DNA from: an uncultured Alphaproteobacteria bacterium
Lineage (GTDB): Bacteria > Pseudomonadota > Alphaproteobacteria > Rhizobiales > Xanthobacteraceae
NCBI GenBank assembly: GCA_963828625.1
Contig: CAWHEX010000011.1
Coordinates: forward strand, 647,041 to 711,040
Direction of reading: 5' to 3'
Length of the DNA: 64,000 nt
This document shows, in pieces, positions 1-64,000 of the stretch. A program made the translations under genes and the position numbers. Position 1 is the stretch's first letter; every line of letters begins with the position of its first letter. A model generated the notes under the pieces. The model was not told where the DNA came from. It saw only the letters and a list, made by a program, of their open reading frames with translations, and ran no database searches.

Positions 1-605
1 TGCGGCTTGCCCTTCTGCACCGCGATCGCGACGCCCATCTGCTGGAAGTGGCCGTCGGTCATGCGCGAGCCGGGCACCTGCTTCACGTAGGCCGGCAGAT
101 CGCCACGGCCGAGCGCGAACGCGTCGGCGCGGCCTTCCTTCATCGCGGCGATCGCTTCGTCGACCGAGGTGACCGCCGAGATGGTGGTGTTCTTCAACGT
201 GCGTTCCGCGGCGCGAATGGTCGTGGTGTTGGCGATGCCGATGACGCGCATGCCGGCCTTGTCGACGTCCTCGACGGTCTTCGCGCCGGAGGCTGCGGTG
301 ACCATGTAGGTGCTTGCCGCCCGCACATAGTCCGGTCCGACCGCGAGGCGGTTGCGGCGCTGTTCGTCCACCGGCATGAAGCCGACATCGACCGCGCCGG
401 ATTCGACCGCATCGGTCACCTGTCCGGAATTCGGATAGAGCACGAACTCGACCGGCAGGTTGAGCTTCTTGCCCAGCGCCTCGCCGATGTCGGCGGTGAC
501 GCCGCGCGCTTTGCCTTCGCCCTCCTTGAGCACGAAGAAGGTCGACATGACGGGCGCGTACACGAGACCGACGCGCAGCGTTCCGGTGGGAGCGAGTTCT
601 TTCAT
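1..605 (-). CDS. solute-binding protein with SBP_bac_3 (amino-acid ABC type) fold; its C-terminal end lies beyond the left window edge
   Basis: Hand translation of the minus strand from the ATG at 605-603 gives MKELAPTGTLRVGLVYAPVMSTFFVLKEGEGKARGVTADIGEALGKKLNLPVEFVLYPNSGQVTDAVESGAVDVGFMPVDEQR... It is absent from the ORF track because it has no stop inside the window. This start gives no obvious signal peptide. Confidence 0.5.
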   Translation of the reverse strand, partial: MKELAPTGTLRVGLVYAPVMSTFFVLKEGEGKARGVTADIGEALGKKLNLPVEFVLYPNSGQVTDAVESGAVDVGFMPVDEQRRNRLAVGPDYVRAASTYMVTAASGAKTVEDVDKAGMRVIGIANTTTIRAAERTLKNTTISAVTSVDEAIAAMKEGRADAFALGRGDLPAYVKQVPGSRMTDGHFQQMGVAIAVQKGKP

Positions 606-681
606 GGCACCTATCAATGAAATTGCATTGTCACATCGGCGGGGATTGCCGCACACTTAACGGCACTCAGGGAGAAACGCC

Positions 682-1528
682 ATGCCTCGCCCATCCGTCG
701 CCGAGAAGCGCCGCACGTTCCGCAAGCTGCACGAATCCGGCTGCTGGGTGATCCCGAACCCGTGGGACGTGGGCTCGGCGCGCTGGCTGCAGGGGCTCGG
801 CTTCAAGGCGCTCGCTTCGACATCGTCGGGCTATGCGTGGTCGGAGGGCTATGCGGACACCGCGGTCGGCGTCGACATGGTGCTTGGGCATCTGAAGGAG
901 ATCGTGGCGGCGACGGACGTGCCGGTGAACGCCGATTTCGAGGGCGGCTACGCGGACGATCCGGCGGGCGTCGCGAAGAACGTCACGCGCTGTTGCGAGA
1001 CCGGCGTCGCGGGCCTGTCGATCGAGGATTCGACCGGCAACAAGGACAAGCCGCTGTACGATATTCCGTTCGCGGTCGAGCGCATGAAGGCGGCGCGCGC
1101 CGCGATCGACAAGGCGGGCGGCGAAGTGTTCCTCACCGGCCGCGCCGAGGGCTTCATCGATGGCGTGCCCGATCTCGAACAGATGATCGCGCGGCTCAAG
1201 GCGTATTCGGCCGCGGGCGCGGATTGCCTCTACGCGCCGGGCATCAAGACGCGCGAGCAGATCGAGGCGGTGTGCAAGGCGGTCGCGCCGAAGCCGGTGA
1301 ATTTCCTCAACGGCGCGGCGTTCGGGCATTCGGTGTCCGATCTGGCCGAGCATGGGCGTGCGGCGCATCAGCGTCGGCGGCGCGCTCGCGCGCTCGGCCT
1401 GGGGCGGCTTCACCCGCATGGCGAAGGAGATCGCCGAGCAGGGCACGTTCACGGGCTTCAAGGACGCGGCCAGCGGCGGCGAACTCAACGGCTTCTTCAC
1501 CAAGGACAAGGCGGCGCGCGAAGCATGA
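682..1528 (+). pseudogene. isocitrate lyase/PEP mutase superfamily enzyme (2-methylisocitrate-lyase-like), reading frame broken near 1350
   Basis: Frame 1 (ORF 682..2013) reads MPRPSVAEKRRTFRKLHESGCWVIPNPWDVGSARWLQGLGFKALASTSSGYAWSEGY...LYAPGIKTREQIEAV...VSDLAE. The conserved C-terminus GVRRISVGGALARSAWGGFTRMAKEIAEQGTF...KDKAAREA* continues in frame 2 from about 1352 to the TGA at 1526-1528. Confidence 0.75.
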
Positions 1529-2191
1529 GCGACCTGACGAACTGGAAAGGCGTTCCGTTTCCCGAACGCAAGGTGCTGGAAGGCCGCTACTGCCGCCTCG
1601 AGCCGCTGGATGTCGGCAAGCATGGCGCGGACATTTCCGCGGCGATGCAGGGCGCAAATTCCGTGTGGGACTATCTGCCCGCGCCGCCGCCGAAGGATCG
1701 CGCCGAATACGATGCGCTGCTCAAGTCGATGGTCGAGAACACGACCATTTGCCCCTACGCGGTGATCGACAAACAAGACGGCAAGGCCAAGGGCCACATG
1801 TGGATCATGGAGATCCGCCCGGCGCAGGGCGTGTTCGAGGTCGGCTGGATCACCTATTCGCCATCGATGCAGCGCACCCGCATGGCGACCGAGGCGGTGT
1901 ATCTGATCGGCGACTACGGGTTCGGCCTCGGCTACCGGCGCTACGAATGGAAGTGCAACAATCTGCAACGAGCCTTCCAAGCGCGCGGCGCTGCGCTTCG
2001 GCTTCAAGTATGAGGGGCTTTTCCGCCAGCACATGGTGGTGAAGGGCCACAACCGCGACACCGCCTGGTATTCGATCATCGATACCGAATGGCCGGCGCG
2101 GAAGGCCGCGTTCGAGCGCTGGCTCGCGCCGGATAATTTCGACGCGCAGGGCAAGCAGAAGGCGAGCCTGTCCTCGCTCAACGCGGCGTGA
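1525..2191 (+). pseudogene. GNAT N-acetyltransferase (RimJ/RimL-like), frame broken near 1965
   Basis: Frame 1 reads MSDLTNWKGVPFPERKVLEGRYCRLEPL...GVFEVGWITYSPSMQRTRMATEAVYLIGDYGFGLGYRRYEWKCNNL. Frame 2 then reads EPSKRAALRFGFKYEGLFRQHMVVKGHNRDTAWYSIIDTEWP...SLNAA*, with the stop at 2189-2191. There is an extra c in aatctg-c-aacgag. The start overlaps the upstream gene by ATGA. Confidence 0.7.
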
Positions 2192-2631
2192 CGCTGCGGC
2201 GTGCGACGATCGCTGACCTGCCTGCCGTGACGGCGCTGCAACGCGCGGCCTACGCGAAGAATCGCCCGCTGCTCGGTGTCGAACCGCTGCCGCTGCTCGC
2301 CGACTACGCGCAGGTCTTTGCCGATTACGAGGTCTGGCTCGCGGAGCGCGACGGTGCGCTCGATGGCGTGCTGATCCTTGAGCCGCGCGCCGGCGACCTG
2401 CTGATCTGGAGCGTCGCGAGCGCACCCGCCGCGCAACGAACCGGCGTCGGCAACCGCATGCTGGCCTTCGCGGAGCAACGCGCGCGCGAGGTCGGTTTGC
2501 CCTGCATCCGGCTTTACACCGGGGAGCCGCTCACCGGGAACATCGCGTGGTACGGCCGTCACGGCTACGCGCACGAGCGCATCGAGGACATGGGTGACCG
2601 CCGCATCGTGCATCTGATAAAGCAGCTTTGA
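2188..2631 (+). CDS. GNAT family N-acetyltransferase
   Basis: 147-aa ORF. The acetyl-CoA binding region resembles QRTGVGNRMLAFAEQRARE. The GTG start overlaps the preceding stop (GTGA). Confidence 0.7.
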   Translation: MTLRRATIADLPAVTALQRAAYAKNRPLLGVEPLPLLADYAQVFADYEVWLAERDGALDGVLILEPRAGDLLIWSVASAPAAQRTGVGNRMLAFAEQRAREVGLPCIRLYTGEPLTGNIAWYGRHGYAHERIEDMGDRRIVHLIKQL

Positions 2632-2650
2632 AGAAACCAAGGAGGCGGAG

Positions 2651-3409
2651 TTGGCGGGAAGATTGAAGGGCAAGGTCGCGCTGGTGACGGCGGCGGGGCA
2701 GGGGATCGGGCGCGCGATCGCGGAGGCGTTCGTCGCCGAGGGCGCGAAGGTGATCGCGACCGACCTCGACGTGAAGAAACTCAAGGGCCTCAAGAAGGCG
2801 ACGGTCGCCAAGCTCGATGCGCGCTCGACCAAGGACGTCAACGCGCTGGTCAAGGAGATGAGCCGGAAGGTCGGCACCATCGACGTGCTGGTGAACGCGG
2901 CGGGCTACGTGCACCACGGCACCGTGCTCGACTCCACCGACGAGGAATGGGATTTCGCGTTCGATCTCAACGTCCGCTCGATGGACCGCACCATCAGGGC
3001 GACGCTGCCCGCGATGCTGAAGAAGGGCAAAGGCTCGATCGTCAACATCGCGTCGGGCGCATCGTCGGTGCGCGGCATTCCGTTCCGCTACGTGTACGGC
3101 ACCACCAAGGCCGCGGTGATCGGGCTCACCAAGTCGGTCGCGGCGGACTACATCCGCAAGGGCATCCGGGTGAACGCGATCTGCCCCGGCACGATCGTTT
3201 CGCCCTCGCTCGACGACCGCATCAAGACGCTGGCCAAGAAGACCGGTGCGTCCGAGAAAATCGTGCGTCAGCAGTTCGTCGACCGCCAGCCGATGGGCCG
3301 GCTCGGCACGCCGGAGGAGATCGCGGCGCTGGCGGTTTACCTCGCGTCGGATAAGTCGAGCTACACCACGGGGCAGATTCACCTCGCGGACGGCGGGTTT
3401 GCGCTGTAG
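2651..3409 (+). CDS. SDR family NAD(P)-dependent oxidoreductase
   Basis: 252-aa ORF with the TAAGQGIGRAI dinucleotide motif, NAAG, and the catalytic YGTTKAAV (YxxxK). An aaggagg RBS lies upstream of the TTG start. Confidence 0.85.
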   Translation: MAGRLKGKVALVTAAGQGIGRAIAEAFVAEGAKVIATDLDVKKLKGLKKATVAKLDARSTKDVNALVKEMSRKVGTIDVLVNAAGYVHHGTVLDSTDEEWDFAFDLNVRSMDRTIRATLPAMLKKGKGSIVNIASGASSVRGIPFRYVYGTTKAAVIGLTKSVAADYIRKGIRVNAICPGTIVSPSLDDRIKTLAKKTGASEKIVRQQFVDRQPMGRLGTPEEIAALAVYLASDKSSYTTGQIHLADGGFAL

Positions 3410-3484
3410 CGAAAGCGTGATTGTGCACGTCGCAATTCCGCCGCGTTGACCCCACTTCTATGCGGCCAACGCGGAGGCCTCTCC

Positions 3485-4231
3485 ATGACCGGCGAAAAGA
3501 AACCCCGATCACGCTTCGTCGGCCTGCTCGGCCAGTTCGCGTCCATCGTCGTCATGGTGCTGCTGATCAAGACGGTGGCGGCGGAGGCCTACTACGTGCC
3601 GTCCGGCTCGATGCTGCCGAGCCTGCTGATCGGCGATCAGCTGATGGTCTCGAAATTCCCGTACGGCTACAGCCGCTATTCGATGCCGGTGCCGCTCGCG
3701 CCCGCGTCGGAGGAGCGATTGCTCGGGCGGCTGCCGCAATACGGCGACGTCGTGGTGTTTCGCCTGCCGCGCGATCCGGACCAGACCTGGGTCAAGCGCG
3801 TGGTCGGGCTGCCGGGCGACCGCGTGCAGATGCGCGACGGGCGGCTGTGGGTGAATGGTGCGATACTGCCGCTGCGCCGCGACGGCAGCGGCCTCGCGGA
3901 GGGCGACGTTACGGCGCCGCGCTTTGTCGAGACGCTCCCGAATGGGCACGAGCATCCGATCTTCAAGCTTCGCCGCAACGGCGAACTCGACGACACGCCG
4001 GTGTTCACGGTCCCGCCCGGCCAGATTTTCGTTATGGGAGACAACCGCGACAACTCGCTCGACAGCCGCGTCGCGCCGCGCGACGGCGGGGTCGGGACGG
4101 TGCCGGTGGAAAATCTCGTCGGGCGTGTCGATGCGATCCTCGGATCATGGGACCCGGCGGTGCGGCACGATCCGCTGTGGAGCTGGCCCGCGGGCCTGCG
4201 GCTTTCGCGGTTCTTCTCGCGCGTGGAGTGA
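3485..4231 (+). CDS. lepB: signal peptidase I
   Basis: Inside ORF 3446..4231. The ATG at 3485 gives MTGEKKPRSRF followed by a TM helix. Motifs present: SGSMLPSLLIGD, VVVFRLP..WVKRVVGLPGD, FVMGDNRDNSLDSR. Confidence 0.9.
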   Translation: MTGEKKPRSRFVGLLGQFASIVVMVLLIKTVAAEAYYVPSGSMLPSLLIGDQLMVSKFPYGYSRYSMPVPLAPASEERLLGRLPQYGDVVVFRLPRDPDQTWVKRVVGLPGDRVQMRDGRLWVNGAILPLRRDGSGLAEGDVTAPRFVETLPNGHEHPIFKLRRNGELDDTPVFTVPPGQIFVMGDNRDNSLDSRVAPRDGGVGTVPVENLVGRVDAILGSWDPAVRHDPLWSWPAGLRLSRFFSRVE

Positions 4232-4329
4232 CGCGTCCGCGCGGCGCAACCTTCTCGCCTGAGGAGCGACGCGAGCGGGGGTATCTGGCCGCGCGTTCGG
4301 TTGATAAAACCGTCTTCGGATCGACCACG

Positions 4330-4348
4330 CTCTCCCTTCAGGGGAGAG
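4330..4348. repeat. REP-like GC hairpin (ctctccc-ttca-ggggagag) downstream of lepB
   Basis: A 7-bp stem with a 4-nt loop is seen directly. It translates as ...SPFRGES... in a spurious ORF, a common repeat signature in this lineage. No T-tract follows, so it is not a canonical terminator. Confidence 0.4.
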
Positions 4349-4378
4349 AGTCTCATCGAGCTTCTGGAGAGAGTCTTC

Positions 4379-5361
4379 ATGCACATTCTGATTACCGGGG
4401 CGGCCGGCATGGTCGGGCGCAAGCTGACGGAGCGGCTGGTCGAGAAGCGGCCTGAACGGGGCGCCGATCGACAAGCTCACGTTGGTCGATGTGGTGAAGC
4501 CGGACGCGCCGGCAGGCTTTTCCGGCAAGGTCGACGCACAGGCGATGGACATCGCGGTGCAGGGCACCGGGCGCAAGCTCGTCGCCGGCCGGCCCGACGC
4601 GATCTTCCATCTCGCGGCGGTCGTCTCGGGCGAGGCCGAGACCGATTTCGAGAAGGGCTACCGCATCAACCTCGTGCCGTTCCACGAACTGCTCGAAGCA
4701 ATCCGTTGTGCGGGCGGCGGCTATCACCCCAAGCTGGTGTTCACGTCATCGATCGCGGTATTCGGCGCGCCGTTCCCGAGCGAGATTCCCGACGACTTTC
4801 ATCACACGCCGCTCACCTCCTACGGCGCGCAGAAGGGCATCTGCGAACTTCTGCTGGCCGACTACACGCGCAAGGGCTTTCTCGACGGCGTCGGCATCCG
4901 GCTTCCCACCATCTGCGTGCGGCCCGGCAAGCCGAACAAGGCGGCCTCGGGCTTCTTCTCCAACATCATCCGCGAGCCGTTGGCCGGGCACGAAGCGGTG
5001 CTTCCCGTGCAGGAAAGCGTGATGCACTGGCACGCCAGCCCGCGCTCCGCGGTCGGCTTCCTGATGCATGCGGCCTCGCTGTCGCGCGAGACGCTCGGGC
5101 CCCGCATCAACCTCACCATGCCGGGTGTCGCCTGCACGGTCGGCGAGCAGATCGGGGCGCTCGGCCGCGTGGCCGGGCGACAACGTCGTGGCGCGCATCC
5201 GCCGCGAGCCGGACGCCGCGATCATGAAGATCGTGTCGGGCTGGCCGACGCGGTTCGACGCCAAGCGCGCAAGGGCGCTCGGGTTCAAGGTCGAGGACAC
5301 ATTCGAGGAGATCATCCGGGTCCATGTCGACGACGAACTGGGGGGCCGGATCGCGGCGTAA
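4379..5361 (+). pseudogene. NAD-dependent epimerase/dehydratase family protein (D-erythronate dehydrogenase DenD-like), two frame breaks
   Basis: Frame 2 gives MHILITGAAGMVGRKLTERLVEK. Frame 0 gives ...IDKLTLVDVVKPDAPAGFSGKV...SSIAVFGAPFP...YGAQKGICELLLADY...ICVRPGKPNKAASGFFSNIIREPL (ORF 4482..5390). Frame 1 gives DNVVARIRREPDAAIMKIVSGWPTRFDAKRARALGF...ELGGRIAA* (ORF 5068..5361). The breaks are near 4450-4480 and near 5165. Confidence 0.75.
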
Positions 5362-5421
5362 CCGGGAGCTTGCTTCCGGCGCTTCGATGACTAAATTGCC
5401 GGTGAATCAGGCCTATCTTCC

Positions 5422-6243
5422 ATGAACTACATCGATGCGGCCTTCGCGCCGTTGCGCAAGACCGGACAGATCAAGCTTTACGGGCCGGAGGCTTTCGCCG
5501 GCATGCGCAAGGCCGGCCGGCTTGTCGCCGCTTGCCTCGACGAGCTTGCGCCGATCGTGCAGCCCGGCGTTCCGACCGAGCAGATCAACAAGTTCGTGTT
5601 CGACTTCGCGATGGATCACGGCGCGCGGCCCGCGACCTTGATGTATCGCGGCTACAACAAGTCGACCTGCACATCGATCAACCACGTGGTCTGCCACGGC
5701 ATCCCGAACGAGAAGCCGCTCAAGGAAGGCGACATCGTCAACGTCGATGTGACGCTGATCCTCGACGGCTGGCACGGCAACTCCAGCCGCATGTATCCGG
5801 TCGGCGAAGTTCCGCGCAAAGCCGAGCGCCTGATCGAGGTCACCTACGACGCCATGATGCGCGGCATCGCGGCAGTGAAGCCCGGCCGCACCACCGGCGA
5901 CATCGGCCATGCGATCCAGAGCTTCGTCGAGCCGCAGCACATGAGCGTCGTGCGCGACTTCTGCGGGCATGGGCTTGGCCGCCTGTTCCATGACGAGCCG
6001 AACATCGTGCACATCGGCCGGCCCGGCGAAGGCATCGTGCTCAAGCCCGGCATGCTGTTCACGGTCGAGCCGATGATCAATCTCGGCCGGCCGCACGTGA
6101 AGGTGCTATCCGACGGCTGGACCGCGGTGACGCGCGACCGCTCGCTTTCGGCGCAGTTCGAGCACACCGTCGGCGTCACGCCGGATGGCTGCGAGGTGTT
6201 CACGATCTCGCCGGGCGGGCGCCACAAGCCGCCTTACGTCTAG
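5422..6243 (+). CDS. map: type I methionine aminopeptidase
   Basis: 273-aa ORF with motifs VCHGIP, DIVNVDVT, FCGHGLG, FTVEPM, AQFEHTV. Confidence 0.95.
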   Translation: MNYIDAAFAPLRKTGQIKLYGPEAFAGMRKAGRLVAACLDELAPIVQPGVPTEQINKFVFDFAMDHGARPATLMYRGYNKSTCTSINHVVCHGIPNEKPLKEGDIVNVDVTLILDGWHGNSSRMYPVGEVPRKAERLIEVTYDAMMRGIAAVKPGRTTGDIGHAIQSFVEPQHMSVVRDFCGHGLGRLFHDEPNIVHIGRPGEGIVLKPGMLFTVEPMINLGRPHVKVLSDGWTAVTRDRSLSAQFEHTVGVTPDGCEVFTISPGGRHKPPYV

Positions 6244-6346
6244 CCGCGGCGCGCCCACAACCTGCTTCGCCCAAGGATTGCAATTCTGCGGTTTACCGTC
6301 ATCCTGTAGCTCCGGCGCAACCCGCAAGGCAGCGCCAGCAGGTTGA

Positions 6347-7081
6347 TTGATGCGTTCACGCCGCACGTCCTCCACCTCAGCCTCGGCACAGCCCGGCCTC
6401 GCGGAAGCGCCGCCGCACTTCCACGGCCACCGCGAGCGGCTGCGCGCGCGCTTCATGGAGGCGGGCGCGGAGGCGCTGGCCGACTACGAGATGCTGGAGC
6501 TCATTCTCTTTCGCGCGGTGCCGCGGCGCGACGTGAAACCGCTCGCCAAGGATCTGCTGGCGAAGTTCGGCTCGTTCGCCGAAGTGATCTCGGCATCACC
6601 GCAGCGCCTTGCGGAGATCGCGGGGCTGGGTGAAGCGGCCATCACGGAGTTCAAGGTTGTACAGGCGGCCGCGCACCGGCTCGCCCGCGGGCAGGTCAAG
6701 AAACGACCGGCGCTCTCCTCATGGCATTCGGTGCTCGACTATTGCCGCGCCGCGCAGGCCTTTGCCGAGAAGGAACAGTTCCGCATCCTGTTCCTCGACA
6801 AGCGCAACCAGCTCATCGCCGACGAAGTGCAGCAGGAAGGCACGGTCGATCATACGCCGGTCTATCCGCGCGAGGTGGTCAAGCGCGCGCTCGAACTGTC
6901 GGCGACTGCCATCATCCTGGTGCACAATCATCCGTCAGGCGATCCAACGCCCTCGCAGGCCGACATCGACATGACCAAGCAGATCGCGAGTGTCGCGAAA
7001 CCGCTCGGCGTGCAGCTCTACGATCACATCATCGTCGGCAAGGAAGGCCACGCCAGCCTGAAGGGGCTGCGGCTGTTCTAA
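6347..7081 (+). CDS. radC: RadC family (JAMM-like) protein
   Basis: 244-aa ORF. The C-terminal part has [26 protein letters not shown]. The N-terminal part is helix-hairpin-helix-like ([27 protein letters not shown]). Confidence 0.9.
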
Positions 7082-7941
7082 CCGGCCAGCCGGAGAAACG
7101 TCCGGATATGGCCGAGAACGTCGTCCGGCTTGTCGTGATGCAGCCAGTGTCCTGCGCCGGTGATCGTTTCGGCCCGGGCGTCCCGAAAATAGCTTACCAA
7201 TCCGGCGGCTTCCGAAACCTTGAGGAAGCTCTCGTCGGCGTGCAGCAGCAGCGTCGGGCAAGCGATGCGCGACCAGAGGGAAACGTGGTCGTCAGGCAGA
7301 AGCCGGTTCGGCGCCATCGCACGCTGGTAGGGGTCGAACTTCCAACTGTAGGTGCCGTCTGCGTTTCGCCTCACGCCGAAGGTCGTGAGGTGCCGGGCCA
7401 ATGCATCCGGCAGCCGCTTGTTGTGCGCCTGCATCTGCGCGGCCGCCTCCTCGATCGTGCGATAACGGCGCGGCTCGCGTTCTTCCAATGCGTCAAGCTG
7501 GCCGATCCATTTTGTAATTCGTTCGTGCGCCGGCGCTCTCTTCGCATTCGGTAGGACTGTCACGCCGTCGAGCACGACCAGAGCCGCTACCTGTTCGGGG
7601 AACGTGCCGGAGAACATCAGCCCGACCATCCCGCCCATCGAATGGCCGACAATCGTCACCTGTTCCGTCGTCGTGCCGCGCACGAGCCGTGACAGGTCGT
7701 ACACGTACTCGGTCAGGGCGTAGCTGCCGCCCTTTGTCCAATCGGAATCGCCGTGCCCGCGCAGATCCGGCGCAAGGATATGAAAATGCGGCCGCAACGA
7801 TTGCGCGATATGATCCCAGCTGCGGCAATGATCGCGGCCGCCGTGAACCAGAAGCATCAGCGGCGCGGTTTCGTTGCCCCAATCCACATAGTGGAGCCTC
7901 AGACCTTGCGACTGGAAAAAGCAACTCTGCGGAGCAGACAT
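7078..7941 (-). CDS. alpha/beta fold hydrolase
   Basis: 287-aa ORF with [13 protein letters not shown], the nucleophile elbow GHSMGG, and a C-terminal GAGHWLHHD. Confidence 0.85.
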
Positions 7942-8440
7942 GGCCCTTCAATCTATGAAACGACGGGAATTTTCAAATCCCTCGACCGCCACCGGGCAAT
8001 GCCTGTGCGGCTCGGTGCACTTTGAAATCGATTATCCGGCATTCTGGGCGTGGCATGACCACAGCCGCGCAAGCCGCCTCGCGCATGGCGCGGCCTATGC
8101 GACCTATGTCGGCACTTGGCGCAAGAAATACCGTGTCACGGCTGGCGAGGACGACATTGCGCGCTACGAAGACGAGGCGAAGGGAAGCACGCGCAGCTTC
8201 TGCCGGCGCTGCGGCACGCCTCTGCTTTACGAACGTTCCGGGCCGCGCCGCATGGTCAACATTCCGCGCGCTCTGTTTGCGAGCCGCACCGGCCGCCAGC
8301 CACTCTATCATGTCGGCATCGACGAGATGCAGGACTGGACCTATGCGGGGGAGGCGCTCGTCCCGCTCAAAGGTTATCCGGGCGTGGTGTGGAACCGGTC
8401 GAAAAAGAAGAAGCGTTCGGACGAGCCCGCCGCGTTCTGA
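7940..8440 (+). CDS. GFA/CENP-V family protein (glutathione-dependent formaldehyde-activating-like fold)
   Basis: 166-aa ORF with GQCLCGSVHFEI and FCRRCGTPLLYE cysteine pairs, plus a Lys-rich tail. Confidence 0.55.
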   Translation: MALQSMKRREFSNPSTATGQCLCGSVHFEIDYPAFWAWHDHSRASRLAHGAAYATYVGTWRKKYRVTAGEDDIARYEDEAKGSTRSFCRRCGTPLLYERSGPRRMVNIPRALFASRTGRQPLYHVGIDEMQDWTYAGEALVPLKGYPGVVWNRSKKKKRSDEPAAF

Positions 8441-8446
8441 CGCCGC

Positions 8447-9142
8447 TTAAGGCCGCACCATCAGCATCGGCGGGCGCGCGGCCGGGATGCGGCTCCAGAT
8501 GTTCGCTTCGTTCTCCTCGAAGCGCCACGCTTGGCCGTTGGCGGCGAGCACCACGAACTGGCCGCGGTCGAGCTTCCAGGACACGGGGTTGAAGCGCGTG
8601 ATGGTCTGGTCGCAGCCGGGCTTGAGCGTGAGCACGAAGCTGTCGGCATCGTGGGCGGTGTTGCCGAGCGTGAGGGCGCAGATAGCGCGGCCGGGACCGC
8701 GCGTGATCTGCCATTCGCCGAACAGGTCGTCGGTGATGCGCTCCTGGCCGGTCGCGGCGAGCGTCTGCAGGAAATAGTGGGTGAAGCGCGGCGTCGTCTC
8801 GTACATGCCGCTTTCGACTTCGGTGAGTTCGAGCAGCACGACACCCTTGGCGTCGATCAGCTTGAGCGCATCGTCGCTGCCCATCGTCCAGGCGGCGGCC
8901 ACACGCAGGTCGGGGAACGCGGCCGCGCAGGTCGCGCCCTGCGTCACCGAGCGCCCGGGCGCGGCGGCATCGAGCTTGAAGGTGAGCGTGCAGCGCCGGT
9001 CGCGATCCGGGTTGGACAACTCCCACACGCCGACCAGCGCCCGCGCGGCGTCGCTCGGTTGCGGGCTGCTGCGCGGCGCGGGCGTCTGCGCGAGGGCAGG
9101 GGAGGCGAGCGCCAGCAGGAAGGCGACGAGCAATCGCATCAT
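8447..9142 (-). CDS. secreted protein with two tandem AprI/Inh-like (metalloprotease inhibitor / Omp19-like) domains
   Basis: 231-aa ORF with a signal peptide (MMRLLVAFLLALASPALAQ). It has two ~90-aa repeats, each with the pattern G.W.L....C.L.......C.....W....L.L. The repeats are VGVWELSN..RRCTLTFK..GATCAAAF..AAWTM and FGEWQITR..AICALTL..PGCDQTI..VSWKL. Confidence 0.5.
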   Translation of the reverse strand: MMRLLVAFLLALASPALAQTPAPRSSPQPSDAARALVGVWELSNPDRDRRCTLTFKLDAAAPGRSVTQGATCAAAFPDLRVAAAWTMGSDDALKLIDAKGVVLLELTEVESGMYETTPRFTHYFLQTLAATGQERITDDLFGEWQITRGPGRAICALTLGNTAHDADSFVLTLKPGCDQTITRFNPVSWKLDRGQFVVLAANGQAWRFEENEANIWSRIPAARPPMLMVRP

Positions 9143-9161
9143 GCCGCCACCTGCCGCATCA

Positions 9162-10133
9162 TTACGGCTTCTTTGCCGGCGTCTCGGCGACCGGCGTCAG
9201 CGCACCCTTGCCGGCGAACCACGAGATGATGTTGTTCGCCACAAGTTCGTCCATCGCGCGGCGCGTCGCATGGGAGGCGGAGCCGACGTGCGGTAGCAGC
9301 ACGACGTTTTCCATGTCGATCAGTTCCTGCGGGACCTGCGGCTCCTGCGCGAACACGTCGAGGCCGGCGGAGAGGATCGTCTTGTCCTTCAGCGCCTTGA
9401 CCAGCGCCTGCTCGTCCACCACCGAGCCGCGCGCCACGTTGATCAGGATGCCCTCGGGCCCAAGCGCCTTGAGCACGTCCGCGTTGACGAGATTCTTCGT
9501 CGCCGCCCCGCCCGGCGTGATGACGATCATCAGGTTCACGTCGCGCGCCATGTCGAGGATGTTCGGATAGTGCTTGTAGGGTACGTCGGCCGGCCGGCGC
9601 GAGTGATAGACCACCGGAACCTGCATCGCGTCGAAGCGGCGCGCAATCGCCTTGCCGATCCGGCCCATGCCGACGATGCCGACCGTGCGATCGCGCAGGG
9701 ACGGCGTGAGCTGATAGTCGCCGTGCTTCGGCCAGTTGCCGGCGCGCAGGTATTTTTCGGCCTGCGGCAAATGCCGGACGGTGCAGAGCGTGAGCCCGAG
9801 CGCGGTGTCGGCCACTTCCTCGTTCAGCACGTCCGGGGTGTTGGTGACGATGATGCCGTTCTGGCCCGCCCATTTCGCGTCGATATGGTCGTAGCCGACG
9901 CCGAAGCTCGACACGATCTCGAGCTTGGGAAACCGCGACATGATGGCGCTGTCGACCGATCCATGACCGGCCACCGCCGCAATGGCGCGCACGCGCGGCG
10001 CGATCGAGGCGACAAAGGCGTCACGATCCGGCGCTGCCCAAGCCTTGTGCACCTCGAAACCCGCCTTGGTCAGGGCCTCTTCGATGATCGGCTTCGGGCC
10101 GAACATCGCGACATCGGCTTTATCGCCGGGCAT
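9162..10133 (-). CDS. D-isomer-specific 2-hydroxyacid dehydrogenase (glyoxylate/hydroxypyruvate reductase-like)
   Basis: 323-aa ORF with the GIVGMGRIGKAIARRF Rossmann motif, NVARGSVVDE and LLPHVGSAS. Confidence 0.9.
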   Translation of the reverse strand: MPGDKADVAMFGPKPIIEEALTKAGFEVHKAWAAPDRDAFVASIAPRVRAIAAVAGHGSVDSAIMSRFPKLEIVSSFGVGYDHIDAKWAGQNGIIVTNTPDVLNEEVADTALGLTLCTVRHLPQAEKYLRAGNWPKHGDYQLTPSLRDRTVGIVGMGRIGKAIARRFDAMQVPVVYHSRRPADVPYKHYPNILDMARDVNLMIVITPGGAATKNLVNADVLKALGPEGILINVARGSVVDEQALVKALKDKTILSAGLDVFAQEPQVPQELIDMENVVLLPHVGSASHATRRAMDELVANNIISWFAGKGALTPVAETPAKKP

Positions 10134-10394
10134 GCACGCTTCTCCTCGATGAACGGAACCGGCGCGAGACGCAGGGCGCGTCGCGGCCGGGCGCAGAGTC
10201 CTCGATCCGCCGACCGCCCGTCAAGCGCGAAAGTCGCAGCGCCCATTGCCTGAACTTTGCCCACGGGCGGAAGGCGATTTTCCCGGCTGCCGATCTGCGC
10301 TAGCATTGACTTACGGTCCGCCCACGGCGGATGACTCGACGCAGCCCATAAAACTAACATGTCAAGGGCCGCGTACTTGGGAGGAGTTCACTGA

Positions 10395-11464
10395 ATGGCG
10401 TCGGTCGGAATCCGCGACGTCAAGAAGGTGTTCGGTTCGACGCCGGTTATTCACGGCGTCGACATCTCCATCGCTGATGGCGAATTCGTCGTGCTGGTCG
10501 GCCCTTCGGGCTGCGGCAAGTCGACCTTGCTGCGCATGATCGCGGGCCTCGAAAGACATCACCGGCGGCGAAATCCGCATCGGCGATCGCGTCGTGAACA
10601 ACGTGCCGTCGAAAGAGCGCGACATCGCGATGGTGTTCCAGAACTACGCGCTCTATCCGCACATGACGGTCGGCGCCAACATGGGCTTTTCGCTGCAAGC
10701 TGCGCGGCGCGGCGAAGAGCGAGATCGACACGCGCGTAAACCGCGCGGCGGAGATCCTCAGTCTCGTGCCGTATCTCGAACGTTTTCCGCGCCAGCTTTC
10801 TGGCGGGCAGCGCCAGCGCGTCGCGATGGGCCGCGCGATCGTGCGCGATCCGCAGGTGTTCCTGTTCGACGAGCCGCTCTCCAATCTCGACGCGAAGCTG
10901 CGCGTCGCGATGCGCACCGAGATCAAGGAGCTGCACCAGCGGCTCAAGACGACGACGGTCTACGTCACGCACGATCAGATCGAGGCCATGACGATGGCCG
11001 ACAAGATCGTCGTGATGCATGACGGAATCGTGGAGCAGATCGGAACGCCGCTCGATCTCTACGACAAGCCTGACAACCAGTTCGTCGCGGGGTTCATCGG
11101 CTCGCCGTCGATGAATTTCCTCAAGGGCAAGCTGAAGGTGAACGGCACGGCCGGGTTCGAGGGGCCGAATGGTGTCAGGCTGCCGCTCGGCGGCGCGCCA
11201 GCAAACTCGGACGGCAGGCCGGCGGTCTACGGCGTGCGGCCCGAGCACTTCACCATCGCGGACGACGGCGCGGAGGCCGAGATCGTGGTGGTCGAGCCGA
11301 CCGGCTCGGAGACGCAGGTGTTCGCAAAGCTCGGCGGCGAGGAAGTCGTCGCCGTGTTCCGCGAGCGCCACAGGTTCGAGCCCGGCGACAGGGTGCGGCT
11401 GCGGCCCGACCCGACGCTCGTGCATCTTTTCGATGGGGAGACGGGCAAGCGACTGAACGCGTGA
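10395..11464 (+). pseudogene. sugar-type ABC transporter ATP-binding protein (UgpC/MalK-like), two frame breaks
   Basis: Contains Walker [10 protein letters not shown], signature [14 protein letters not shown], Walker [13 protein letters not shown], and a C-terminal TOBE-like domain. The protein can be followed across ORFs 10395..10739, then 10594..11022, then 10766..11464 (frames 0>1>2). The breaks are near 10555 and near 10700. Confidence 0.8.
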
Positions 11465-11544
11465 ACACAAGAAAAGCGAACAAGCCGGCATACGAACCGG
11501 CAGCAAGCATCACACCAGAACGATTTCATAAGGGAGGAATAGGA

Positions 11545-12855
11545 ATGAAGAAGATCACGAGACGCACGGCGCTCAAGGGCGGCACCGCGCTTGTCGGCGG
11601 CATGGCCGGCATTCTGGCGACCGGCCGCGCGCCGGCGTTTGCGCAAGGCTCGACGGTTCACTGGATCCGCTGGAACGACTTCGTGCCGGCATCCGACCAG
11701 CTGCTGCGCCGCGAACTGCTGCCCGAGGCCGAAAAGGCGCTGGGCATCAAGATGAACTTCGAAACCGTCAACGCGAACGATCTGCAGCCGCGCATCACGG
11801 CGGCGATCCAGTCGGGCTCCGGCCCCGACCTGTTCATGCTCAACAACAATCACCCGCAGCTCTACGCCGAGAGCCTCGTCGATCTCTCCGAAATAGCTGA
11901 GCCGCTCGCGAAGGCCGAGGGTGAGCACTATGCGCTGTGCAGAGCGCAGTCCAAGGCGGGCGACAAATGGCTGTCGATGCCGTTCTCGATCATCGGCGCG
12001 ATGATCGCGTACCGCAAATCTTGGTTCGAGGAAGTCGGCTCGCCGAAGTTCCCGGAGACCTGGGAGCAGTACCGCGAGGTCGGCAAGAAGCTGAAGGCGA
12101 AGGGCCGCCCGATCGGGCAGACGCTTGGCCACACCTTCGGCGACAGTCCGACCTTCACGTATCCCTACATGTGGTCGTGGGGCGGCAAAGAAGTCGAGCA
12201 GGATGGCAAGACCGTCAACATCAACACCAAGGAAGTCCTCGAGTCGGTCAAGTTCATGCAGGCGTTCTGGAAAGACGCGCACGACGAGGGCGGCCTCGCC
12301 TGGGACGACTCCAACAACAACCGCGCGTTCCTCTCGCAGACCATCAGCGCCACACTGAACGGCGCCTCGATCTACATCGAGTCGCTGCGCAATCCGGACC
12401 GGTACATGACCGAGAAGAACGCGCAGCTCAAGACCGACGTCCTGCACGCACCGCTGCCGAAGGGCCCGGCCGGACAGTTCGCAATGCACACCTACCACTC
12501 GCATTGCCTGCCGAGTTACTCGAAGAACCAGGCAGCAGCGAAGAACTTCCTGAAGTGGATGCATACCAAGGCGAACTACGAGAAGTGGTTCATTTCGCAG
12601 AAGGGCTTCGCGACGCCGGGCACGCCTGAGTGGGAGAAGCACAAGGTGTGGACCGAGGATCCGGTGATGGAGCCCTACAAGGTCGCCGGCAAGCTCGGCC
12701 TCGCCGTGGGCCATTCGGGACCCTCGAACCGCAAGGCCGCCGAAGTGCTCTCGAAGTACATCATCACGGACATGTACGCGAAGGCCTGTCAGGGCGGCAC
12801 GGCCGAGGACGCGCTGAAGTGGGCCGAGTCGGAGCTGAAGAAGGTCTACACCTGA
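11545..12855 (+). CDS. ABC transporter substrate-binding protein (extracellular solute-binding family 1), Tat-type signal
   Basis: Inside ORF 11461..12855. The ATG at 11545 is preceded by an agggagga RBS. The signal sequence reads MKKITRRTALKGGTALVGGMAGILATGRAPAFAQ. Confidence 0.85.
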   Translation: MKKITRRTALKGGTALVGGMAGILATGRAPAFAQGSTVHWIRWNDFVPASDQLLRRELLPEAEKALGIKMNFETVNANDLQPRITAAIQSGSGPDLFMLNNNHPQLYAESLVDLSEIAEPLAKAEGEHYALCRAQSKAGDKWLSMPFSIIGAMIAYRKSWFEEVGSPKFPETWEQYREVGKKLKAKGRPIGQTLGHTFGDSPTFTYPYMWSWGGKEVEQDGKTVNINTKEVLESVKFMQAFWKDAHDEGGLAWDDSNNNRAFLSQTISATLNGASIYIESLRNPDRYMTEKNAQLKTDVLHAPLPKGPAGQFAMHTYHSHCLPSYSKNQAAAKNFLKWMHTKANYEKWFISQKGFATPGTPEWEKHKVWTEDPVMEPYKVAGKLGLAVGHSGPSNRKAAEVLSKYIITDMYAKACQGGTAEDALKWAESELKKVYT

Positions 12856-13008
12856 GCCGCAACGCGATGCGTGCGGTTGCGGCTGCGCAACCGCACGAAC
12901 GGACAGGCGCTTGATCGGCTGCGCCGTCTCCACCCGGAGGCGGCGCGAGCCGGCAGAAGCCTTCAGCAAGCGCTGGAATCAACCAACGCGCCCGCGGGGA
13001 TCGAGTAC

Positions 13009-13941
13009 ATGGCCTTAGCCGAAGCCCAGGTCGCCTACGCACCGCAGGCGCCGCGCCCGAAGTGGCGGCCGCTGGAGGACGAGCGCTGGCTCGCGTTCCT
13101 CCTGATGGCGCCCGCGCTGATCCTGCTGGCGCTGTTCATTGCTTATCCGTTCGTGAAGGGCATCGAGCTGTCGGTGACGAACACCCGCGTCGGCGTGCCG
13201 GGGGAGTTCGTCGGCATCGCGAACTTCGTCAAGATCTGGAACGACAGCATCTTCCGCACGGCGGTCTACAACACCGTGTTCTACACGGTGATTACGACGA
13301 TCTTTAAGCTCGCGCTCGGGCTGTGGCTCGCGATGCTGCTGAACCGGCACTTCCGCGGCAAAGCGATGGTGCGTGCCTTCATCCTGCTGCCGTTCATCAT
13401 CCCGACGGTGCTGTCCACGTTCGCGTGGAAATGGATGTTCGACCCGACGTTCAGCGTCCTCAACTGGACGTTCTTCAAGCTCGGGCTGATCTCGACGCGC
13501 ATCAACTGGCTCGGCGATCCCGATCTCGCGATGCTGTCGATCATCATCGTGAACATCTGGCGCGGCGTGCCGTTCTTCGCGATCAGTTTGCTCGCCGGGC
13601 TGCAGACCATCAGCCCCGAACTCAACGAGGCCGCCGCCATCGACGGCGCCAAGCCGTTGCAGCGCTTCTGGTACATCACGTGGCCGCTGCTGTTGCCCGT
13701 CACCATGGTGGTGGTGCTGTTCTCGGTGATCCAGACGTTTGCGGACTTCCAGCTTGTCTATGTGCTGACCGAAGGCGGGCCCGCGAACGCCACACATCTG
13801 TTCGCCACCTACGCCTATCAAATAGGGATACGCACCGGCCTGTTGAGCGAGGGCGCCGCGATATCGCTGGCGATCTTCCCGATCCTGTTCCTGGTCGTGC
13901 TGTTCCAGCTCTTCTACATCCGCCGCGTGGAGACCCGCTGA
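13009..13941 (+). CDS. carbohydrate ABC transporter permease (MalF/UgpA-like)
   Basis: Inside ORF 12871..13941, starting at MALAEAQV. It has multiple TM helices and an EAA loop (EAAAIDGAKPLQRFWYITWPLL). Confidence 0.85.
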   Translation: MALAEAQVAYAPQAPRPKWRPLEDERWLAFLLMAPALILLALFIAYPFVKGIELSVTNTRVGVPGEFVGIANFVKIWNDSIFRTAVYNTVFYTVITTIFKLALGLWLAMLLNRHFRGKAMVRAFILLPFIIPTVLSTFAWKWMFDPTFSVLNWTFFKLGLISTRINWLGDPDLAMLSIIIVNIWRGVPFFAISLLAGLQTISPELNEAAAIDGAKPLQRFWYITWPLLLPVTMVVVLFSVIQTFADFQLVYVLTEGGPANATHLFATYAYQIGIRTGLLSEGAAISLAIFPILFLVVLFQLFYIRRVETR

Positions 13942-14792
13942 TGATCGAAGGTGCAATCTGGCGGAAGTGGGTCTTCTTCTACCTGCCGCTCACGCTGTTC
14001 ATCGTGTTCCTGCTGTTTCCGTTCTACTGGATGATCATCACCACGGTGCGTCCGGACGGTGAATTATATCGCCCGTGGAATGCGGTGAACAATTCGCCGT
14101 TCTGGACCTGGAAGCCGACCCTCGATCACTACCGCTATCTGTTCGAGGAGACGCTGTTCGGTAAGTGGCTCTGGAACACGATGTTCATCGCGCTCGTCTC
14201 GACCGCGATCTCGCTGGTGTGCGGCGTGCTCGCCGGTTACGCGCTGTCGCGGCTGAACTTCCCGTTCGCCGGAAGCCTCGGCACCGGCATCTTCGTCACC
14301 TATCTGGTGCCGCAGACGCTGCTGTTCATCCCGCTGGCCGACATCATCCGCAACCTGAAGCTCGGCGATACGCCGTGGTCGCTGATATTGACGTATCCAA
14401 CGTTCCTGATCCCGTTCGTCACCTGGCTGATGATGGGGTACTTCAAGGCGATCCCCAAAGAGCTTGAGGAGTGTGCGCGCATCGACGGCGCGGCGCGCTG
14501 GCAGGCCATGCTCTACATCATCCTGCCGGTCGCGGTGCCGGGCATCCTGTCGGCGGGCATCTTCGCGTTTACGCTCTCGTGGAACGAGTTCATCTATGCG
14601 CTCGTGTTCCTCTCGTCGCCGCAGGAGAAAACCGTGCCGGTCGGCGTCGTGTCGGAGCTGATCCGCGGCGACGTGTTCTTCTGGGGCGCGCTGATGTGCG
14701 GTGCGCTGCTCGGCTCCATCCCGGTCGCGATCGCCTATTCGTTCTTTGTCGAGCACTACGTGTCCGGCCTTACCGGCTCAGTGAAGGGTTGA
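13941..14792 (+). CDS. carbohydrate ABC transporter permease (MalG/UgpE-like)
   Basis: This is the C-terminal 283 aa of ORF 13323..14792, starting at MIEGAIWRKW. The EAA loop reads EECARIDGAARWQAMLYIILPVA. The start overlaps the upstream stop. Confidence 0.85.
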   Translation: MIEGAIWRKWVFFYLPLTLFIVFLLFPFYWMIITTVRPDGELYRPWNAVNNSPFWTWKPTLDHYRYLFEETLFGKWLWNTMFIALVSTAISLVCGVLAGYALSRLNFPFAGSLGTGIFVTYLVPQTLLFIPLADIIRNLKLGDTPWSLILTYPTFLIPFVTWLMMGYFKAIPKELEECARIDGAARWQAMLYIILPVAVPGILSAGIFAFTLSWNEFIYALVFLSSPQEKTVPVGVVSELIRGDVFFWGALMCGALLGSIPVAIAYSFFVEHYVSGLTGSVKG

Positions 14793-14795
14793 TTC

Positions 14796-15884
14796 ATGTC
14801 GCAGGTCGTCATCCGCAACGCGAACAAGAAATACGGCGACGTTCACGCCGTGAAGGACGTGAACCTGCAGATCCGCGACAAGGAATTCATGGTGTTCGTC
14901 GGCCCGTCGGGCTGCGGCAAGACCACGACGTTGCGCATGGTGGCGGGGCTTGAAGCGATCACCTCCGGCGACATCCTGATCGACAACCGCATCGTCAACG
15001 AACTGCCGCCGATGGACCGCGACATCGCGATGGTGTTCCAGAACTACGCGCTCTATCCGCACATGAGCGTGTACGACAACATGGCGTTCGGCCTGAAGAT
15101 GCGCAAATTCGACAAGGTCGAGATCAAGAAGCGCGTTGACCGCGCCGCTGCCATTCTCGACATCGGCGGGTTGCTGGAGCGCAAGCCGCGCCAGCTCTCC
15201 GGCGGACAGCGCCAGCGCGTCGCGCTCGGCCGCGCGATCGTGCGCGACCCGAAGGTGTTCCTGTTCGACGAACCCCTGTCGAACCTCGACGCCAAGCTGC
15301 GCGTGCAGATGCGCGTCGAACTGAAGAAGCTGCATGAGCGGCTCGGCACGACAGCGATTTACGTGACCCACGATCAGGTCGAGGCGATGACGCTTGGCGA
15401 CCGCGTGGTGGTGATGAAGGACGGCTGGGTGCAGCAGGTCGGCGAGCCGCTGGAGCTTTACAATTCGCCCGCCAACAAGTTCGTCGCCGGGTTCATCGGC
15501 TCGCCGTCGATGAATTTCGTCGACGTCACGGTGAGCGGGTCGAACGGCGCGCTCTATGCGGAGAACAAGGGCCTCAAGGTCAGGCTGCCGGCCGAGGTCG
15601 AGCAGCGCCTGAACGGCCACAGCACGAAAGAGATCACGCTCGGCGTCCGGCCGGAGGACATTTCGCTGGCGACCGGTCATGCCGATGAGCTTGTCTTCGA
15701 CGCGAACGTCGAGGTGATCGAGCAACTCGGCTCCGAGATCGTGCTCGACATGAAGGTCGGCGACAGCATGATGGTGGCGTCGGTCGAGCCGAGCACCAAA
15801 GTCAAGGTGCACGATACGCTGCGCCTCGCGATGCGCCCGTCGCGGCTGCATGTTTTCGACGCGCAGAGCGAAAAGGCGATTTGA
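14796..15884 (+). CDS. sugar-type ABC transporter ATP-binding protein (UgpC/MalK-like), intact second copy
   Basis: 362-aa ORF with [35 protein letters not shown] and a C-terminal regulatory domain. Confidence 0.9.
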   Translation: MSQVVIRNANKKYGDVHAVKDVNLQIRDKEFMVFVGPSGCGKTTTLRMVAGLEAITSGDILIDNRIVNELPPMDRDIAMVFQNYALYPHMSVYDNMAFGLKMRKFDKVEIKKRVDRAAAILDIGGLLERKPRQLSGGQRQRVALGRAIVRDPKVFLFDEPLSNLDAKLRVQMRVELKKLHERLGTTAIYVTHDQVEAMTLGDRVVVMKDGWVQQVGEPLELYNSPANKFVAGFIGSPSMNFVDVTVSGSNGALYAENKGLKVRLPAEVEQRLNGHSTKEITLGVRPEDISLATGHADELVFDANVEVIEQLGSEIVLDMKVGDSMMVASVEPSTKVKVHDTLRLAMRPSRLHVFDAQSEKAI

Positions 15885-15914
15885 CCTTTTCGCCGGAGCG
15901 GCGGGTACGCCGCG

Positions 15915-16317
15915 CTATTTATTGATCCACGCCAGCACGATGCCCATCAGCACCACGCGGATGGTGTCGAACACGATCTGCTTGATCGCGACGGCGAGCG
16001 CGATCGGCGTCACCACGTGATAGATCAGATAGGTCGGGATCACGGTCAGGCACGCGACCGCGATGCCGAAGCGGATGCCCTGCATCAGCCAGGGTTTGCC
16101 GTCTTCCTTGCCCTGGTAATAGACCCAGGCGAACGCGGCGCCGAAGATCGCCTGCGCCAGGATGATGAAGTAGACGATCTTCTGCGCCTCGGCGGGCGGG
16201 CGCATGCCCGGCGTCGCGGCGTAATCCGGTCCGAGCAGCACCGCCGTGGATCACGAAGCTCAGCGCCCACGCCATCACGAACATCACGACGGCGGAAATG
16301 ATGCATTTGCGAGTCAT
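15915..16317 (-). pseudogene. small integral membrane protein (about 133 aa, 3-4 TM helices), one frame break near 16245
   Basis: The N-terminus MTRKCIISAVVMFVMAWALSFVIHG lies in the frame of ORF 15919..17085. The rest, VLLGPDYAATPGMRPPAEAQKIVYFIILAQAIFGAAFAWVYYQGKEDGKPW...AWINK*, is ORF 15915..16241. There is an extra g in cacggc-g-gtgctg. Confidence 0.55.
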
Positions 16318-16337
16318 GTCGCCCTCCCGCGCCAGAA

Positions 16338-17452
16338 TCACACGATCATTGTAACAGGCCGTTCGACAAATCCCTTGAAGATCGAGAGCAATTCGGCGCC
16401 GCGCGCGGCGTCGACCGCGCCCGGATCGCAGGCGAGCGTCGCGGTCACCGTCTCGGCAAAGGCGACCGAGCCGTCCGGCGCCTCGATCGGTGCGCGGCGG
16501 CGCGAGCCGATGCTCAGCATCGTGGTCTGCGGCGGACGCACCGCGAGCGCGACCGACGCGATGCCCGGCACTGCTGGCGATGAACACCGCTGTCGATGCG
16601 CGCCGCGCGTCGGCAGCCGTGGCGGCATCGCGCCGCGCCGACGCGATCGCGGTGAGCGGCTGCGATGCGGCATCGCGGATCAGCACGGGCGCGTCCGCAG
16701 CGGCGAGCGCGATGTCGGCCGTCGCGTCCGGCATCGCGCGCTGTAGCGCGGTCGCCCATGCCTTGACGATCACGTCGGCCAGCTCGATTCCCTTTGCGCT
16801 CGGTGCACAGCGCAAGCGCCTCAGCGAGCGCAATGTCCGCCGTGAGTACGAGGCTCGCAGCGGCTTGCGCGGGGGCAGGGGCCTTGCGCGCCGTCTCGAC
16901 GTCGCGTGCCACGATGCGGCCGTGCGGGCCGGAGCCTTTGACGTTTGTGAGATCGATTCCCGCTTCACCCGCGAGCCGCCGCGCCAGCGGCGTGACGACG
17001 GTGCCGCCCGCAAGCCGCGCCGGGCCGAAGTTGCGCTCGGGCGAGCGGACTTCGCGGAAGGGCTCCATCTGGCACCGTGACGCATTCGGCACTACCTCCG
17101 CTCGTTCCCGCGAAGGCGGGGACCCAGTTCTTTCCTGGCTCTGGATGCCCGCTTTCGCGGGCATGAGCGGAGCCTGCGGGGTTGCGGGCGCTTGAGGCTT
17201 CGCCGTCGAAACCGCCTCGCCCTTGCCCTGAATGATCGCCACCACCGCGCCCACCGGCGCGGTCTCGCCCGACTGCACGTGGATGGCCGCGAGCGTGCCG
17301 GCCGCGATGGCCGGCACTTCCATCGACACCTTGTCGGTTTCGATCTCGAACAGGTTTTGGCCCGGCTTAACGGCGTCGCCGGCCGACACGAACCATTTCG
17401 AAATCTTGCCCTCAGCGACGGTCTCGCCGAGCTGCGGCATCAGGACGTCCAT
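16338..17452 (-). pseudogene. E2-like lipoyl-carrier protein of a 2-oxoacid/acetoin dehydrogenase complex (lipoyl domain + E3-binding domain + short divergent acyltransferase-like domain), two frame breaks
   Basis: The lipoyl domain reads MDVLMPQLGETVAEGKISKWFVSAGDAVKPGQNLFEIETDKVSMEVPA. The peripheral subunit-binding domain reads VTPLARRLAGEAGIDLTNVKGSGPHGRIVARDVE. The C-terminal part follows frames 1>0>2 through ORFs 16514..18172, 15919..17085 and 16338..16673, ending ...RPPQTTMLSIGS..ATLACDPGAVDAARGAELLSIFKGFVERPVTMIV*. Confidence 0.65.
17098..17170. repeat. REP/BIME-like inverted pair of ~24-nt units lying in frame inside the E2 linker
   Basis: ccgctcgttcccgcgaaggcgggg (17098-17121) and gcccgctttcgcgggcatgagcgg (17147-17170) are imperfect reverse complements. 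Each contains its own cccgc-N4-gcggg hairpin. The element translates as LMPAKAGIQSQERTGSPPSRERAE. Confidence 0.6.
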
Positions 17453-17478
17453 CGCGGTCTCCCTTTCGCGTCCGGCGA

Positions 17479-18945
17479 TTACCAGATCACCGAGACGTAT
17501 TGCGTCTCCATGGAACTCCAGCATGCCCTCGTGCGCGCCTTCGCGCCCGAGGCCGGACTGCTTGGTGCCGCCGAACGGCGCCGCCGGATCGGAGACCGAG
17601 CCGCGATTGAGGCCGATCATGCCGAATCGAGTTTCTCGGACACGCGCATGCCGCGGCGACAGATCCTTGGTGTAGAGATAGGCGACGAGGCCGTACTCGG
17701 TGTCGTTGGCGCGCTGGATCGCCTCGTCCTCGGACTTGAAGGTCTGGATCGACGCCACCGGGCCGAAAATCTCCTCGTTGAGCATCTTGGCGCCGTCCGG
17801 ACACGTTGGTCGAGCACGGTCGCCGGATAGAAGATAGCCCGGCCCGTCCGGCGTCTTGCCGCCGGTGAGCACCTTGGCGCCCGTTTGCACGGCGTCGTCG
17901 ACCAGCTCGATCACCTTGTCGCGGCCCTCTTCGTTGACCAGCGGGCCGAGCGCGACGCCGTCGTCGAGCCCGTTGCCCATCTTCAGCGCCGCCATCTTGT
18001 CGGTGAGCTTCTTGGCGAACTCGTCGTGCACCTTCTCGTGCACGTAGAAGCGGTTCGCCGCCGTGCAGGCCTCGCCCATGTTGCGCATCTTGGCGATCAT
18101 CGCGCCCTCGATCGCGGCGTCGATGTCGGCGTCCTCGAACACGATGAACGGCGCGTTGCCGCCAAGCTCCATCGCGGCTTGAGGATGTTGTCGGCGGCCT
18201 CGTGCAGCAGCTTGCGGCCGACCTCGGTCGAGCCGGTGAACGACACAACGCGCACGCGCGGATCGTGCAGCATCGCGCTGACCGACAGGCCCGGAGCGGC
18301 GCGACGGGATCGACGTTGACGACGCCCGCCGGCACGCCGGCTTCCTCCAGCAGCGGCATCAGCGCCAGCATGGTGAGCGGCGTCTCGGACGCGGGCTTGA
18401 GCACGACCGGGCAGCCGGCCGCCAAGCGCCGGGCCGATCTTGCGCGTCGCCATCGCGGCGGGGAAATTCCACGGCGTCACCAGCACGGCGACGCCGGCCG
18501 GCTTGTGCTGCGCAACGATGCGCGCGCCGGACGCGGGCGCCATGTAGATCTGGCCGATGTTGCGCACGGCCTCTTCGGCGTTCCAGCGGAAGAACTCCGC
18601 CGAATAGAGCACTTCGCCCTGCTGAATCCGAGAGCGCCTTGCCGTTTTCGATGCGTGATCAGTTTGGCGAAGCGCTCGGCGTCGCGCACGATGAGCTCGA
18701 AAGCTTTGCGCAGAATTTCGGCGCGCTCGCGCGGCTTGCGCGCGGCCCAGCCCTCGAACGCGTCCTGCGCGGCGTCGATCGCGAGCCTTGGCGTCCTCCA
18801 CGCTCGCGCTCGCCACGGAAGCGATCTTGTTCTCGGTCGCCGGGTCGATCACGTCGAAGCGCGCGCCGTCGGAGGATTTGCGCCATTTGCCGCCGATCCA
18901 GAGGTCGGTCGGAACGTTGGCGAGGAGGTTGTCGTACATGGCCAT
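17479..18945 (-). pseudogene. NAD(P)-dependent aldehyde dehydrogenase (succinate-semialdehyde dehydrogenase GabD-like), about 12 frame breaks
   Basis: I followed the conserved sequence by hand through three frames: MAMYDNLLANVPTDLWIGGKWRKSSDGARFDVIDPATENKIASVASASVEDAK / AIDAAQDAFEGWAARKPRERAEILRKAFELIVRDAERFAKLITH / ..GEVLYSAEFFRWNAEEAVRNIG..VTPWNFPAAMATRKIGPAL / AAGCPVVLKPASETPLT.. / SFTGSTEVGRKLL / MELGGNAPFIVFEDADID..EEIFGPV..PFGGTKQSGLGREG..EF / METQYVSVIW*. The relevant ORF-track pieces are 18097..19140, 18477..18689, 17487..18425, 16514..18172 and 17617..17817. Confidence 0.8.
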
Positions 18946-18956
18946 GATGCAATCCT

Positions 18957-19937
18957 TCAGCTTTGCAGCGAGCGCCGCACTGTTTCGGCGATGCGATCGA
19001 CCGTCGGCAGCACGGCATCTTCCAGCGCGTCGGCGGCGGGCAGCGGAATATGCGGCGTCGTAATGCGCACCGGCGGGCCGTCGAGATCGTAGAAAGCTTC
19101 GTCGGCGACGATCGACACGATCTCGGCGCCCCACCCGCACAAACGTGGGTTTTCCTCCACGGTAAACAAGCGGTGGGTGCGGCCGACGGAACCCATGATG
19201 GTCTGCGTGTCGAGCGGCACGAGCGAACGCACGTCCACAACCTCCGCATCGATGCCGTGTTCCGCTTTCAGCTTCTCGGCGGCTTCGAGCGCGCGCGGAA
19301 CCATCAGGGCGAGCGCCAGGATGGTGGCGTCCTTGCCGGGGCGGAGGATCTTCGCCGTGCCGAGCGTGTCGACGATCTCGCCGTCCGGCACCTCGCCCTT
19401 CATCGGATAGAGCGACTTGTGCTCGAAGAAGATCACCGGGTCGGGATCGCGCACGGCGGCGGCGAGCAGGCCGATCACGTCGCGCGGCGTCGAGGGCGCG
19501 ACGACCTTCAGGCCGGGGATCATCATCGCCCAGTTTTCAACGCTCTGCGAATGCTGCGCGCCGAAGCGCGAGCCCGCGCCGTTCGCGGTGCGCACGACGA
19601 GCGGGCACTTGAGCTGGCCGTTGCTCATGTAGCGGCTCTTGGGAAACTCGTTCGCGATGTAGTCGAAGCACACCGCGAAGAAATCCGAGAACATGATTTC
19701 GGCGATGGGCTTCAGGCCGGTCATCGCGGCGCCCATTGCGGCGCCGAGGATCGCCTGCTCGGAGATCGGGCAATCCTTCACACGCCGCTCGCCGAACTGC
19801 TCGAACAGCCCGACGGTCGACTTGAACACGCCGCCGGCCTTGCCGACGTCCTCGCCGAAGAAGATGACGTCGGGATCGCGCTTCATCTCCTGCGCGATGC
19901 CGCGGGCGACCGCCTCGCGATAAGTCAGTTCCGCCAT
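18957..19937 (-). CDS. alpha-ketoacid/acetoin dehydrogenase E1 component beta subunit
   Basis: This is the C-terminal 326 aa of ORF 18957..20402, starting at MAELTYREAVARGIAQEMKRDPDVIFFGEDVG. It contains ..CPISEQAILGAAMGAAMTGLKPI.. and transketolase-like pyrimidine-binding and C-terminal domains. Confidence 0.9.
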   Translation of the reverse strand: MAELTYREAVARGIAQEMKRDPDVIFFGEDVGKAGGVFKSTVGLFEQFGERRVKDCPISEQAILGAAMGAAMTGLKPIAEIMFSDFFAVCFDYIANEFPKSRYMSNGQLKCPLVVRTANGAGSRFGAQHSQSVENWAMMIPGLKVVAPSTPRDVIGLLAAAVRDPDPVIFFEHKSLYPMKGEVPDGEIVDTLGTAKILRPGKDATILALALMVPRALEAAEKLKAEHGIDAEVVDVRSLVPLDTQTIMGSVGRTHRLFTVEENPRLCGWGAEIVSIVADEAFYDLDGPPVRITTPHIPLPAADALEDAVLPTVDRIAETVRRSLQS

Positions 19938-20987
19938 GCCCAGCCTCCATCGGCGTAGACATCGGTGAACAGGATATCCATCGGCGGATTGGGCGCGGCC
20001 TTGCAGGCTTCGGTGGCGGACTCGACTTCCTGGTTCACGTCCGCCTCGATCTTCCCGATCTGGTCGCCCGTGATGCCGAACTGCTTCATCCGCTCGCGAT
20101 AGATGTTGATCGGGTCCTTGTCCTTCTTCCAGCGCTCCAGCTCTCCCTTGGGGCGATAGGCGCCAGGATCGGCGCGCGAATGGCCGCTGTGGCGGTAGGT
20201 GAGGCACTCGATCAGCGAGGGTCCGTCGCCTGCGCGCGCCTTCGCGAACGCCGTCTGCGCGGTGCGGTAGACCTCGTCGGCGTCGTTGCCGTCGATGACG
20301 ATCTTCGGCAAGCCATAGGCGGAGGCGCGGTCGCCGGCCGGATGCTCGACCGCCGTGATGTCGCCGATCGGCGTGTATTCCATGTAGTAATTGTTCTCGC
20401 ACACGAACACGACCGGCAGCTTCCAGATCGCGGCGAAATTCAGCGCCTCGTGGAAAGCGCCGATATTGGTGGTGCCGTCGCCGAAGAAGCAGACGGTCAC
20501 GTCCTTGTCGCCCTTGTATTGCGCGCGCAGCGCCGCCCCGCAGGCGATCGGCAGGTGCGCGCCGATGATCGCGTAGGAGCCCATCACACCATGCTCGGCG
20601 GAGGTGAGGTGCATCGAGCCGCCCTTGCCGCGCATCAGTCCGTTGTCGCGCTGCATCAGCTCGCCCAGCACTTTTTCGATCGGGACGCCGCGCGCAAGTG
20701 TGTGTGCGTGCCCGCGGTATGTGCAGAACGTGTGATCACCTTTCTTCATGGCGGTCACCGAAACCTGCCGCAATCGCTTCCTGCCCGAGAGAAAGGTGGC
20801 TCGTGCCCTTGACGAGGTTCTGCAGGAACAGGTCGTAGGCGCGCTGCTCGGCCTGCCGCAGGCGGAATTGCGAGTGATACAGCTTCAGCCGCGTCTCCTC
20901 GCCGATGTCGTCGTTCGGACGGCGGCCGTTCGATGCCGGCGCACGGGCAGCCACGCGCGCAGGCGGACGGGCAGGTTTCCTCGCCAT
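19925..20987 (-). pseudogene. thiamine-diphosphate-dependent E1 component alpha subunit (AcoA/PdhA-like), one frame break near 20750
   Basis: The N-terminus ...LYHSQFRLRQAEQRAYDLFLQNLVKGTSHLSLGQEAIAAGF is ORF 20736..20987. It continues as ..MKKGDHTFCTYRGHAHTLARG...GDGTTNIGAFHEALNFAAIWKLPVVFVCENNYY in ORF 19925..20773. Confidence 0.8.
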
Positions 20988-21045
20988 TTCGGGGACCTCT
21001 AGGGGGTTCTTGGCTCAGCGATTTGTAACAGGGGGGCAGGGGAAA

Positions 21046-21945
21046 TCAATCAACCGGATTTCGCCGCGGTCCCACCATGCGCTCGCGGTAGAGCAGGTAG
21101 AGGCCGGACGCGATCACGACCGCGACGCCGGACAGCGTCCAATTGTTAGGCTTGTCGCCGAACACAATATAGCCGAGCGCGATCATCCAGACGATCTCGG
21201 TGTAGATGAACGGCGCGAGCACCGAGGCGGGCGCGAGGCGATGGCCGATGATGAGCAGATAGTGGCCCATCCCGCTGAACAGGCCCATCGAGCACATCAG
21301 CAGAATGACCCGCCAGTCGCTCTGCGGCGTCCAGATAAACGGAAGGATCATTGTGGCGAGGATCGCGCCCACCAGATTGGAATAAAAGTTGGTCGTATCG
21401 GTGCTGTCGTGGCGCGAGAGGATGCGTGTCGAGATCGAGTAGATCGCGTAGCAAACCGCGCCGAGCGCCGAGAGGCCGGCCGCCCAATGGATGCCGCCCG
21501 CGCCCGGGCGCGTCACAAGCAGCACGCCGCAGAAACCGACGATGATCGCGGTCCAGCGCCGCCAGTGAATCCATTCGCCAAGGATCGGTCCGCCGAGCGC
21601 CGCCACGAGGAACGGCGTGCAAAAGATAATCGCGATGGCCTGGTCGAGCTGCAGGTAGCGCAACGCGAAGAAGTTGAGTGCCGTCGAGACGAACAATAGC
21701 GTGGAGCGGCCGAACTGAAGCCACGGCCGCGACGTGCGCATGACCTTTGGGTTGCCGATCGGGTTCGCGAGCGCGATGGCGAGTACGAATGCCGCCATGT
21801 AGCGCGCCCACACGACCTGCATCGTGTGCATGAAGTCGTTGAGATATTTCGCGACCGCGTCGTTGAACGCGAACAGCAGCACGGCTGCGCACATCAGTGC
21901 GATACCGGTCAGCCTGTCGCGTTGCGTTCGCTCCTGTGGCGTCAA
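21046..21945 (-). CDS. DMT superfamily (EamA/RhaT-type) transporter
   Basis: This is the C-terminal ~300 aa of ORF 21046..22725. It has ten hydrophobic segments (LTGIALMCAAVLLFAFNDAVAKY...). A likely TTG start at 21945 overlaps the upstream stop (TTGA). The exact start is uncertain. Confidence 0.75.
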   Translation of the reverse strand: MTPQERTQRDRLTGIALMCAAVLLFAFNDAVAKYLNDFMHTMQVVWARYMAAFVLAIALANPIGNPKVMRTSRPWLQFGRSTLLFVSTALNFFALRYLQLDQAIAIIFCTPFLVAALGGPILGEWIHWRRWTAIIVGFCGVLLVTRPGAGGIHWAAGLSALGAVCYAIYSISTRILSRHDSTDTTNFYSNLVGAILATMILPFIWTPQSDWRVILLMCSMGLFSGMGHYLLIIGHRLAPASVLAPFIYTEIVWMIALGYIVFGDKPNNWTLSGVAVVIASGLYLLYRERMVGPRRNPVD

Positions 21946-22697
21946 TACGTCGCCCGTCCGCCAGAAATGTCGAACACCGCACCGGTGGTGAAGGAGTTGT
22001 CCGCCGACGCGCACCAGGCGGCGAGCGATGCGATCTCCTCGACCTTGACGAACCGTGCGCGCGGAATCTTCGAGAGCATATAGTCGATATGCTCCTGCTT
22101 CATCTGGTCGAAGATCGCGGTTCTGGCGGCCGCCGGCGTGATGCAGTTCACCGCGATGTCGTGGCCGGCGAGTTCCTTGCCGAGCGACTTGGTCAGCGCG
22201 ATCACGCCGGCCTTGGACACCGAGTAGGCCGAGGCGTTCGGGTTGCCTTCCTTGCCGGCGATCGACGCGATGTTGACGATGCGGCCGTATTTCTGCGCGA
22301 TCATGCCGGGCGTCAGCGCGCGGCAGCAGTGGAACGGGCCGTCGAGATTGATGCGCATCACCTGCGCCCATTCCTCGACCGGATACTCCCATGTCGTGGC
22401 GTTCTTGCCCGCGATGCCGGCGTTGTTGACCAGAATGTCGACACGGCCGAGCGCCTTCACGGTGTCGTCGCGCGCGCGCTCGACGTCCTTCAGGTTCGTC
22501 ACGTCGCAGGCGACTGCGATCGCCTTGCCGCGGTTGTTCAGTTCGCCCACGGTCTTTTCGGCGAGCGCCTTGTCGCGATCCCAGATCGCGACCGTCGCGC
22601 CGGAATCGAGGAACCGCTCGACGATCGCGCGGCCGATGCCCTGCGCGCCGCCGGTGACGACGGCGTTGCGGTTGGCGAGATCGATCTTGTTGGGCAT
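21942..22697 (-). CDS. SDR family oxidoreductase
   Basis: 251-aa ORF with VTGGAQGIGRAI, NNAG and YSVSKAGV (YxxxK). Confidence 0.9.
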   Translation of the reverse strand: MPNKIDLANRNAVVTGGAQGIGRAIVERFLDSGATVAIWDRDKALAEKTVGELNNRGKAIAVACDVTNLKDVERARDDTVKALGRVDILVNNAGIAGKNATTWEYPVEEWAQVMRINLDGPFHCCRALTPGMIAQKYGRIVNIASIAGKEGNPNASAYSVSKAGVIALTKSLGKELAGHDIAVNCITPAAARTAIFDQMKQEHIDYMLSKIPRARFVKVEEIASLAAWCASADNSFTTGAVFDISGGRATY

Positions 22698-22824
22698 GGC
22701 GGATTTCCCCGGTTTGGCGCGGCATAACTACCGAAGGTCATTAGGTCACGCGAGAGGCGAATTGTCAGGGGTGGACTGTGGAACGCGGGGTTGAAGAAGC
22801 TTCGGATTTCCTCTAATCGTCCGC

Positions 22825-22900
22825 TTGCGGGGCCTGCGACGGTCGCCCCGTCAGGCTCGCAAGGCCCAAGTGCCGTCTCCTTCCCGAGAGGAGGAGACCT
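22825..22900 (+). promoter_or_regulatory. structured 5' leader, copy A (paralogous to 24074..24154), with an SD-sequestering hairpin
   Basis: About 90% identical to copy B. It forms hairpins CGGGGC(22828-33)/GCCCCG(22845-50) and GTCTCCT(22875-81)/AGGAGAC(22892-98). The second covers the GGAGG SD just upstream of the ATG at 22901. Confidence 0.55.
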
Positions 22901-23290
22901 ATGTTTGCGAGCCATTTTTCTTCTATAGCCGTGCTTTCGCTTGCCGCCTTTGTGTTCGTTTTCGGCACGTCGCCGATGAGCGCTGCTGCGGCTCCGCTTT
23001 GCAAACCGGCGCTCGCCTTCAAGGATGTCCGGTTCTCCGACACCCAGCCCGAGACGATGGAACGCCGCTGGACCGCGCTCCTGTCGGTCGACGCCTCGCG
23101 CTGCACGACGCCGTCCGGACGCTTCGAGATTCTGTTCTCGCGGCAAAAGGAAAACGGGCCTGAGGTGGATTTCATCGAGCAGTTCACCTGGAAGCCTGAC
23201 GCAGTGGAAGTCTCGATTGATTTCTGGGCCGACGAAGCCGTCGAGGGCTACGCACTCACCGGCATCGCGCCATGCCCGTGCCGTGAGTGA
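22901..23290 (+). CDS. hypothetical secreted Cys-containing protein
   Basis: 129-aa ORF with a signal peptide (MFASHFSSIAVLSLAAFVFVFGTSPMSAAAA). I do not recognise a family. Confidence 0.55.
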   Translation: MFASHFSSIAVLSLAAFVFVFGTSPMSAAAAPLCKPALAFKDVRFSDTQPETMERRWTALLSVDASRCTTPSGRFEILFSRQKENGPEVDFIEQFTWKPDAVEVSIDFWADEAVEGYALTGIAPCPCRE

Positions 23291-23300
23291 GGCGGCGGTC

Positions 23301-24056
23301 ATGGACGCAGTGACAATCGGCCTCTTCCTCGCGGCGGCGTTCTTCGGCGGCCTCGTCTCGGGGCTCTCGGGCTTCGCGATGGGACTCGTGGTGTCCGGCG
23401 TGTGGCTGCACATCATCACGCCGGAACAGAATGCGTTGCTGATCGTGTTGTGCGGGCTGGTCACGCAAGGCTCGGGAATCTGGCGCGTACGTCACGCGAT
23501 CAACTGGCGCACCGTTGCGCCATACATTGTTGGTGGAGCGATCGGCGTCGCCATCGGCACTGCGCTGCTGACGGCGATCGATCAAGGCACGCTGCGCATC
23601 ACGATGGCCGTGCTGCTGATCCTCTACAGCCTTTACGGCTTGCTGCGGCCGGCGCTTGGACCGGTGCGGGGCGGCGTTCCCGCCGAGTTTGGCGTCGGGA
23701 TAACGAATGGGCTGATCGGCGGGCTGACCGGATTGGGCGGCATCGCCATCACCATCTGGTGCCAATTGCGCGGCGGGCCGAAGGATGCACAGCGCGCGAT
23801 CTTCCAGCCGGTGATGTTCTCGACCTTCGCGATGGCGGCCGTCTCGCTTGGCATTGCGGGCGTGTACACGGTCGAAGCCATGAAGCTCTATGCGCTGGCG
23901 CTTCCCGCGCTGGTCATCGGCATCTGGGCCGGGCTGAAGCTCTACGGCAAACTCGACGACACGGCGTTCCGCCGCGTGATTCTGGTCCTGCTGCTTGCGT
24001 CCGGCGTTTCGCTGATGGTGCCGAGCGTGATGCGGTGGACATCCTTGCTGAACTGA
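23301..24056 (+). CDS. TauE/SafE (TSUP) family sulfite/organosulfonate exporter-type membrane protein
   Basis: Inside ORF 23025..24056, starting at MDAVTIGLFLAAAFFGGLVSGLSGFAMG. It has 7-8 TM helices and an internal repeat (..GITNGLIGGLTGLGG..). Confidence 0.75.
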   Translation: MDAVTIGLFLAAAFFGGLVSGLSGFAMGLVVSGVWLHIITPEQNALLIVLCGLVTQGSGIWRVRHAINWRTVAPYIVGGAIGVAIGTALLTAIDQGTLRITMAVLLILYSLYGLLRPALGPVRGGVPAEFGVGITNGLIGGLTGLGGIAITIWCQLRGGPKDAQRAIFQPVMFSTFAMAAVSLGIAGVYTVEAMKLYALALPALVIGIWAGLKLYGKLDDTAFRRVILVLLLASGVSLMVPSVMRWTSLLN

Positions 24057-24073
24057 GCGCCATCGAATAATGT

Positions 24074-24154
24074 TTGCGTACGGGGCTCACGACGGTCGCC
24101 CCGACAGGCTCGCAAGGCCCAAGCGCCGTCTCCTTCCCGAGAGGAGGAGACCCT
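24074..24154 (+). promoter_or_regulatory. structured 5' leader, copy B (paralogous to 22825..22900), upstream of the rhodanese-ChrB gene
   Basis: It has the same two hairpins and the same SD-sequestering stem as copy A. The identity continues into the first six codons (MLASYF versus MFASHF). Confidence 0.55.
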
Positions 24155-24988
24155 ATGCTTGCGAGCTATTTCGTTACACCCCATGAACTCTGGTCGCGTA
24201 TCGGCACCCCCGACGCGCCGATGATTCTCGATGTGTGCCGCCGGCAAATCTACGATGAAGGTCCGGGGGTGATTCCGACAGCACAGTGGCGGCAGCCCGA
24301 AACCTATCTCGATTGGCTGCCCGGCCTACCGATCGATCGGCCGATCGTGCTCGCCTGCCGTTATGGGCATAATTTGAGCCAGATGATCGCCGCGGAGTTG
24401 CGCGGGCGCGGTGTGTCAGCGCAGGTGCTGGAAGGCGGCCGCGTGGCCTGGAGCGAAGCTGGTTTGCCGCTGATCACGAAGGTGGCGCTCGACCGCTTTG
24501 TGCCGAAACGCCCAAGCCTGTGGGTGACCCGCCGGCGGCCGAAGATCGACCGCGTGGCGTGCCCGTGGCTGATCCGGCGCTTCATCGATCCGCAGGCGCG
24601 CATCCTCTTTGTCGACCCGCCGGAAGTCAAAAACATAGCGGCTGACATCGGCGCGATCCCGTTCGACATCGAGGATATCGAGATCAGCCACGAGGGCGAG
24701 CGCTGCTCGTTCGACACGATGCTCAGGGTCTTCGGGCTGGAGAGCGACCCGCACCTTGCGCGACTCGCGCTGATCGTGCGCGGCGCCGACACGGCGCGGA
24801 ATGACCTGGCGCCTGAAGCCGCCGGTCTGCACGCGATCTCGCTCGGCCTGTCGGCGCTCGCGGGTGACGACGATCACGGGATGATCGCGCGTGGCTTCAT
24901 GGTCTACGATGCGCTGTTCGCTTGGGCGCGACACGCCGCGTCGGAGCGGCACAATTGGCCCAAGACCGCGCAAGACCGGGCGGCGTAA
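24155..24988 (+). CDS. rhodanese domain fused to a ChrB C-terminal (chromate-resistance) domain
   Basis: Inside ORF 24074..24988. The N-terminal ~110 aa are rhodanese-like with the active-site loop LACRYGHNLS. The C-terminal part has WVTRRRPKIDRVACPWLIRRFIDPQARILFV...IPFDIEDIEISHEGERCSFDTMLRVFGL, typical of the ChrB C-terminal domain. Confidence 0.75.
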   Translation: MLASYFVTPHELWSRIGTPDAPMILDVCRRQIYDEGPGVIPTAQWRQPETYLDWLPGLPIDRPIVLACRYGHNLSQMIAAELRGRGVSAQVLEGGRVAWSEAGLPLITKVALDRFVPKRPSLWVTRRRPKIDRVACPWLIRRFIDPQARILFVDPPEVKNIAADIGAIPFDIEDIEISHEGERCSFDTMLRVFGLESDPHLARLALIVRGADTARNDLAPEAAGLHAISLGLSALAGDDDHGMIARGFMVYDALFAWARHAASERHNWPKTAQDRAA

Positions 24989-24989
24989 G

Positions 24990-26333
24990 ATGGCGGTGCA
25001 AACAGAAACTGTGCCGGCGGAAGCCGCGGCCGCGCCTACCTTCGGTGAGGCGTTCCGCGTCTGGCTGAAAATAGGCTGCATCAACTTCGGCGGGCCGGCC
25101 GGGCAGATCGCCATGATGCACCGCATGCTGGTCGACGAGAAAAAATGGATCGATGAGCCGCGTTTCCTGCACGCGCTCAATTTCTGCATGCTGCTGCCGG
25201 GCCCAGAGGCGCAGAAACTCGCGACCTATATCGGCTGGGCGCTGCACGGGGTGCGCGGCGGGCTCGCGGCCGGCATCCTGTTCGTGCTGCCGGGCGCGCT
25301 GTTCATGCTGGGCCTGAGCCTGCTCTATGCGCTGGGGCAAGGTGTCACGTGGGTCGAAGGTGTGCTGTTCGGCATCAAGGCGGCGGTGCTGGTGATTGTC
25401 GTCGAGGCGTTGATCCGCATCGGAAGGCGCGCACTCAAGACGCGACTCCTGATGGCGCTCGCTGGCGCTGCGTTCGCGGGCATTTTCTTTCTCAACGCGC
25501 CGTTCCCGCTGATCGTCGCCGCCGCAGCGCTGATCGGCTATCTCGTGGCGCGTACGCGCCCCGAGCAGATGGGGCTGAAGAACGAAGCCATCGAGGTGAC
25601 ACCGCCCGCGCCGGACCGCTGGCGGCAGTTCTTTCTCGCGGCAGTCGTCGGACTGATCGTGTGGTGGGCGCCGGTCGCGCTCGCGGCGCTGGCGCTCGGG
25701 CCGGACCATGTGCTGGTCACCATCGGGACGTTCTTTTCTAAATTGGCGGTGGTGAGCTTCGGTGGTGCCTACGCGTTGCTTGCCTACATGGCGCAGCAGG
25801 CGGTCGAGACGCATCACTGGATGACCGCGCCCGAAATGGTCGACGGGCTGGGCCTGGCCGAGACCACGCCGGGGCCGCTCATTCTCGTGACGCAGTTCGT
25901 CGGCTTCCTCGCGGCGTTCCGCGATGCCGCACCGTTCTCAGCCGTGATGGCCGGTGTGCTCGGCGCCGCGATGACCACGTGGGTGACGTTCACACCCTCG
26001 ATGCTCTGGATCTTCGCGGGCGCGCCGTTCGTCGAGCAACTGCGCGGTAATCGCCGGCTGTCAGGCGCGCTTGCGGCGATCACCGCCGCCGTCGTCGGCG
26101 TCATCCTCAACCTCACGGTCTGGTTCGCGCTGCATGTGCTGTTCGGCCGGGTGACGGAAGTGCGAGCGGGGTGGCTGCGCTGGTTTGCGTTCGATCCGCT
26201 CTCGCTCGACCTGAAGGCGGCGGCACTCGCCGCAATTGCCGCCGTGCTGGCGTTCGGCCTGCACCGCAGCCTGATCGAGACCGTCGCCGTGATGGCGGCG
26301 CTCGGCGTCGCGGTGAAATACGCGCTCGGCTGA
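24990..26333 (+). CDS. chrA: chromate ion transporter (CHR family, two-domain)
   Basis: Inside ORF 24891..26333, starting at MAVQTETV. The first half has CINFGGPAGQIAMMHRMLVDEKKWI and the second half has VVSFGGAYALLAYMAQQAVE. Confidence 0.9.
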   Translation: MAVQTETVPAEAAAAPTFGEAFRVWLKIGCINFGGPAGQIAMMHRMLVDEKKWIDEPRFLHALNFCMLLPGPEAQKLATYIGWALHGVRGGLAAGILFVLPGALFMLGLSLLYALGQGVTWVEGVLFGIKAAVLVIVVEALIRIGRRALKTRLLMALAGAAFAGIFFLNAPFPLIVAAAALIGYLVARTRPEQMGLKNEAIEVTPPAPDRWRQFFLAAVVGLIVWWAPVALAALALGPDHVLVTIGTFFSKLAVVSFGGAYALLAYMAQQAVETHHWMTAPEMVDGLGLAETTPGPLILVTQFVGFLAAFRDAAPFSAVMAGVLGAAMTTWVTFTPSMLWIFAGAPFVEQLRGNRRLSGALAAITAAVVGVILNLTVWFALHVLFGRVTEVRAGWLRWFAFDPLSLDLKAAALAAIAAVLAFGLHRSLIETVAVMAALGVAVKYALG

Positions 26334-26334
26334 G

Positions 26335-27339
26335 CTATTTCGGCCGCAACTCCACGCCTGCGCTCTTGTTGACGAACTGCAGGGTGTACGACTTGCGGAA
26401 GTCGACAGTCGGCTTAACCACGCCGGCTTTCACCATCTTGTCGAAGAAGCTCGCCATGCGGGCGTCGGTCATCGCGCCGATGCCGAGCTTGAGCGCGTCG
26501 CCGCTGTCGACGATGCCGTATTCCTTCATCCTGGCGATCGAATAATCGATGAGCTCCTGACTCATTTCCGGATTGTGCTTGCGGATCAGCTCGTTCGCGG
26601 ACTTGTTGTCGCCGTAGAGATAATTGTACCAGCCGATCGCCGAAGCATCGACGAAGCGCTGCACCAGATCGGGCCGCTTCTCCACCACTTCGCGGCGCGT
26701 TTCGATCAGCGTCGAGTAGGTGTTGAAGCCGTGGTCGGCGAGCAGGAAGATCTTCGGCTTCACGCCGGCCTTCTCGACCGCGTAGGGCTCGGACGTCACG
26801 TAGCCCTGCATCGCGCTGTTCCTGTCGACCAGAAACGGCTGCGGATTGAAGGTGTAGGGCTTCACCTTCTCTGGCGCGAAGCCGAACTCGGCCTGCATCC
26901 ATTTGAAATAGCTTTGCTGGCCTTCGGACGAAATCAGCAGCGTGAGGTTCTTCAGGTCCTCGAATTTTTCCGCCGTGCCCGGATGCGCGAGCAGCACCTG
27001 CGGGTCCTTCTGAAAGCTCGCCGCGACCACGATCGTCGGAATGTTCTGCGCAACCGCGTCGAAGCTCTGCAGCGAATTGGCGCTCATGAAGAAGTCGATC
27101 TTGCGGCCGAGCAGCAGCAGGCGGTTGTTCACCTGCGGGCCACCCGGCACGATGGTCACTTCGAGGCCGTACGTCTTGTACGTGCCGTCCGCGACCGCCT
27201 GATAGAAGCCGCCGTGCTCGGCCTCCGCGACCCAGTTGGTGCCGAACGAAACCTTGTCGAGTTGTTGGGCGTGCGCCGGCGCGGCGAGGAGCGTCAGCGC
27301 CGAAGCGGCGAACGCGCGGCGCGTCAGGGAGACGAGCAT
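26335..27339 (-). CDS. ABC transporter substrate-binding protein, NMT1/THI5-like (nitrate/sulfonate/bicarbonate family)
   Basis: 334-aa ORF with a signal peptide (..ASALTLLAAPAHAQ) and FGTNWVAEAEHGGFYQAVADG. Confidence 0.75.
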   Translation of the reverse strand: MLVSLTRRAFAASALTLLAAPAHAQQLDKVSFGTNWVAEAEHGGFYQAVADGTYKTYGLEVTIVPGGPQVNNRLLLLGRKIDFFMSANSLQSFDAVAQNIPTIVVAASFQKDPQVLLAHPGTAEKFEDLKNLTLLISSEGQQSYFKWMQAEFGFAPEKVKPYTFNPQPFLVDRNSAMQGYVTSEPYAVEKAGVKPKIFLLADHGFNTYSTLIETRREVVEKRPDLVQRFVDASAIGWYNYLYGDNKSANELIRKHNPEMSQELIDYSIARMKEYGIVDSGDALKLGIGAMTDARMASFFDKMVKAGVVKPTVDFRKSYTLQFVNKSAGVELRPK

Positions 27340-27428
27340 TCAAGGCTCCGATGGGTTGAAATTCGCGCGGACCATATTCGCTCGTCGTCGCGCGCGAAAG
27401 CGGGTGAGCAGTAAACATTGCTTGAGAT

Positions 27429-28265
27429 TTGTGCTTACTGGATGCCGCGCCTGCGCGAGGCGTGACGCCGGAGAGAGACGTGGCCGACTGGCTTTCGCTG
27501 ACGACCGAGGAATTCGGCGCGGATCGCATCGCGGTGCTGCCGGTCGCTGCCGTGGAGCAGCACGGGCCGCACCTGCCGGTCGGCGTCGATACCTATATCG
27601 CGGAGGCCTATCTCGGTCGCGTGCGTGCGCTGCTGCCGCCGGATGTGCCGGCGGTGTTTCTGCCGGTGCAGGCGATTGGCGCGTCCGACGAGCACCGCGC
27701 GTTCCGTGGAACGCTGACGCTCTCGCCGCAAACAACGCTCGCGACGTTCATCGAGATCGGCGAGAGCGTCGCGCGCGCCGGTATCCGCAAGCTTATCGTC
27801 ATCAACAGCCACGGCGGTAATATCGCGCTGATCGATCTTGCGGCGCGGCAGCTGCGCGTGCGTCACGCCATGCTGGCGGTGCACGCCTCGTGGGGCCGCT
27901 TCGGTTATCCGGAGGGACTGTTCTCGGCGGCCGAGCGCACCCACGGCATTCACGGCGGCGATATCGAGACCTCGATCATGCTCGCGGCGTATCCCGATCT
28001 CGTGCGGCGGGAGAAGATCGCGGATTTCCGGCCCGCCACCTATGCGATGGAGCGTGACTACAAGCACCTGCGCGCGGATTTTCCCGCCGGGTTCGGCTGG
28101 ATGACGCAGGATCTGCACCCCTCTGGCGCTTTGGGCGATGCGACGCTCGCGACCGCTGAAAAAGGCGAATTGGCGCTCGATCATGGCGCGCGGGCCTTCG
28201 TGGCGCTGCTGCGGGACGTGCAAAAATTCGACCTCAATGGCCTCGCGCCCGGGCCTCTCGGCTGA
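27429..28265 (+). CDS. creatininase family amidohydrolase
   Basis: 278-aa ORF with motifs VAAVEQHGPHLPVGVD, VINSHGGN, HGGDIETS. The start is uncertain (TTG at 27429 or GTG near 27462). Confidence 0.8.
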   Translation: MCLLDAAPARGVTPERDVADWLSLTTEEFGADRIAVLPVAAVEQHGPHLPVGVDTYIAEAYLGRVRALLPPDVPAVFLPVQAIGASDEHRAFRGTLTLSPQTTLATFIEIGESVARAGIRKLIVINSHGGNIALIDLAARQLRVRHAMLAVHASWGRFGYPEGLFSAAERTHGIHGGDIETSIMLAAYPDLVRREKIADFRPATYAMERDYKHLRADFPAGFGWMTQDLHPSGALGDATLATAEKGELALDHGARAFVALLRDVQKFDLNGLAPGPLG

Positions 28266-28314
28266 CTTGCCGGTGCTACAATCGCCTGGCGACTCACACG
28301 CACGGGGGTGACAC

Positions 28315-28911
28315 ATGAGCGCGATCGATACCGGAGCGGGCGGGGCCGCGAAGGAAGAAAAGCGTTTCGGCAAGTCGCTGAACGATCTCGTCGCCGTCAC
28401 CGTGGTGATCCTCACGGTGTTCATGGCGATCTCGAAGACCAAGGACGACAACATCAATCAGGCGATGCAAAAGGCGAAGGCCGACTCCGTCGACGCCTGG
28501 GCCGAATACCAGTTCGCGCGCGTGAAGCTGCATGTCGACGAGAACGGGCTGCACCAGCTTCGGCTCCTGGAAACGACCGGGCTGGTGAACAAGGATCTCG
28601 CCGCCAAGCAGACGGCCGAATACGAAGCCGACATCAAGAAATACGAAGGCCGTTCGAAGGAGACACGTGCGAAGGCGGAGCGGCTCGAAGCCGAATACGA
28701 GCGGTTGAATTTCCGCGACGACCAGTTCGACATGTCCGACGTATTTCTCTCGATCGCAATCGCGGTGTCCGCGGTCGCCGCGCTGGTGGACAATTTCGCG
28801 CTTCTCTATTTCGGCTGGGCCAGCGGCATGATGGGGCTCATCTTCGGAACCGCGGGCTTTGCGGGCTGGAATTTCCGCCCCGAGTGGTTGGCAAGCCTGC
28901 TGGGGACATAG
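28315..28911 (+). CDS. DUF4337-like membrane protein
   Basis: 198-aa ORF with an N-terminal TM helix, a long charged coiled region (KAKADSVDAWAEYQFARVK...) and two C-terminal TM helices. Confidence 0.5.
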   Translation: MSAIDTGAGGAAKEEKRFGKSLNDLVAVTVVILTVFMAISKTKDDNINQAMQKAKADSVDAWAEYQFARVKLHVDENGLHQLRLLETTGLVNKDLAAKQTAEYEADIKKYEGRSKETRAKAERLEAEYERLNFRDDQFDMSDVFLSIAIAVSAVAALVDNFALLYFGWASGMMGLIFGTAGFAGWNFRPEWLASLLGT

Positions 28912-29023
28912 ATGCGGTCTTGCTGAGGGCCGTCAGAGCGGACGGGCATCGGTAAGTATCTATAATTACTTATATTTCTGTGACAGTCGCTCTCGCGTGG
29001 ACAAGCGCAGTGGCTGGACAGCT

Positions 29024-29047
29024 ATGTTGTGTTACAATATAACATTC
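29024..29047. promoter_or_regulatory. candidate Zur box overlapping a TACAAT -10-like hexamer
   Basis: The core of atgttgtgTTACAATATAACAttc differs at one position from the palindromic TGTTATAATATAACA type of Zur operator. It sits 5 nt upstream of the micro-ORF that leads the znu operon. It lies in the only AT-rich patch of the region. Confidence 0.45.
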
Positions 29048-29049
29048 GC

Positions 29050-29205
29050 ATGGAGCCGCATCACCACCATCATCTGGGCCACACGCATCCGCCCGCGACG
29101 GTGTCGCCCTCGATCCTGCGCCTCTCGGCGCTGGAGCGGCTCGCGGCCGTGACGGTGCTGATCGCCGCGCTGTGGGTCTTGGTCTTCTGGGCGATGACAT
29201 CATGA
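29050..29205 (+). CDS. 51-aa His-rich single-pass membrane peptide, translationally coupled to znuC
   Basis: Hand translation gives MEPHHHHHLGHTHPPATVSPSILRLSALERLAAVTVLIAALWVLVFWAMTS*. It is below the ORF-track length cutoff. Its stop overlaps the znuC ATG (ATGA at 29202-29205). Confidence 0.4.
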   Translation: MEPHHHHHLGHTHPPATVSPSILRLSALERLAAVTVLIAALWVLVFWAMTS

Positions 29206-30803
29206 GTGCGGCGCTGGCCTTCAACGATGTGACGCTCGGCTATGACCGCCACCCGGCGGTGCATCATCTGCACGGCAAGATCGAAGCCGGCGCGCTGATG
29301 GCCGTGGTCGGCCCGAACGGCGCCGGCAAGTCGACGCTGTTCAAGGGCATCGTCGGCGTGCTCAAGCCGCTCGCGGGCGGCATCGACCTTTGCGGACTGC
29401 ACGCGCGCGACATCGCCTATCTGCCGCAGATCGCCGACATCGACCGTACGTTTCCGATTTGCGTCTACGACATGGTCGCGATGGGGCTGTGGCGCGACGC
29501 CGGCCTGTTCGGCGGCATCGGCAAGTCCGAGCGCGAGAAGGTGCGCATCGCGATGTCGGCCGTCGGCCTCTCGGGCTTCGAGGATCGGCCGATCGGCACG
29601 CTCTCGGGCGGGCAGATGCAGCGTACGCTGTTCGCCCGGCTGCTGTTGCAGGACGCGCGCGTGATCGTGCTGGACGAGCCGTTCAACGCGATCGACACCA
29701 AGACCGCCGCCGACCTGTGCGATCTGGTGATGCGCTGGCATGCCGAGAAGCGCACCGTGATCGCGGCGCTGCACGATCTCGATCTGGTCCGTTCGCTGTT
29801 CCCCGAGGCGCTGCTGCTCGCCCGCGAGCCCGTTGCGTGGGGCCGCACCGCAGATGTGCTCACCGCCGAGAACCTGCTCAAGGCCCGGCGCATGTGCGAG
29901 GCGTTCGACGAGCACGCCGAAGTGTTGCGCCGCGTGATCTACGACACCCTCATCGGTCCGTTCGTCGAGTTCGCCTTCATGCGCCGCGCGCTTGTCGGCA
30001 CGCTGGCGCTCGCGCTCGGCGCCGGGCCGATCGGCGTATTCCTGATGCTGCGCCGCATGAGCCTCGTCGGCGACGCGATGGCGCACGCGATCCTGCCCGG
30101 CGCGGCCATCGGATTTCTTGTGTCTGGCCTGTCGCTGTTCGCCATGACGGCGGGCGGGCTGATCGCGGGCTTCGTGATCGCGGTCGGTGCGGGCGTGGTC
30201 GCGCGCTTCACCGAACTGAAGGAGGACGCCTCGCTCGCGGCGTTCTTTCTCATCTCGCTCGCGGTCGGCGTGACCATCGTGTCGCTCAAGGGCACCAACA
30301 TCGACCTGCTGCATTTCCTGTTCGGCAGCGTGCTGGCGCTCGACGATCACACGCTGCTGCTGATCGCCGGCATCACGACGCTTTCGCTCGCCGCGCTGGC
30401 GCTGATCTACCGGCCGCTGGTGCTGGAATGCGTCGATCCGGGTTTTCTGCGCTCGGTCAGCCGCGCCGGCGGGCCTGCGCACATCGCGTTCCTCGCGCTG
30501 GTGGTGATGAACCTCGTCGGCGGCTTCCATGCACTCGGCACGCTGCTCGCGGTCGGCATCATGATGCTGCCGGCCGTGATCGCGCGGTTCTGGGCGCGCG
30601 ACGTCACCGCCATGATCCTGATCGCGGCGGCGAGCGGCGCGGTCTCCGGCTACGCGGGCCTGCTGCTCTCGTTCCACGCGGGCGCGCCGAGCGGGCCTGC
30701 GATCATCCTCGTCGCGGGTGGTCTCTACATCGTCTCGTTGCTGTTCGGACGCGTCGGCGGCGTGCTGAGCGGTGTGTTCTCAGGGCGGCATCTGGAGGCG
30801 TGA
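29202..30803 (+). CDS. zinc/manganese ABC transporter ATPase (ZnuC-like) read through in frame into the ABC-3 permease (ZnuB-like)
   Basis: Inside ORF 29172..30803. The ATPase part has GPNGAGKST, LSGGQMQRTLFARL and VIVLDEPFNAID up to ..CEAFDEHAEV. The permease part starts at the in-frame GTG 29934 (IYDTLIGPFVEFAFMRRALVGTLALAL...). See the finding on the junction. Confidence 0.8.
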   Translation: MSAALAFNDVTLGYDRHPAVHHLHGKIEAGALMAVVGPNGAGKSTLFKGIVGVLKPLAGGIDLCGLHARDIAYLPQIADIDRTFPICVYDMVAMGLWRDAGLFGGIGKSEREKVRIAMSAVGLSGFEDRPIGTLSGGQMQRTLFARLLLQDARVIVLDEPFNAIDTKTAADLCDLVMRWHAEKRTVIAALHDLDLVRSLFPEALLLAREPVAWGRTADVLTAENLLKARRMCEAFDEHAEVLRRVIYDTLIGPFVEFAFMRRALVGTLALALGAGPIGVFLMLRRMSLVGDAMAHAILPGAAIGFLVSGLSLFAMTAGGLIAGFVIAVGAGVVARFTELKEDASLAAFFLISLAVGVTIVSLKGTNIDLLHFLFGSVLALDDHTLLLIAGITTLSLAALALIYRPLVLECVDPGFLRSVSRAGGPAHIAFLALVVMNLVGGFHALGTLLAVGIMMLPAVIARFWARDVTAMILIAAASGAVSGYAGLLLSFHAGAPSGPAIILVAGGLYIVSLLFGRVGGVLSGVFSGRHLEA

Positions 30804-30807
30804 CTTG

Positions 30808-31704
30808 ATGCTGACACGACGCGTTTTCCTGGTCGCGGCCGCGCTGCTGCTCGCTTCGGGCGGCACTGTCAGCGCGCAGGAGAAGCTGAAGGTTGTCGCG
30901 ACCTTCTCGATCCTTGCCGATCTGGTGAAGAACGTCGGCGGCGACCGCGTGGAGGTGAGGGCGCTCGTCGGTCCCAACAGCGACGCGCATGTGTTTCAGC
31001 CTGCGCCCGGCGACGCGAAGACGCTGGCCGACGCCAGGGTGATCTTCGCCAACGGACTCGGCTTCGAGGGCTGGATCGACCGGCTGATCAAGGCGTCGGG
31101 CACCAAGGCCACGATGGTCATCGCTACCAAGGGCGTGAAGCCGCGCAAGGCGGCGGACGATGGCCACGGACATGGCGATGCCGACCCGCATGCGTGGCAG
31201 GCGGTGGAGAACGTCAAGCTCTATGTCGCGAACATCCGCGACGCGCTCGCCGCCGCCGATCCGGCCGGCAAAGGCGCCTACGAGGCGAATGCGGCCGCGT
31301 ATCTGGCGAAGCTCGATGCGCTCGACGCCGAGGTGAAGGCCGCGATCGAGAAAATCCCGGCCGACCGGCGCAGGATCATCACGACGCACGACGCGTTCGG
31401 CTATTTCGCCGCCGCCTACGGCGTCGCATTCGTCGCGCCGCAGGGTGTGTCGACCGAGGCCGAAGTCTCGGCCCGCGACGTCGCCAGGATCATCACGCAG
31501 ATCAGGAAGCAGAAAATCCCGGCGGTGTTCCTCGAGAACGTCACTGACGAGCGCCTGCTCCGCCGCATCGCGCAGGAGAGCGGTGCGCGCATCGGCGGCA
31601 CGCTCTATTCCGACGCGCTGACCGACGAGAAGGGCGCGGCGCCCACCTATATCGACATGATGCGGCACAACGTGCGGCAACTCTCGGCCGCGCTGACGAG
31701 CTAA
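30808..31704 (+). CDS. znuA: metal ABC transporter substrate-binding protein (ZnuA/TroA cluster A-I) with a His-rich loop
   Basis: Inside ORF 30772..31704, with a signal peptide (MLTRRVFLVAAALLLASGGTVSAQ). It contains ..NSDAHVFQP.., the loop DDGHGHGDADPHAW, and THDAFGYF. Confidence 0.85.
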   Translation: MLTRRVFLVAAALLLASGGTVSAQEKLKVVATFSILADLVKNVGGDRVEVRALVGPNSDAHVFQPAPGDAKTLADARVIFANGLGFEGWIDRLIKASGTKATMVIATKGVKPRKAADDGHGHGDADPHAWQAVENVKLYVANIRDALAAADPAGKGAYEANAAAYLAKLDALDAEVKAAIEKIPADRRRIITTHDAFGYFAAAYGVAFVAPQGVSTEAEVSARDVARIITQIRKQKIPAVFLENVTDERLLRRIAQESGARIGGTLYSDALTDEKGAAPTYIDMMRHNVRQLSAALTS

Positions 31705-31885
31705 CCTCGCGTTCACCATGCTTTCCGAGGCGCCGGAACCCTTTTTGGCGGCCGCATGTTGCAGCCGCGTCTGAGCACAAGGGGGACGATGCGAGAGGTG
31801 GAGTGGTGGCTCGTAACGGTGCGTTCTGGAACCCGCACCGTCAGCCTCAGCAGAAGAAGCCCACAGGGATAACCGGATAGGCGTT

Positions 31886-31913
31886 GGCCCCGGCGCATGC
31901 GCGCGCCGGGGCC
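31886..31913 (+). terminator. perfect 11-bp GC stem-loop between znuA and the COG0523 gene (weak terminator or attenuator)
   Basis: ggccccggcgc-atgcgc-gcgccggggcc is followed only by gcttt, so the T-tract is poor. Confidence 0.3.
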
Positions 31914-31975
31914 GCTTTCGGCTGCGTTGCCCTTGATGCCCGATTGCCTATATCTGGGGCTCCCGGAGTGCCCAG

Positions 31976-33034
31976 ATGTCCGACGCGACCCAAGCAAACA
32001 ATGACAAAATCCCCGTCACGGTGCTGACCGGCTACCTCGGCGCCGGCAAGACCACGCTGCTCAACCGCATCCTGTCCGAGCCGCACGGCAAGAAATACGC
32101 CGTGATCGTCAACGAGTTCGGCGAGATCGGCATCGACAACGACCTCATCGTGGGCGCCGACGAGGAAGTGTTCGAGATGAACAACGGCTGCATCTGCTGC
32201 ACGGTGCGCGGAGACCTGATCCGCATCATCGAGGGGCTGATGCGGCGCAAGGGCAAGTTCGACGCCATCATCGTGGAGACGACGGGCCTCGCCGATCCGG
32301 CGCCGGTGGCGCAGACCTTCTTCGTCGACGAGAACGTCGGCAAGAACACCAGGCTCGATGCGGTGGTAACGGTGGCGGACGCCAAGTGGCTGCGCGACCG
32401 CCTCAAGGACGCGCCCGAGGCGAAGAACCAGATCGCGTTCGCGGACGTGATCCTGATCAACAAGACCGATCTGGTGACCGATGCCGAGCTGCGCGAGACG
32501 GAAGCGCGCATCCGCGGCATCAATCCTTACGCCAAGCTGCACCGCACGCAGCGCGCGCAGATTCCGCTCCACGAGGTGCTGGGGCGCAATGCGTTCGATC
32601 TCGAGCGCATCCTCGATATCGAGCCGGAATTCCTCCATGCCGACGATCATGCGCACGACCACGATCATCACCATGACCACGATCACGGGCATGGCCATTC
32701 GCATGCGCACGGCGGACTGAAGCACTATCACGACGAGGAGATGCAATCGATCGCGCTCTCGACCGACCAGCCGCTCGATCCCGACAAGTTCTTTCCCTTC
32801 ATCCAGAACCTCACGCAGGCCGAGGGCCCGAACATCCTGCGCTGCAAGGGCATCATCTCGCTCCGGGACGATCCGCAGCGCTTCGTGTTCCAGGGCGTGC
32901 ACATGATGCTCGACGGCGATCATCAGCGCCCGTGGAACGACGGCGAGAAGCGCACGAGCCGCGTGGTGTTCATCGGCCGCAACTTGCCGGAGGAGAAAAT
33001 CCGCAAGGGCTTCGAGAGCACCGTCGCCGAATGA
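31976..33034 (+). CDS. COG0523 family GTPase (CobW/ZigA/YeiR-like putative zinc metallochaperone)
   Basis: 352-aa ORF with the P-loop GYLGAGKTT, a GCICCT (CxCC) motif, the His-rich stretch [27 protein letters not shown], and a CobW C-terminal domain. Confidence 0.9.
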
Positions 33035-33044
33035 GCCTCGGCCG

Positions 33045-34052
33045 ATGAGCACGACAGACGGCGCAATTCCCTCGGTGACCGAGCGCGTGACGCCCGTTGC
33101 GGCGGGCGCGCCGGTCGTCGCCATACACTTCGTGAGCGGGCGGGCTGTCTTCGTGCTCGGCGAAGAGGCTCTGCTGTTTGTTGCGCCGGACGGCGCCGAG
33201 CAGCGCGTCGCCGCGCATGCGGGCGGCATTCTGGCGGCAGTGAGCGACGGCACGCGCATCCTTACCGGCGGCGATGACGGCAAGGTCGCGGTGACCAGCG
33301 CGAAGGGCGATACCGAAACACTCGCCGCGGATGAAAAGCGCCGCTGGATCGATCGCGTCGCGCTTGGACCGGACGGCGTGGTCGCGTGGTCGATCGGTAA
33401 ACAGGCCTTCGTGCGCAACGCCAAGGGCGAGACGAAATCGCTCGACCTGCCGTCGAGCGTCGGCGGGCTCGCGTTCTCGCCGAAGGGACTGCGGCTCGCG
33501 GTCTCGCACTACGGCGGTGTCACGCTGTGGTTTCCGAACGCGCAGGCGAAGCCCGAAACGTTCGCCTGGAAGGGCTCGCATCTCGACGTGATGTTCTCGG
33601 CGGACGGGCGCTTCCTCGTCACCGCCATGCAGGAGCCGACCTTGCACGGCTGGCGGCTCGCCGACGCGAAGGACATGCGCATGTCGGGCTACTCGGCCAA
33701 GGTCCGCTCGATGGCGTGGACGGCGGGTGGCAAATGGCTCGCCACCTCCGGGTCGGAGCAGCTCATCCTCTGGCCGTTCGGCGCCAAGGACGGCCCGATG
33801 GGCAAGCAGCCGCGCATGGTCGCGCCCTACGACAAGCGCGTGGTCGCGGTCGCATGCCATCCCGCGCAGGAAATCATCGCAGCCGGGTTCGAGGACGGAC
33901 TCGTGATGCTTTGCCGCATCGAGGACGGCGCGGAGATCTTGGCGAAGAAGCCGGGTGCGGCCGCCGTCTCGGCGCTCGGCTGGAGCGCCGATGGCGCGAA
34001 GCTCGCGTTCGGGACGGAAGACGGCGAGGCCGGGATCGCCGACCTCGCGTGA
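33045..34052 (+). CDS. WD40-repeat beta-propeller protein, no signal peptide
   Basis: 335-aa ORF with repeated ~40-aa units (..ILTGGDDGKVAV.., ..VAWSIGKQAFV.., ..LAVSHYGGVTLW.., ..LVTAMQEPTLHGW.., ..LATSGSEQLILW.., ..IAAGFEDGLVML.., ..LAFGTEDGEAGI..). It starts 11 nt after the COG0523 stop. Confidence 0.75.
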   Translation: MSTTDGAIPSVTERVTPVAAGAPVVAIHFVSGRAVFVLGEEALLFVAPDGAEQRVAAHAGGILAAVSDGTRILTGGDDGKVAVTSAKGDTETLAADEKRRWIDRVALGPDGVVAWSIGKQAFVRNAKGETKSLDLPSSVGGLAFSPKGLRLAVSHYGGVTLWFPNAQAKPETFAWKGSHLDVMFSADGRFLVTAMQEPTLHGWRLADAKDMRMSGYSAKVRSMAWTAGGKWLATSGSEQLILWPFGAKDGPMGKQPRMVAPYDKRVVAVACHPAQEIIAAGFEDGLVMLCRIEDGAEILAKKPGAAAVSALGWSADGAKLAFGTEDGEAGIADLA

Positions 34053-34064
34053 CGCCGGCTGGAA

Positions 34065-34568
34065 TTACTTCTTGAGATTCCGCGGTGCGGCCGGAGGCGG
34101 ATCCATCGCGTTGTCAGGAAGGCGCTTCCACTTTTGACTGCGACCGAGCAGCGCGATCCCGAGATAGCCGCGCACCTCGAGCTGTTTGCCGTCCGGGCTG
34201 ACCTCCATCAGCGCACGATAGACCGTGCCGTCGCGCGGATCGGTGATCGTCCCGCCTTCGTACTTGAGGCCGTTCCGCTTCATTCCCTTGATCAGGGCGA
34301 GCCCGAGCACCTGGGCGTCTTTTTCCGCGCCCTCGCACTTCGTGCAGCGCCATGACTCGGGCGGCGGATCGCCAGGCTTCTGGAACATCTTCACGACGAT
34401 GCCGGTGTAGACGCCGTCTTTTTCGGCAATGCTGAACCAGCTTTCGGCGGCGCCCGTCTTGTCATCGACCTGCTCCCACAGGCCGGCGGCGCCGGGCTGG
34501 TCAGCGGGAGCTGCCCAGGCGAGAGCGCTCAGGGAAGCAAGGAACACAAGAACGCCAAGAAATTTCAT
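34065..34568 (-). CDS. DUF2147 domain-containing periplasmic protein
   Basis: Inside ORF 34065..34580, with a signal peptide (MKFLGVLVFLASLSALAWA). It contains GLWEQVDD..., CTKCEG, GGTITDPRDGTVYRA and LEVRGYLGIALLGRSQKWKR. Confidence 0.7.
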   Translation of the reverse strand: MKFLGVLVFLASLSALAWAAPADQPGAAGLWEQVDDKTGAAESWFSIAEKDGVYTGIVVKMFQKPGDPPPESWRCTKCEGAEKDAQVLGLALIKGMKRNGLKYEGGTITDPRDGTVYRALMEVSPDGKQLEVRGYLGIALLGRSQKWKRLPDNAMDPPPAAPRNLKK

Positions 34569-34632
34569 ACGCAGCCTCACGAGCTCTCGACGCCGTCCCG
34601 TTCTGCCCGCCGAAGCTCTATCATGCGACGCA

Positions 34633-34672
34633 GAACAAGAAAAAGGCGAGCACGCTGAACGGGCTCGCCTTG
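34633..34672 (-). terminator. rho-independent terminator downstream of hss
   Basis: On the minus strand, ggcgagc-ccgttcagcgt-gctcgcc is followed by tttttcttgtt. It lies between the hss stop (34707) and the DUF2147 start. Confidence 0.7.
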
Positions 34673-34706
34673 TCGTCGTGTTGGTTGCCGTTGTGAGTGG
34701 GGCCGA

Positions 34707-36140
34707 TCATCCCACCAGCACGTTCTTGAACTGCCACGGATCGCGCTTGTCGATGCTCTCCGGGAACATGCCGGGGCGGCCGGTCAGCGGCGTCCAGTCG
34801 GTGTAGGTGCCGATCACCGGGCCCAGATAAGGCATCTGCACCTCGAGGCAGCGGCGGAAGTCCATCTCGTCCGCCTCGACGATGCCAGCCTTGGGGTTTT
34901 CCAGCGCCCACACCATGCCGGCGAGCACGGCGCTCGTCACCTGCAGGCCGGTGGCGTTCTGATAGGGCGCGAGATCGCGCGTCTCGTCGATCGAAAGCTG
35001 CGAGCCATACCAGTAGGCGTTCTTCTTGTGACCGTAGAGCAGGACGCCGAGCTCGTCGATGCCCTCGGTGATCTCGTGCTCGTCCCAGATGTGAATCGCG
35101 GGCTGGCGCTCGCCCGCCTGCCCGAACAATTCGTGCAGCGACAGCACCGCGTCGTTGCAGGGGTGATAGGCGTAGTGGCAGGTCGGGCGGTACGTAGCCT
35201 TGGCGCCGTCGCGTACCGTGAAATAGTCCGCGATCGAAATCGACTCGTTGTGCGTGACGAGGAAGCCGTATTGCGCCTTGGCGGTCGGCGTCCATGAGCG
35301 CACGCGCGTGTTGGCGCCCGGCTGCGTCAGATAGATCGCGGCCTTGCAGCCCTTTTTGTGCTTGAAGCCGTTCTTCGGCATCCACTTCTCGTGCGTGCCC
35401 CAGCCGAGCTCGGCCGGCTGCATTCCCTCCGACAGGAACCCCTCGACCGACCAGGTGTTGCAGAACACCTCGATCGGCTTTGGCTTCCTGGCGACCTGCG
35501 TGTCGCGCTCCGCGATGTGGATGCCCTTCACGCCGAGCTTCCTGGCAAGCTTCGCCCAGTCCTCGCGCGTCGCCGGCTCCTTCAGCTTCGTCTTGGTGTC
35601 GGCCGCGATGTTGAGCAGCGCCTGCTTCACGAACCAGGACACCATCCCGGGATTGGCGCCGCAGCAGGACACCGCGGTGGTCGAGCCCGGCTTGCGCTTG
35701 CGCTTGGCGGCGAGCGTGACCTCGCGCAGCGCGTAGTTCGAGCGCTCTTCCGGGCCCTTCTTGGTGTCGAAGTAAAAGCCCGTCCACGGCTCGTTGACGG
35801 TGTCGATGTAGAGCGCGCCGAGTTCGTCGCAGAGCTCCATGATGTCCACGGAGGACGTGTCGACCGACAGGTTCACGCAGAAGCCCTGTCCGCCGCCGGC
35901 GGTCAGCAGGGGGCTGAGGAGCTTGCGGTAGTTGGCCTTGGTGACGGCCTCGTGGACGAAGCGGATGCCGCGCTCGTCGAGCAGCTTGCGGTCCTTGTCT
36001 TCGGGATCGATGACGACGAAGCGGGACTTGTCATAATTGAAATGCCGCTCGATCAAAGGCAGCGTGCCTTTGCCGATCGAGCCGAAACCGATCATCACGA
36101 TGGGCCCGTCGATACGGGCGTGCACCGGCCACTGGGTCAT
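34707..36140 (-). CDS. hss: homospermidine synthase
   Basis: 477-aa ORF reading MTQWPVHARIDGPIVMIGFGSIGKGTLPLIERHF...VNLSVDTSSVDIMELC..YIDTVNEPW... Its length and sequence are characteristic of bacterial Hss. Confidence 0.9.
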   Translation of the reverse strand: MTQWPVHARIDGPIVMIGFGSIGKGTLPLIERHFNYDKSRFVVIDPEDKDRKLLDERGIRFVHEAVTKANYRKLLSPLLTAGGGQGFCVNLSVDTSSVDIMELCDELGALYIDTVNEPWTGFYFDTKKGPEERSNYALREVTLAAKRKRKPGSTTAVSCCGANPGMVSWFVKQALLNIAADTKTKLKEPATREDWAKLARKLGVKGIHIAERDTQVARKPKPIEVFCNTWSVEGFLSEGMQPAELGWGTHEKWMPKNGFKHKKGCKAAIYLTQPGANTRVRSWTPTAKAQYGFLVTHNESISIADYFTVRDGAKATYRPTCHYAYHPCNDAVLSLHELFGQAGERQPAIHIWDEHEITEGIDELGVLLYGHKKNAYWYGSQLSIDETRDLAPYQNATGLQVTSAVLAGMVWALENPKAGIVEADEMDFRRCLEVQMPYLGPVIGTYTDWTPLTGRPGMFPESIDKRDPWQFKNVLVG

Positions 36141-36248
36141 AATTCAAACGCCTCCGATTTTGCGCGGGTGATATCCGCAGCGTCATGCAAACGGAAGAGG
36201 ACGCCGCGCCGGCAGGGCACGGCGTCCACTGTCATTTCGGCTTCATAT

Positions 36249-36815
36249 TTAGGCAGCTAGGGCAGCCGGCGCGTAGGTCGCGCCGGTGAGGAAGTCGGGC
36301 AGGCCCTTGGGCAGCCGATCGCCGGTCGCGCGGACGAGCCCGCGTGCGCCATCGAGCGCGCCTGCCCTCAGCGCGAGGCCGAGGAAGCGCTCCGGCTCGA
36401 ACGGCCCGGGCAGGCGCAGCGCGCCGGTCTTGTCCGTCGAGAAGCCGAAGCGGCCGTAGTAGGGCGCATCGCCGACCAGCAGGACCGCGCGGTGGCCGAG
36501 GCGGCGCGCCTCGCGCAGCGCGCGCTGCATCAGGCTCGCGCCGATGCCGCGGTTGCGCGCGTCGCTCGCGACCGCGAGCGGCCCGAGCAGCAAAGCAGGG
36601 CGCCCGATGCCGGCGCTGACGTTCCACAGCCGCGCGGTGCCGACGAGGCGGCCGTTCTCGATCGCCGCGAAGGACAAGCCTTCGGCGGCGAACCGCCCCT
36701 CGCGCAGGCGCTCGGAGGCTTTCGCAAAGCGCGCCGGCCCGAAGGCCGCGTCGAGCAGGCGCTCGCGCGCCGCGATGTCGGTCGAGCGTTCGTTGCGGAT
36801 GGTCACCATGGCCAA
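36249..36815 (-). CDS. GNAT family N-acetyltransferase
   Basis: 188-aa ORF with LLGPLAVASDARNRGIGASLMQRALREA. An aaggag RBS precedes it. Confidence 0.8.
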   Translation of the reverse strand: MAMVTIRNERSTDIAARERLLDAAFGPARFAKASERLREGRFAAEGLSFAAIENGRLVGTARLWNVSAGIGRPALLLGPLAVASDARNRGIGASLMQRALREARRLGHRAVLLVGDAPYYGRFGFSTDKTGALRLPGPFEPERFLGLALRAGALDGARGLVRATGDRLPKGLPDFLTGATYAPAALAA

Positions 36816-36826
36816 CTCCTTCCAAG

Positions 36827-36911
36827 CCCTCCTCGGGAGGGCACACGACAGCGACGGAAGGGGAGCCGGCGTTACCGCCAGCTCCCGGCTTTCCTCTCCC
36901 GCTTTCGCGGG
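36827..36911. repeat. cluster of three GC hairpins (REP-like) between the ODC and GNAT genes
   Basis: The hairpins are ccctcc-tcg-ggaggg (36827-41), gggagccggcg-ttac-cgccagctccc (36861-86) and cccgc-tttc-gcggg (36898-911). The last is the same unit as in the E2 repeat at 17147-17170. Confidence 0.5.
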
Positions 36912-36924
36912 GTTCAGGGTGGGG

Positions 36925-38058
36925 TTAGATGTGGACCGTCTTCAGCGGCGCAAAGCCGTTGAAGGCCACGGACGAGTAGGTCGCCGTATAGGCGCCGGTA
37001 CCCTCGATCAGCACCTTGTCGCCGATCTCCAGGCTCACCGGGAGCTGATAGGGCGCCTTCTCGTACAGCACGTCGGCCAAGTCGCAGGTCGGGCCGGCGA
37101 TCACGCAGGCGCCCAGCTCATCGGCGTCACGCGTGCGTCTTGATCGGGTAGCGGATCGACTCGTCCATCGTCTCGGCGAGGCCGCCGAACTTGCCGATGT
37201 CGAGATAGACCCAGCGCACCTCGTCCTCGGTGCTCTTCTTCGAGACGAGCACGACCTCGGCCTCGATCACGCCGGCATTGCCGACCATGCCGCGGCCCGG
37301 CTCGATGATCGTCTCCGGGATCGCGTTGCCGAAGTGCTTGCGCAGCGCGCGGAAGATCGCCGTGCCGTAGGTTTTCACCGTCGGGACGTTCTTCAGGTAC
37401 TTGGTCGGGAACCCGCCGCCGAGGTTGACCATCGACAGGTTCATGCCGCGCTCGCCGCACTCGCGGAAGATCGCCGCCGCCGAGGCAAGCGCGCGGTCCC
37501 AGGCGTGCTGGTTGCTTCTGCTGCGAGCCGACATGGAACGACACGCCGTGCGGCTCCAGCCCGAGCTTGTGGGCGTGCTCAAGCACGTCCACCGCCATGG
37601 CGGGCTCGCAGCCGAACTTGCGCGACAGCGGCCATTCGGCGCCGGCGCAGTCGAACAGGAAGCGGCAGAACACCTTGGAGCCGGGCGCCGCGCGGGCGAC
37701 CTTCTCGACCTCGGGGATGCAGTCGACCGCGAAGAGGCGGATGCCGAGCGCGTAGGCGCGCGCGATGTCGCGCTCCTTCTTGATCGTGTTGCCGTAGCGA
37801 GACGCGGTCGGGCGTCGCGCCGGCTGCGAGCACCATCTCGATCTCGGTGACCGAGGCGGTGTCGAAGCAGGAGCCGAGCGAGGCGAGCAGGGAGAGCACC
37901 TCCGGCGCCGGGTTCGCCTTCACGGCGTAGAACACGCGCGTATCGGGCAGCGACTTGGCGAAGGTCTGGTAGTTGTCGCGCACGACGTCGAGATCGACGA
38001 CCAGGCAGGGGCCTTCGTCGGTGCGGTTGCGCAGGAAGTCACGAATGCGAGCTGTCAT
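36925..38058 (-). pseudogene. type III PLP-dependent ornithine/lysine decarboxylase (ODC-like), three frame breaks
   Basis: The sequence reads MTARIRDFLRNRTDEGPCLVVDLDVVRDNYQTFAKSLPDTRVFYAVKANP...ATPDRVS / YGNTIKKERDIARAYALGIRLFAVD..VFCRFLFDCAGAEWPLSRKFGC..HGVSFHVGSQQ / ..HAWDRALASAAAIFRECGERGMNLSMVNLGGGFPTKY..IIEPGRGMVGNAG..IRYPIKTH / DADELGACVIAGPTCDLADVLY..AFNGFAPLKTVHI*. The minus-strand frames run 0>2>1>0 through ORFs 37579..38091, 37101..37673 and 37127..37582, plus a hand-read tail. Confidence 0.8.
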
Positions 38059-38447
38059 TCCGAAGCATTCCCTATCCGGTGTGCGCGGCACGGCCGCGGC
38101 TTAAGGTGAACCTGATGTCGGTGATTCGCGCAGCCGCTCGCTGAGCGGACACGCTCTCACCACACCGATTGCTGCCTTAGTCCGGATGAGGGAAGAACCC
38201 GTTCCGCACTGTTGGCAAAGAAGGACAAGCCTTTTCAGTCACGTCCGGCATTGACGCCGGTGTTGCCAAAAAAGCCCGCTCCGTCGTTGCTTTAAGCCGC
38301 GTCCCCCGTTGAGCGCGGGGTGCGCCGGTTTCGCCTCCGGCTGCCAGTTGCATGGTTCGGGAAGCAGGTTCTTCCCGAGGCGGCTGTCCGGCCTCTTGTC
38401 CGGATGCCCACCAACTGACACGCGGCCACAGGCACGTGCGAAATTGG
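38059..38447 (-). promoter_or_regulatory. long structured 5' leader of the ODC gene; candidate member of the alphaproteobacterial speF leader RNA family
   Basis: A ~390-nt non-coding stretch lies directly upstream of the ODC start, with several GC hairpins (for example cgggaag-aacctg-cttcccg). The position matches the published speF element upstream of alphaproteobacterial ODC genes. I have not verified a sequence match. Confidence 0.4.
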
Positions 38448-38506
38448 GCAATCGGGAAATAAGAAAATCGCGCGCGAGATGCAAGTATTTTTTTTACCGC
38501 GCGCGC
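38448..38506 (-). terminator. candidate terminator of the small membrane-protein gene
   Basis: On the minus strand there is a cgcgcgcg / cgcgcgcg stem with a ~21-nt loop, followed by attttcttattt. Confidence 0.35.
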
Positions 38507-38561
38507 GAAAGCGGTTAGCGAAATGTAGACGAATGATCTGCGAGGGTGAGTGCGCGGCGAC

Positions 38562-38825
38562 TCAGTTGCGCGTCGTGAACGGCTCGATGCGCATGCCGGC
38601 GCGGATGAACGCCGCCATCACGGCGATGCCGCCGACGAAGAACAGCACCTGAAGAATGATGGTGCCGTACTCGCCGAGCCCGAACAGATTTCCGAATGCC
38701 CAGCCGCCCGCGAAGGCGGCGCCGAACACTTCGGCGGCGATCAGGATCGCGGCCGAGAGAACCGTGGACACGTTGATCCAGTTGATGCGGCGGGGGCGGT
38801 TGGTGGCGTCGAGCATGCGGCGCAA
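38562..38825 (-). CDS. hypothetical small membrane protein (2 TM helices)
   Basis: 87-aa ORF with INWINVSTVLSAAILIAAEVFGAAFAGGWAF and GTIILQVLFFVGGIAVMAAFI. Confidence 0.5.
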   Translation of the reverse strand: MRRMLDATNRPRRINWINVSTVLSAAILIAAEVFGAAFAGGWAFGNLFGLGEYGTIILQVLFFVGGIAVMAAFIRAGMRIEPFTTRN

Positions 38826-38924
38826 TGAATACGAAACAGCGCGTCAAATCAAGCCTTTGTCGCTCGATTGGCCTTGCCGCGTCAGCGCACTACATTGCGG
38901 GCAGCCTTGGAGATTCCCGACAAC

Positions 38925-40972
38925 ATGACCGCCCCGAACGCCGCCAATCCGCTGCTCGCCGAATGGAGCGCGCCCTTCGGCGTTCCGCCGCTCGACCGCG
39001 TCGCGCCGTCGCACTTTGCCCCGGCCTTCGAGCGCGCGCTCGCGGACCATCGCGCCGAGATCGGCGCGATCGCCGGGCAGGCGGCCGCGCCGGATTTTGA
39101 CAACACCGTGGCGGCGCTGGAGCGCTCGGGCCGGCTGCTCGCGCGGGTGTCGAGCGTCTTCTATGTGCTCGCCGGCGCGCACACGAGCGAGGCGATCCAG
39201 GCGATCGAGCGCGACATGGCGCCGAGGCTGGCGCGCCACTGGAACGAGATTCACCTCAACGAATCACTTTTCGCCCGGCTCGACGCCCTGCACGGCAAGG
39301 CGGCGAGTCTCGGCCTCACGGCCGAGCAGGGCCGGGTGCTGGAGCGCTACCACGCACTCTTCCACCGCGCCGGCGCCGGGCTCGAGGCGGCGGCGAAGCA
39401 GCGGCTGAAGGAGATCGGCGACCGGCTCGCGACGCTCGGCACGACGTTTGGCCAGAACGTGCTCGCCGACGAGCAGAGCTACACGATGGCGCTGGGCGAG
39501 GGCGACCTCGCCGGCCTGCCGGATTTCGTGCGCGCCGCCGCGCGCGGCGCCGCGGAGGAGCGGGGCCAGCAGGGCCACCTCGTGACCCTGGGCCGGTCCA
39601 GCGTCGAGCCGTTCCTGCAGTTCTCCGGACGGCGCGACCTGCGCGAGAAGATCTTCGGCGCCTGGATCGCGCGCGGCGAGGCGGGCGAGACCGACAATGC
39701 GCCGGTCATCGCCGAGTTGACGGCGCTGCGCGACGAGAAGGCGCGCCTGCTCGGCTACCCAAGCTTCGCGCACTACAAGCTCGACGACACGATGGCGAGG
39801 ACGCCGGAGGCCGTCACCGGCCTGCTCGACGCCGTCTGGGCGCCGGCGCGGCGGCGCGTCACCGCGGAGCGCGACGCGTTGCAGGAGCTGGCGGCGACCG
39901 AGGGCGGGAACTTCCGCCCTCGCGCCGTGGGACTGGCGCTATTACGCCGAGAAGCTGCGCAAGGCGCGCTTCGATCTCGACGAGAGCGAGATCAAGCCGT
40001 ATCTGCCGCTCGACGGCATCATCGAGGCGGCCTTCTACACGGCGACCCGGCTGTTCGGCCTGACCTTCACGCCGCGCGCCGACGTGCCGGTCTATCACCC
40101 GGACGTGCGCGTCTGGGAGGTGAGCGGCCCCGACGGGCGGCATGTCGGGGTGTTCTTCGGCGACTATTTCGCGCGGCCCTCCAAGCGCAGCGGCGCGTGG
40201 ATGACCGGCCTGCGCGAGCAGGAGAAGCTCGACGGCGAGGTGCGGCCGCTCGTCCTCAACGTGATGAACTTCAACAAGGGTGCGCCGGGGGAGCCGACGC
40301 TCCTCTCCTTCGACGACGCCCGCACGCTGTTCCACGAGTTCGGCCACGGCCTGCACGGCCTGATGTCGGACGTCACCTATCCGATGATCTCCGGCACCGG
40401 CGTGCTGCAGGATTTCGTGGAACTGCCCTCGCAGCTCTACGAGCACTGGCTCGATCGCCCGGAAATCCTCACGCGCTTCGCGCGCCATTACAAAACCGGC
40501 GAGGCCATGCCGCAGGCGCTGATGGACCGCCTGATCGCCTCGCGCACCTTCAATCAGGGCTTCTCCACCACCGAATATCTCGGCTCGACCTACGCGGACC
40601 TCGACTTCCATCTCGGCGGCGCCAAGGACGCGCGCGCGGTCGAGAAGGAGACGCGGGGCCGCATGCAGATGCCGGACGAGGTCGTGATGCGCCACCGTCC
40701 GCCGCACTTCCAGCACATCTTCGCGGGCGACGGCTATGCGGCCGGCTACTACAGCTATCTGTGGTCCGAGGTGCTCGACGCCGATGCGTTCAACGCCTTC
40801 GTCGAGACGGGCGACGTGTTCGATCCGGCGGTGGCGCAGCGGCTGCGCGACCATGTCTACGCGGCGGGCGGGGCGCGGGACCCGTCCGAGGCCTACAAGG
40901 CCTTCCGCGGCCGGATGCCGACGGTCGATGCGCTGCTGAAGCGGCGCGGGCTCGTCGGCGAAGCCGGCATGA
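38925..40972 (+). pseudogene. dcp: M3 family peptidyl-dipeptidase (Dcp-like), frame break near 39925 and probable second break just before the stop
   Basis: MTAPNAANPLLAEWSAPFGVPPLDRV...ELAATEGGNF lies in ORF 38868..41252. It continues as APWDWRYYAEKLRKARFDLDESEIKPYL (read by hand) and through ...FHEFGHGLHGLMS...GYYSYLWSEVLDADAF...ALLKRRGL in ORF 40084..41409. The zinc motif HEFGH is present. Confidence 0.8.
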
Positions 40973-42563
40973 ACCTGCACACAGCCGGCCACCGCCGCGG
41001 CGTGGTCGCGGCGCCGCATCACGCGGCGGCCGAGACCGGCCGCGCCATTCTGGCGGAAGGCGGCAACGCGCTCGAGGCGATGGTCGCGATGGCGGCCGAC
41101 ATCGCGGCCGTCTATCCGCACATGAACCACATCGGCGGCGACGGCTTCTGGCTCGTGCGCGAGCCGTCGGGGCGCGTGCGCGCCCTCATGGGGGCGGGAC
41201 CGGCGGGCACCAAGGCAACCGCCGCGCTCTATCGCGAGCACGGCTTCGATGAGATTCCGCCGCGCGGGCCGCTCGCGGCGCTCACCGTGCCGGGCGCGGT
41301 CGCCACATGGATGCTCGCGCTGCAGGCCGCCGAGGCCTACGGCGGCAAATGCCGCTCGATGTGCTGCTCGGGCCGGCGATCCGGCATGCGCGCGACGGCT
41401 ATGTGGTGACGCGCAGCCAGGCGCGGCTGACGGCCGAGAAGCTTGCCGAGTGCCGCGACGCGCCGGGCTTCGCGGCGGCATTCCTGGTGGACGGCAAGCC
41501 GCCGGCCGAGGGCGCGACGCTGAAGCAGCAGGCGCTGGCGGCGACGCTCGATCAACTCGCCAACGCGGGACTGCCCGACTTCTACCGCGGCGATGTCGGC
41601 CGCGAGATCGCCGCCGATCTGGAGCGGATCGGCTCGCCGGTGACGCGGGCCGACCTTGAGCGCTACGAGGCGGTCGTCGCCGAGCCGCTCAGCGTCGCCG
41701 TGCAGGCGGGCACGCTCTACAACACGCCGCCGCCCACGCAGGGGCTCGCCTCGCTCATCATCCTGGCGCTGTTCGAGCGGCTGCGCGTGCCCGAGGCCGA
41801 GAGCTTCGATCATGTCCACGGGCTGATCGAGGCGACCAAGCGGGCGTTCCGCGTGCGCGACCGCACCGTGACCGATCCCGAGCGCTTGGCCGGTCCGCCC
41901 GAACGCTATCTCGACAAGACATTCCTCGATGCCGAAGCCGGCAAGATCGACCGGCGCAAGGCGGCGCGCTGGCCTGCACCGAAAGGCGAGGGCGACACGA
42001 TCTGGATGGGCGCGGCGGATTCCTCCGGCCTCGTCGTCTCCTACATCCAGTCGCTCTATTGGGAGTTCGGCTCAGCCTGCGTGCTGCCGGGAACCGGCGT
42101 GCTGATGCAGAACCGCGGCGCCAGCTTCTCGCTGGAACGCGGCGCCGTGAACCCGCTCCAGCCGGGCCGCCGGCCGTTCCACACGCTCAATCCCGCGCTC
42201 GCGATGCTGCGAGACGGGCGGATCATGGCCTACGGCACGATGGGCGGCGACGGCCAGCCGCAGACGCAGGCCGCGCTTTTCACCCGGCATGTTCTCTACC
42301 GCCAGCCGCTCGAACAGGCGGTCGACCGCCCCCGCTGGCTGCTCGGCCGCACATGGGGCTCGACGCACACCAACCTGCGGCTCGAGTCACGCTTCGATGA
42401 AGGGCTGATCGACCGGCTGATGTCGGCCGGTCACGATGTCGAGGTGCTGCCCGATGCCTATTCCGACACCATGGGCCACGCCGGGGCGGTGGTGCTGCAT
42501 CCGGACGGCACGCTCGAAGGCGTGCACGACCCGCGCGCCGATGGCGGCGCTGCGGGCGTGTAG
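40969..42563 (+). pseudogene. ggt: gamma-glutamyltransferase family protein, one frame break near 41350
   Basis: MNLHTAGHRRGVVAAPHHAAAETGRAILAEGGNALEAMVAM...AEAYGGK is the tail of ORF 40084..41409. It continues as MPLDVLLGPAIRHARDGY...DTIWMGAADSSGLVVSYIQS...GTMGGDGQPQ...DPRADGGAAGV* in ORF 41307..42563. The break lies in an aaa run (ggcaaatgccg). Confidence 0.8.
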
Positions 42564-42570
42564 CTCCAGG

Positions 42571-42900
42571 TCACCACTTCGCGTAATCGCGCCAGCTCGG
42601 CTCTCGCGTACGGGAGGAGGCGAATAGGATTCCGAGCGCAAAGCCGATGCCGACGCCGAGCGCAACCATCGCCTTCGGATGCCGGCCGACCTGCTCGCTC
42701 ACCACGTCGTCAAGGTCAGCCACGCCGTCCTGTACACGCGTGACGGCGTCGGAGGCATATTCGCTGGCGCTGTCGTAGGCGTCGGAGGCCGCGTCTTTCG
42801 CCTGCTCGTAAACGCCGGCGGCCTGCTGGCCGGTCTTCTGGGCGGCCTCGTCGATCGCCTGACCGCCCTGCTTGAACGTCTCGAAACTGGAATTCGCCAT
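42571..42900 (-). CDS. DUF883 (ElaB/YqjD-like) membrane-anchored stress protein
   Basis: 109-aa ORF with a charged, Ala/Asp/Gln-rich N-terminal region and a C-terminal anchor (HPKAMVALGVGIGFALGILFA). Confidence 0.6.
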   Translation of the reverse strand: MANSSFETFKQGGQAIDEAAQKTGQQAAGVYEQAKDAASDAYDSASEYASDAVTRVQDGVADLDDVVSEQVGRHPKAMVALGVGIGFALGILFASSRTREPSWRDYAKW

Positions 42901-43053
42901 AAAGCCCTCCGGATGCGGGATTCGTCAGGGGAAACTCGTGGGGGCCAAAAGAGTTGCATCGCCCCGGCGCGGCCCCGCATCACGCCGAAGTGGCCTCCAA
43001 TCCGCCCCAGTCGGTGGTATGTTCGCGGCGCGAATTCGCCTCTGGAATCGATC

Positions 43054-43692
43054 ATGACTTTGCTCGGACGGCTTTTGATCGCAGCGTTCGCCTGTCTGGC
43101 GGCAAGCGCCGCGCAGGCGCACCCGCATGTCTGGGTGACGATGAAGAGCGAGGTCGTCTACGGGGCGAACGGCGCGGCCACCGGCGTGCGCCACGCCTGG
43201 ACCTTCGACGACATGTTCTCGACCTTCGCCACGCAGGGGCTCGACAGCAAGGAGAAGGGCAAATTCACCCGCGAGGAGCTGGCGCCGCTCGCGCAGGTCA
43301 ATATCGAGTCGCTCAAGGAGTTCGACTACTTCACCAAGCTCCGGATGAACGGCAAGAACGCCGAGTTCAGCCCGCCTGCCGACTACTATCTCGAATTCAC
43401 CGACGGCCTGCTCACGCTGCACTTCACGCTGCCGCTCAAGACGCCCGGCAAGACGCAAAGCCTCGACGTCGAGGTTTATGACGGTCTCTATTTCGTCGAC
43501 TTCTCGTTCGCCGAGAAGGAGCCGGTGCGGCTCGTCGGCGCGCCCGGCGAATGCACGCTCGCGGTCGCGCGGCCCGGAGAGGGCGGCGCTGCGGCTCCCG
43601 GCAAGCCGGGCGAGGCGTTCTTCAACAATCTCGCGCCCGGCAGCAATTTCGGCGCGCAGTTCTCCAACAAGATCTCGGTGAAATGCCCGTGA
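43054..43692 (+). CDS. DUF1007 family periplasmic protein (partner of COG2215-type Ni/Co transporters)
   Basis: Inside ORF 42679..43692, with a signal peptide (MTLLGRLLIAAFACLAASAAQA). The mature protein starts HPHVWVTMKSEVVY... It overlaps the next gene by 10 nt. Confidence 0.65.
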   Translation: MTLLGRLLIAAFACLAASAAQAHPHVWVTMKSEVVYGANGAATGVRHAWTFDDMFSTFATQGLDSKEKGKFTREELAPLAQVNIESLKEFDYFTKLRMNGKNAEFSPPADYYLEFTDGLLTLHFTLPLKTPGKTQSLDVEVYDGLYFVDFSFAEKEPVRLVGAPGECTLAVARPGEGGAAAPGKPGEAFFNNLAPGSNFGAQFSNKISVKCP

Positions 43693-44787
43693 GCGCTCCG
43701 GGCGTCTCGGGGCTCCGGCGCAACGCCACTCTCTGTCTGCTGCTCGCGCTCGGCGCGCTGCTGGCGTTCGGCATCGCGGATGCGATCGCGCAAAGTCCGT
43801 TCGGTGCGCCGCGCCCGGCCGCGCCTCCGCCGCAAGCCGAAGGCTTCGTGGGCTGGCTGCTCGCCAAGCAGGCCGAGTTCTACCGCATGCTGTCCGGCAC
43901 CATCCGTTCGGCCAAGACCGACGGCAGCGCGGTGTGGCTGCTGATGGGCATCTCGTTCGCCTACGGCGTGTTCCACGCCGCCGGGCCGGGCCACGGCAAG
44001 GCGGTGATCTCGTCCTATCTGGTCGCCAACGAGGAGACCTGGAAGCGCGGCATCACGCTCTCGTTCGCGTCGGCCCTCCTGCAGGCGCTGGTCGCGGTCG
44101 CGGTGGTGGGCATCGCCGCCGCGCTGCTCGGCGCAACCGCCAAGACGATGAACAACGCCGTGTGGTGGATCGAGGTCATCAGCTACGTGCTGATCGCCGC
44201 GATGGGCGCGCGGCTCCTGTGGGTGAAGGGCAGGGCGTTCTGGCGCGAGTTCGCCGCCATGCGCGCGCCGAAGAGCGTCGGCGCAGCGGCGACGCACGCG
44301 CATCATCATGATCACGGCCACGACCATCATCACGATCATGCGCATGCACCACGATCACGGCCATGCGCACGATCACCACGGCCATGCCCATCACGACCAC
44401 GACGACCATTCGGGCCACTCGCACGGCCCGACGCCGGACGAACTCGCCGGCCCCGGCGGCTGGAAACGCGGGCTGACGGCGATCGTCGCGGTCGGCCTGC
44501 GGCCGTGCTCGGGCGCGATCCTCGTGCTGGTGTTCGCGCTCGCGCAGGGCATCTTCTGGGCGGGCGTCGCCGCCACCTTCGTGATGGGGCTCGGCACCGC
44601 CATCACGGTCGCGGCGATCGCGACGCTCACCGTCACGGCGACCGCCTTCGCGGCGCGGCTCGCCGCATCGCGCACCGGCTACGGCTCGCTCGCGCTCAGA
44701 GGCATCGAGGTCGCGGCTTCCGTCGTGGTGCTGGCGTTCGGCGTCGCGCTGCTCGCCGGCTACATGGCGAGCGAGCGGTTGATGTGA
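43683..44787 (+). pseudogene. nickel/cobalt transporter (COG2215, RcnA/NicO-like) with a long His/Asp loop; frame break inside the His-codon repeat near 44340
   Basis: ORF 43551..44795 contains ..FAYGVFHAAGPGHGKAVISSYLV..HAHHHDHGHDHHHDHAHA. It continues as HDHGHAHDHHGHAHHDHDDHSGHSHGP..VGLRPCSGAILVLVFAL.. in ORF 44308..44787. Confidence 0.75.
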
Positions 44788-44791
44788 CGCG

Positions 44792-45673
44792 CTAGACGAA
44801 GCGCGGGACGAAGCCGCCGCCCTTGTGGTCGACGTGGCAGATGTGCGGCGCGCCGAAATGCTGCGGCATCAGCAGCGCGCCCGACCCGGCGCAGTTTTCC
44901 AGCACCTTGCGCCGGGAGTTCCGCGCGTCGTCCTGGTTGAGGCACGCGAAGCTGTTCCACGCCGGGTGATAGACCTGGATCGCGTGATGGATCACGTCGC
45001 CGCAGAAGAACGCCGCCTTGCTCTGCGAGTCGAGCTTGATGACGAAATGCCCCGGCGAGTGGCCGGGCGAAGGCTCGATCGCGAGATGCTCGTCGATCGC
45101 CTGCGGGCGGTCGTCGACCATCTGGCAGAGCCCCGCCTCGACGATCGGGAAGACGCTGTCGCGCAACGCGCCGCCGATGGCCGGACCCTTCTCGGGATCG
45201 CGGTCGATGCCTGAGAAGTAGTCGAAATCCGTCTTGCTCCAGATGTATTTGGCCTTCGGGAAGGTCGGCACCCAGCGGCCGTTGTCGAGCCGCGTGTTCC
45301 AGCCGACGTGATCGACGTGCAGATGCGTGCACATCACCATGTCGATGTCTTCGGGCTTCGCGCCGACCGCCGCGAGGCGCTCCATGTAGGGCGTGTCGAG
45401 CTGGTCCCAGAACGGGCGGTGCTTGCGGGACTTGTGATTGCCGACGCAGGTGTCGATCAGGATCTTCTTGCCGCCGATCTCCAGCAGCCACGAGTGGATG
45501 CTGAGCTTGAGATAGCCGGTGGCCGGATTGTAGTGGTTCGGCACCATCCAGTGCATGTGCTCGGCCACGACCTCGTCGCGCCAGTCGGCGAAGAATTTCT
45601 TCGCCTCGAAGAAGAAATCGTAGGTCTCCTCGATGCGCGTGATCTTGGCGGCGCCCACGGTTGCGGTCGTCAT
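44792..45673 (-). CDS. MBL-fold metallo-hydrolase (lactonase-like)
   Basis: This is the C-terminal 293 aa of ORF 44792..46048, starting at MTTATVGAAKITRIEE. It has the HxHxDH motif CTHLHVDHVGW and a later ..PSPGHSPGH... Confidence 0.8.
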   Translation of the reverse strand: MTTATVGAAKITRIEETYDFFFEAKKFFADWRDEVVAEHMHWMVPNHYNPATGYLKLSIHSWLLEIGGKKILIDTCVGNHKSRKHRPFWDQLDTPYMERLAAVGAKPEDIDMVMCTHLHVDHVGWNTRLDNGRWVPTFPKAKYIWSKTDFDYFSGIDRDPEKGPAIGGALRDSVFPIVEAGLCQMVDDRPQAIDEHLAIEPSPGHSPGHFVIKLDSQSKAAFFCGDVIHHAIQVYHPAWNSFACLNQDDARNSRRKVLENCAGSGALLMPQHFGAPHICHVDHKGGGFVPRFV

Positions 45674-45697
45674 GCGTGTCTTGCCCTTTTTTTGGAC

Positions 45698-45743
45698 GCG
45701 TGATCTTGATCCGAAAACCGGTACCCACTTTTCGGGATCACGC
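45698..45743. repeat. REP-type nested hairpin (PVPTFRDHAL-type repeat) between the nitrile hydratase accessory gene and the MBL gene
   Basis: The outer stem is gcgtgatc...gatcacgc and the inner stem is ccgaaaa...ttttcgg. It translates as ..LIRKPVPTFRDHAL.. or ..RDPEKWVPVFG.. in spurious ORFs. I recognise these strings from hypothetical proteins of Bradyrhizobium/Rhodopseudomonas-type genomes. Confidence 0.5.
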
Positions 45744-45744
45744 G

Positions 45745-46131
45745 CTAGTCGTGATGATGGAAGTCTTGCGGCTGGAGCTCGATCGGCTCGCCGTGCGGCG
45801 TGCGGTCGGCGGCGTGGTCCCACGCGTGCTGGTAGCGCGCGAGCGCCGCCTGATCGGTGACGCCCTTCTCGGCGACGAGGCGTTCGAGCGCGTTGAGCCA
45901 GTGGGCGTAATAGGTCTCGCCGGTGTCGGGGTCGCCCGCCGCCTGCGCGCGCTTGATCTCGTCCGCGAGCGTCGCCGCCCATTGCGGCCACGTGAACAGC
46001 CCGCGCTCGTGCAGCGCGAGCGCCATCGCAAAGGCCTGCGCCTCCCACGGCTCGCGGAACACCGGCCCTTCGGCGTCCTGCGGGATGCTGCGTAATTCCT
46101 GCGTGGCGCGGCGTGCCGCAGCGACGTCCAT
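45745..46131 (-). CDS. nitrile hydratase accessory (activator) protein
   Basis: This is the C-terminal 128 aa of ORF 45745..46707: [59 protein letters not shown]... The start overlaps the beta subunit stop by ATGA. Confidence 0.75.
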   Translation of the reverse strand: MDVAAARRATQELRSIPQDAEGPVFREPWEAQAFAMALALHERGLFTWPQWAATLADEIKRAQAAGDPDTGETYYAHWLNALERLVAEKGVTDQAALARYQHAWDHAADRTPHGEPIELQPQDFHHHD

Positions 46132-46790
46132 CAGGCGAGCTCCAGATACGGCTCGAACGCGTCGATGGAGATTTTCACCGTCGGGTCGGCGTCCGCGCCC
46201 CACAGCTCGGCGCTGTCGAACACCACCGTATAGAGCCACTGCGGATCGTCGCCCGCGCCGATCGCGGCAGAGTCCGGAAACACCTGAGCGCCGTGATTGA
46301 GTTCGACCACGCCGACGTGCCCGCGCACATAGCGCGGCAGGCGCGTGTGGGTCGCGGGATGGATGTTCTTGCAGCGCACGCGGTCGCCCGGCTTGAACTT
46401 CGCGGGCGTCTGCGCCGGGCGGCCGAACTTTCCGCGCACCATCACGCGTTCGACCTGGTCGAGCGTGAGCTTGCCGCGCGGCGGCGCCTTCGTTTCCGTC
46501 AGCGCATGGCCGGCCTCGACCTCGTCCGGCGCGACATAACCCTTGTCGACCAGCAGGTCCTGCAGCCCGAGCAGCCATTTCTTGTAGTACGAGCTCGACA
46601 GATAGACGTGCGGCGGCAGCGCCTCGCGATAGAAGCGCGACGTGTCGATATTGAACGCACCGGCCGCGCCCATCGCGCGCACCAGCGCCATCGTGCGCGC
46701 TTCCCATTCGGCATGAAACACCGGTTCGTTCGGCTCGGCCTCGACCTTGCCGAAGCCGTCCATGCCGCCCATGTCGTGGACGCCGTTCAT
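46131..46790 (-). CDS. nthB: nitrile hydratase beta subunit
   Basis: This is the C-terminal 219 aa of ORF 46131..47090: [37 protein letters not shown]...[14 protein letters not shown].... Confidence 0.9.
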
Positions 46791-47430
46791 GAGGGCGCGC
46801 CGGGCGTTTTCGGGAATCCCGTGCCGATCATCGAGTCGCGCGTGACGAGTTCGGCAAGCTGCTCCTCGCTCCAGCCTTCGGTGCCCTTCGGGCGCATCGG
46901 CAGCACAAGGAAACGCGTCTCGGCGGTGGAGTCCCACACGCGGATTTCGGTTTCCTTCGGCAGCGTGATGCCGAAATCGGCGAGCACGCCGCGCGGGTCC
47001 TTCACGGCGCGCGAGCGATAGGGCGCGGCCTTGTACCAGATCGGCGGCAGGCCGAGCATTTCCCACGGGTAACAGGAGCACAGCGTGCAAACGACCATGT
47101 TGTGGCGCGAGGCTGTGTTCTCGATGGCGACGAGATGATCGCCGGTGCGCGCCACATGGCCGAGCGTGCCGACGGCCTTGGTGGCGTCATCCAGCAGCGC
47201 CTGCCTGAAGGCCGGATCGGTCCATGCCTTCGCGACGACGCGCGCGCCGTTGTGCGGGCCGATCTTGGTCTCGTAGGCCTCGATGATCGCATCGAGCGCG
47301 GCCGGCTCAACGTAGCCCTTCTCGGTCAGGATCGACTCGAGCGCGCGCACGCGAATCTGCATCTCGGACAATTCCGAGCCGTGCTCGTGGTCGTATGATC
47401 GTGGTCGTGATCGTCATGGTCGTGGGCCAT
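46787..47430 (-). pseudogene. nthA: nitrile hydratase alpha subunit, cobalt type, with a His/Asp-rich N-terminal tail; frame break near 47385
   Basis: ORF 46787..47371 contains the metal site [10 protein letters not shown] (CTLCSC = Co type). Upstream, an ATG at 47430 with an aaggag RBS encodes [12 protein letters not shown] in another frame. That frame rejoins [19 protein letters not shown] after a 1-nt shift. Confidence 0.8.
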
Positions 47431-47444
47431 GCGAGGCTCCTTTT

Positions 47445-47459
47445 GCGCTAGTATAGCGC
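47445..47459. promoter_or_regulatory. perfect palindrome GCGCTA-gta-TAGCGC in the 29-nt nthA/dctQ divergent spacer
   Basis: Seen directly. It abuts the dctQ-like ATG at 47460. Confidence 0.25.
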
Positions 47460-47978
47460 ATGGCGATGGCGCATTTCACCAGCCTTGCGGACCGCATCGA
47501 CCGCCTCAATACGGCAGTCGGGCGCGCAGCCTCGTGGTGTGCGCTCGCCATCGTGCTGATCGGCTTCGCGGTCGTGCTGCTGCGCTATGTGCTGGGCCTC
47601 GGCTCGATCTGGTTGCAGGAGTCGATCCTCTACGCGCATGCCGCGCTGTTCCTGCTCGCGGCTGCCTGGACCTTGAAAGAGGGCGGGCATGTGCGGGTCG
47701 ACGTGTTCTACGCGAGCGCCTCGACGCGCACCAAGGCGTGGATCGATCTGCTGGGTGCGCTTTTCCTCCTCGTGCCGTTCACGCTCGCGATCCTCTGGTT
47801 CGCGCTCCCCTATGTGGGACGCTCGTGGGCAATCTTCGAACGCTCGCGCGAGACGAGCGGCCTGCCGCTGGTGTTCCTGTTCAAGACCTTGATCCCGGTC
47901 TTCGCGCTGCTGCTCGCGTTGCAGGGCGTGGCGCAGGCAGCGAGGGCGCTCGCGGTTCTGCGCGGAGACGCACGCTAG
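47460..47978 (+). CDS. TRAP transporter small permease (DctQ-like)
   Basis: 172-aa ORF with four TM helices and LKEGGHVRVDVFY. Confidence 0.8.
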   Translation: MAMAHFTSLADRIDRLNTAVGRAASWCALAIVLIGFAVVLLRYVLGLGSIWLQESILYAHAALFLLAAAWTLKEGGHVRVDVFYASASTRTKAWIDLLGALFLLVPFTLAILWFALPYVGRSWAIFERSRETSGLPLVFLFKTLIPVFALLLALQGVAQAARALAVLRGDAR

Positions 47979-49520
47979 TGCCGCTTCCCGAAATCCTTGC
48001 CGTCATGATGGTCGTCGCGGTGTGCGGCCTGCTTGTTCGCAGGCTATCCGGTGGCGCTCACGCTCGGCGGCGTATCGCTCGCTTTCGCGGTGCTCGGCCA
48101 GGTGCTCGGCGCGATGGACCTCGGACTGCTCTACGCGCTGCCGCAGCGCATCTTCGGCGTGATGACCAACACGGTGCTGCTCGCGATCCCGCTGTTCATT
48201 TTCATGGGGGTGATGCTGGAGCGCTCGCGCATCGCGGAAGATCTGCTCGAAACGATGGGGCGGCTGTTCGGCTCGCTGCCGGGGGGGCTGGGCATTTCGG
48301 TCGTGCTGGTCGGCGTGCTGCTCGCCGCCGCCAAGGGCGTCGTCGGCGCGACCGTCGTCACCATCGCGCTGATCACGCTGCCGACCATGCTGCGCCACGG
48401 CTACGATCCGCGGATCGCCGCCGGCACCGTCGCCGCCACCGCGACGCTCGCGCAAATCCTGCCGCCCGCGACCGTGCTGGTGCTGCTCGGCGATCAGCTC
48501 AACAACTCCTATCAGGCGGCGCAGCTCTCGAAGGGAATTTTCGCGCCCGAGACGGTGTCGGTGAGCGACCTTTTCGCCGGCGCGATCGTGCCGGGGCTGA
48601 CTCTTGTGTTGCTCTATCTCCTGTTCCTCATTGCGGTCGCCATCGTACGACCCGCGGCGGTTCCACCGATCCCGCAGTCGAGCGAAACCGATGGCCTGTT
48701 CGCGCGGGTGCTCAGGGCGCTGATCGCGCCGGTGCTGCTGATCGTCGTGGTGCTCGGCTCGATCCTGATCGGGCTCGCGACGCCGACGGAAGCCGCCGCG
48801 GTCGGTGCCGTCGGCGCGGTGCTGCTCGCGGCGTTTCGTGCCGAGGGCGCGCAGCGGCCGGTCGCCCTGTGTCTCGGCGTCTTCGCCGCGTTGATGTTCG
48901 CGCGCGCGATCTTCGACCTGCGTGACGGCGTCGGTTTCACGCTCGCGCTGCTGCTGCTGGCGGCGCTGGCCTACGGGCTCCTGCTGGCGCTGCGCGCGGT
49001 CTGGCGCGCCGGCACCCTGACACCGACCGTCACCAAGACCACGCAGATGACCTCGATGATCTTCACGATCCTGATCGGCGCGACGCTGTTCAGCCTCGTG
49101 TTCCGCGGACTCGGTGGCGACGAGATGGTGCATCGCGCGCTCACGGGTCTGCCGGGCGGCGCCACCGGCGCGATCCTCGCCGTGATGGCCGCGATGTTCC
49201 TGCTCGGCTTCGTGATGGACGCGTTCGAGATCATCTTCGTGGTGGTGCCGATCGTCGCGCCGCCGCTGCTCGCGATGGAGGGCGTCAATCCGGTCTGGCT
49301 CGGCATCATGATGGCGGTGAACCTGCAGACCTCCTACATGCATCCGCCGCTCGGCCCGACGCTGTTCTTCCTGCGTGGCGTCGCGCCGCCCGAGATCACC
49401 ACGCGGCACATCTACGTCGGCATCATTCCGTTCGTGCTGATCCAGCTCGTCATGCTGATCGTGCTCTGGCTCGCGCCGGGACTTGCGACATGGCTTCCAC
49501 GAGTGCTGTATGGCGGCTGA
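47978..49520 (+). pseudogene. TRAP transporter large permease (DctM-like, long COG4664-type), probable frame break near 48030
   Basis: ORF 48033..49520 (495 aa) starts only 3 residues before the conserved GYPVALTLGG. The expected N-terminal helix VPLPEILAVMMVVAVCGLL is encoded from the GTG at 47978 in another frame. If the TTG at 48033 is the real start, the gene is intact. Confidence 0.6.
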
Positions 49521-49541
49521 GAAAGCGCCCGGAACGCATCA

Positions 49542-50317
49542 ATGAAAGCCGCACAGCTCTTCGACATTTCAGGCCGCGTCGCGCTGATCACCGGCGCATC
49601 GAGCGGGCTTGGCGTGCATTTCGCCGAGACGCTCGCCGAAAACGGCGCGAAGGTCGTGCTGGTCGCACGACGCGCCGACCGGCTTGAGGCGTTGAGGAAG
49701 AAAATCGAGGCGGCGGGCGGGCAGGCGATCGTGGCCGAGGCCGACGTGCTCGACCGCGCCGCGATGGTGCGCGCGTTCGACGCCGCCGAGAAGGCGTTCG
49801 GCACCGTGACGATCCTGGTCAACAACGCCGGCATCACGCATGCGGACCGCGCCTACGAAATGCCCGAGGAGACGTGGCGCAATGTGCTCGGCACCAATCT
49901 CGATGCGGTGCTCTACTGGGCGCAGGAGGCTTCGCGAAGCGCATGATCGCCGCCAAGAAGCAGGGCGCGATCGTCAACATCGCGTCGATCCTCGGTTTCA
50001 ACGTCGCGAAGGGCGTGGCGGCCTATTCGGTCGCGAAGGCCGGCGTCGTGCAACTCACCAAGGCGCTCGCGATCGAGCTTGCGTTCCGTGGCGTGCGCGT
50101 GAACGCGATCGCGCCGGGTTTCATCGTCACCGAGATCAACGACGAGTACCTCAAGAGCCGTCCCGAAATGACGCGCAACATCCCGGTCGGACGCTTCGGC
50201 GAGACGAAAGACCTCGACGGCGCGCTGCTGCTGCTGTGCTCGAATGCGGGAGCGTTCATGGCGGGCTCGACCGTCGTGGTCGACGGCGGACAGGTGCTGA
50301 CGATCACCGGCGCTTAG
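49542..50317 (+). pseudogene. SDR family oxidoreductase, one frame break near 49925
   Basis: ORF 49542..49946 gives MKAAQLFDISGRVALITGASSGLGVHFAE...NNAGI...LYWAQEA. It continues as FAKRMIAAKKQGAIVNIASILG..YSVAKAGV..VVDGGQVLTITGA* in ORF 49874..50317. Confidence 0.8.
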
Positions 50318-50781
50318 CCGTCAGCGGCGAGCGCCGCCTCGGCCGTTTGCGCAAGCTGCCTGCGCCGCTTCCACACATCGTGCGCCACCATCCCGCCGAT
50401 CATCGCGGCAACGAACAGCAGGACCATCGGCGACAGCGTCGCGATGTTCGCAATCGCCGGTCCCGGACAGAGGCCGACCAGTCCCCAGCCGGCGCCGAAC
50501 AGCGCAGCGCCCGCGATCAGCGGCCGGTCGATGTCGGCGCGCGTCGGCCAGGCGGCGACCTCGACGAGCACCGGCCGGCCGCGCCGCTTCGCAAGCCAGA
50601 AGCCGGGGATCGACACGATCAGCGCCGCCGCCATCACGATCGCGAGCGTCGGGTCCCAGCCGCCTTTCGGGATCGCCAGCACATCGAGGAAGCCCAGCAC
50701 GCGCGCCGTGTCGGTCATGCCGGAGATCACAAGTCCTGCGCCGAAGATCAATCCACAGATGAGGGCTGCGAGGATCGGCAT
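50314..50781 (-). CDS. YeeE/YedE family (DUF395-type) sulfur-transport membrane protein, second half-size subunit
   Basis: Inside ORF 50314..51060, starting at MPILAALICGLIFGAGLVISGMTD and containing ...GAGWGLVGLCPGPAI... Confidence 0.65.
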   Translation of the reverse strand: MPILAALICGLIFGAGLVISGMTDTARVLGFLDVLAIPKGGWDPTLAIVMAAALIVSIPGFWLAKRRGRPVLVEVAAWPTRADIDRPLIAGAALFGAGWGLVGLCPGPAIANIATLSPMVLLFVAAMIGGMVAHDVWKRRRQLAQTAEAALAADG

Positions 50782-50789
50782 GGTGCACC

Positions 50790-51206
50790 TCACAACGCGT
50801 GGCGGGTGAGCGCGACGACCAGCATCGCGACCGCCATGAACGTCATGGTGGCGGCGATCGAGCGCGGCGAGAGCCGCGCAATCCCGCAGATGCCATGCCC
50901 CGAAGTGCAGCCGTTGCCGAGCCGCGTGCCGAACCCAACGAGCAGGCCCGCGACGACGACCACGATCCAGCCCGGCATCGCCGGCGCGCGCAGCGGAGCG
51001 CCGATCACTGCGATCGCCAGCGGCGCGGCGATCAGGCCGGAGATGAAGGCGAGACGCCACACGCGGTCGCTGCCCGCGAGATCGACCAGGTCGCCGAGAA
51101 TGCCCGCGATGCCGGCGATGCGGCCGGAGAGCAACATCAGCAGCGTCGCCGCAAGCCCGATGAGTGCGCCGCCGGCCGCGGCCGAGACAGGATCGAAGGG
51201 AGCCAT
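50790..51206 (-). CDS. YeeE/YedE family sulfur-transport membrane protein, first half-size subunit
   Basis: Inside ORF 50790..51251, starting at MAPFDPVSAAAGGALIGL and containing ...FGTRLGNGCTSGHGICGIARLS... Confidence 0.65.
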   Translation of the reverse strand: MAPFDPVSAAAGGALIGLAATLLMLLSGRIAGIAGILGDLVDLAGSDRVWRLAFISGLIAAPLAIAVIGAPLRAPAMPGWIVVVVAGLLVGFGTRLGNGCTSGHGICGIARLSPRSIAATMTFMAVAMLVVALTRHAL

Positions 51207-51285
51207 GATGGCCTCGTTTGCGTGTGCGCTAGCAGATAGGCTCGCGGCCATTCCTTGTCATCTGTGGCAAACACAGGAACCGGAC

Positions 51286-51918
51286 ATGAAATTCTATGAC
51301 TGCGCGACCGCCCCGAGCCCGCGCCGGGTGCGCATCTTCCTTGCCGAGAAGGGCATCAGCATCGAGACCGTGCAGGTGGACCTGCGCAACGGCGAGCAGT
51401 TCACGGACGCATTCCGCGCGATCAATCCGGATTGCACCGTGCCGGCACTCGTTCTCGACGACGGCACCGTGGTCGCCGATGCGGTCGCGATCTGCGGCTA
51501 TATCGAGGAGTTGCATCCTGAGCCGCCGCTGATCGGCGCGAGCCCCCAAGAGCGCGCCGTCGTGACCGCGCTTAACCGCCAGATCGAGCGCGATGGCTTT
51601 TTTGCTGCCATGGATGCGTTCCGCAACGTGGCGAAGGGATTGAAGGGACGCGCGCTGCCGGGGCCGCACGACTACGAGCAGATTCCCGAACTGGCCGAAC
51701 GCGGGCGTGCGCGCATCGGGCACTTCTTCAAGGGGATGAACGCGCGGCTCGCGGACCGGGAATTTGTCGCGGGCAGCCGGTACACCATCGCGGACATCTC
51801 CACGATGGTGCTCACCGGCATGGCGGTCGGGATGGTCAAGCTTGCCATTCCGGAGGATTGCCCGCACCTGCTTCGCTGGCACGCGGCCGTCTCGGCGCGG
51901 CCGAGCGCGAAGGCGTGA
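51286..51918 (+). CDS. glutathione S-transferase
   Basis: This is the tail of ORF 49840..51918: MKFYDCATAPSPRRVRIFLAEKGISIETVQVDLRNGEQFTDAFRAINPDCTVPALVLDDGT... It has a thioredoxin-like N-domain and a helical C-domain. Confidence 0.85.
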   Translation: MKFYDCATAPSPRRVRIFLAEKGISIETVQVDLRNGEQFTDAFRAINPDCTVPALVLDDGTVVADAVAICGYIEELHPEPPLIGASPQERAVVTALNRQIERDGFFAAMDAFRNVAKGLKGRALPGPHDYEQIPELAERGRARIGHFFKGMNARLADREFVAGSRYTIADISTMVLTGMAVGMVKLAIPEDCPHLLRWHAAVSARPSAKA

Positions 51919-52007
51919 GTGCTGCGTTGCGCCAAATGTCGCGCGCGGCCTCGCGGCTGCAACTTCCTGCTGGCATCCCAACGCGAAACGAAATTGACCC
52001 CTCGGCG

Positions 52008-52038
52008 TTGAAATGTCAGCATTACTGACGCTTTTATT
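52008..52038 (+). promoter_or_regulatory. possible sigma70-type promoter (TTGAAA-N18-TTTTAT) with a GTCAG-catta-CTGAC palindrome in the spacer, upstream of the ior-family gene
   Basis: Seen directly in an AT-richer patch about 90 nt upstream of the ATG at 52130. There is no experimental support. Confidence 0.25.
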
Positions 52039-52129
52039 CTTGCAACTCGGTGCCTAGATTGCGGGTGGGCGACGTTGTCCCCTTGGCGGCTGCCGGGCCG
52101 CCGCGCCACACTGCCTGGCGGAGGCCGAA

Positions 52130-55100
52130 ATGACGCTGAAGAACGTCACCCTCGACGACAAATACGATCTTTCGCAAAGCCGCGTGTTCGTCACGGGTTA
52201 TCAGGCGTTGATCCGCGCGACCCTGATGCAGCAGGAGCGTGACCGGCTCGCGGGCCTCAACACCGCCGGATACGTCTCGGGCTACCGCGGCTCGCCGCTC
52301 GGCGGGCTCGACCAGCAGTTCATGCGCGCCAAGGGCGTGCTCGACAAGCACAACGTCCTCTTCCAGACCGGCCTGAACGAGGATCTCGCCGCCACCGCGA
52401 TCTGGGGCACGCAGCAGGCCGAGTTGCGCGGCGAGGGCAAGTACGACGGCGTGTTCGGCATGTGGTACGGCAAGGGGCCGGGCGTCGACCGCACCGGCGA
52501 CGTCTTCCGCCACGCCAATTTCGCCGGCTCATCGAAGAACGGCGGCGTGGTCGCCCTGATGGGCGACGACCACACGGCGGAATCCTCCACCACCGCGCAC
52601 CAGTCCGAATTCCATTTCGTCGACGTGATGATCCCGATCCTGAACCCAGCGGGCGTGCAGGAATTCATCGACTACGCGCTCTACGGCTGGGCGATGTCGC
52701 GCTATTGCGGCTCGTGGGTGGCGCTCAAATGCATGCACGAGACGGTGGAGTCGACCGGTGTGGTCCAGGCCGGGCTCGACAGCCTGAAGATCGTCATTCC
52801 GGGTGACGACGAATTCAAGATGCCCCCCGGCGGGCTCAATATCCGGCTGGTCGACGGCATCCTCGATATGGAAGCGCGCCTGCACGACTACAAGCGCGAT
52901 GCGATGCTGGCCTTCGTGAAGGCGAACAAGATCAATCGCGTTATCACGTCAGGCGGGCCGAACGCGAAGATCGGCGTCATCACGGTCGGAAAAAGCTATC
53001 TCGACGTGCGCCAGGCGTTCGATCAGCTCGGCATCGACGAGGTGAAGTGCAACGACCTCGGCATCCGGCTGTTCAAGATCGGCTGCCCGTGGCCTATCGC
53101 GCGTTCGGAGCTGCGCGACTTCGCCAAGGGGCTCGAACTCATCATCGTGGTCGAGGAGAAGCGCTCACTGATTGAAGTGCAGGTGCGCGAAGAACTCTAC
53201 GGCATCCCGAATCCGCCGGTCGTGATCGGCAAGCGCAACGAGCGGGAAGAATGGCTGTTTCCCGTAAAGGGCGCGCTCGATCCGCAGGACATTGCGATCG
53301 CTGTCGGCGAGCGCGTCCTCGCGCGCGGGCACAATGACGAGCTGGCGAACCGCGTTTCGCGGATGAAGCAGGGCCAGAGCGCGGTCGCGGCGATGACCGA
53401 CGTGTCGGCGCGCACGCCGTATTTCTGCTCGGGCTGCCCGCACAACTCATCGACCGTCGTGCCGCAGGGCATGCGCGCCTACGCGGGCATCGGCTGTCAC
53501 TTCATGTCGCAGTGGATGGACCGCAATACGCTCGGCTGGACCCACATGGGCGGCGAGGGCGCGAACTGGATCGGCGAGGCGCCGTTCTCCAAGCGCAAGC
53601 ACGTGTTCCAGAACCTCGGCGACGGCACCTACAATCACTCCGGCTATCTGGCGATCCGCGCCTCGGCGGCGGCCGGCGTCAACGTCACCTACAAGATCCT
53701 GTTCAACGACGCGGTCGCGATGACCGGCGGCCAGCGCAACGACGGCGGCCTCACGGTGCCGATCATCGCGCGGCAGGTCGCGGCGGAAGGCGCCAAGAAG
53801 ATCGTCGTCGTCACCGACGAGCCGTGGAAATATCCGAAGAACACCGAGTGGCCGGCGGGCCTCACGATCCATCACCGCGACGACCTGATGACGGTGCAGA
53901 CCGGCCTCGCCGACGTGGCGGGCCTTTCGGTGCTGATTTACGATCAGACCTGCGCGGCCGAGAAGCGCCGCCGCCGCAAGCGCGGCCAGTTTCCCGATCC
54001 CGACAAGCGGGTCGTCATCAACGAGCTCGTCTGCGAAGGCTGCGGCGATTGCGGCGTGCAGTCGAACTGCGTGTCGGTGCAGCCGCTCGACACCGAATGG
54101 GGCCGCAAGCGCACCATCGACCAGTCGAGCTGCAACAAGGATTTTTCCTGCTTGAAGGGCTTCTGCCCGTCCTTCGTGACGGTCGAAGGCGCGAAGCTCA
54201 AGCGCGGCAAGGCGATCGAGGCGCCGAAGGATTTGCCTGCGCTGCCCGAGCCTAAGCAGCCCGAGATCGCGCGGCCGTTCTCGATTATCGTCACCGGTGT
54301 CGGCGGCACCGGCATCGTCACCATCGGTGGCGTGCTCGGCATGGCGGCGCACCTCGAAGGCAAGGGCGTCGGCATCATCGATCAGGCCGGCCTCGCGCAG
54401 AAGGGCGGCGCGGTCTATAGCCACATCCGCATCGCGAAGAAGCCGGAAGATATTCACGCCATCCGCGTCGCGGCGGGCGAGTGCGATCTCGTGCTCGGCG
54501 GCGACATGGTGGTGGTCGGCAACAAGAAGGTGCTCTCGACCGCAAAGCTCGGCGGCACCACGATGGTGATCAACACCGCCGAAATCCTGCCCGGCGACTT
54601 CACCCGCAACGCCGACTTCTCGCTGCCGACCGAACGGCTCAAGCGCGCGATCAAGACCGCGGCGGGCGCGGAGAAGACCCGCTTCGTCGATGCGACGCGG
54701 CTTGCGACCGCGCTGCTCGGCAATTCGATCGGCGCGAACATCTTCATGGTCGGCTACGCCTATCAGCTCGGCGCGTTGCCGCTTTCGGCAGAGTCGATCG
54801 AGAGGGCGATTGAGTTAAACGGCGAGGCGGTGCCGATGAACCTCGCGGCGTTCCAGTTCGGTCGCCGTGCCGCGCACGACGCGGCCTCGGTCGACGCGCT
54901 GGTGAAGCCCGCGCCGGAAGCCGCAAGCGATGCGCGCCGGCTATCGCAATCGTTCGACGAGACGGTGGCGCGGCGCGTTGCGTTCCTGACCGACTACCAG
55001 AACGCCGCGTATGCGGCGCGCTACAAGACGCTGGTCGGCAAGGCGCAGGCCGCCGAGGCCGCTAAAGCGCCCGGCAAGACCGGGCTTGCCGACGCGGTCG

Positions 55101-55615
55101 CGCGTTATGCGTTCAAGCTGATGGCCTACAAGGACGAATACGAGGTCGCGCGGCTTTACGCCGGGCCGGAATTCCTCGCACAGGTGAAGAACGAGGTCGC
55201 GGGCGAGAACCTCACGCTCAAGTTCCACCTCGCGCCGCCGCTGTTTGCGAAGAAGGACCCGGTGACCGGTGTCGCCAAGAAGATGACGTTCGGGTCGTGG
55301 ATGCTGCCGGCGTTCCGCGTGCTGGCGAAGTTCAAGTTCCTGCGCGGCACCGCGCTCGACATCTTCGGCTACTCGGAAGAACGCCGCACCGAGCGCAAGC
55401 TGATCGCCGACTACGAGGCGCTGCTCGACGAGATCGTGGTCAAGCTGACGCCCGACAATCATCACGTCGCGGTGGGTCTGGCGGCGATCCCGGAGAAGAT
55501 CCGCGGCTTCGGCCACGTGAAGGCGCGCCATCTCGTGGCTGCCAAGGCCGATGAGGCCGCGCTGCTCGATCAGTTCCGCGCGGGCGGGACGCCGATCCTC
55601 AAGGCCGCCGAGTAG
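52130..55615 (+). CDS. indolepyruvate:ferredoxin oxidoreductase family protein (fused IorA/IorB type)
   Basis: 1161-aa uninterrupted ORF. It has an N-terminal TPP/pyrimidine-binding region, a cysteine cluster CEGCGDCGVQSNC...CNKDFSCLKGFCPSF, and a C-terminal gamma-like domain (IVTGVGGTGIVT). Confidence 0.9.
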   Translation: MTLKNVTLDDKYDLSQSRVFVTGYQALIRATLMQQERDRLAGLNTAGYVSGYRGSPLGGLDQQFMRAKGVLDKHNVLFQTGLNEDLAATAIWGTQQAELRGEGKYDGVFGMWYGKGPGVDRTGDVFRHANFAGSSKNGGVVALMGDDHTAESSTTAHQSEFHFVDVMIPILNPAGVQEFIDYALYGWAMSRYCGSWVALKCMHETVESTGVVQAGLDSLKIVIPGDDEFKMPPGGLNIRLVDGILDMEARLHDYKRDAMLAFVKANKINRVITSGGPNAKIGVITVGKSYLDVRQAFDQLGIDEVKCNDLGIRLFKIGCPWPIARSELRDFAKGLELIIVVEEKRSLIEVQVREELYGIPNPPVVIGKRNEREEWLFPVKGALDPQDIAIAVGERVLARGHNDELANRVSRMKQGQSAVAAMTDVSARTPYFCSGCPHNSSTVVPQGMRAYAGIGCHFMSQWMDRNTLGWTHMGGEGANWIGEAPFSKRKHVFQNLGDGTYNHSGYLAIRASAAAGVNVTYKILFNDAVAMTGGQRNDGGLTVPIIARQVAAEGAKKIVVVTDEPWKYPKNTEWPAGLTIHHRDDLMTVQTGLADVAGLSVLIYDQTCAAEKRRRRKRGQFPDPDKRVVINELVCEGCGDCGVQSNCVSVQPLDTEWGRKRTIDQSSCNKDFSCLKGFCPSFVTVEGAKLKRGKAIEAPKDLPALPEPKQPEIARPFSIIVTGVGGTGIVTIGGVLGMAAHLEGKGVGIIDQAGLAQKGGAVYSHIRIAKKPEDIHAIRVAAGECDLVLGGDMVVVGNKKVLSTAKLGGTTMVINTAEILPGDFTRNADFSLPTERLKRAIKTAAGAEKTRFVDATRLATALLGNSIGANIFMVGYAYQLGALPLSAESIERAIELNGEAVPMNLAAFQFGRRAAHDAASVDALVKPAPEAASDARRLSQSFDETVARRVAFLTDYQNAAYAARYKTLVGKAQAAEAAKAPGKTGLADAVARYAFKLMAYKDEYEVARLYAGPEFLAQVKNEVAGENLTLKFHLAPPLFAKKDPVTGVAKKMTFGSWMLPAFRVLAKFKFLRGTALDIFGYSEERRTERKLIADYEALLDEIVVKLTPDNHHVAVGLAAIPEKIRGFGHVKARHLVAAKADEAALLDQFRAGGTPILKAAE

Positions 55616-55622
55616 CGCGAGA

Positions 55623-56879
55623 TCAAGCGACCATCGCGCTCGGCGCATTGCTTGCGAACAGCGCCACCGCCTCCGCGCGCGGCATCGGACGCGCCAGCAG
55701 ATAGCCCTGCGCGGCCTCGATCCCGATTGTGCGCAGGGTTTTCAGTTCCGATTCGGTCTCCACGCCCTCTGCGACGATCGTGGCGTTCAACTGATAGGCA
55801 AATCCGATCAGCGCCATCGCGAGCGCGCGCCGCGCCGCATCAAGATCGATGCTGCGCGTCAGGCCCATATCGAGCTTGATGATGTCGGGCCGCAGCTGAA
55901 GGATGTGCTGCAGGCTCGCGTAGCCCGCGCCCGCGTCGTCGATCGCGATGCGCAGGCCGCGCGCGCGCAACGGCGCCAGCGCCATGTTCAGGCGCGCATA
56001 GCTCTCCACCTGCGCGTGCTCGGTGATCTCCAGCACGATGCGGTCGGGATCGACACCTTCCATCGCTGCCGCGATGTCCCCGGAGAGGATCGTTTCCGGC
56101 GAGGCGTTCACCGACAGGTAAACGGTTTGCGGAAAGTCCGGCAGCGCCGAAAGTGCCCGGCGCATCGCGGCAAGCTCAAGCGTCGTGCCAAGGCCCGTCT
56201 CGGCGGCCTCCTTGAACCACAGATCCGGCGTGCGCAACGGCGTTGCGGAGAAGCGCGAGAGGCTTTCGAGTCCGACCGGCTTTCCGGTTTCGATATCGTA
56301 GATCGGCTGATAGACGATCGTGAGGCCATCGCCATCCATCGCCTGCTGGATGCGCGCGCGCTTTTCTTCCGTCTCGCGCGAGACCGCAAGGTCGCGCTGG
56401 ATTTCGAATGCCGCGAGATCGGCGAACACGCGCATCATGCTGAGGTCGCGCTTGTGCAGCGAGTGGTCGGGCGCAAAGCCGAGGCAGCAGAACATCCCGT
56501 AGGGGCTGCCGTCGGGCATGCGGATCGGAACGCTCATGTGCCGTCCGATCGGTACCTTCTGCATGATCGGCAGCGACATCGCGAGCGGTTCGGCCGAGGT
56601 GTCGGGAATGATCTCCGGCAGGCGTCCCTCGAGAATGTGACGGCAGAAGATATCGTCGAGCGATTGCGAGTCGCCGGGCTTGATCACGGCTTCCAGTCCG
56701 GGCGCATCGACCTCGCGGAACACCGCGCGGTCGCCGACGAACTCGGAGACGTAAGCCACTTCCATTCCGAGATGCGAGCGGATCGCGTGAAGCGCGCGCT
56801 TCACGATCCCGTCCGACGACTGCGCGCCGGTGGGGGATGAGATCAGGTCATAAATGGCCTTCTTGGTGGCCTCTGGCAT
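55623..56879 (-). CDS. GAF sensor domain + EAL domain c-di-GMP phosphodiesterase
   Basis: Inside ORF 55623..56912, starting at MPEATKK. The N-terminal part is GAF-like. The EAL part has YQPIYDIETGKPVGLESLSRF, EITEH, IAIDDAGAGYASL, IKLDMGL and AEGVETESE. Confidence 0.85.
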   Translation of the reverse strand: MPEATKKAIYDLISSPTGAQSSDGIVKRALHAIRSHLGMEVAYVSEFVGDRAVFREVDAPGLEAVIKPGDSQSLDDIFCRHILEGRLPEIIPDTSAEPLAMSLPIMQKVPIGRHMSVPIRMPDGSPYGMFCCLGFAPDHSLHKRDLSMMRVFADLAAFEIQRDLAVSRETEEKRARIQQAMDGDGLTIVYQPIYDIETGKPVGLESLSRFSATPLRTPDLWFKEAAETGLGTTLELAAMRRALSALPDFPQTVYLSVNASPETILSGDIAAAMEGVDPDRIVLEITEHAQVESYARLNMALAPLRARGLRIAIDDAGAGYASLQHILQLRPDIIKLDMGLTRSIDLDAARRALAMALIGFAYQLNATIVAEGVETESELKTLRTIGIEAAQGYLLARPMPRAEAVALFASNAPSAMVA

Positions 56880-57002
56880 CGCGCGCTCCTCCGCTCCTCG
56901 CAGACTACGCACGAGGCATTTATTAGTGTAAATCGGCGGCGCTGTTCTTTCCCGGACAGATAAAGAAAGCCTAACCGGATCGCAAAAACGCGGCGGATCG
57001 GA

Positions 57003-57476
57003 TTACCGCCGTTGGGCTTTCCACGCTTCCAGCACAGCGACGGCTTCGCCATCGAGCTTCTGCTCGGCGGGCATCGCGCGCTTCTCGACCGGCAATGCGA
57101 TCTGCGAGCGCACAAGCGAGGTCTGCGCCCGCGGCAGGCGCGGGAACACACGGTCCGACTGCGCGACGGATGCGCCGTAGTACATGCGCGCGATCCCGGA
57201 GATCAGCATGGTCGCGACGCACATCGAGCACGGCTCGGCCGAGGTGTAGAGATCGCACCCGGTGAGATCGAGCGTCTTGAGATTGCGGCACGCATCGCGG
57301 ATCGCCTCCACCTCGCCATGCGAGGTCGGATCGAAGCGGCCGTCCGCGTGATTGAGCCCTTCGCCGACGATCTTGCCGTCCTTCACGATCACCGCGGCGT
57401 AGGGCCGCGCGCCGGGCTTCTCCAGCGCCTGCGCCGAAATTTCAATCGCGCGGCGCATGAATTTTTCGTCGTACAT
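57003..57476 (-). CDS. nucleoside/guanine deaminase (CMP/dCMP deaminase zinc-binding family)
   Basis: 157-aa ORF with the zinc-binding motifs HGEVEA and PCSMC. Confidence 0.85.
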   Translation of the reverse strand: MYDEKFMRRAIEISAQALEKPGARPYAAVIVKDGKIVGEGLNHADGRFDPTSHGEVEAIRDACRNLKTLDLTGCDLYTSAEPCSMCVATMLISGIARMYYGASVAQSDRVFPRLPRAQTSLVRSQIALPVEKRAMPAEQKLDGEAVAVLEAWKAQRR

Positions 57477-57550
57477 GGTGCCTCCAAACGCAGTTCAGGC
57501 GGGTGGCAAAACGTGGCATGCTCGCCGCAACAACGCAAAGGGAGCACGCC

Positions 57551-58717
57551 ATGCGGCCGTTCGAGGGCATCCGGGTGATCGACGTCACGCATGTGCTGGC
57601 GGGGCCGTTTGCCGCCTACCAGCTCGCGGTGCTCGGCGCCGACGTCATCAAGGTGGACGATCCGAACGATCCGGATCAAAGCCGGGTGATGGGCACCGAC
57701 AAGGCGCTCAACCACGCCCACATGGGCACCGGATTCCTGACGCAAGGCTCGAACAAGCGCGCCATCACGCTCGACCTGAAGACCGAACGCGGCCGCGAAA
57801 TCCTGAAAGCGCTAGTGAAGACCGCCGATGTGTTCGTCGAGAACTACCGGCCCGGTGCTTTCGAGGCGCTCGGCCTCGGCTACGAGGACCTGTCGAAGAT
57901 CAATCCCAAACTCATCTACGCATCGTTCTCCGCCTTCGGTCAGGAAGGCCCGCGCGGCAAGCAGACCGCCTACGATCACGTCATCCAGGCGACGTCCGGC
58001 ATCATGGCGATGACCGGCACCAAGGAGGTGAATCCGATCAAGTTCGGTTCACCGGCGATCGACTATGCGACCGGCATGACCGGCGCCTTCGCGCTTTCCG
58101 CCGCGCTCTATCAGCGCGAGAAGACCGGCAAGGGCCAGCGCATCGACATGGCGATGCTCGATGTCGCGATGATCCTGATGAGCTCGCATCTGACCGGCTA
58201 TCTGAGGAATGGCGTGCATCCGCAACCGAAGGGCAACCGCCATCCGCACGCCACCAACGGCGCGTTCCAGACCAAGGATGGCATCGTGATGATCGGCGCC
58301 AGCAACGTGCGCCAGCAGAAGCGGCTGTGGCTGCTGCTCGGTCATCCGGAGATGGTGAAGAAGAACAACGACGAGCGCGACGCCGACCACGCGCGCGAGA
58401 TCGCGCTGCTCGAAGCCGTCATGCTGACGCGCACCGCCGACGAGTGGGAGACATTCCTGCAGGCCAACCACGTTCCGGCATGCCGCGTGCGCACGATGGG
58501 CGAGGCCGTCGCCGACCCGCAGATCGCCACGCGCGGCATTCTGCACAAGCACACCGGCGCGGCCGGCGTCGAAGGCGGCTTCGGCGTCCCGCTCGCGGCG
58601 TTCAAGTTCGCGCATGGCGGCCCGAGCATCGAGACGCCGCCGCCCGGCCTCGGCGAGCACAACGAGCAGATTTTCGCCGAGCTGGGCTACGGGCCGGCCA
58701 AGACCGCCGCGGAGTAG
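57551..58717 (+). CDS. family III CoA-transferase (CaiB/BaiF)
   Basis: Inside ORF 57503..58717. The ATG at 57551 follows aaagggag. The sequence begins MRPFEGIRVIDVTHVLAGPFAAYQLAVLGADVIKVD. Confidence 0.85.
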   Translation: MRPFEGIRVIDVTHVLAGPFAAYQLAVLGADVIKVDDPNDPDQSRVMGTDKALNHAHMGTGFLTQGSNKRAITLDLKTERGREILKALVKTADVFVENYRPGAFEALGLGYEDLSKINPKLIYASFSAFGQEGPRGKQTAYDHVIQATSGIMAMTGTKEVNPIKFGSPAIDYATGMTGAFALSAALYQREKTGKGQRIDMAMLDVAMILMSSHLTGYLRNGVHPQPKGNRHPHATNGAFQTKDGIVMIGASNVRQQKRLWLLLGHPEMVKKNNDERDADHAREIALLEAVMLTRTADEWETFLQANHVPACRVRTMGEAVADPQIATRGILHKHTGAAGVEGGFGVPLAAFKFAHGGPSIETPPPGLGEHNEQIFAELGYGPAKTAAE

Positions 58718-58720
58718 GGC

Positions 58721-59567
58721 CTAGGCGAGAATAAATTCGCGCAGGACCCGGAACGCGCGCTCGGGATCGTCGCCGAATACGCCGTGTCCGCAATTCTCGA
58801 AGCGTTCGAGCCGCGCGAGGTGCGGTGGCAGGCATTTCGCAATGGTTTCGCTGAATTCCGGGGGTGCGATCGGATCGCGGTCGCCGGACAGGATCAGCAC
58901 CGGGCAACGCACGCGCGCAAGATCGGCGCGGAAATCCATCTGCCCCCATTCGTTGTCCGGCCCGGCGAATTTGAGCCCGACATCGTGGCGCAGGATCGCG
59001 CGTTTCACGCGCGTCCGGATCGGACGGCTTCACGCGATAGAGCGGGAGGTTTTTTTCGAAATAGGCCTTGCGGGTTTCCATCGTTGGTTTGAGCAGATGG
59101 GCCTCGGCCAGCGTACGGGCCTCCTTGCCGCCGATGCGCTCGAAGGCGGCGAACACGGCCTCGTAGTCCATGCGCGCGGCGGTGCTGACGAGAATGAGCT
59201 TGCCTGGATGCTCGGGGTGCCGCGTCGCATAGGATTGCGCGACGAACCCACCGAACGAGCCGCCATAGACGATCGGCTTCTCGATCCCGAGCGCATCGCA
59301 GAAGCCCTTCACGTCGTCACCCCAATGCGCGAGCGTCCACGTCTCCGGTTCGCCGCCGCTGCGGCCCTGGCCGCGCTGGTCGAGATAGATCACCTGCGCG
59401 ATGTCGGTGAGCTGCGAAAACGCCGGCTTGTACATGGTGTGGTCGAAGCCCGGCCCGCCGTGCAGCATCAGGAGGGTCGGCTTCTCGCGCATGCGCGGCC
59501 CGTCCGGCACGAGGCCCGCGCCTTCGACGTCGAAGTAGAGCCGCGCGCCGTTGACGGTGACGTACAT
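58721..59567 (-). pseudogene. alpha/beta hydrolase (proline iminopeptidase-like), one frame break near 59010
   Basis: ORF 58602..59627 gives MYVTVNGARLYFDVEG..LMLHGGPGFDH..YGGSFGGFVAQ..KNLPLYRVKP. It continues as ..VKRAILRHDVGLKF...CPVLILSGDRDPIAP...CGHGVFGDDPE..FILA* in ORF 58721..59008. Confidence 0.75.
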
Positions 59568-60805
59568 CAGGCGCGTGCCCGCTCCACGTTCGCGCTGCGC
59601 GTCGGCACGCCGAATTCCTTGCGGCATACCTCGGCGAGGATCGCGATGCCTTCGCGGATCTGCTCATGCGTCGGGCTCGCGAAGCAGATGCGCAGGCGCG
59701 AGCTGCTGTGTTGCTTGTCGGTCGACCACTCGTTGCCGGGGTTGATCGCAACGCCTTCCTTCAGCGCCGCCTGATAGAGCTTCATCGTGTCGACGTTGTC
59801 GGGCAGCTTCACCCACAGGAAGATGCCGCCCTTCGGGTCCTCGAACTCCGCAGACGTGCCGAACTGCTCGTTCAGGCTTTCCATCAGCGTCTCGACCTTT
59901 TTCCGCAGCGCCTTGCGCAGCGCGGGCACATGCGTGGCGAAATGCGGCGCGCAGTATTCGGCGAGCACCATCTGTTCGAGCGCGCCCGAACCCGCGTCGG
60001 TCTTGAGCGGCAGCATGCGCGACATGATCGCCCACGGCGCGACGAGGAAGCCGACGCGCAGCGCCGGCGCGATCGACTTCGAGAACGAGCCGCAATGCAT
60101 CACGTTCTGGCTCTTGCTCATGGCGTAGAGCGCGGGCGGGCGCTTGCCGTCCCAGATCAGGTCCGAATAGCAGTCGTCCTCGAACACCGGCACGCCGTAT
60201 TGCTCGGAAAGCCGCAGCAATTCGGCGCGCCGCGCCTCCGGCATGATCGTTGCGGTCGGATTTTGCACCGTCGGGATGGTGTAGATCATCTTCGGCTGCA
60301 CGCCGCGCGTCTTGCAGTCCGCGAGCGCGGCCGCGAGCGCGTCCATGCGCATCCCTTCGCGGTCGAGCGGAATACCGATCGCATTCACGCCGAGCCGCGC
60401 AAAGCGCTGTAGCGTGCCCTGATAGTTGTCTTTCTCGCAGATCACCGTGTCGCCGCGCGACAGCAGCGCGCCGTTGACGAGATCGAGTGCCTGCAACGAA
60501 CCCGATACGATCAGGATGTCGTCCGCCGTGCAGGCGATGGCGGCGTCGCGCTTGAGCTTCGCGGCGAGGAACTCGCGCAGCGGCCGGTAGCCCTGCGGCC
60601 CATGCGCAAGCCCGTAGGTCGCAAGATTGCGCCCCTCGCGCTGCAGCGAGGCATTCGCGGCGGCGAGCAGGCCGTCGACCGGCACTTCGTCAGCGTCGTT
60701 GTTGCCGCCGGTGAAATTGTACTTCGCGAGCCCGGTCCAGCGCACCGCCGCGGGCGGCAGGTTGGGCGTCAGCAAAGGCGTGAAGTCGAAGCCTACGGCG
60801 GTCAT
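59567..60805 (-). CDS. PLP-dependent aminotransferase (class I/II fold)
   Basis: Inside ORF 59567..60835, starting at MTAVGFDF. It has the PLP-lysine motif GSFSKSIAPALRVGF and ..YTIPTVQNPT... Confidence 0.85.
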   Translation of the reverse strand: MTAVGFDFTPLLTPNLPPAAVRWTGLAKYNFTGGNNDADEVPVDGLLAAANASLQREGRNLATYGLAHGPQGYRPLREFLAAKLKRDAAIACTADDILIVSGSLQALDLVNGALLSRGDTVICEKDNYQGTLQRFARLGVNAIGIPLDREGMRMDALAAALADCKTRGVQPKMIYTIPTVQNPTATIMPEARRAELLRLSEQYGVPVFEDDCYSDLIWDGKRPPALYAMSKSQNVMHCGSFSKSIAPALRVGFLVAPWAIMSRMLPLKTDAGSGALEQMVLAEYCAPHFATHVPALRKALRKKVETLMESLNEQFGTSAEFEDPKGGIFLWVKLPDNVDTMKLYQAALKEGVAINPGNEWSTDKQHSSSRLRICFASPTHEQIREGIAILAEVCRKEFGVPTRSANVERARA

Positions 60806-60939
60806 GAGTTCCTCCCTTTGCGGGAGGCATAGCATGCGAAGCGGCAGCGGGGAGGGGCCTGCGCGCAGACGAGCCTTGCGCCGTCAACGGGTTGCTGATG
60901 ACGGCCCGGCGATCCGCGGTCGGAATTCCGGAGCGGTGT

Positions 60940-61287
60940 TCAGCGCGCGCAGATCTTCGCCGAAGTCGCGTCGTTGATCCAGCAGGCGCGGTCCGCGGGA
61001 TCACGCTTATAGCGGCCCGGCAGCGCCGTGTTGCGGCCGCCGAGTTTTACGTAGCCGAAAGCGGCGTCGGGCGAGTCGATCACGAGACTATAGGTCGGCC
61101 TGCCTCGCGCTGAAATCTCGAAGCTTCCGTCCGATCCTGTCGAACGGAAATCGCACCGATAGCTGCCTTCATCGGTGGTGAAACAGCGCGCTGGTCGCGC
61201 CTCGGACGCGACAACGGTGGCGCAAAGCGCGACCATCGCCAGCAACGCACTGGCTAGCGCCGGATATACAAAAGTGCGGATTGTCAT
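60940..61287 (-). CDS. hypothetical small secreted protein (4 Cys)
   Basis: 115-aa ORF with a signal peptide (MTIRTFVYPALASALLAMVALCATVVASEA). I do not recognise a family. Confidence 0.5.
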   Translation of the reverse strand: MTIRTFVYPALASALLAMVALCATVVASEARPARCFTTDEGSYRCDFRSTGSDGSFEISARGRPTYSLVIDSPDAAFGYVKLGGRNTALPGRYKRDPADRACWINDATSAKICAR

Positions 61288-61359
61288 CAGGACGTTAGAG
61301 GCCTGAAATGAGGCGCCACGCGGGCGATGGCCGCCCGCGTGAACCCAAACATGCCAGCG

Positions 61360-62169
61360 TCAGGCGTTGTCCTTCAGCAATTCGGCCCAGGTGGTTTCGC
61401 CGACGACGCCGTCGTCCTTAAGGCCTTTCTGCAACTGGAAGGCTTTCACGGCCTCTTCGGTATGATCGCCGAAATCGCCGTCGGCGCGCACGTTGAACCC
61501 GGCCTCGATCAGTTCGTTCTGCAACTCGACCACGTCCGGCCCTTCGGAGCCGTTCTTCAGCACCGGATTCGTCTTGGCGGCCTCCGCTGGAGTCGGCGGC
61601 TTTGCCGCCGGTGCGGCGCCGGTCAGCCAGATCTTCTTCGCGGTCGCCAGATACTGCATGCGGTCGGCAAGCCCATTCTTTCCACCGTTGATCATCTTCG
61701 TGACCTTCACGACGTCGTCGTTGTCGGCCGCCGCATTGATCTTGCGACGCCGCCAGTAGGAAATGCCGGCGAGCAGCGCCCAGGGGAATTTCTCCAGCTC
61801 GAGCGGATTGGCGACGAAATCCGGCGCGTTCGGGTCCATCGTCTTCATGTCGGCGGTGGCTTCCTTGTAGTTGGCGCGGCCGGTGGTCTGGATCAGGCCG
61901 CGGCCGCGAAAGCGCACGCCGTCGCCCTGCTGCGTGTTGCCGAGGTCCTTGCGGCCCTCATAGGCGGCGCCGGAGGCGAACTCGCGCGTCACAGTGAAAT
62001 GCGCGCTCTCGTGCGCGAGCTGCGCCATGAAGTGACAAAGCCGCAACGGCGTATCGATGCCGCCTGCTTCGATGGCTTTCTGATTGCTGACGATGCCCTT
62101 GATGATCGTCGAGGTCGCATGCTTGGAGACTTGCTTCACGTGGGCGTCGGTGATCTGCGGCAGCGGCAT
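61360..62169 (-). CDS. glycoside hydrolase family 19 (chitinase/endolysin-like) domain + C-terminal peptidoglycan-binding domain
   Basis: 269-aa ORF. The GH19-like core has CHFMAQLAHESAHF and FRGRGLIQTTGRANY. The C-terminal PG_binding_1-like repeat reads DGDFGDHTEEAVKAFQLQKGLKDDGVVGETTW. There is no signal peptide. Confidence 0.7.
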   Translation of the reverse strand: MPLPQITDAHVKQVSKHATSTIIKGIVSNQKAIEAGGIDTPLRLCHFMAQLAHESAHFTVTREFASGAAYEGRKDLGNTQQGDGVRFRGRGLIQTTGRANYKEATADMKTMDPNAPDFVANPLELEKFPWALLAGISYWRRRKINAAADNDDVVKVTKMINGGKNGLADRMQYLATAKKIWLTGAAPAAKPPTPAEAAKTNPVLKNGSEGPDVVELQNELIEAGFNVRADGDFGDHTEEAVKAFQLQKGLKDDGVVGETTWAELLKDNA

Positions 62170-62317
62170 CTGGGTGGCCTCCCGTTCTTGATTGGAATGG
62201 AGATCAGGCTAGCAAACGTCCACAGGTTGTGGAAGCGTCGCGGTGACGCGCACGTTCACGGCGCGCGCGCCTCAGTTGTGCGAACACTGCTTGTGGTACC
62301 CGGTGACGGCGCGCACG

Positions 62318-63409
62318 CTATTTCTGCACGAAGTCCTTGCGCACTTCGTCCTTGAACCGCAGCCCATGCCCCGGTCTTTCCGGCGCGGTGATGAATCCAT
62401 CGGCGATCTGCAAGCGGATCGACCCACAAGTCGTCCAGCAGCCCCATGTTCTCGGCCCAGATGCCGTTCGGGATCGAGGCGAGCAAATGCACGTTGAGCT
62501 CGGGGAACAGATGCGGCGCGATCGTGATGCCCCAGGTGTCGGCGAGCGTCGCAATTTTCCGCAAATCCGTCATGCCGCCGCGCATCGGGTCCGGCTGCAG
62601 GATCGGCAGGCACGGATTGATGAAGAACGGCCGCAGGTCGTAGCGCGTGAAGTGCGTCTCGCCGCCGACCACGCGCATGTCGAGCGCGGCCGCGATGCGC
62701 TGGTAGCCTGCGAAGTCGTCGGCCGGCACCGGCTCCTCCAGCCAGTAGATGCCGTACTCCTCGAACTTGCGCCCCATCTCGATCGCGACGTCCGCGCTCC
62801 ACCCCATGTTGACGTCGATCATGATGTCGATGTCGGGCCCAACCGCCTCGCGCATGCGCCGCACATTCTCGACGTCCTGATGCAGGGTGTGCACGTGCGC
62901 GACCTGCATCTTGATCGCCTTGTAGCCCTGCTTCACGTAAGATGAGCGCCTTCTCGATCATCCCGTCGCCGCCCGCGCCGCGGAAACAGCCCGAGCCATA
63001 GATCGGGATCTTCGAGCGGTAGTGGCCCCACAGCCGATGCAGCGGGAGGTTCGCGCGCTTGCCGACCGCGTCCCACAGAGCGACGTCCAGAGCGCGGACA
63101 TCGCCATGCAGGCAATGCCGCCGCGGCCGTAGGTCATCGTGAAATCCCAGAGGTCCTTCCAGATCGCCTCGACGGCCGTCGCGTCCTTGCCGATCACGCG
63201 CGGGACGATGACACTCCTCGATGAACGTCGCGATGGTTTTCAGCCCCGGGCCGGAAGTGAAACAGATAGCCCATGCCGGTGATGCCGCCCGCGGTCTCGA
63301 TATCGACGATGAGGAGCCCGCGATCCGGCCCGAGCGCGTGCCCCTTGATCCATTCGGGGTTGGCCCAGGGCATGCGCAGCGTCGTCACGCGCACGTCCTT
63401 GATCGTCAT
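62318..63409 (-). pseudogene. enolase-superfamily enzyme (mandelate racemase/muconate lactonizing family, acid-sugar dehydratase-like), about 5 frame breaks
   Basis: Followed by hand: MTIKDVRVTTLRMPWANPEWIKGHALGPDRGLLIVDIETAGGITGMGYLFHFRPG / LKTIATFIEEC / VIVPRVIGKDATAVEAIWKDLW..MAMSAL / DVALWDAVGKRANLPLHRLWG..MIEKAL / YVKQGYKAIKMQVAH..IDVNMGW..YWLEEPV..VGGETH..WVDPL / QIADGFITAPERPGHGLRFKDEVRKDFVQK*. The pieces appear in ORFs 63194..63790, 62958..63197, 62272..62961, 62256..62936 and 62318..62554. Confidence 0.75.
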
Positions 63410-63465
63410 GTCGGCGTTGGTCACGGGCGTTTCCTTGTTCTTGAATTGAGAGCAGGAGAGGGCGT

Positions 63466-64000
63466 TCAGCGCGTCGCCACGATGAACAGGCGCGGAAACG
63501 GTAGCAACACGGTGCCGTCGGGAAAAGCCGGATAGGCGGCCGCGATGCCCGCCTGATAGCGGGCGAGGAATTCGCCCCGTTCGCCCTCGTTCAGCGGTCG
63601 AGATAGGGACGCAGCCCGCTGCCCTTGAACCACTCGACCACGGCGGCGCTGCCTGCGAGCGGATGGAAGTAGGTCGTGCGCCAGACATCGAGCCGCGTGA
63701 CCGCGCCGCGCAGCTTTTCGTAGTACCAGGCGGCGCTCTGACGGTGAAAGCGCTCGACCGTGCCGGCGTATTTCTTCGCCCACGGCCCATCCGCGGCGAT
63801 CTCGCGCATCAGCCGGTGCGCCGGCTCGTCGGCATTGTCGGGCACCTGCACGGCAAGCGTGCCGCCGGGGGAAAGCTTGCCGATCAGCGCGGGAAACAGC
63901 GCCGCGTGATCGGGCACCCATTGCAGCACCGCGTTCGCGAGCAGCACGTCGAAGGGACCCGGATCACGCCAAGCCGAAATATCGGCGAGCTCGAAACGAA
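63466..64000 (-). pseudogene. tam: trans-aconitate 2-methyltransferase, N-terminus beyond the right window edge, one frame break near 63595
   Basis: ORF 63591..63947 gives ..[69 protein letters not shown]. It continues as [43 protein letters not shown] in ORF 63466..63921. Confidence 0.8.

Follow-up and report, generated by a model that had tools for sequence, protein, structure and literature searches.

A predicted third subtype of chrB RNA in the leaders of rhodanese-ChrB and small cysteine-protein genes of alphaproteobacteria

The window, the whole 64-kb stretch of DNA analyzed here, carries two + strand copies of a structured leader, copy A at 22828-22917 and copy B at 24081-24171, at an offset of 1253 nt. 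By sequence and covariance-model comparison, both are best assigned to a third subtype of chrB RNA that stands beside chrB-a and chrB-b and falls below the curated Rfam models. Probably each copy heads a separate transcript as its 5′ leader and exerts riboswitch-like translational control that is OFF by default and turned ON by an inducer. The chrB RNAs occur in the 5′ UTRs of chromate-resistance genes, and neither chromate nor related compounds bound to them in vitro (Weinberg et al. 2017, PMC5737381). The motif counts as an orphan riboswitch candidate: the ligand tests in the 2017 publication were negative, and our literature search for follow-up on that report found none. The present results extend the known chrB family and do not overturn current ideas: they describe a class that has many members, escapes the Rfam models and has a well-delimited putative platform, OFF by default and composed of a Shine-Dalgarno (SD) hairpin, a leader-codon helix and a U-run.

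The genes behind the two leaders are the following:

22901..23290, + strand: gene for a secreted 129-aa protein with 4 invariant Cys, under copy A
23301..24056, + strand: TauE/SafE-family exporter gene, 10 nt past the preceding stop, with no leader of its own here
24155..24988, + strand: rhodanese + ChrB_C fusion gene, under copy B
24990..26333, + strand: chrA chromate transporter gene, starting 1 nt after the chrB stop

All four gene calls agree with those of a preliminary description of this DNA, which had named a Cys-containing protein, TauE, rhodanese-ChrB and ChrA. The 129-aa protein had no match in a Pfam search; it has 293 homologues and a confident beta-sandwich structure model without a structural relative (a Foldseek search against the PDB returned only generic beta-sandwich similarity, E ≥7e-3 and TM <0.45). 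A domain search of the local rhodanese-ChrB protein found ChrB_C and did not find the ChrB N-terminal domain. In sister genomes, TauE carries its own canonical chrB-b leader.

The preliminary description had reported two copies about 90% identical, in the same orientation and 1.25 kb apart, with identity running through the start codon into about six codons and then ending. We recovered this arrangement: the copies differ at 8 positions over ~90 nt (7 substitutions and 1 single-base indel), and their identity begins abruptly at CGGGGC and decays past approximately codon 6. A 33-nt core pattern, searched with ≤3 mismatches across the 64 kb, occurs at exactly two sites, where shuffled sequences lead one to expect 0, and on folding both copies beat all of 200 shuffles (z = -3.3 and -2.9). 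A BLASTN search of the element against PLSDB plasmids gave no match. The variable hairpin loop is more similar between copies A and B (0.96) than between either one and any copy elsewhere (≤0.92), which suggests that the two may have been homogenised by recent gene conversion; because they look homogenised, their mutual identity alone carries little weight. The extension of identity into the ORFs would reflect both this intragenomic homogenisation and the leader-codon helix described below.

Beyond the window, we found the subtype in 81 copies on ~65 soil alphaproteobacterial contigs, classified as Hyphomicrobiales, Xanthobacteraceae or Alphaproteobacteria MAGs; the nearest relatives are soil MAGs. 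Directly downstream lie rhodanese-ChrB in ~51 cases (48 by BLAST and 3 judged from the N-terminus), the secreted 4-Cys protein in 25, a mini-ORF coupled to chrA in 4 and another gene in 1. The leader of the Cys-protein gene is therefore common (25/81 copies), and the duplication onto a TauE operon noted in the preliminary description is not peculiar to this genome. That the leader could be a dispersed repeat of the REP/MITE type, or a recent duplication without function, as the loop likeness of the window copies might hint, has next to no probability in our estimate: there are two copies in 64 kb, in the same orientation and with a fixed placement of SD and start, and the core is near-invariant over the ~65 contigs despite diverged flanks and coding sequences. 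A metagenome scan blind to gene context recovered the element solely directly before chromate-cluster genes, in one orientation and with the SD and the start codon always in the same position. Since all copies stand directly before these genes, we rejected the REP/MITE reading, having seen only gene-proximal copies in a single orientation, 2 of them in the window.

The preliminary description had also raised a possible kinship to published chrB motifs, and covariance models bear it out. Against Rfam chrB-b (RF03086), copies A and B scored 31.0 and 30.6 bits, full-length over positions 1-49/49, vs a gathering score of 36.5; against chrB-a (RF03078) they scored 30.0 and 31.5 bits, full-length over 1-80/80, vs 43.9. 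None of >30 variant copies scanned (window, loci L001-L020 and 20 metagenome contigs) reached the gathering threshold, at which canonical chrB-b in the same loci is reported. The cmscan alignment places P1 GGGG/CCCC, P2, CAAG and the 3′ tail in chrB-b order, an arrangement kept in 74 copies, and the SD hairpin just before AUG, a feature of chrB-a, is present in both window copies. All 81 copies lie directly before the gene types listed above, which agrees with the placement of chrB RNAs in 5′ UTRs of chromate-resistance genes in alpha-proteobacteria (PMC5737381), and canonical chrB-b or chrB-a occurs within the same gene clusters of sister MAGs.

The conserved 5′ half of the leader comprises these elements:

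22828..22850, + strand: P1 hairpin, copy A; stem strands 22828-33 and 22845-50, with the pseudoknot 5′ strand GACGGU in the loop at 22838-43
24081..24103, + strand: P1 hairpin, copy B; stem 24081-86 with 24098-103, pseudoknot 5′ strand at 24091-96
22854..22866, + strand: P2 hairpin, copy A, GGCU-CGCAA-GGCC; the long-range helix takes its 5′ strand from 22854-22863
24107..24119, + strand: P2 hairpin, copy B; 24107-16 doubles as the 5′ strand of the long-range helix
22867..22870, + strand: invariant CAAG linker, copy A, shared with the chrB-b consensus
22872..22877, + strand: pseudoknot 3′ strand GCCGUC, copy A; pairs with 22838-43 and overlaps the SD hairpin by 3 nt
24125..24130, + strand: pseudoknot 3′ strand GCCGUC, copy B; pairs with 24091-96

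P1, first described as CGGGGC-N11-GCCCCG, is present in both window copies, and 98% of its cells are paired across 74 copies, the outer pair being C-G, U-A or U.G. P2, onto whose chrB-b counterpart the Rfam alignment sets the variant hairpin, is 99.7% paired, with a closing pair that is U.G (56), U-A (12) or C-G (1) and a loop variable in sequence and length. A complementarity between GACGG in the P1 loop and CCGTC had been noticed earlier; the complementarity is there and in fact spans 6 bp, GACGGU:GCCGUC, although its 3′ strand, instead of lying wholly 5′ of the second hairpin, overlaps the first 3 nt of that hairpin. This guessed pseudoknot is the one published for chrB RNA, where it is supported by covariation (CaCoFold; PMC7657543). 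Our metagenome search pattern fixed the P1 and pseudoknot strands, so that no variation was possible there in the variant set. Across the subtypes the pseudoknot does covary: its position matches that in 14 canonical chrB matches bearing other sequence pairs, its 3′ strand begins 1 nt past the CAAG-type linker throughout the subtypes, among which no fewer than 5 different complementary pairs of sequences occur, and one locus (L019) has compensated changes.

The 3′ half holds the putative expression platform:

22875..22898, + strand: SD-sequestering hairpin, copy A, 9 bp, with the SD GGAGGAG at 22890-96
24128..24151, + strand: SD-sequestering hairpin, copy B, 9 bp, from folding
22904..22913, + strand: 3′ strand of the long-range helix, copy A, codons 2-5, UUUGCGAGCC, pairing with 22854-63
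24158..24167, + strand: 3′ strand of the long-range helix, copy B, codons 2-5, CUUGCGAGCU, from folding
22914..22925, + strand: U-rich tract, copy A, AUUUUUCUUCUA, directly 3′ of the long-range helix

The SD-burying hairpin proposed earlier exists, with 9 bp (GUCUCCUUC-N6-GGAGGAGAC) instead of the 7 first given. It is 99.5% paired in 74 copies, and 6 of its 9 pairs vary one-sidedly, always to G.U. Taken together, P1, P2 and the SD hairpin show 99% pairing across 74 distinct copies, vs 37-63% when the pairing pattern is slid, and nearly all helix changes are G.U-compatible on the + strand.

The second predicted helix of this platform joins GGCUCGC(AAG) of the leader to codons 2-5 (GCG-AGC) and is present in the minimum free energy fold of both window copies; its 7-bp core is 94% paired in 74 copies. 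The substitutions between copies A and B had been placed outside stems, which is correct for those in loops and linkers, but the two inside the ORFs sit in this helix, which had been missed, and both are G-C/G.U exchanges within it. Two-sided changes within the subtype are few (1 pair in the P1/P2/SD hairpin set and 3 in the leader-codon set). This sparse formal covariation follows from the high conservation of the subtype, and the case for the leader-codon helix therefore rests on the freezing of synonymous sites and on comparison across subtypes. Ala is encoded by GCG in 41/41 cases and Ser by AGC in 38/39, while other conserved residues drift by 0.5-1.7 bits. Subclasses attain leader-codon complementarity with differing sequences, and in TauE-type chrB-b leaders P2 pairs with its own start region, producing an analogous competition between folds. 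Three controls gave no clear signal for the helix: the 14-bp form of the MASTSFF subclass was not significant against shuffles (154/500), the duplex energy was barely better than that of a GC-rich downstream control (-17.1 vs -15.1), and a swap of own for foreign partners between subclasses provided no clear support. Because the leader and the first codons move jointly between genes, annotation pipelines will meet unrelated proteins that have unusual N-termini in common (MFASH, MLASY, MSSASFF).

Directly past the 3′ strand of this helix lies the U-rich tract, which is under selection at the nucleotide level: TTT makes up 85% of the Phe codons at codon positions 1-10 vs 14% later, and 53/74 copies have ≥6 T in the 9 nt after the leader-codon box. 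Such a tract behind a GC-rich lower stem of 7-14 bp could indicate that transcription attenuation is the main output, with the OFF fold and the U-run in codons 5-8 forming an intrinsic terminator, the sensor fold an antiterminator, and SD masking being secondary. We consider this quite improbable. The long helix closes a 40-nt interior that contains a second hairpin, an unusual loop for an intrinsic terminator, and a simple terminator scan flagged the copy A SD hairpin only. Moreover, neither window copy has more than a weak U-run (CAUUUUUCU, UAUUUCGUU), and some subclasses (L025, L036, L029) lack one; canonical chrB-a and chrB-b mask the SD without any U-run; and a U-rich, unstructured start region could equally suit ribosome loading.

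Upstream of the element we identified a conserved promoter-like pair:

22791..22796, + strand: predicted -35 box, copy A, TTGAAG; TTG(A/C)NN is kept before ~70 copies
22814..22819, + strand: predicted -10 box, copy A, TAATCG; a conserved TA.. box ending 8-9 nt before GGGG
24045..24050, + strand: predicted -35 box, copy B, TTGCTG, within the last TauE codons
24068..24073, + strand: predicted -10 box, copy B, TAATGT, of the same conserved pair

A sigma-70 consensus scan of 22600-24300 found no promoter, and the pair, with its conserved 17-nt spacer, emerged only after 71 upstream regions had been anchored on P1. It predicts transcription starts at about 22825-22828 for copy A and 24079-24081 for copy B, that is, 1-4 nt ahead of P1 and not downstream of the element. 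The element also adjoins this predicted promoter on the downstream side and contains inverted repeats, which would fit a DNA operator (+1 to +50) for ChrB or another transcription factor, and full-length ChrB is known to bind DNA and regulate a chr promoter (PMC3817168). An operator of this type is nevertheless very unlikely. The pseudoknot, SD masking and codon pairing make sense in RNA alone, and G.U changes on the + strand are A.C mismatches on the other, which makes them meaningless for duplex DNA; the local ChrB is without the N-terminal part; and in O. tritici an AT-rich repeat that covers the -10 region serves as the operator, unlike the GC-rich element (PMC3817168).

The preliminary description had proposed a shared cis-acting RNA that buries the SD of two operons and co-regulates them, and this proposal stood up to all computational tests run. 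In the switch that we favor, the RNA would begin a few nt ahead of P1; its conserved 5′ half (P1, P2, CAAG and the 6-bp pseudoknot between P1 loop and GCCGUC) would be the sensor and its 3′ half the expression platform. By default the leader would take the OFF fold, a single long hairpin with interruptions: GUCUCCUUC would be paired to the Shine-Dalgarno GGAGGAGAC, and the P2 segment GGCUCGCAAG to codons 2-5, with the U-rich tract behind them. The two folds are mutually exclusive at two places, P2 vs the leader-codon helix and the pseudoknot strand vs the base of the SD hairpin. P2 and the first 3 nt of the anti-SD strand are both taken up by the sensor, whose formation would therefore exclude the leader-codon helix, weaken the SD hairpin and expose the start region. 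An inducer, presumably related to chromate or oxyanion stress, would steady the sensor fold, and translation of small-Cys-protein/TauE and of RhoChrB/ChrA would be switched ON together. We infer the ON direction, the transcription start, and the existence and identity of a ligand; opening of the SD would likewise have to follow from a pseudoknot that takes just 3/9 SD-hairpin pairs. Calculated energies for copies A/B are -40.6/-40.8 kcal/mol for the OFF fold vs -29.6/-29.9 for the sensor-type fold, and for a small ligand this gap of ~11 kcal/mol is large, barring kinetic control.

A protein could bridge such a gap more easily, and it is possible, though unlikely, that one flips the same RNA, the leader being a protein-bound translational operator with the co-encoded rhodanese-ChrB_C protein as one candidate. 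Rhodanese-ChrB_C genes are found downstream of all three leader subtypes, and the local protein has ChrB_C with no match to the ChrB N-terminus. In addition, chrB RNAs showed no binding of chromate or its analogues in vitro (PMC5737381), and in O. tritici the full ChrB protein is a chromate-responsive regulator whose C-terminal residues are required for chromate induction (PMC3817168). On the other side, ChrB_C and rhodanese domains are not known to bind RNA; at six loci that have chrB-type leaders (L003, L005, L007, L008, L013, L017), RhoChrB genes are absent within 8 kb; and RhoChrB genes occur at three loci with no detectable chrB RNA (L010, L014, L015). Moreover, the near-invariant stretch of ~50 nt with its compact pseudoknot is of a kind typical for small-molecule aptamers. 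A fuller version of the protein idea holds that chrB leaders are RNA partners of rhodanese-ChrB_C and not chromate aptamers: ChrB_C would respond to chromate, or to a sulfur/oxyanion signal passed on by the rhodanese domain, bind P1-P2-pseudoknot and free the SD and codons, the RNA operator replacing the DNA-binding N-terminal half of classical ChrB in these alpha-proteobacteria. We regard this version as unlikely when taken as a whole; were it true, it would account for the failed in vitro chromate binding by RNA alone.

The subtype widens the regulon to include an unannotated family of secreted 4-Cys beta-sandwich proteins, exporters of the TauE and MatE types, and a chrA-coupled leader cistron. 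That content narrows the candidates for the signal to chromate or sulfur-oxyanion stress at the envelope.

Among the closest known systems is chrB-b, with which the variant shares a P1 GGGG/CCCC with an ~11-nt loop, a CAG-type junction, a short P2, the invariant CAAG and a strand complementary to the P1 loop, as well as the same operon clusters, chrB-b standing before TauE in L002, L004, L033, L036, L046, L051 and L077. The two differ in the pseudoknot (GACGGU:GCCGUC in the variant vs GCAG(A/C):(G/U)CUGC in chrB-b), in P2 (GGCU/GGCC vs GACGG/CCGUC or GAUGG/CCAUC), and in the platform, which in the variant reaches codons 2-5 and then a U-run. With chrB-a, the variant shares the type of P2 sequence (GGCUGCGGCC vs GGCUCGCAAGGCC), an SD hairpin that opens within the last pseudoknot-strand nucleotides, and a position before rhodanese-ChrB_C genes (chrB-a in L020); chrB-a has a CGCGAU:AUCGCG pseudoknot and a GAAA tail where the variant has CAAG, and no leader-codon helix was seen in the 2 chrB-a examples available. 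The fluoride riboswitch (crcB motif), is likewise a small pseudoknotted RNA in the leaders of anion-exporter and stress genes, proposed or shown to turn them ON as the toxic anion builds up; it is a functional analogue with no sequence or model similarity to the variant (no Rfam match). The ChrB protein system of O. tritici TnOtChr likewise has chrB and chrA and is chromate-inducible (PMC3817168), but there a protein acts on promoter DNA at an AT-rich repeat, whereas here the conserved element would act as transcribed RNA, GC-rich and structured, and the local ChrB homologue is without the N-terminal part.

The window carries a ~90-nt segment twice as a direct repeat on the plus strand (22828-22917, copy A; 24081-24171, copy B), the copies differing by seven substitutions and one 1-nt indel. 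A 33-nt core pattern, searched with up to three mismatches, matched only these two sites in 64 kb (shuffle expectation, 0), a structure-descriptor scan of the window recovered only copies A and B, and none of 200 dinucleotide shuffles folded as stably as either copy (z = -3.3 for A, -2.9 for B). The repeat reported in the preliminary description is thus real, the genes it called around both copies are right, and its reading as a shared cis-acting RNA over two operons holds in essence. The genes are:

22901-23290, plus strand: 129-aa protein with signal peptide, no Pfam match; start at the end of copy A
23301-24056, plus strand: TauE/SafE exporter, 10 nt past the preceding stop
24155-24988, plus strand: rhodanese+ChrB_C fusion (RhoChrB); start at the end of copy B
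24990-26333, plus strand: chrA, 1 nt past the RhoChrB stop

With permissive thresholds, the Rfam scan proposed in that same account matched both copies over the full length of chrB-a (RF03078; 30.0 and 31.5 bits, gathering score 43.9) and chrB-b (RF03086; 31.0 and 30.6 bits, gathering score 36.5), in each case below gathering score. No copy of this variant in the scanned loci reached a gathering score, while canonical chrB-b/chrB-a leaders in the same clusters do. chrB-a and chrB-b are related motifs in the 5' UTRs of several alpha-proteobacterial chromate-resistance gene classes, put forward as chromate sensors; in vitro, no binding of chromate or related compounds was observed (Weinberg et al. 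2017, PMC5737381). chrB RNA is also a listed case of covariation exposing an extra pseudoknot helix (Rivas 2020, PMC7657543). We found no later work on a chrB RNA ligand or further subtypes. The only Rfam family at gathering score in the window was the ar45 sRNA (RF02347; 38270-38449, minus strand; 62.4 bits against 40).

The 129-aa protein has 293 homologues, nearly all unnamed metagenome proteins, whose alignment (A2) was used to draw 20 loci (L001-L020) from soil MAGs. Their hosts are Hyphomicrobiales, Xanthobacteraceae or unclassified Alphaproteobacteria, with a single Steroidobacteraceae among them. Synteny with the window extends to L001, L002, L004 and L006, where the same leader also occurs, in most cases twice. 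A context-free metagenome scan, in which only hairpin P1, CAG, CCAAG and the two pseudoknot strands were fixed, added 59 soil contigs, for a total of 81 leader copies (74-75 unique). All 81 have the same orientation and lie directly 5' of an ORF: rhodanese-ChrB in 48 cases by BLAST and three more as cut or frameshifted chrB recognized by N-terminus, the small Cys protein in 25, a mini-ORF of 27-29 codons in four, and another gene in one. A dispersed REP/MITE repeat, raised earlier as the alternative, is excluded because every copy precedes an ORF directly and in one orientation, nearly all of these ORFs belonging to a few chromate-cluster gene classes. In L075, the Rhizobiales sRNA Atu_At1 (Rfam, 76.5 bits; 1964-2075, minus strand) lies ~200 nt upstream of a variant leader.

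Copy A is organized on the plus strand as follows:

22828-33 with 22845-50, plus strand: P1
22838-43 (GACGGU) with 22872-77 (GCCGUC), plus strand: pseudoknot
22854-57 with 22863-66, plus strand: hairpin P2, GGCU-CGCAA-GGCC
22867-70, plus strand: invariant CAAG
22875-83 with 22890-98, plus strand: Shine-Dalgarno (SD) hairpin over GGAGGAG
22901, plus strand: start codon

Pairing in P1, P2 and the SD hairpin reaches 99.0% over 74 distinct copies, and drops to 37-63% when partners are slid. Changes within these helices are nearly all one-sided and G.U-compatible on the plus strand (C-G to U.G in P1; U.G, U-A or C-G closing P2; in the SD hairpin, A to G or C to U), and for this reason the pattern reads as the signature of an RNA transcribed from the plus strand, not of a DNA palindrome. 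The possibility that the element is a DNA operator is unlikely, because in O. tritici the ChrB site consists of an AT-rich repeat covering the -10 region, and every constraint observed here is RNA-specific. Two-sided covariation within the variant is scarce since the subtype is so conserved; in its close relative in L019, P1, P2 and the pseudoknot all carry compensated changes.

Because the search pattern fixed the pseudoknot strands of the variant set, support for this helix comes from comparison across subtypes. In all of them, the 3' strand starts 1 nt past the (C/G)AA(G/A) linker, and no fewer than five sequence pairs fill that position:

Variant: GACGGU:(G/A)CCGUC
L009: (C)GCAG(A/G):UCUGC(G)
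L002 and L004: UCAGC:GCUGG
L008, L013 and L017: (A)GCAGC:GCUGC(U)
chrB-a: CGCGAU:AUCGCG

In the minimum-energy fold of both copies, GGCUCGCAAG (22854-63, copy A numbering) forms a helix with codons 2-5 (22904-13) around the SD hairpin. The two in-ORF substitutions between copies are G.U/G-C exchanges of this leader-codon helix, whose 7-bp core (GGCUCGC:GCGAGCY) is 94% paired across the 74 copies. The strongest support for it comes from frozen synonymous sites: the 41 distinct chrB N-termini all use GCG for Ala, and AGC (38) or AGT (one) for Ser, compared with codon entropies of 0.5-1.7 bits at other Ala, Ser, Pro, Leu, Gly and Thr positions of equal conservation. The codon 2-5 box goes with the leader subtype and not with the protein, since RhoChrB behind canonical chrB-a/chrB-b starts differently (MDRSTP..., MPAATS...). 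Subclasses attain the complementarity by different sequences: a 14-bp helix with one pair as an A-U/G.U/G-C series in the MASTSFF class, CUCC(G)AGCY with GGCUCAGGAG in L025, L036 and L055, and GCUUGGGC with GCCCAAGC in L057. In TauE-type chrB-b leaders, the P2 3' strand CCAUCC pairs with AUG-GAUGG (-15 to -24 kcal/mol versus -9 to -14 shuffled). Leader-codon duplex energy differed little from a GC-rich downstream control, and the shuffle control for the MASTSFF subclass was not significant.

A U-rich tract under nucleotide-level selection follows the helix. Phe is TTT at 99 of 116 positions in codons 1-10 versus 52 of 366 later (p ~1e-45), and at least six of the nine nt past the helix are T in 53 of 74 copies (background, 17%). 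The variable hairpin-loop segment of copies A and B is 0.96 identical, against at most 0.92 to copies elsewhere, and copies within one contig tend toward a shared platform type; part of the A/B identity probably reflects within-genome homogenization. Up to ~17 chrB codons (…F.SPQELWSRI…) have travelled with the leader to the small-protein gene in several relatives, and leader and first codons seem to have been transplanted jointly between genes. The chrB N-terminus M.AS.F.SPQELWSRI... precedes the small-protein signal peptide in P0008, P0013, P0024, L002:8001-8411 and L064, and the small protein P0060 has the N-terminus of the MatE gene behind chrB-b in L008.

Alignment of 71 upstream regions on P1 revealed a conserved TTG(A/C)NN-N16/17-TA(A/T)NNN ending 8-9 nt before GGGG. 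We infer from this conservation a -35/-10 pair with starts just before P1; a generic promoter consensus scan found nothing at the leaders. The predicted promoters are:

Copy A, plus strand: -35 TTGAAG 22791-96; -10 TAATCG 22814-19; start ~22825-28
Copy B, plus strand: -35 TTGCTG 24045-50 (last TauE codons); -10 TAATGT 24068-73; start ~24079-81

A GAATTGTCAGGGG box (22760-22772, plus 22737-22742) is conserved upstream of the first leader in ~30 loci. On the minus strand this region reads CTGACA-N17-CCTAAT, likely the promoter of a divergent short-chain dehydrogenase gene (21942-22697, minus strand).

Because the fold with P1, leader-codon helix and SD hairpin has a lower computed energy (-40.6/-40.8 kcal/mol) than the sensor-type fold of P1 and P2 with the SD hairpin (-29.6/-29.9 kcal/mol), the leader would be OFF by default. 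The pseudoknot is computed to add roughly -6 kcal/mol at a cost of three SD-hairpin pairs. Since the P1-P2-pseudoknot module, once formed, would exclude both the leader-codon helix and the basal pairs of the SD hairpin, our reading is a translational switch turned ON by an inducer, in which a signal would bring about the sensor module, a behavior in keeping with a resistance determinant that is inducible. The U-run may contribute to termination when the leader is OFF, or to ribosome loading when it is ON. The signal that we favor is a small molecule, which would make the leader a classical riboswitch. Flipping of the leader by a protein partner, for instance RhoChrB, is a serious rival, favored by the failure of chrB RNAs to bind chromate in vitro (PMC5737381) and by the part that the C-terminal region of ChrB plays in induction by chromate (PMC3817168).

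The small protein has a signal peptide, four invariant Cys including a C-terminal CPC, and no annotation or Pfam match in its family. It is modeled confidently as a seven-stranded beta-sandwich (mature-part pLDDT > 90) without significant PDB neighbours (best E 7e-3, TM < 0.45). As its gene regularly stands behind a chrB-type leader, directly or within the operon, the protein probably belongs to the chromate response as a component in the periplasm. The conserved mini-ORF (MFLTRCLADPPYR...PLQ.TR.GV.K; L026:1326-1409, L049, L067, L076) has a stop overlapping the GTG start (GTGA) of a ChrA transporter gene in all four contigs, and looks like a leader cistron handing translational control on to chrA. 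TauE in the window lacks its own chrB-b leader; in sister genomes canonical chrB-b (44-52 bits) precedes TauE (L002:8431-8482, L004:8328-8379, L033, L036, L046, L051, L077) and stands between the two variant copies, making three chrB-type leaders per cluster. Canonical chrB-a/chrB-b matches precede RhoChrB in L009 and L020. chrB-b-type leaders (GCAGC:GCUGC pseudoknot), which reach the Rfam gathering score, stand before a MatE-family exporter followed by the small-protein gene (L008:6451-6506, L013:6451-6504, L017:6392-6446); MatE is a further gene class under chrB-type RNA. The descriptor scan found a similar, sub-threshold leader at the equivalent position in L011 (6401-6454). In the Steroidobacteraceae (gammaproteobacterial) MAG, a 62-bit chrB-b (L009:3913-3959) precedes a 347-aa ORF (3990-5030) with weak beta-propeller/glutaminyl-cyclase-like Pfam matches, possibly another regulon member. 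In L010, L012, L014 and L015, the small-protein gene adjoins rhodanese-ChrB and ChrB_C-only genes, and neither Rfam at gathering threshold nor the descriptor found a chrB-type RNA; these clusters have either further, undetected leader subtypes or different regulation.

The descriptor returned 188 matches versus 9 in reversed-sequence controls. Because these include further sub-threshold chrB-type leaders, among them leaders directly 5' of the small-protein gene in L003, L005, L007 and L019, the chrB family extends beyond its two Rfam models, with the window element as one well-populated subtype. The L019 leader (1461-1508; P1 UCGGGC/GCCCGA, P2 GCUGC-CAU-GCAGC, pseudoknot GACGAC:GUUGUC), below all Rfam thresholds, is a further one. 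The window element has every architectural feature of the chrB family but misses both Rfam thresholds, and we file it as a third subtype of a known riboswitch candidate, neither a chrB-a/chrB-b member nor a new class. To that family it adds the leader-codon helix, the U-run, predicted promoters, evidence of a leader moving between genes with its first codons, and a regulon enlarged by the secreted 4-Cys beta-sandwich protein, TauE, MatE and the mini-ORF-chrA coupling.
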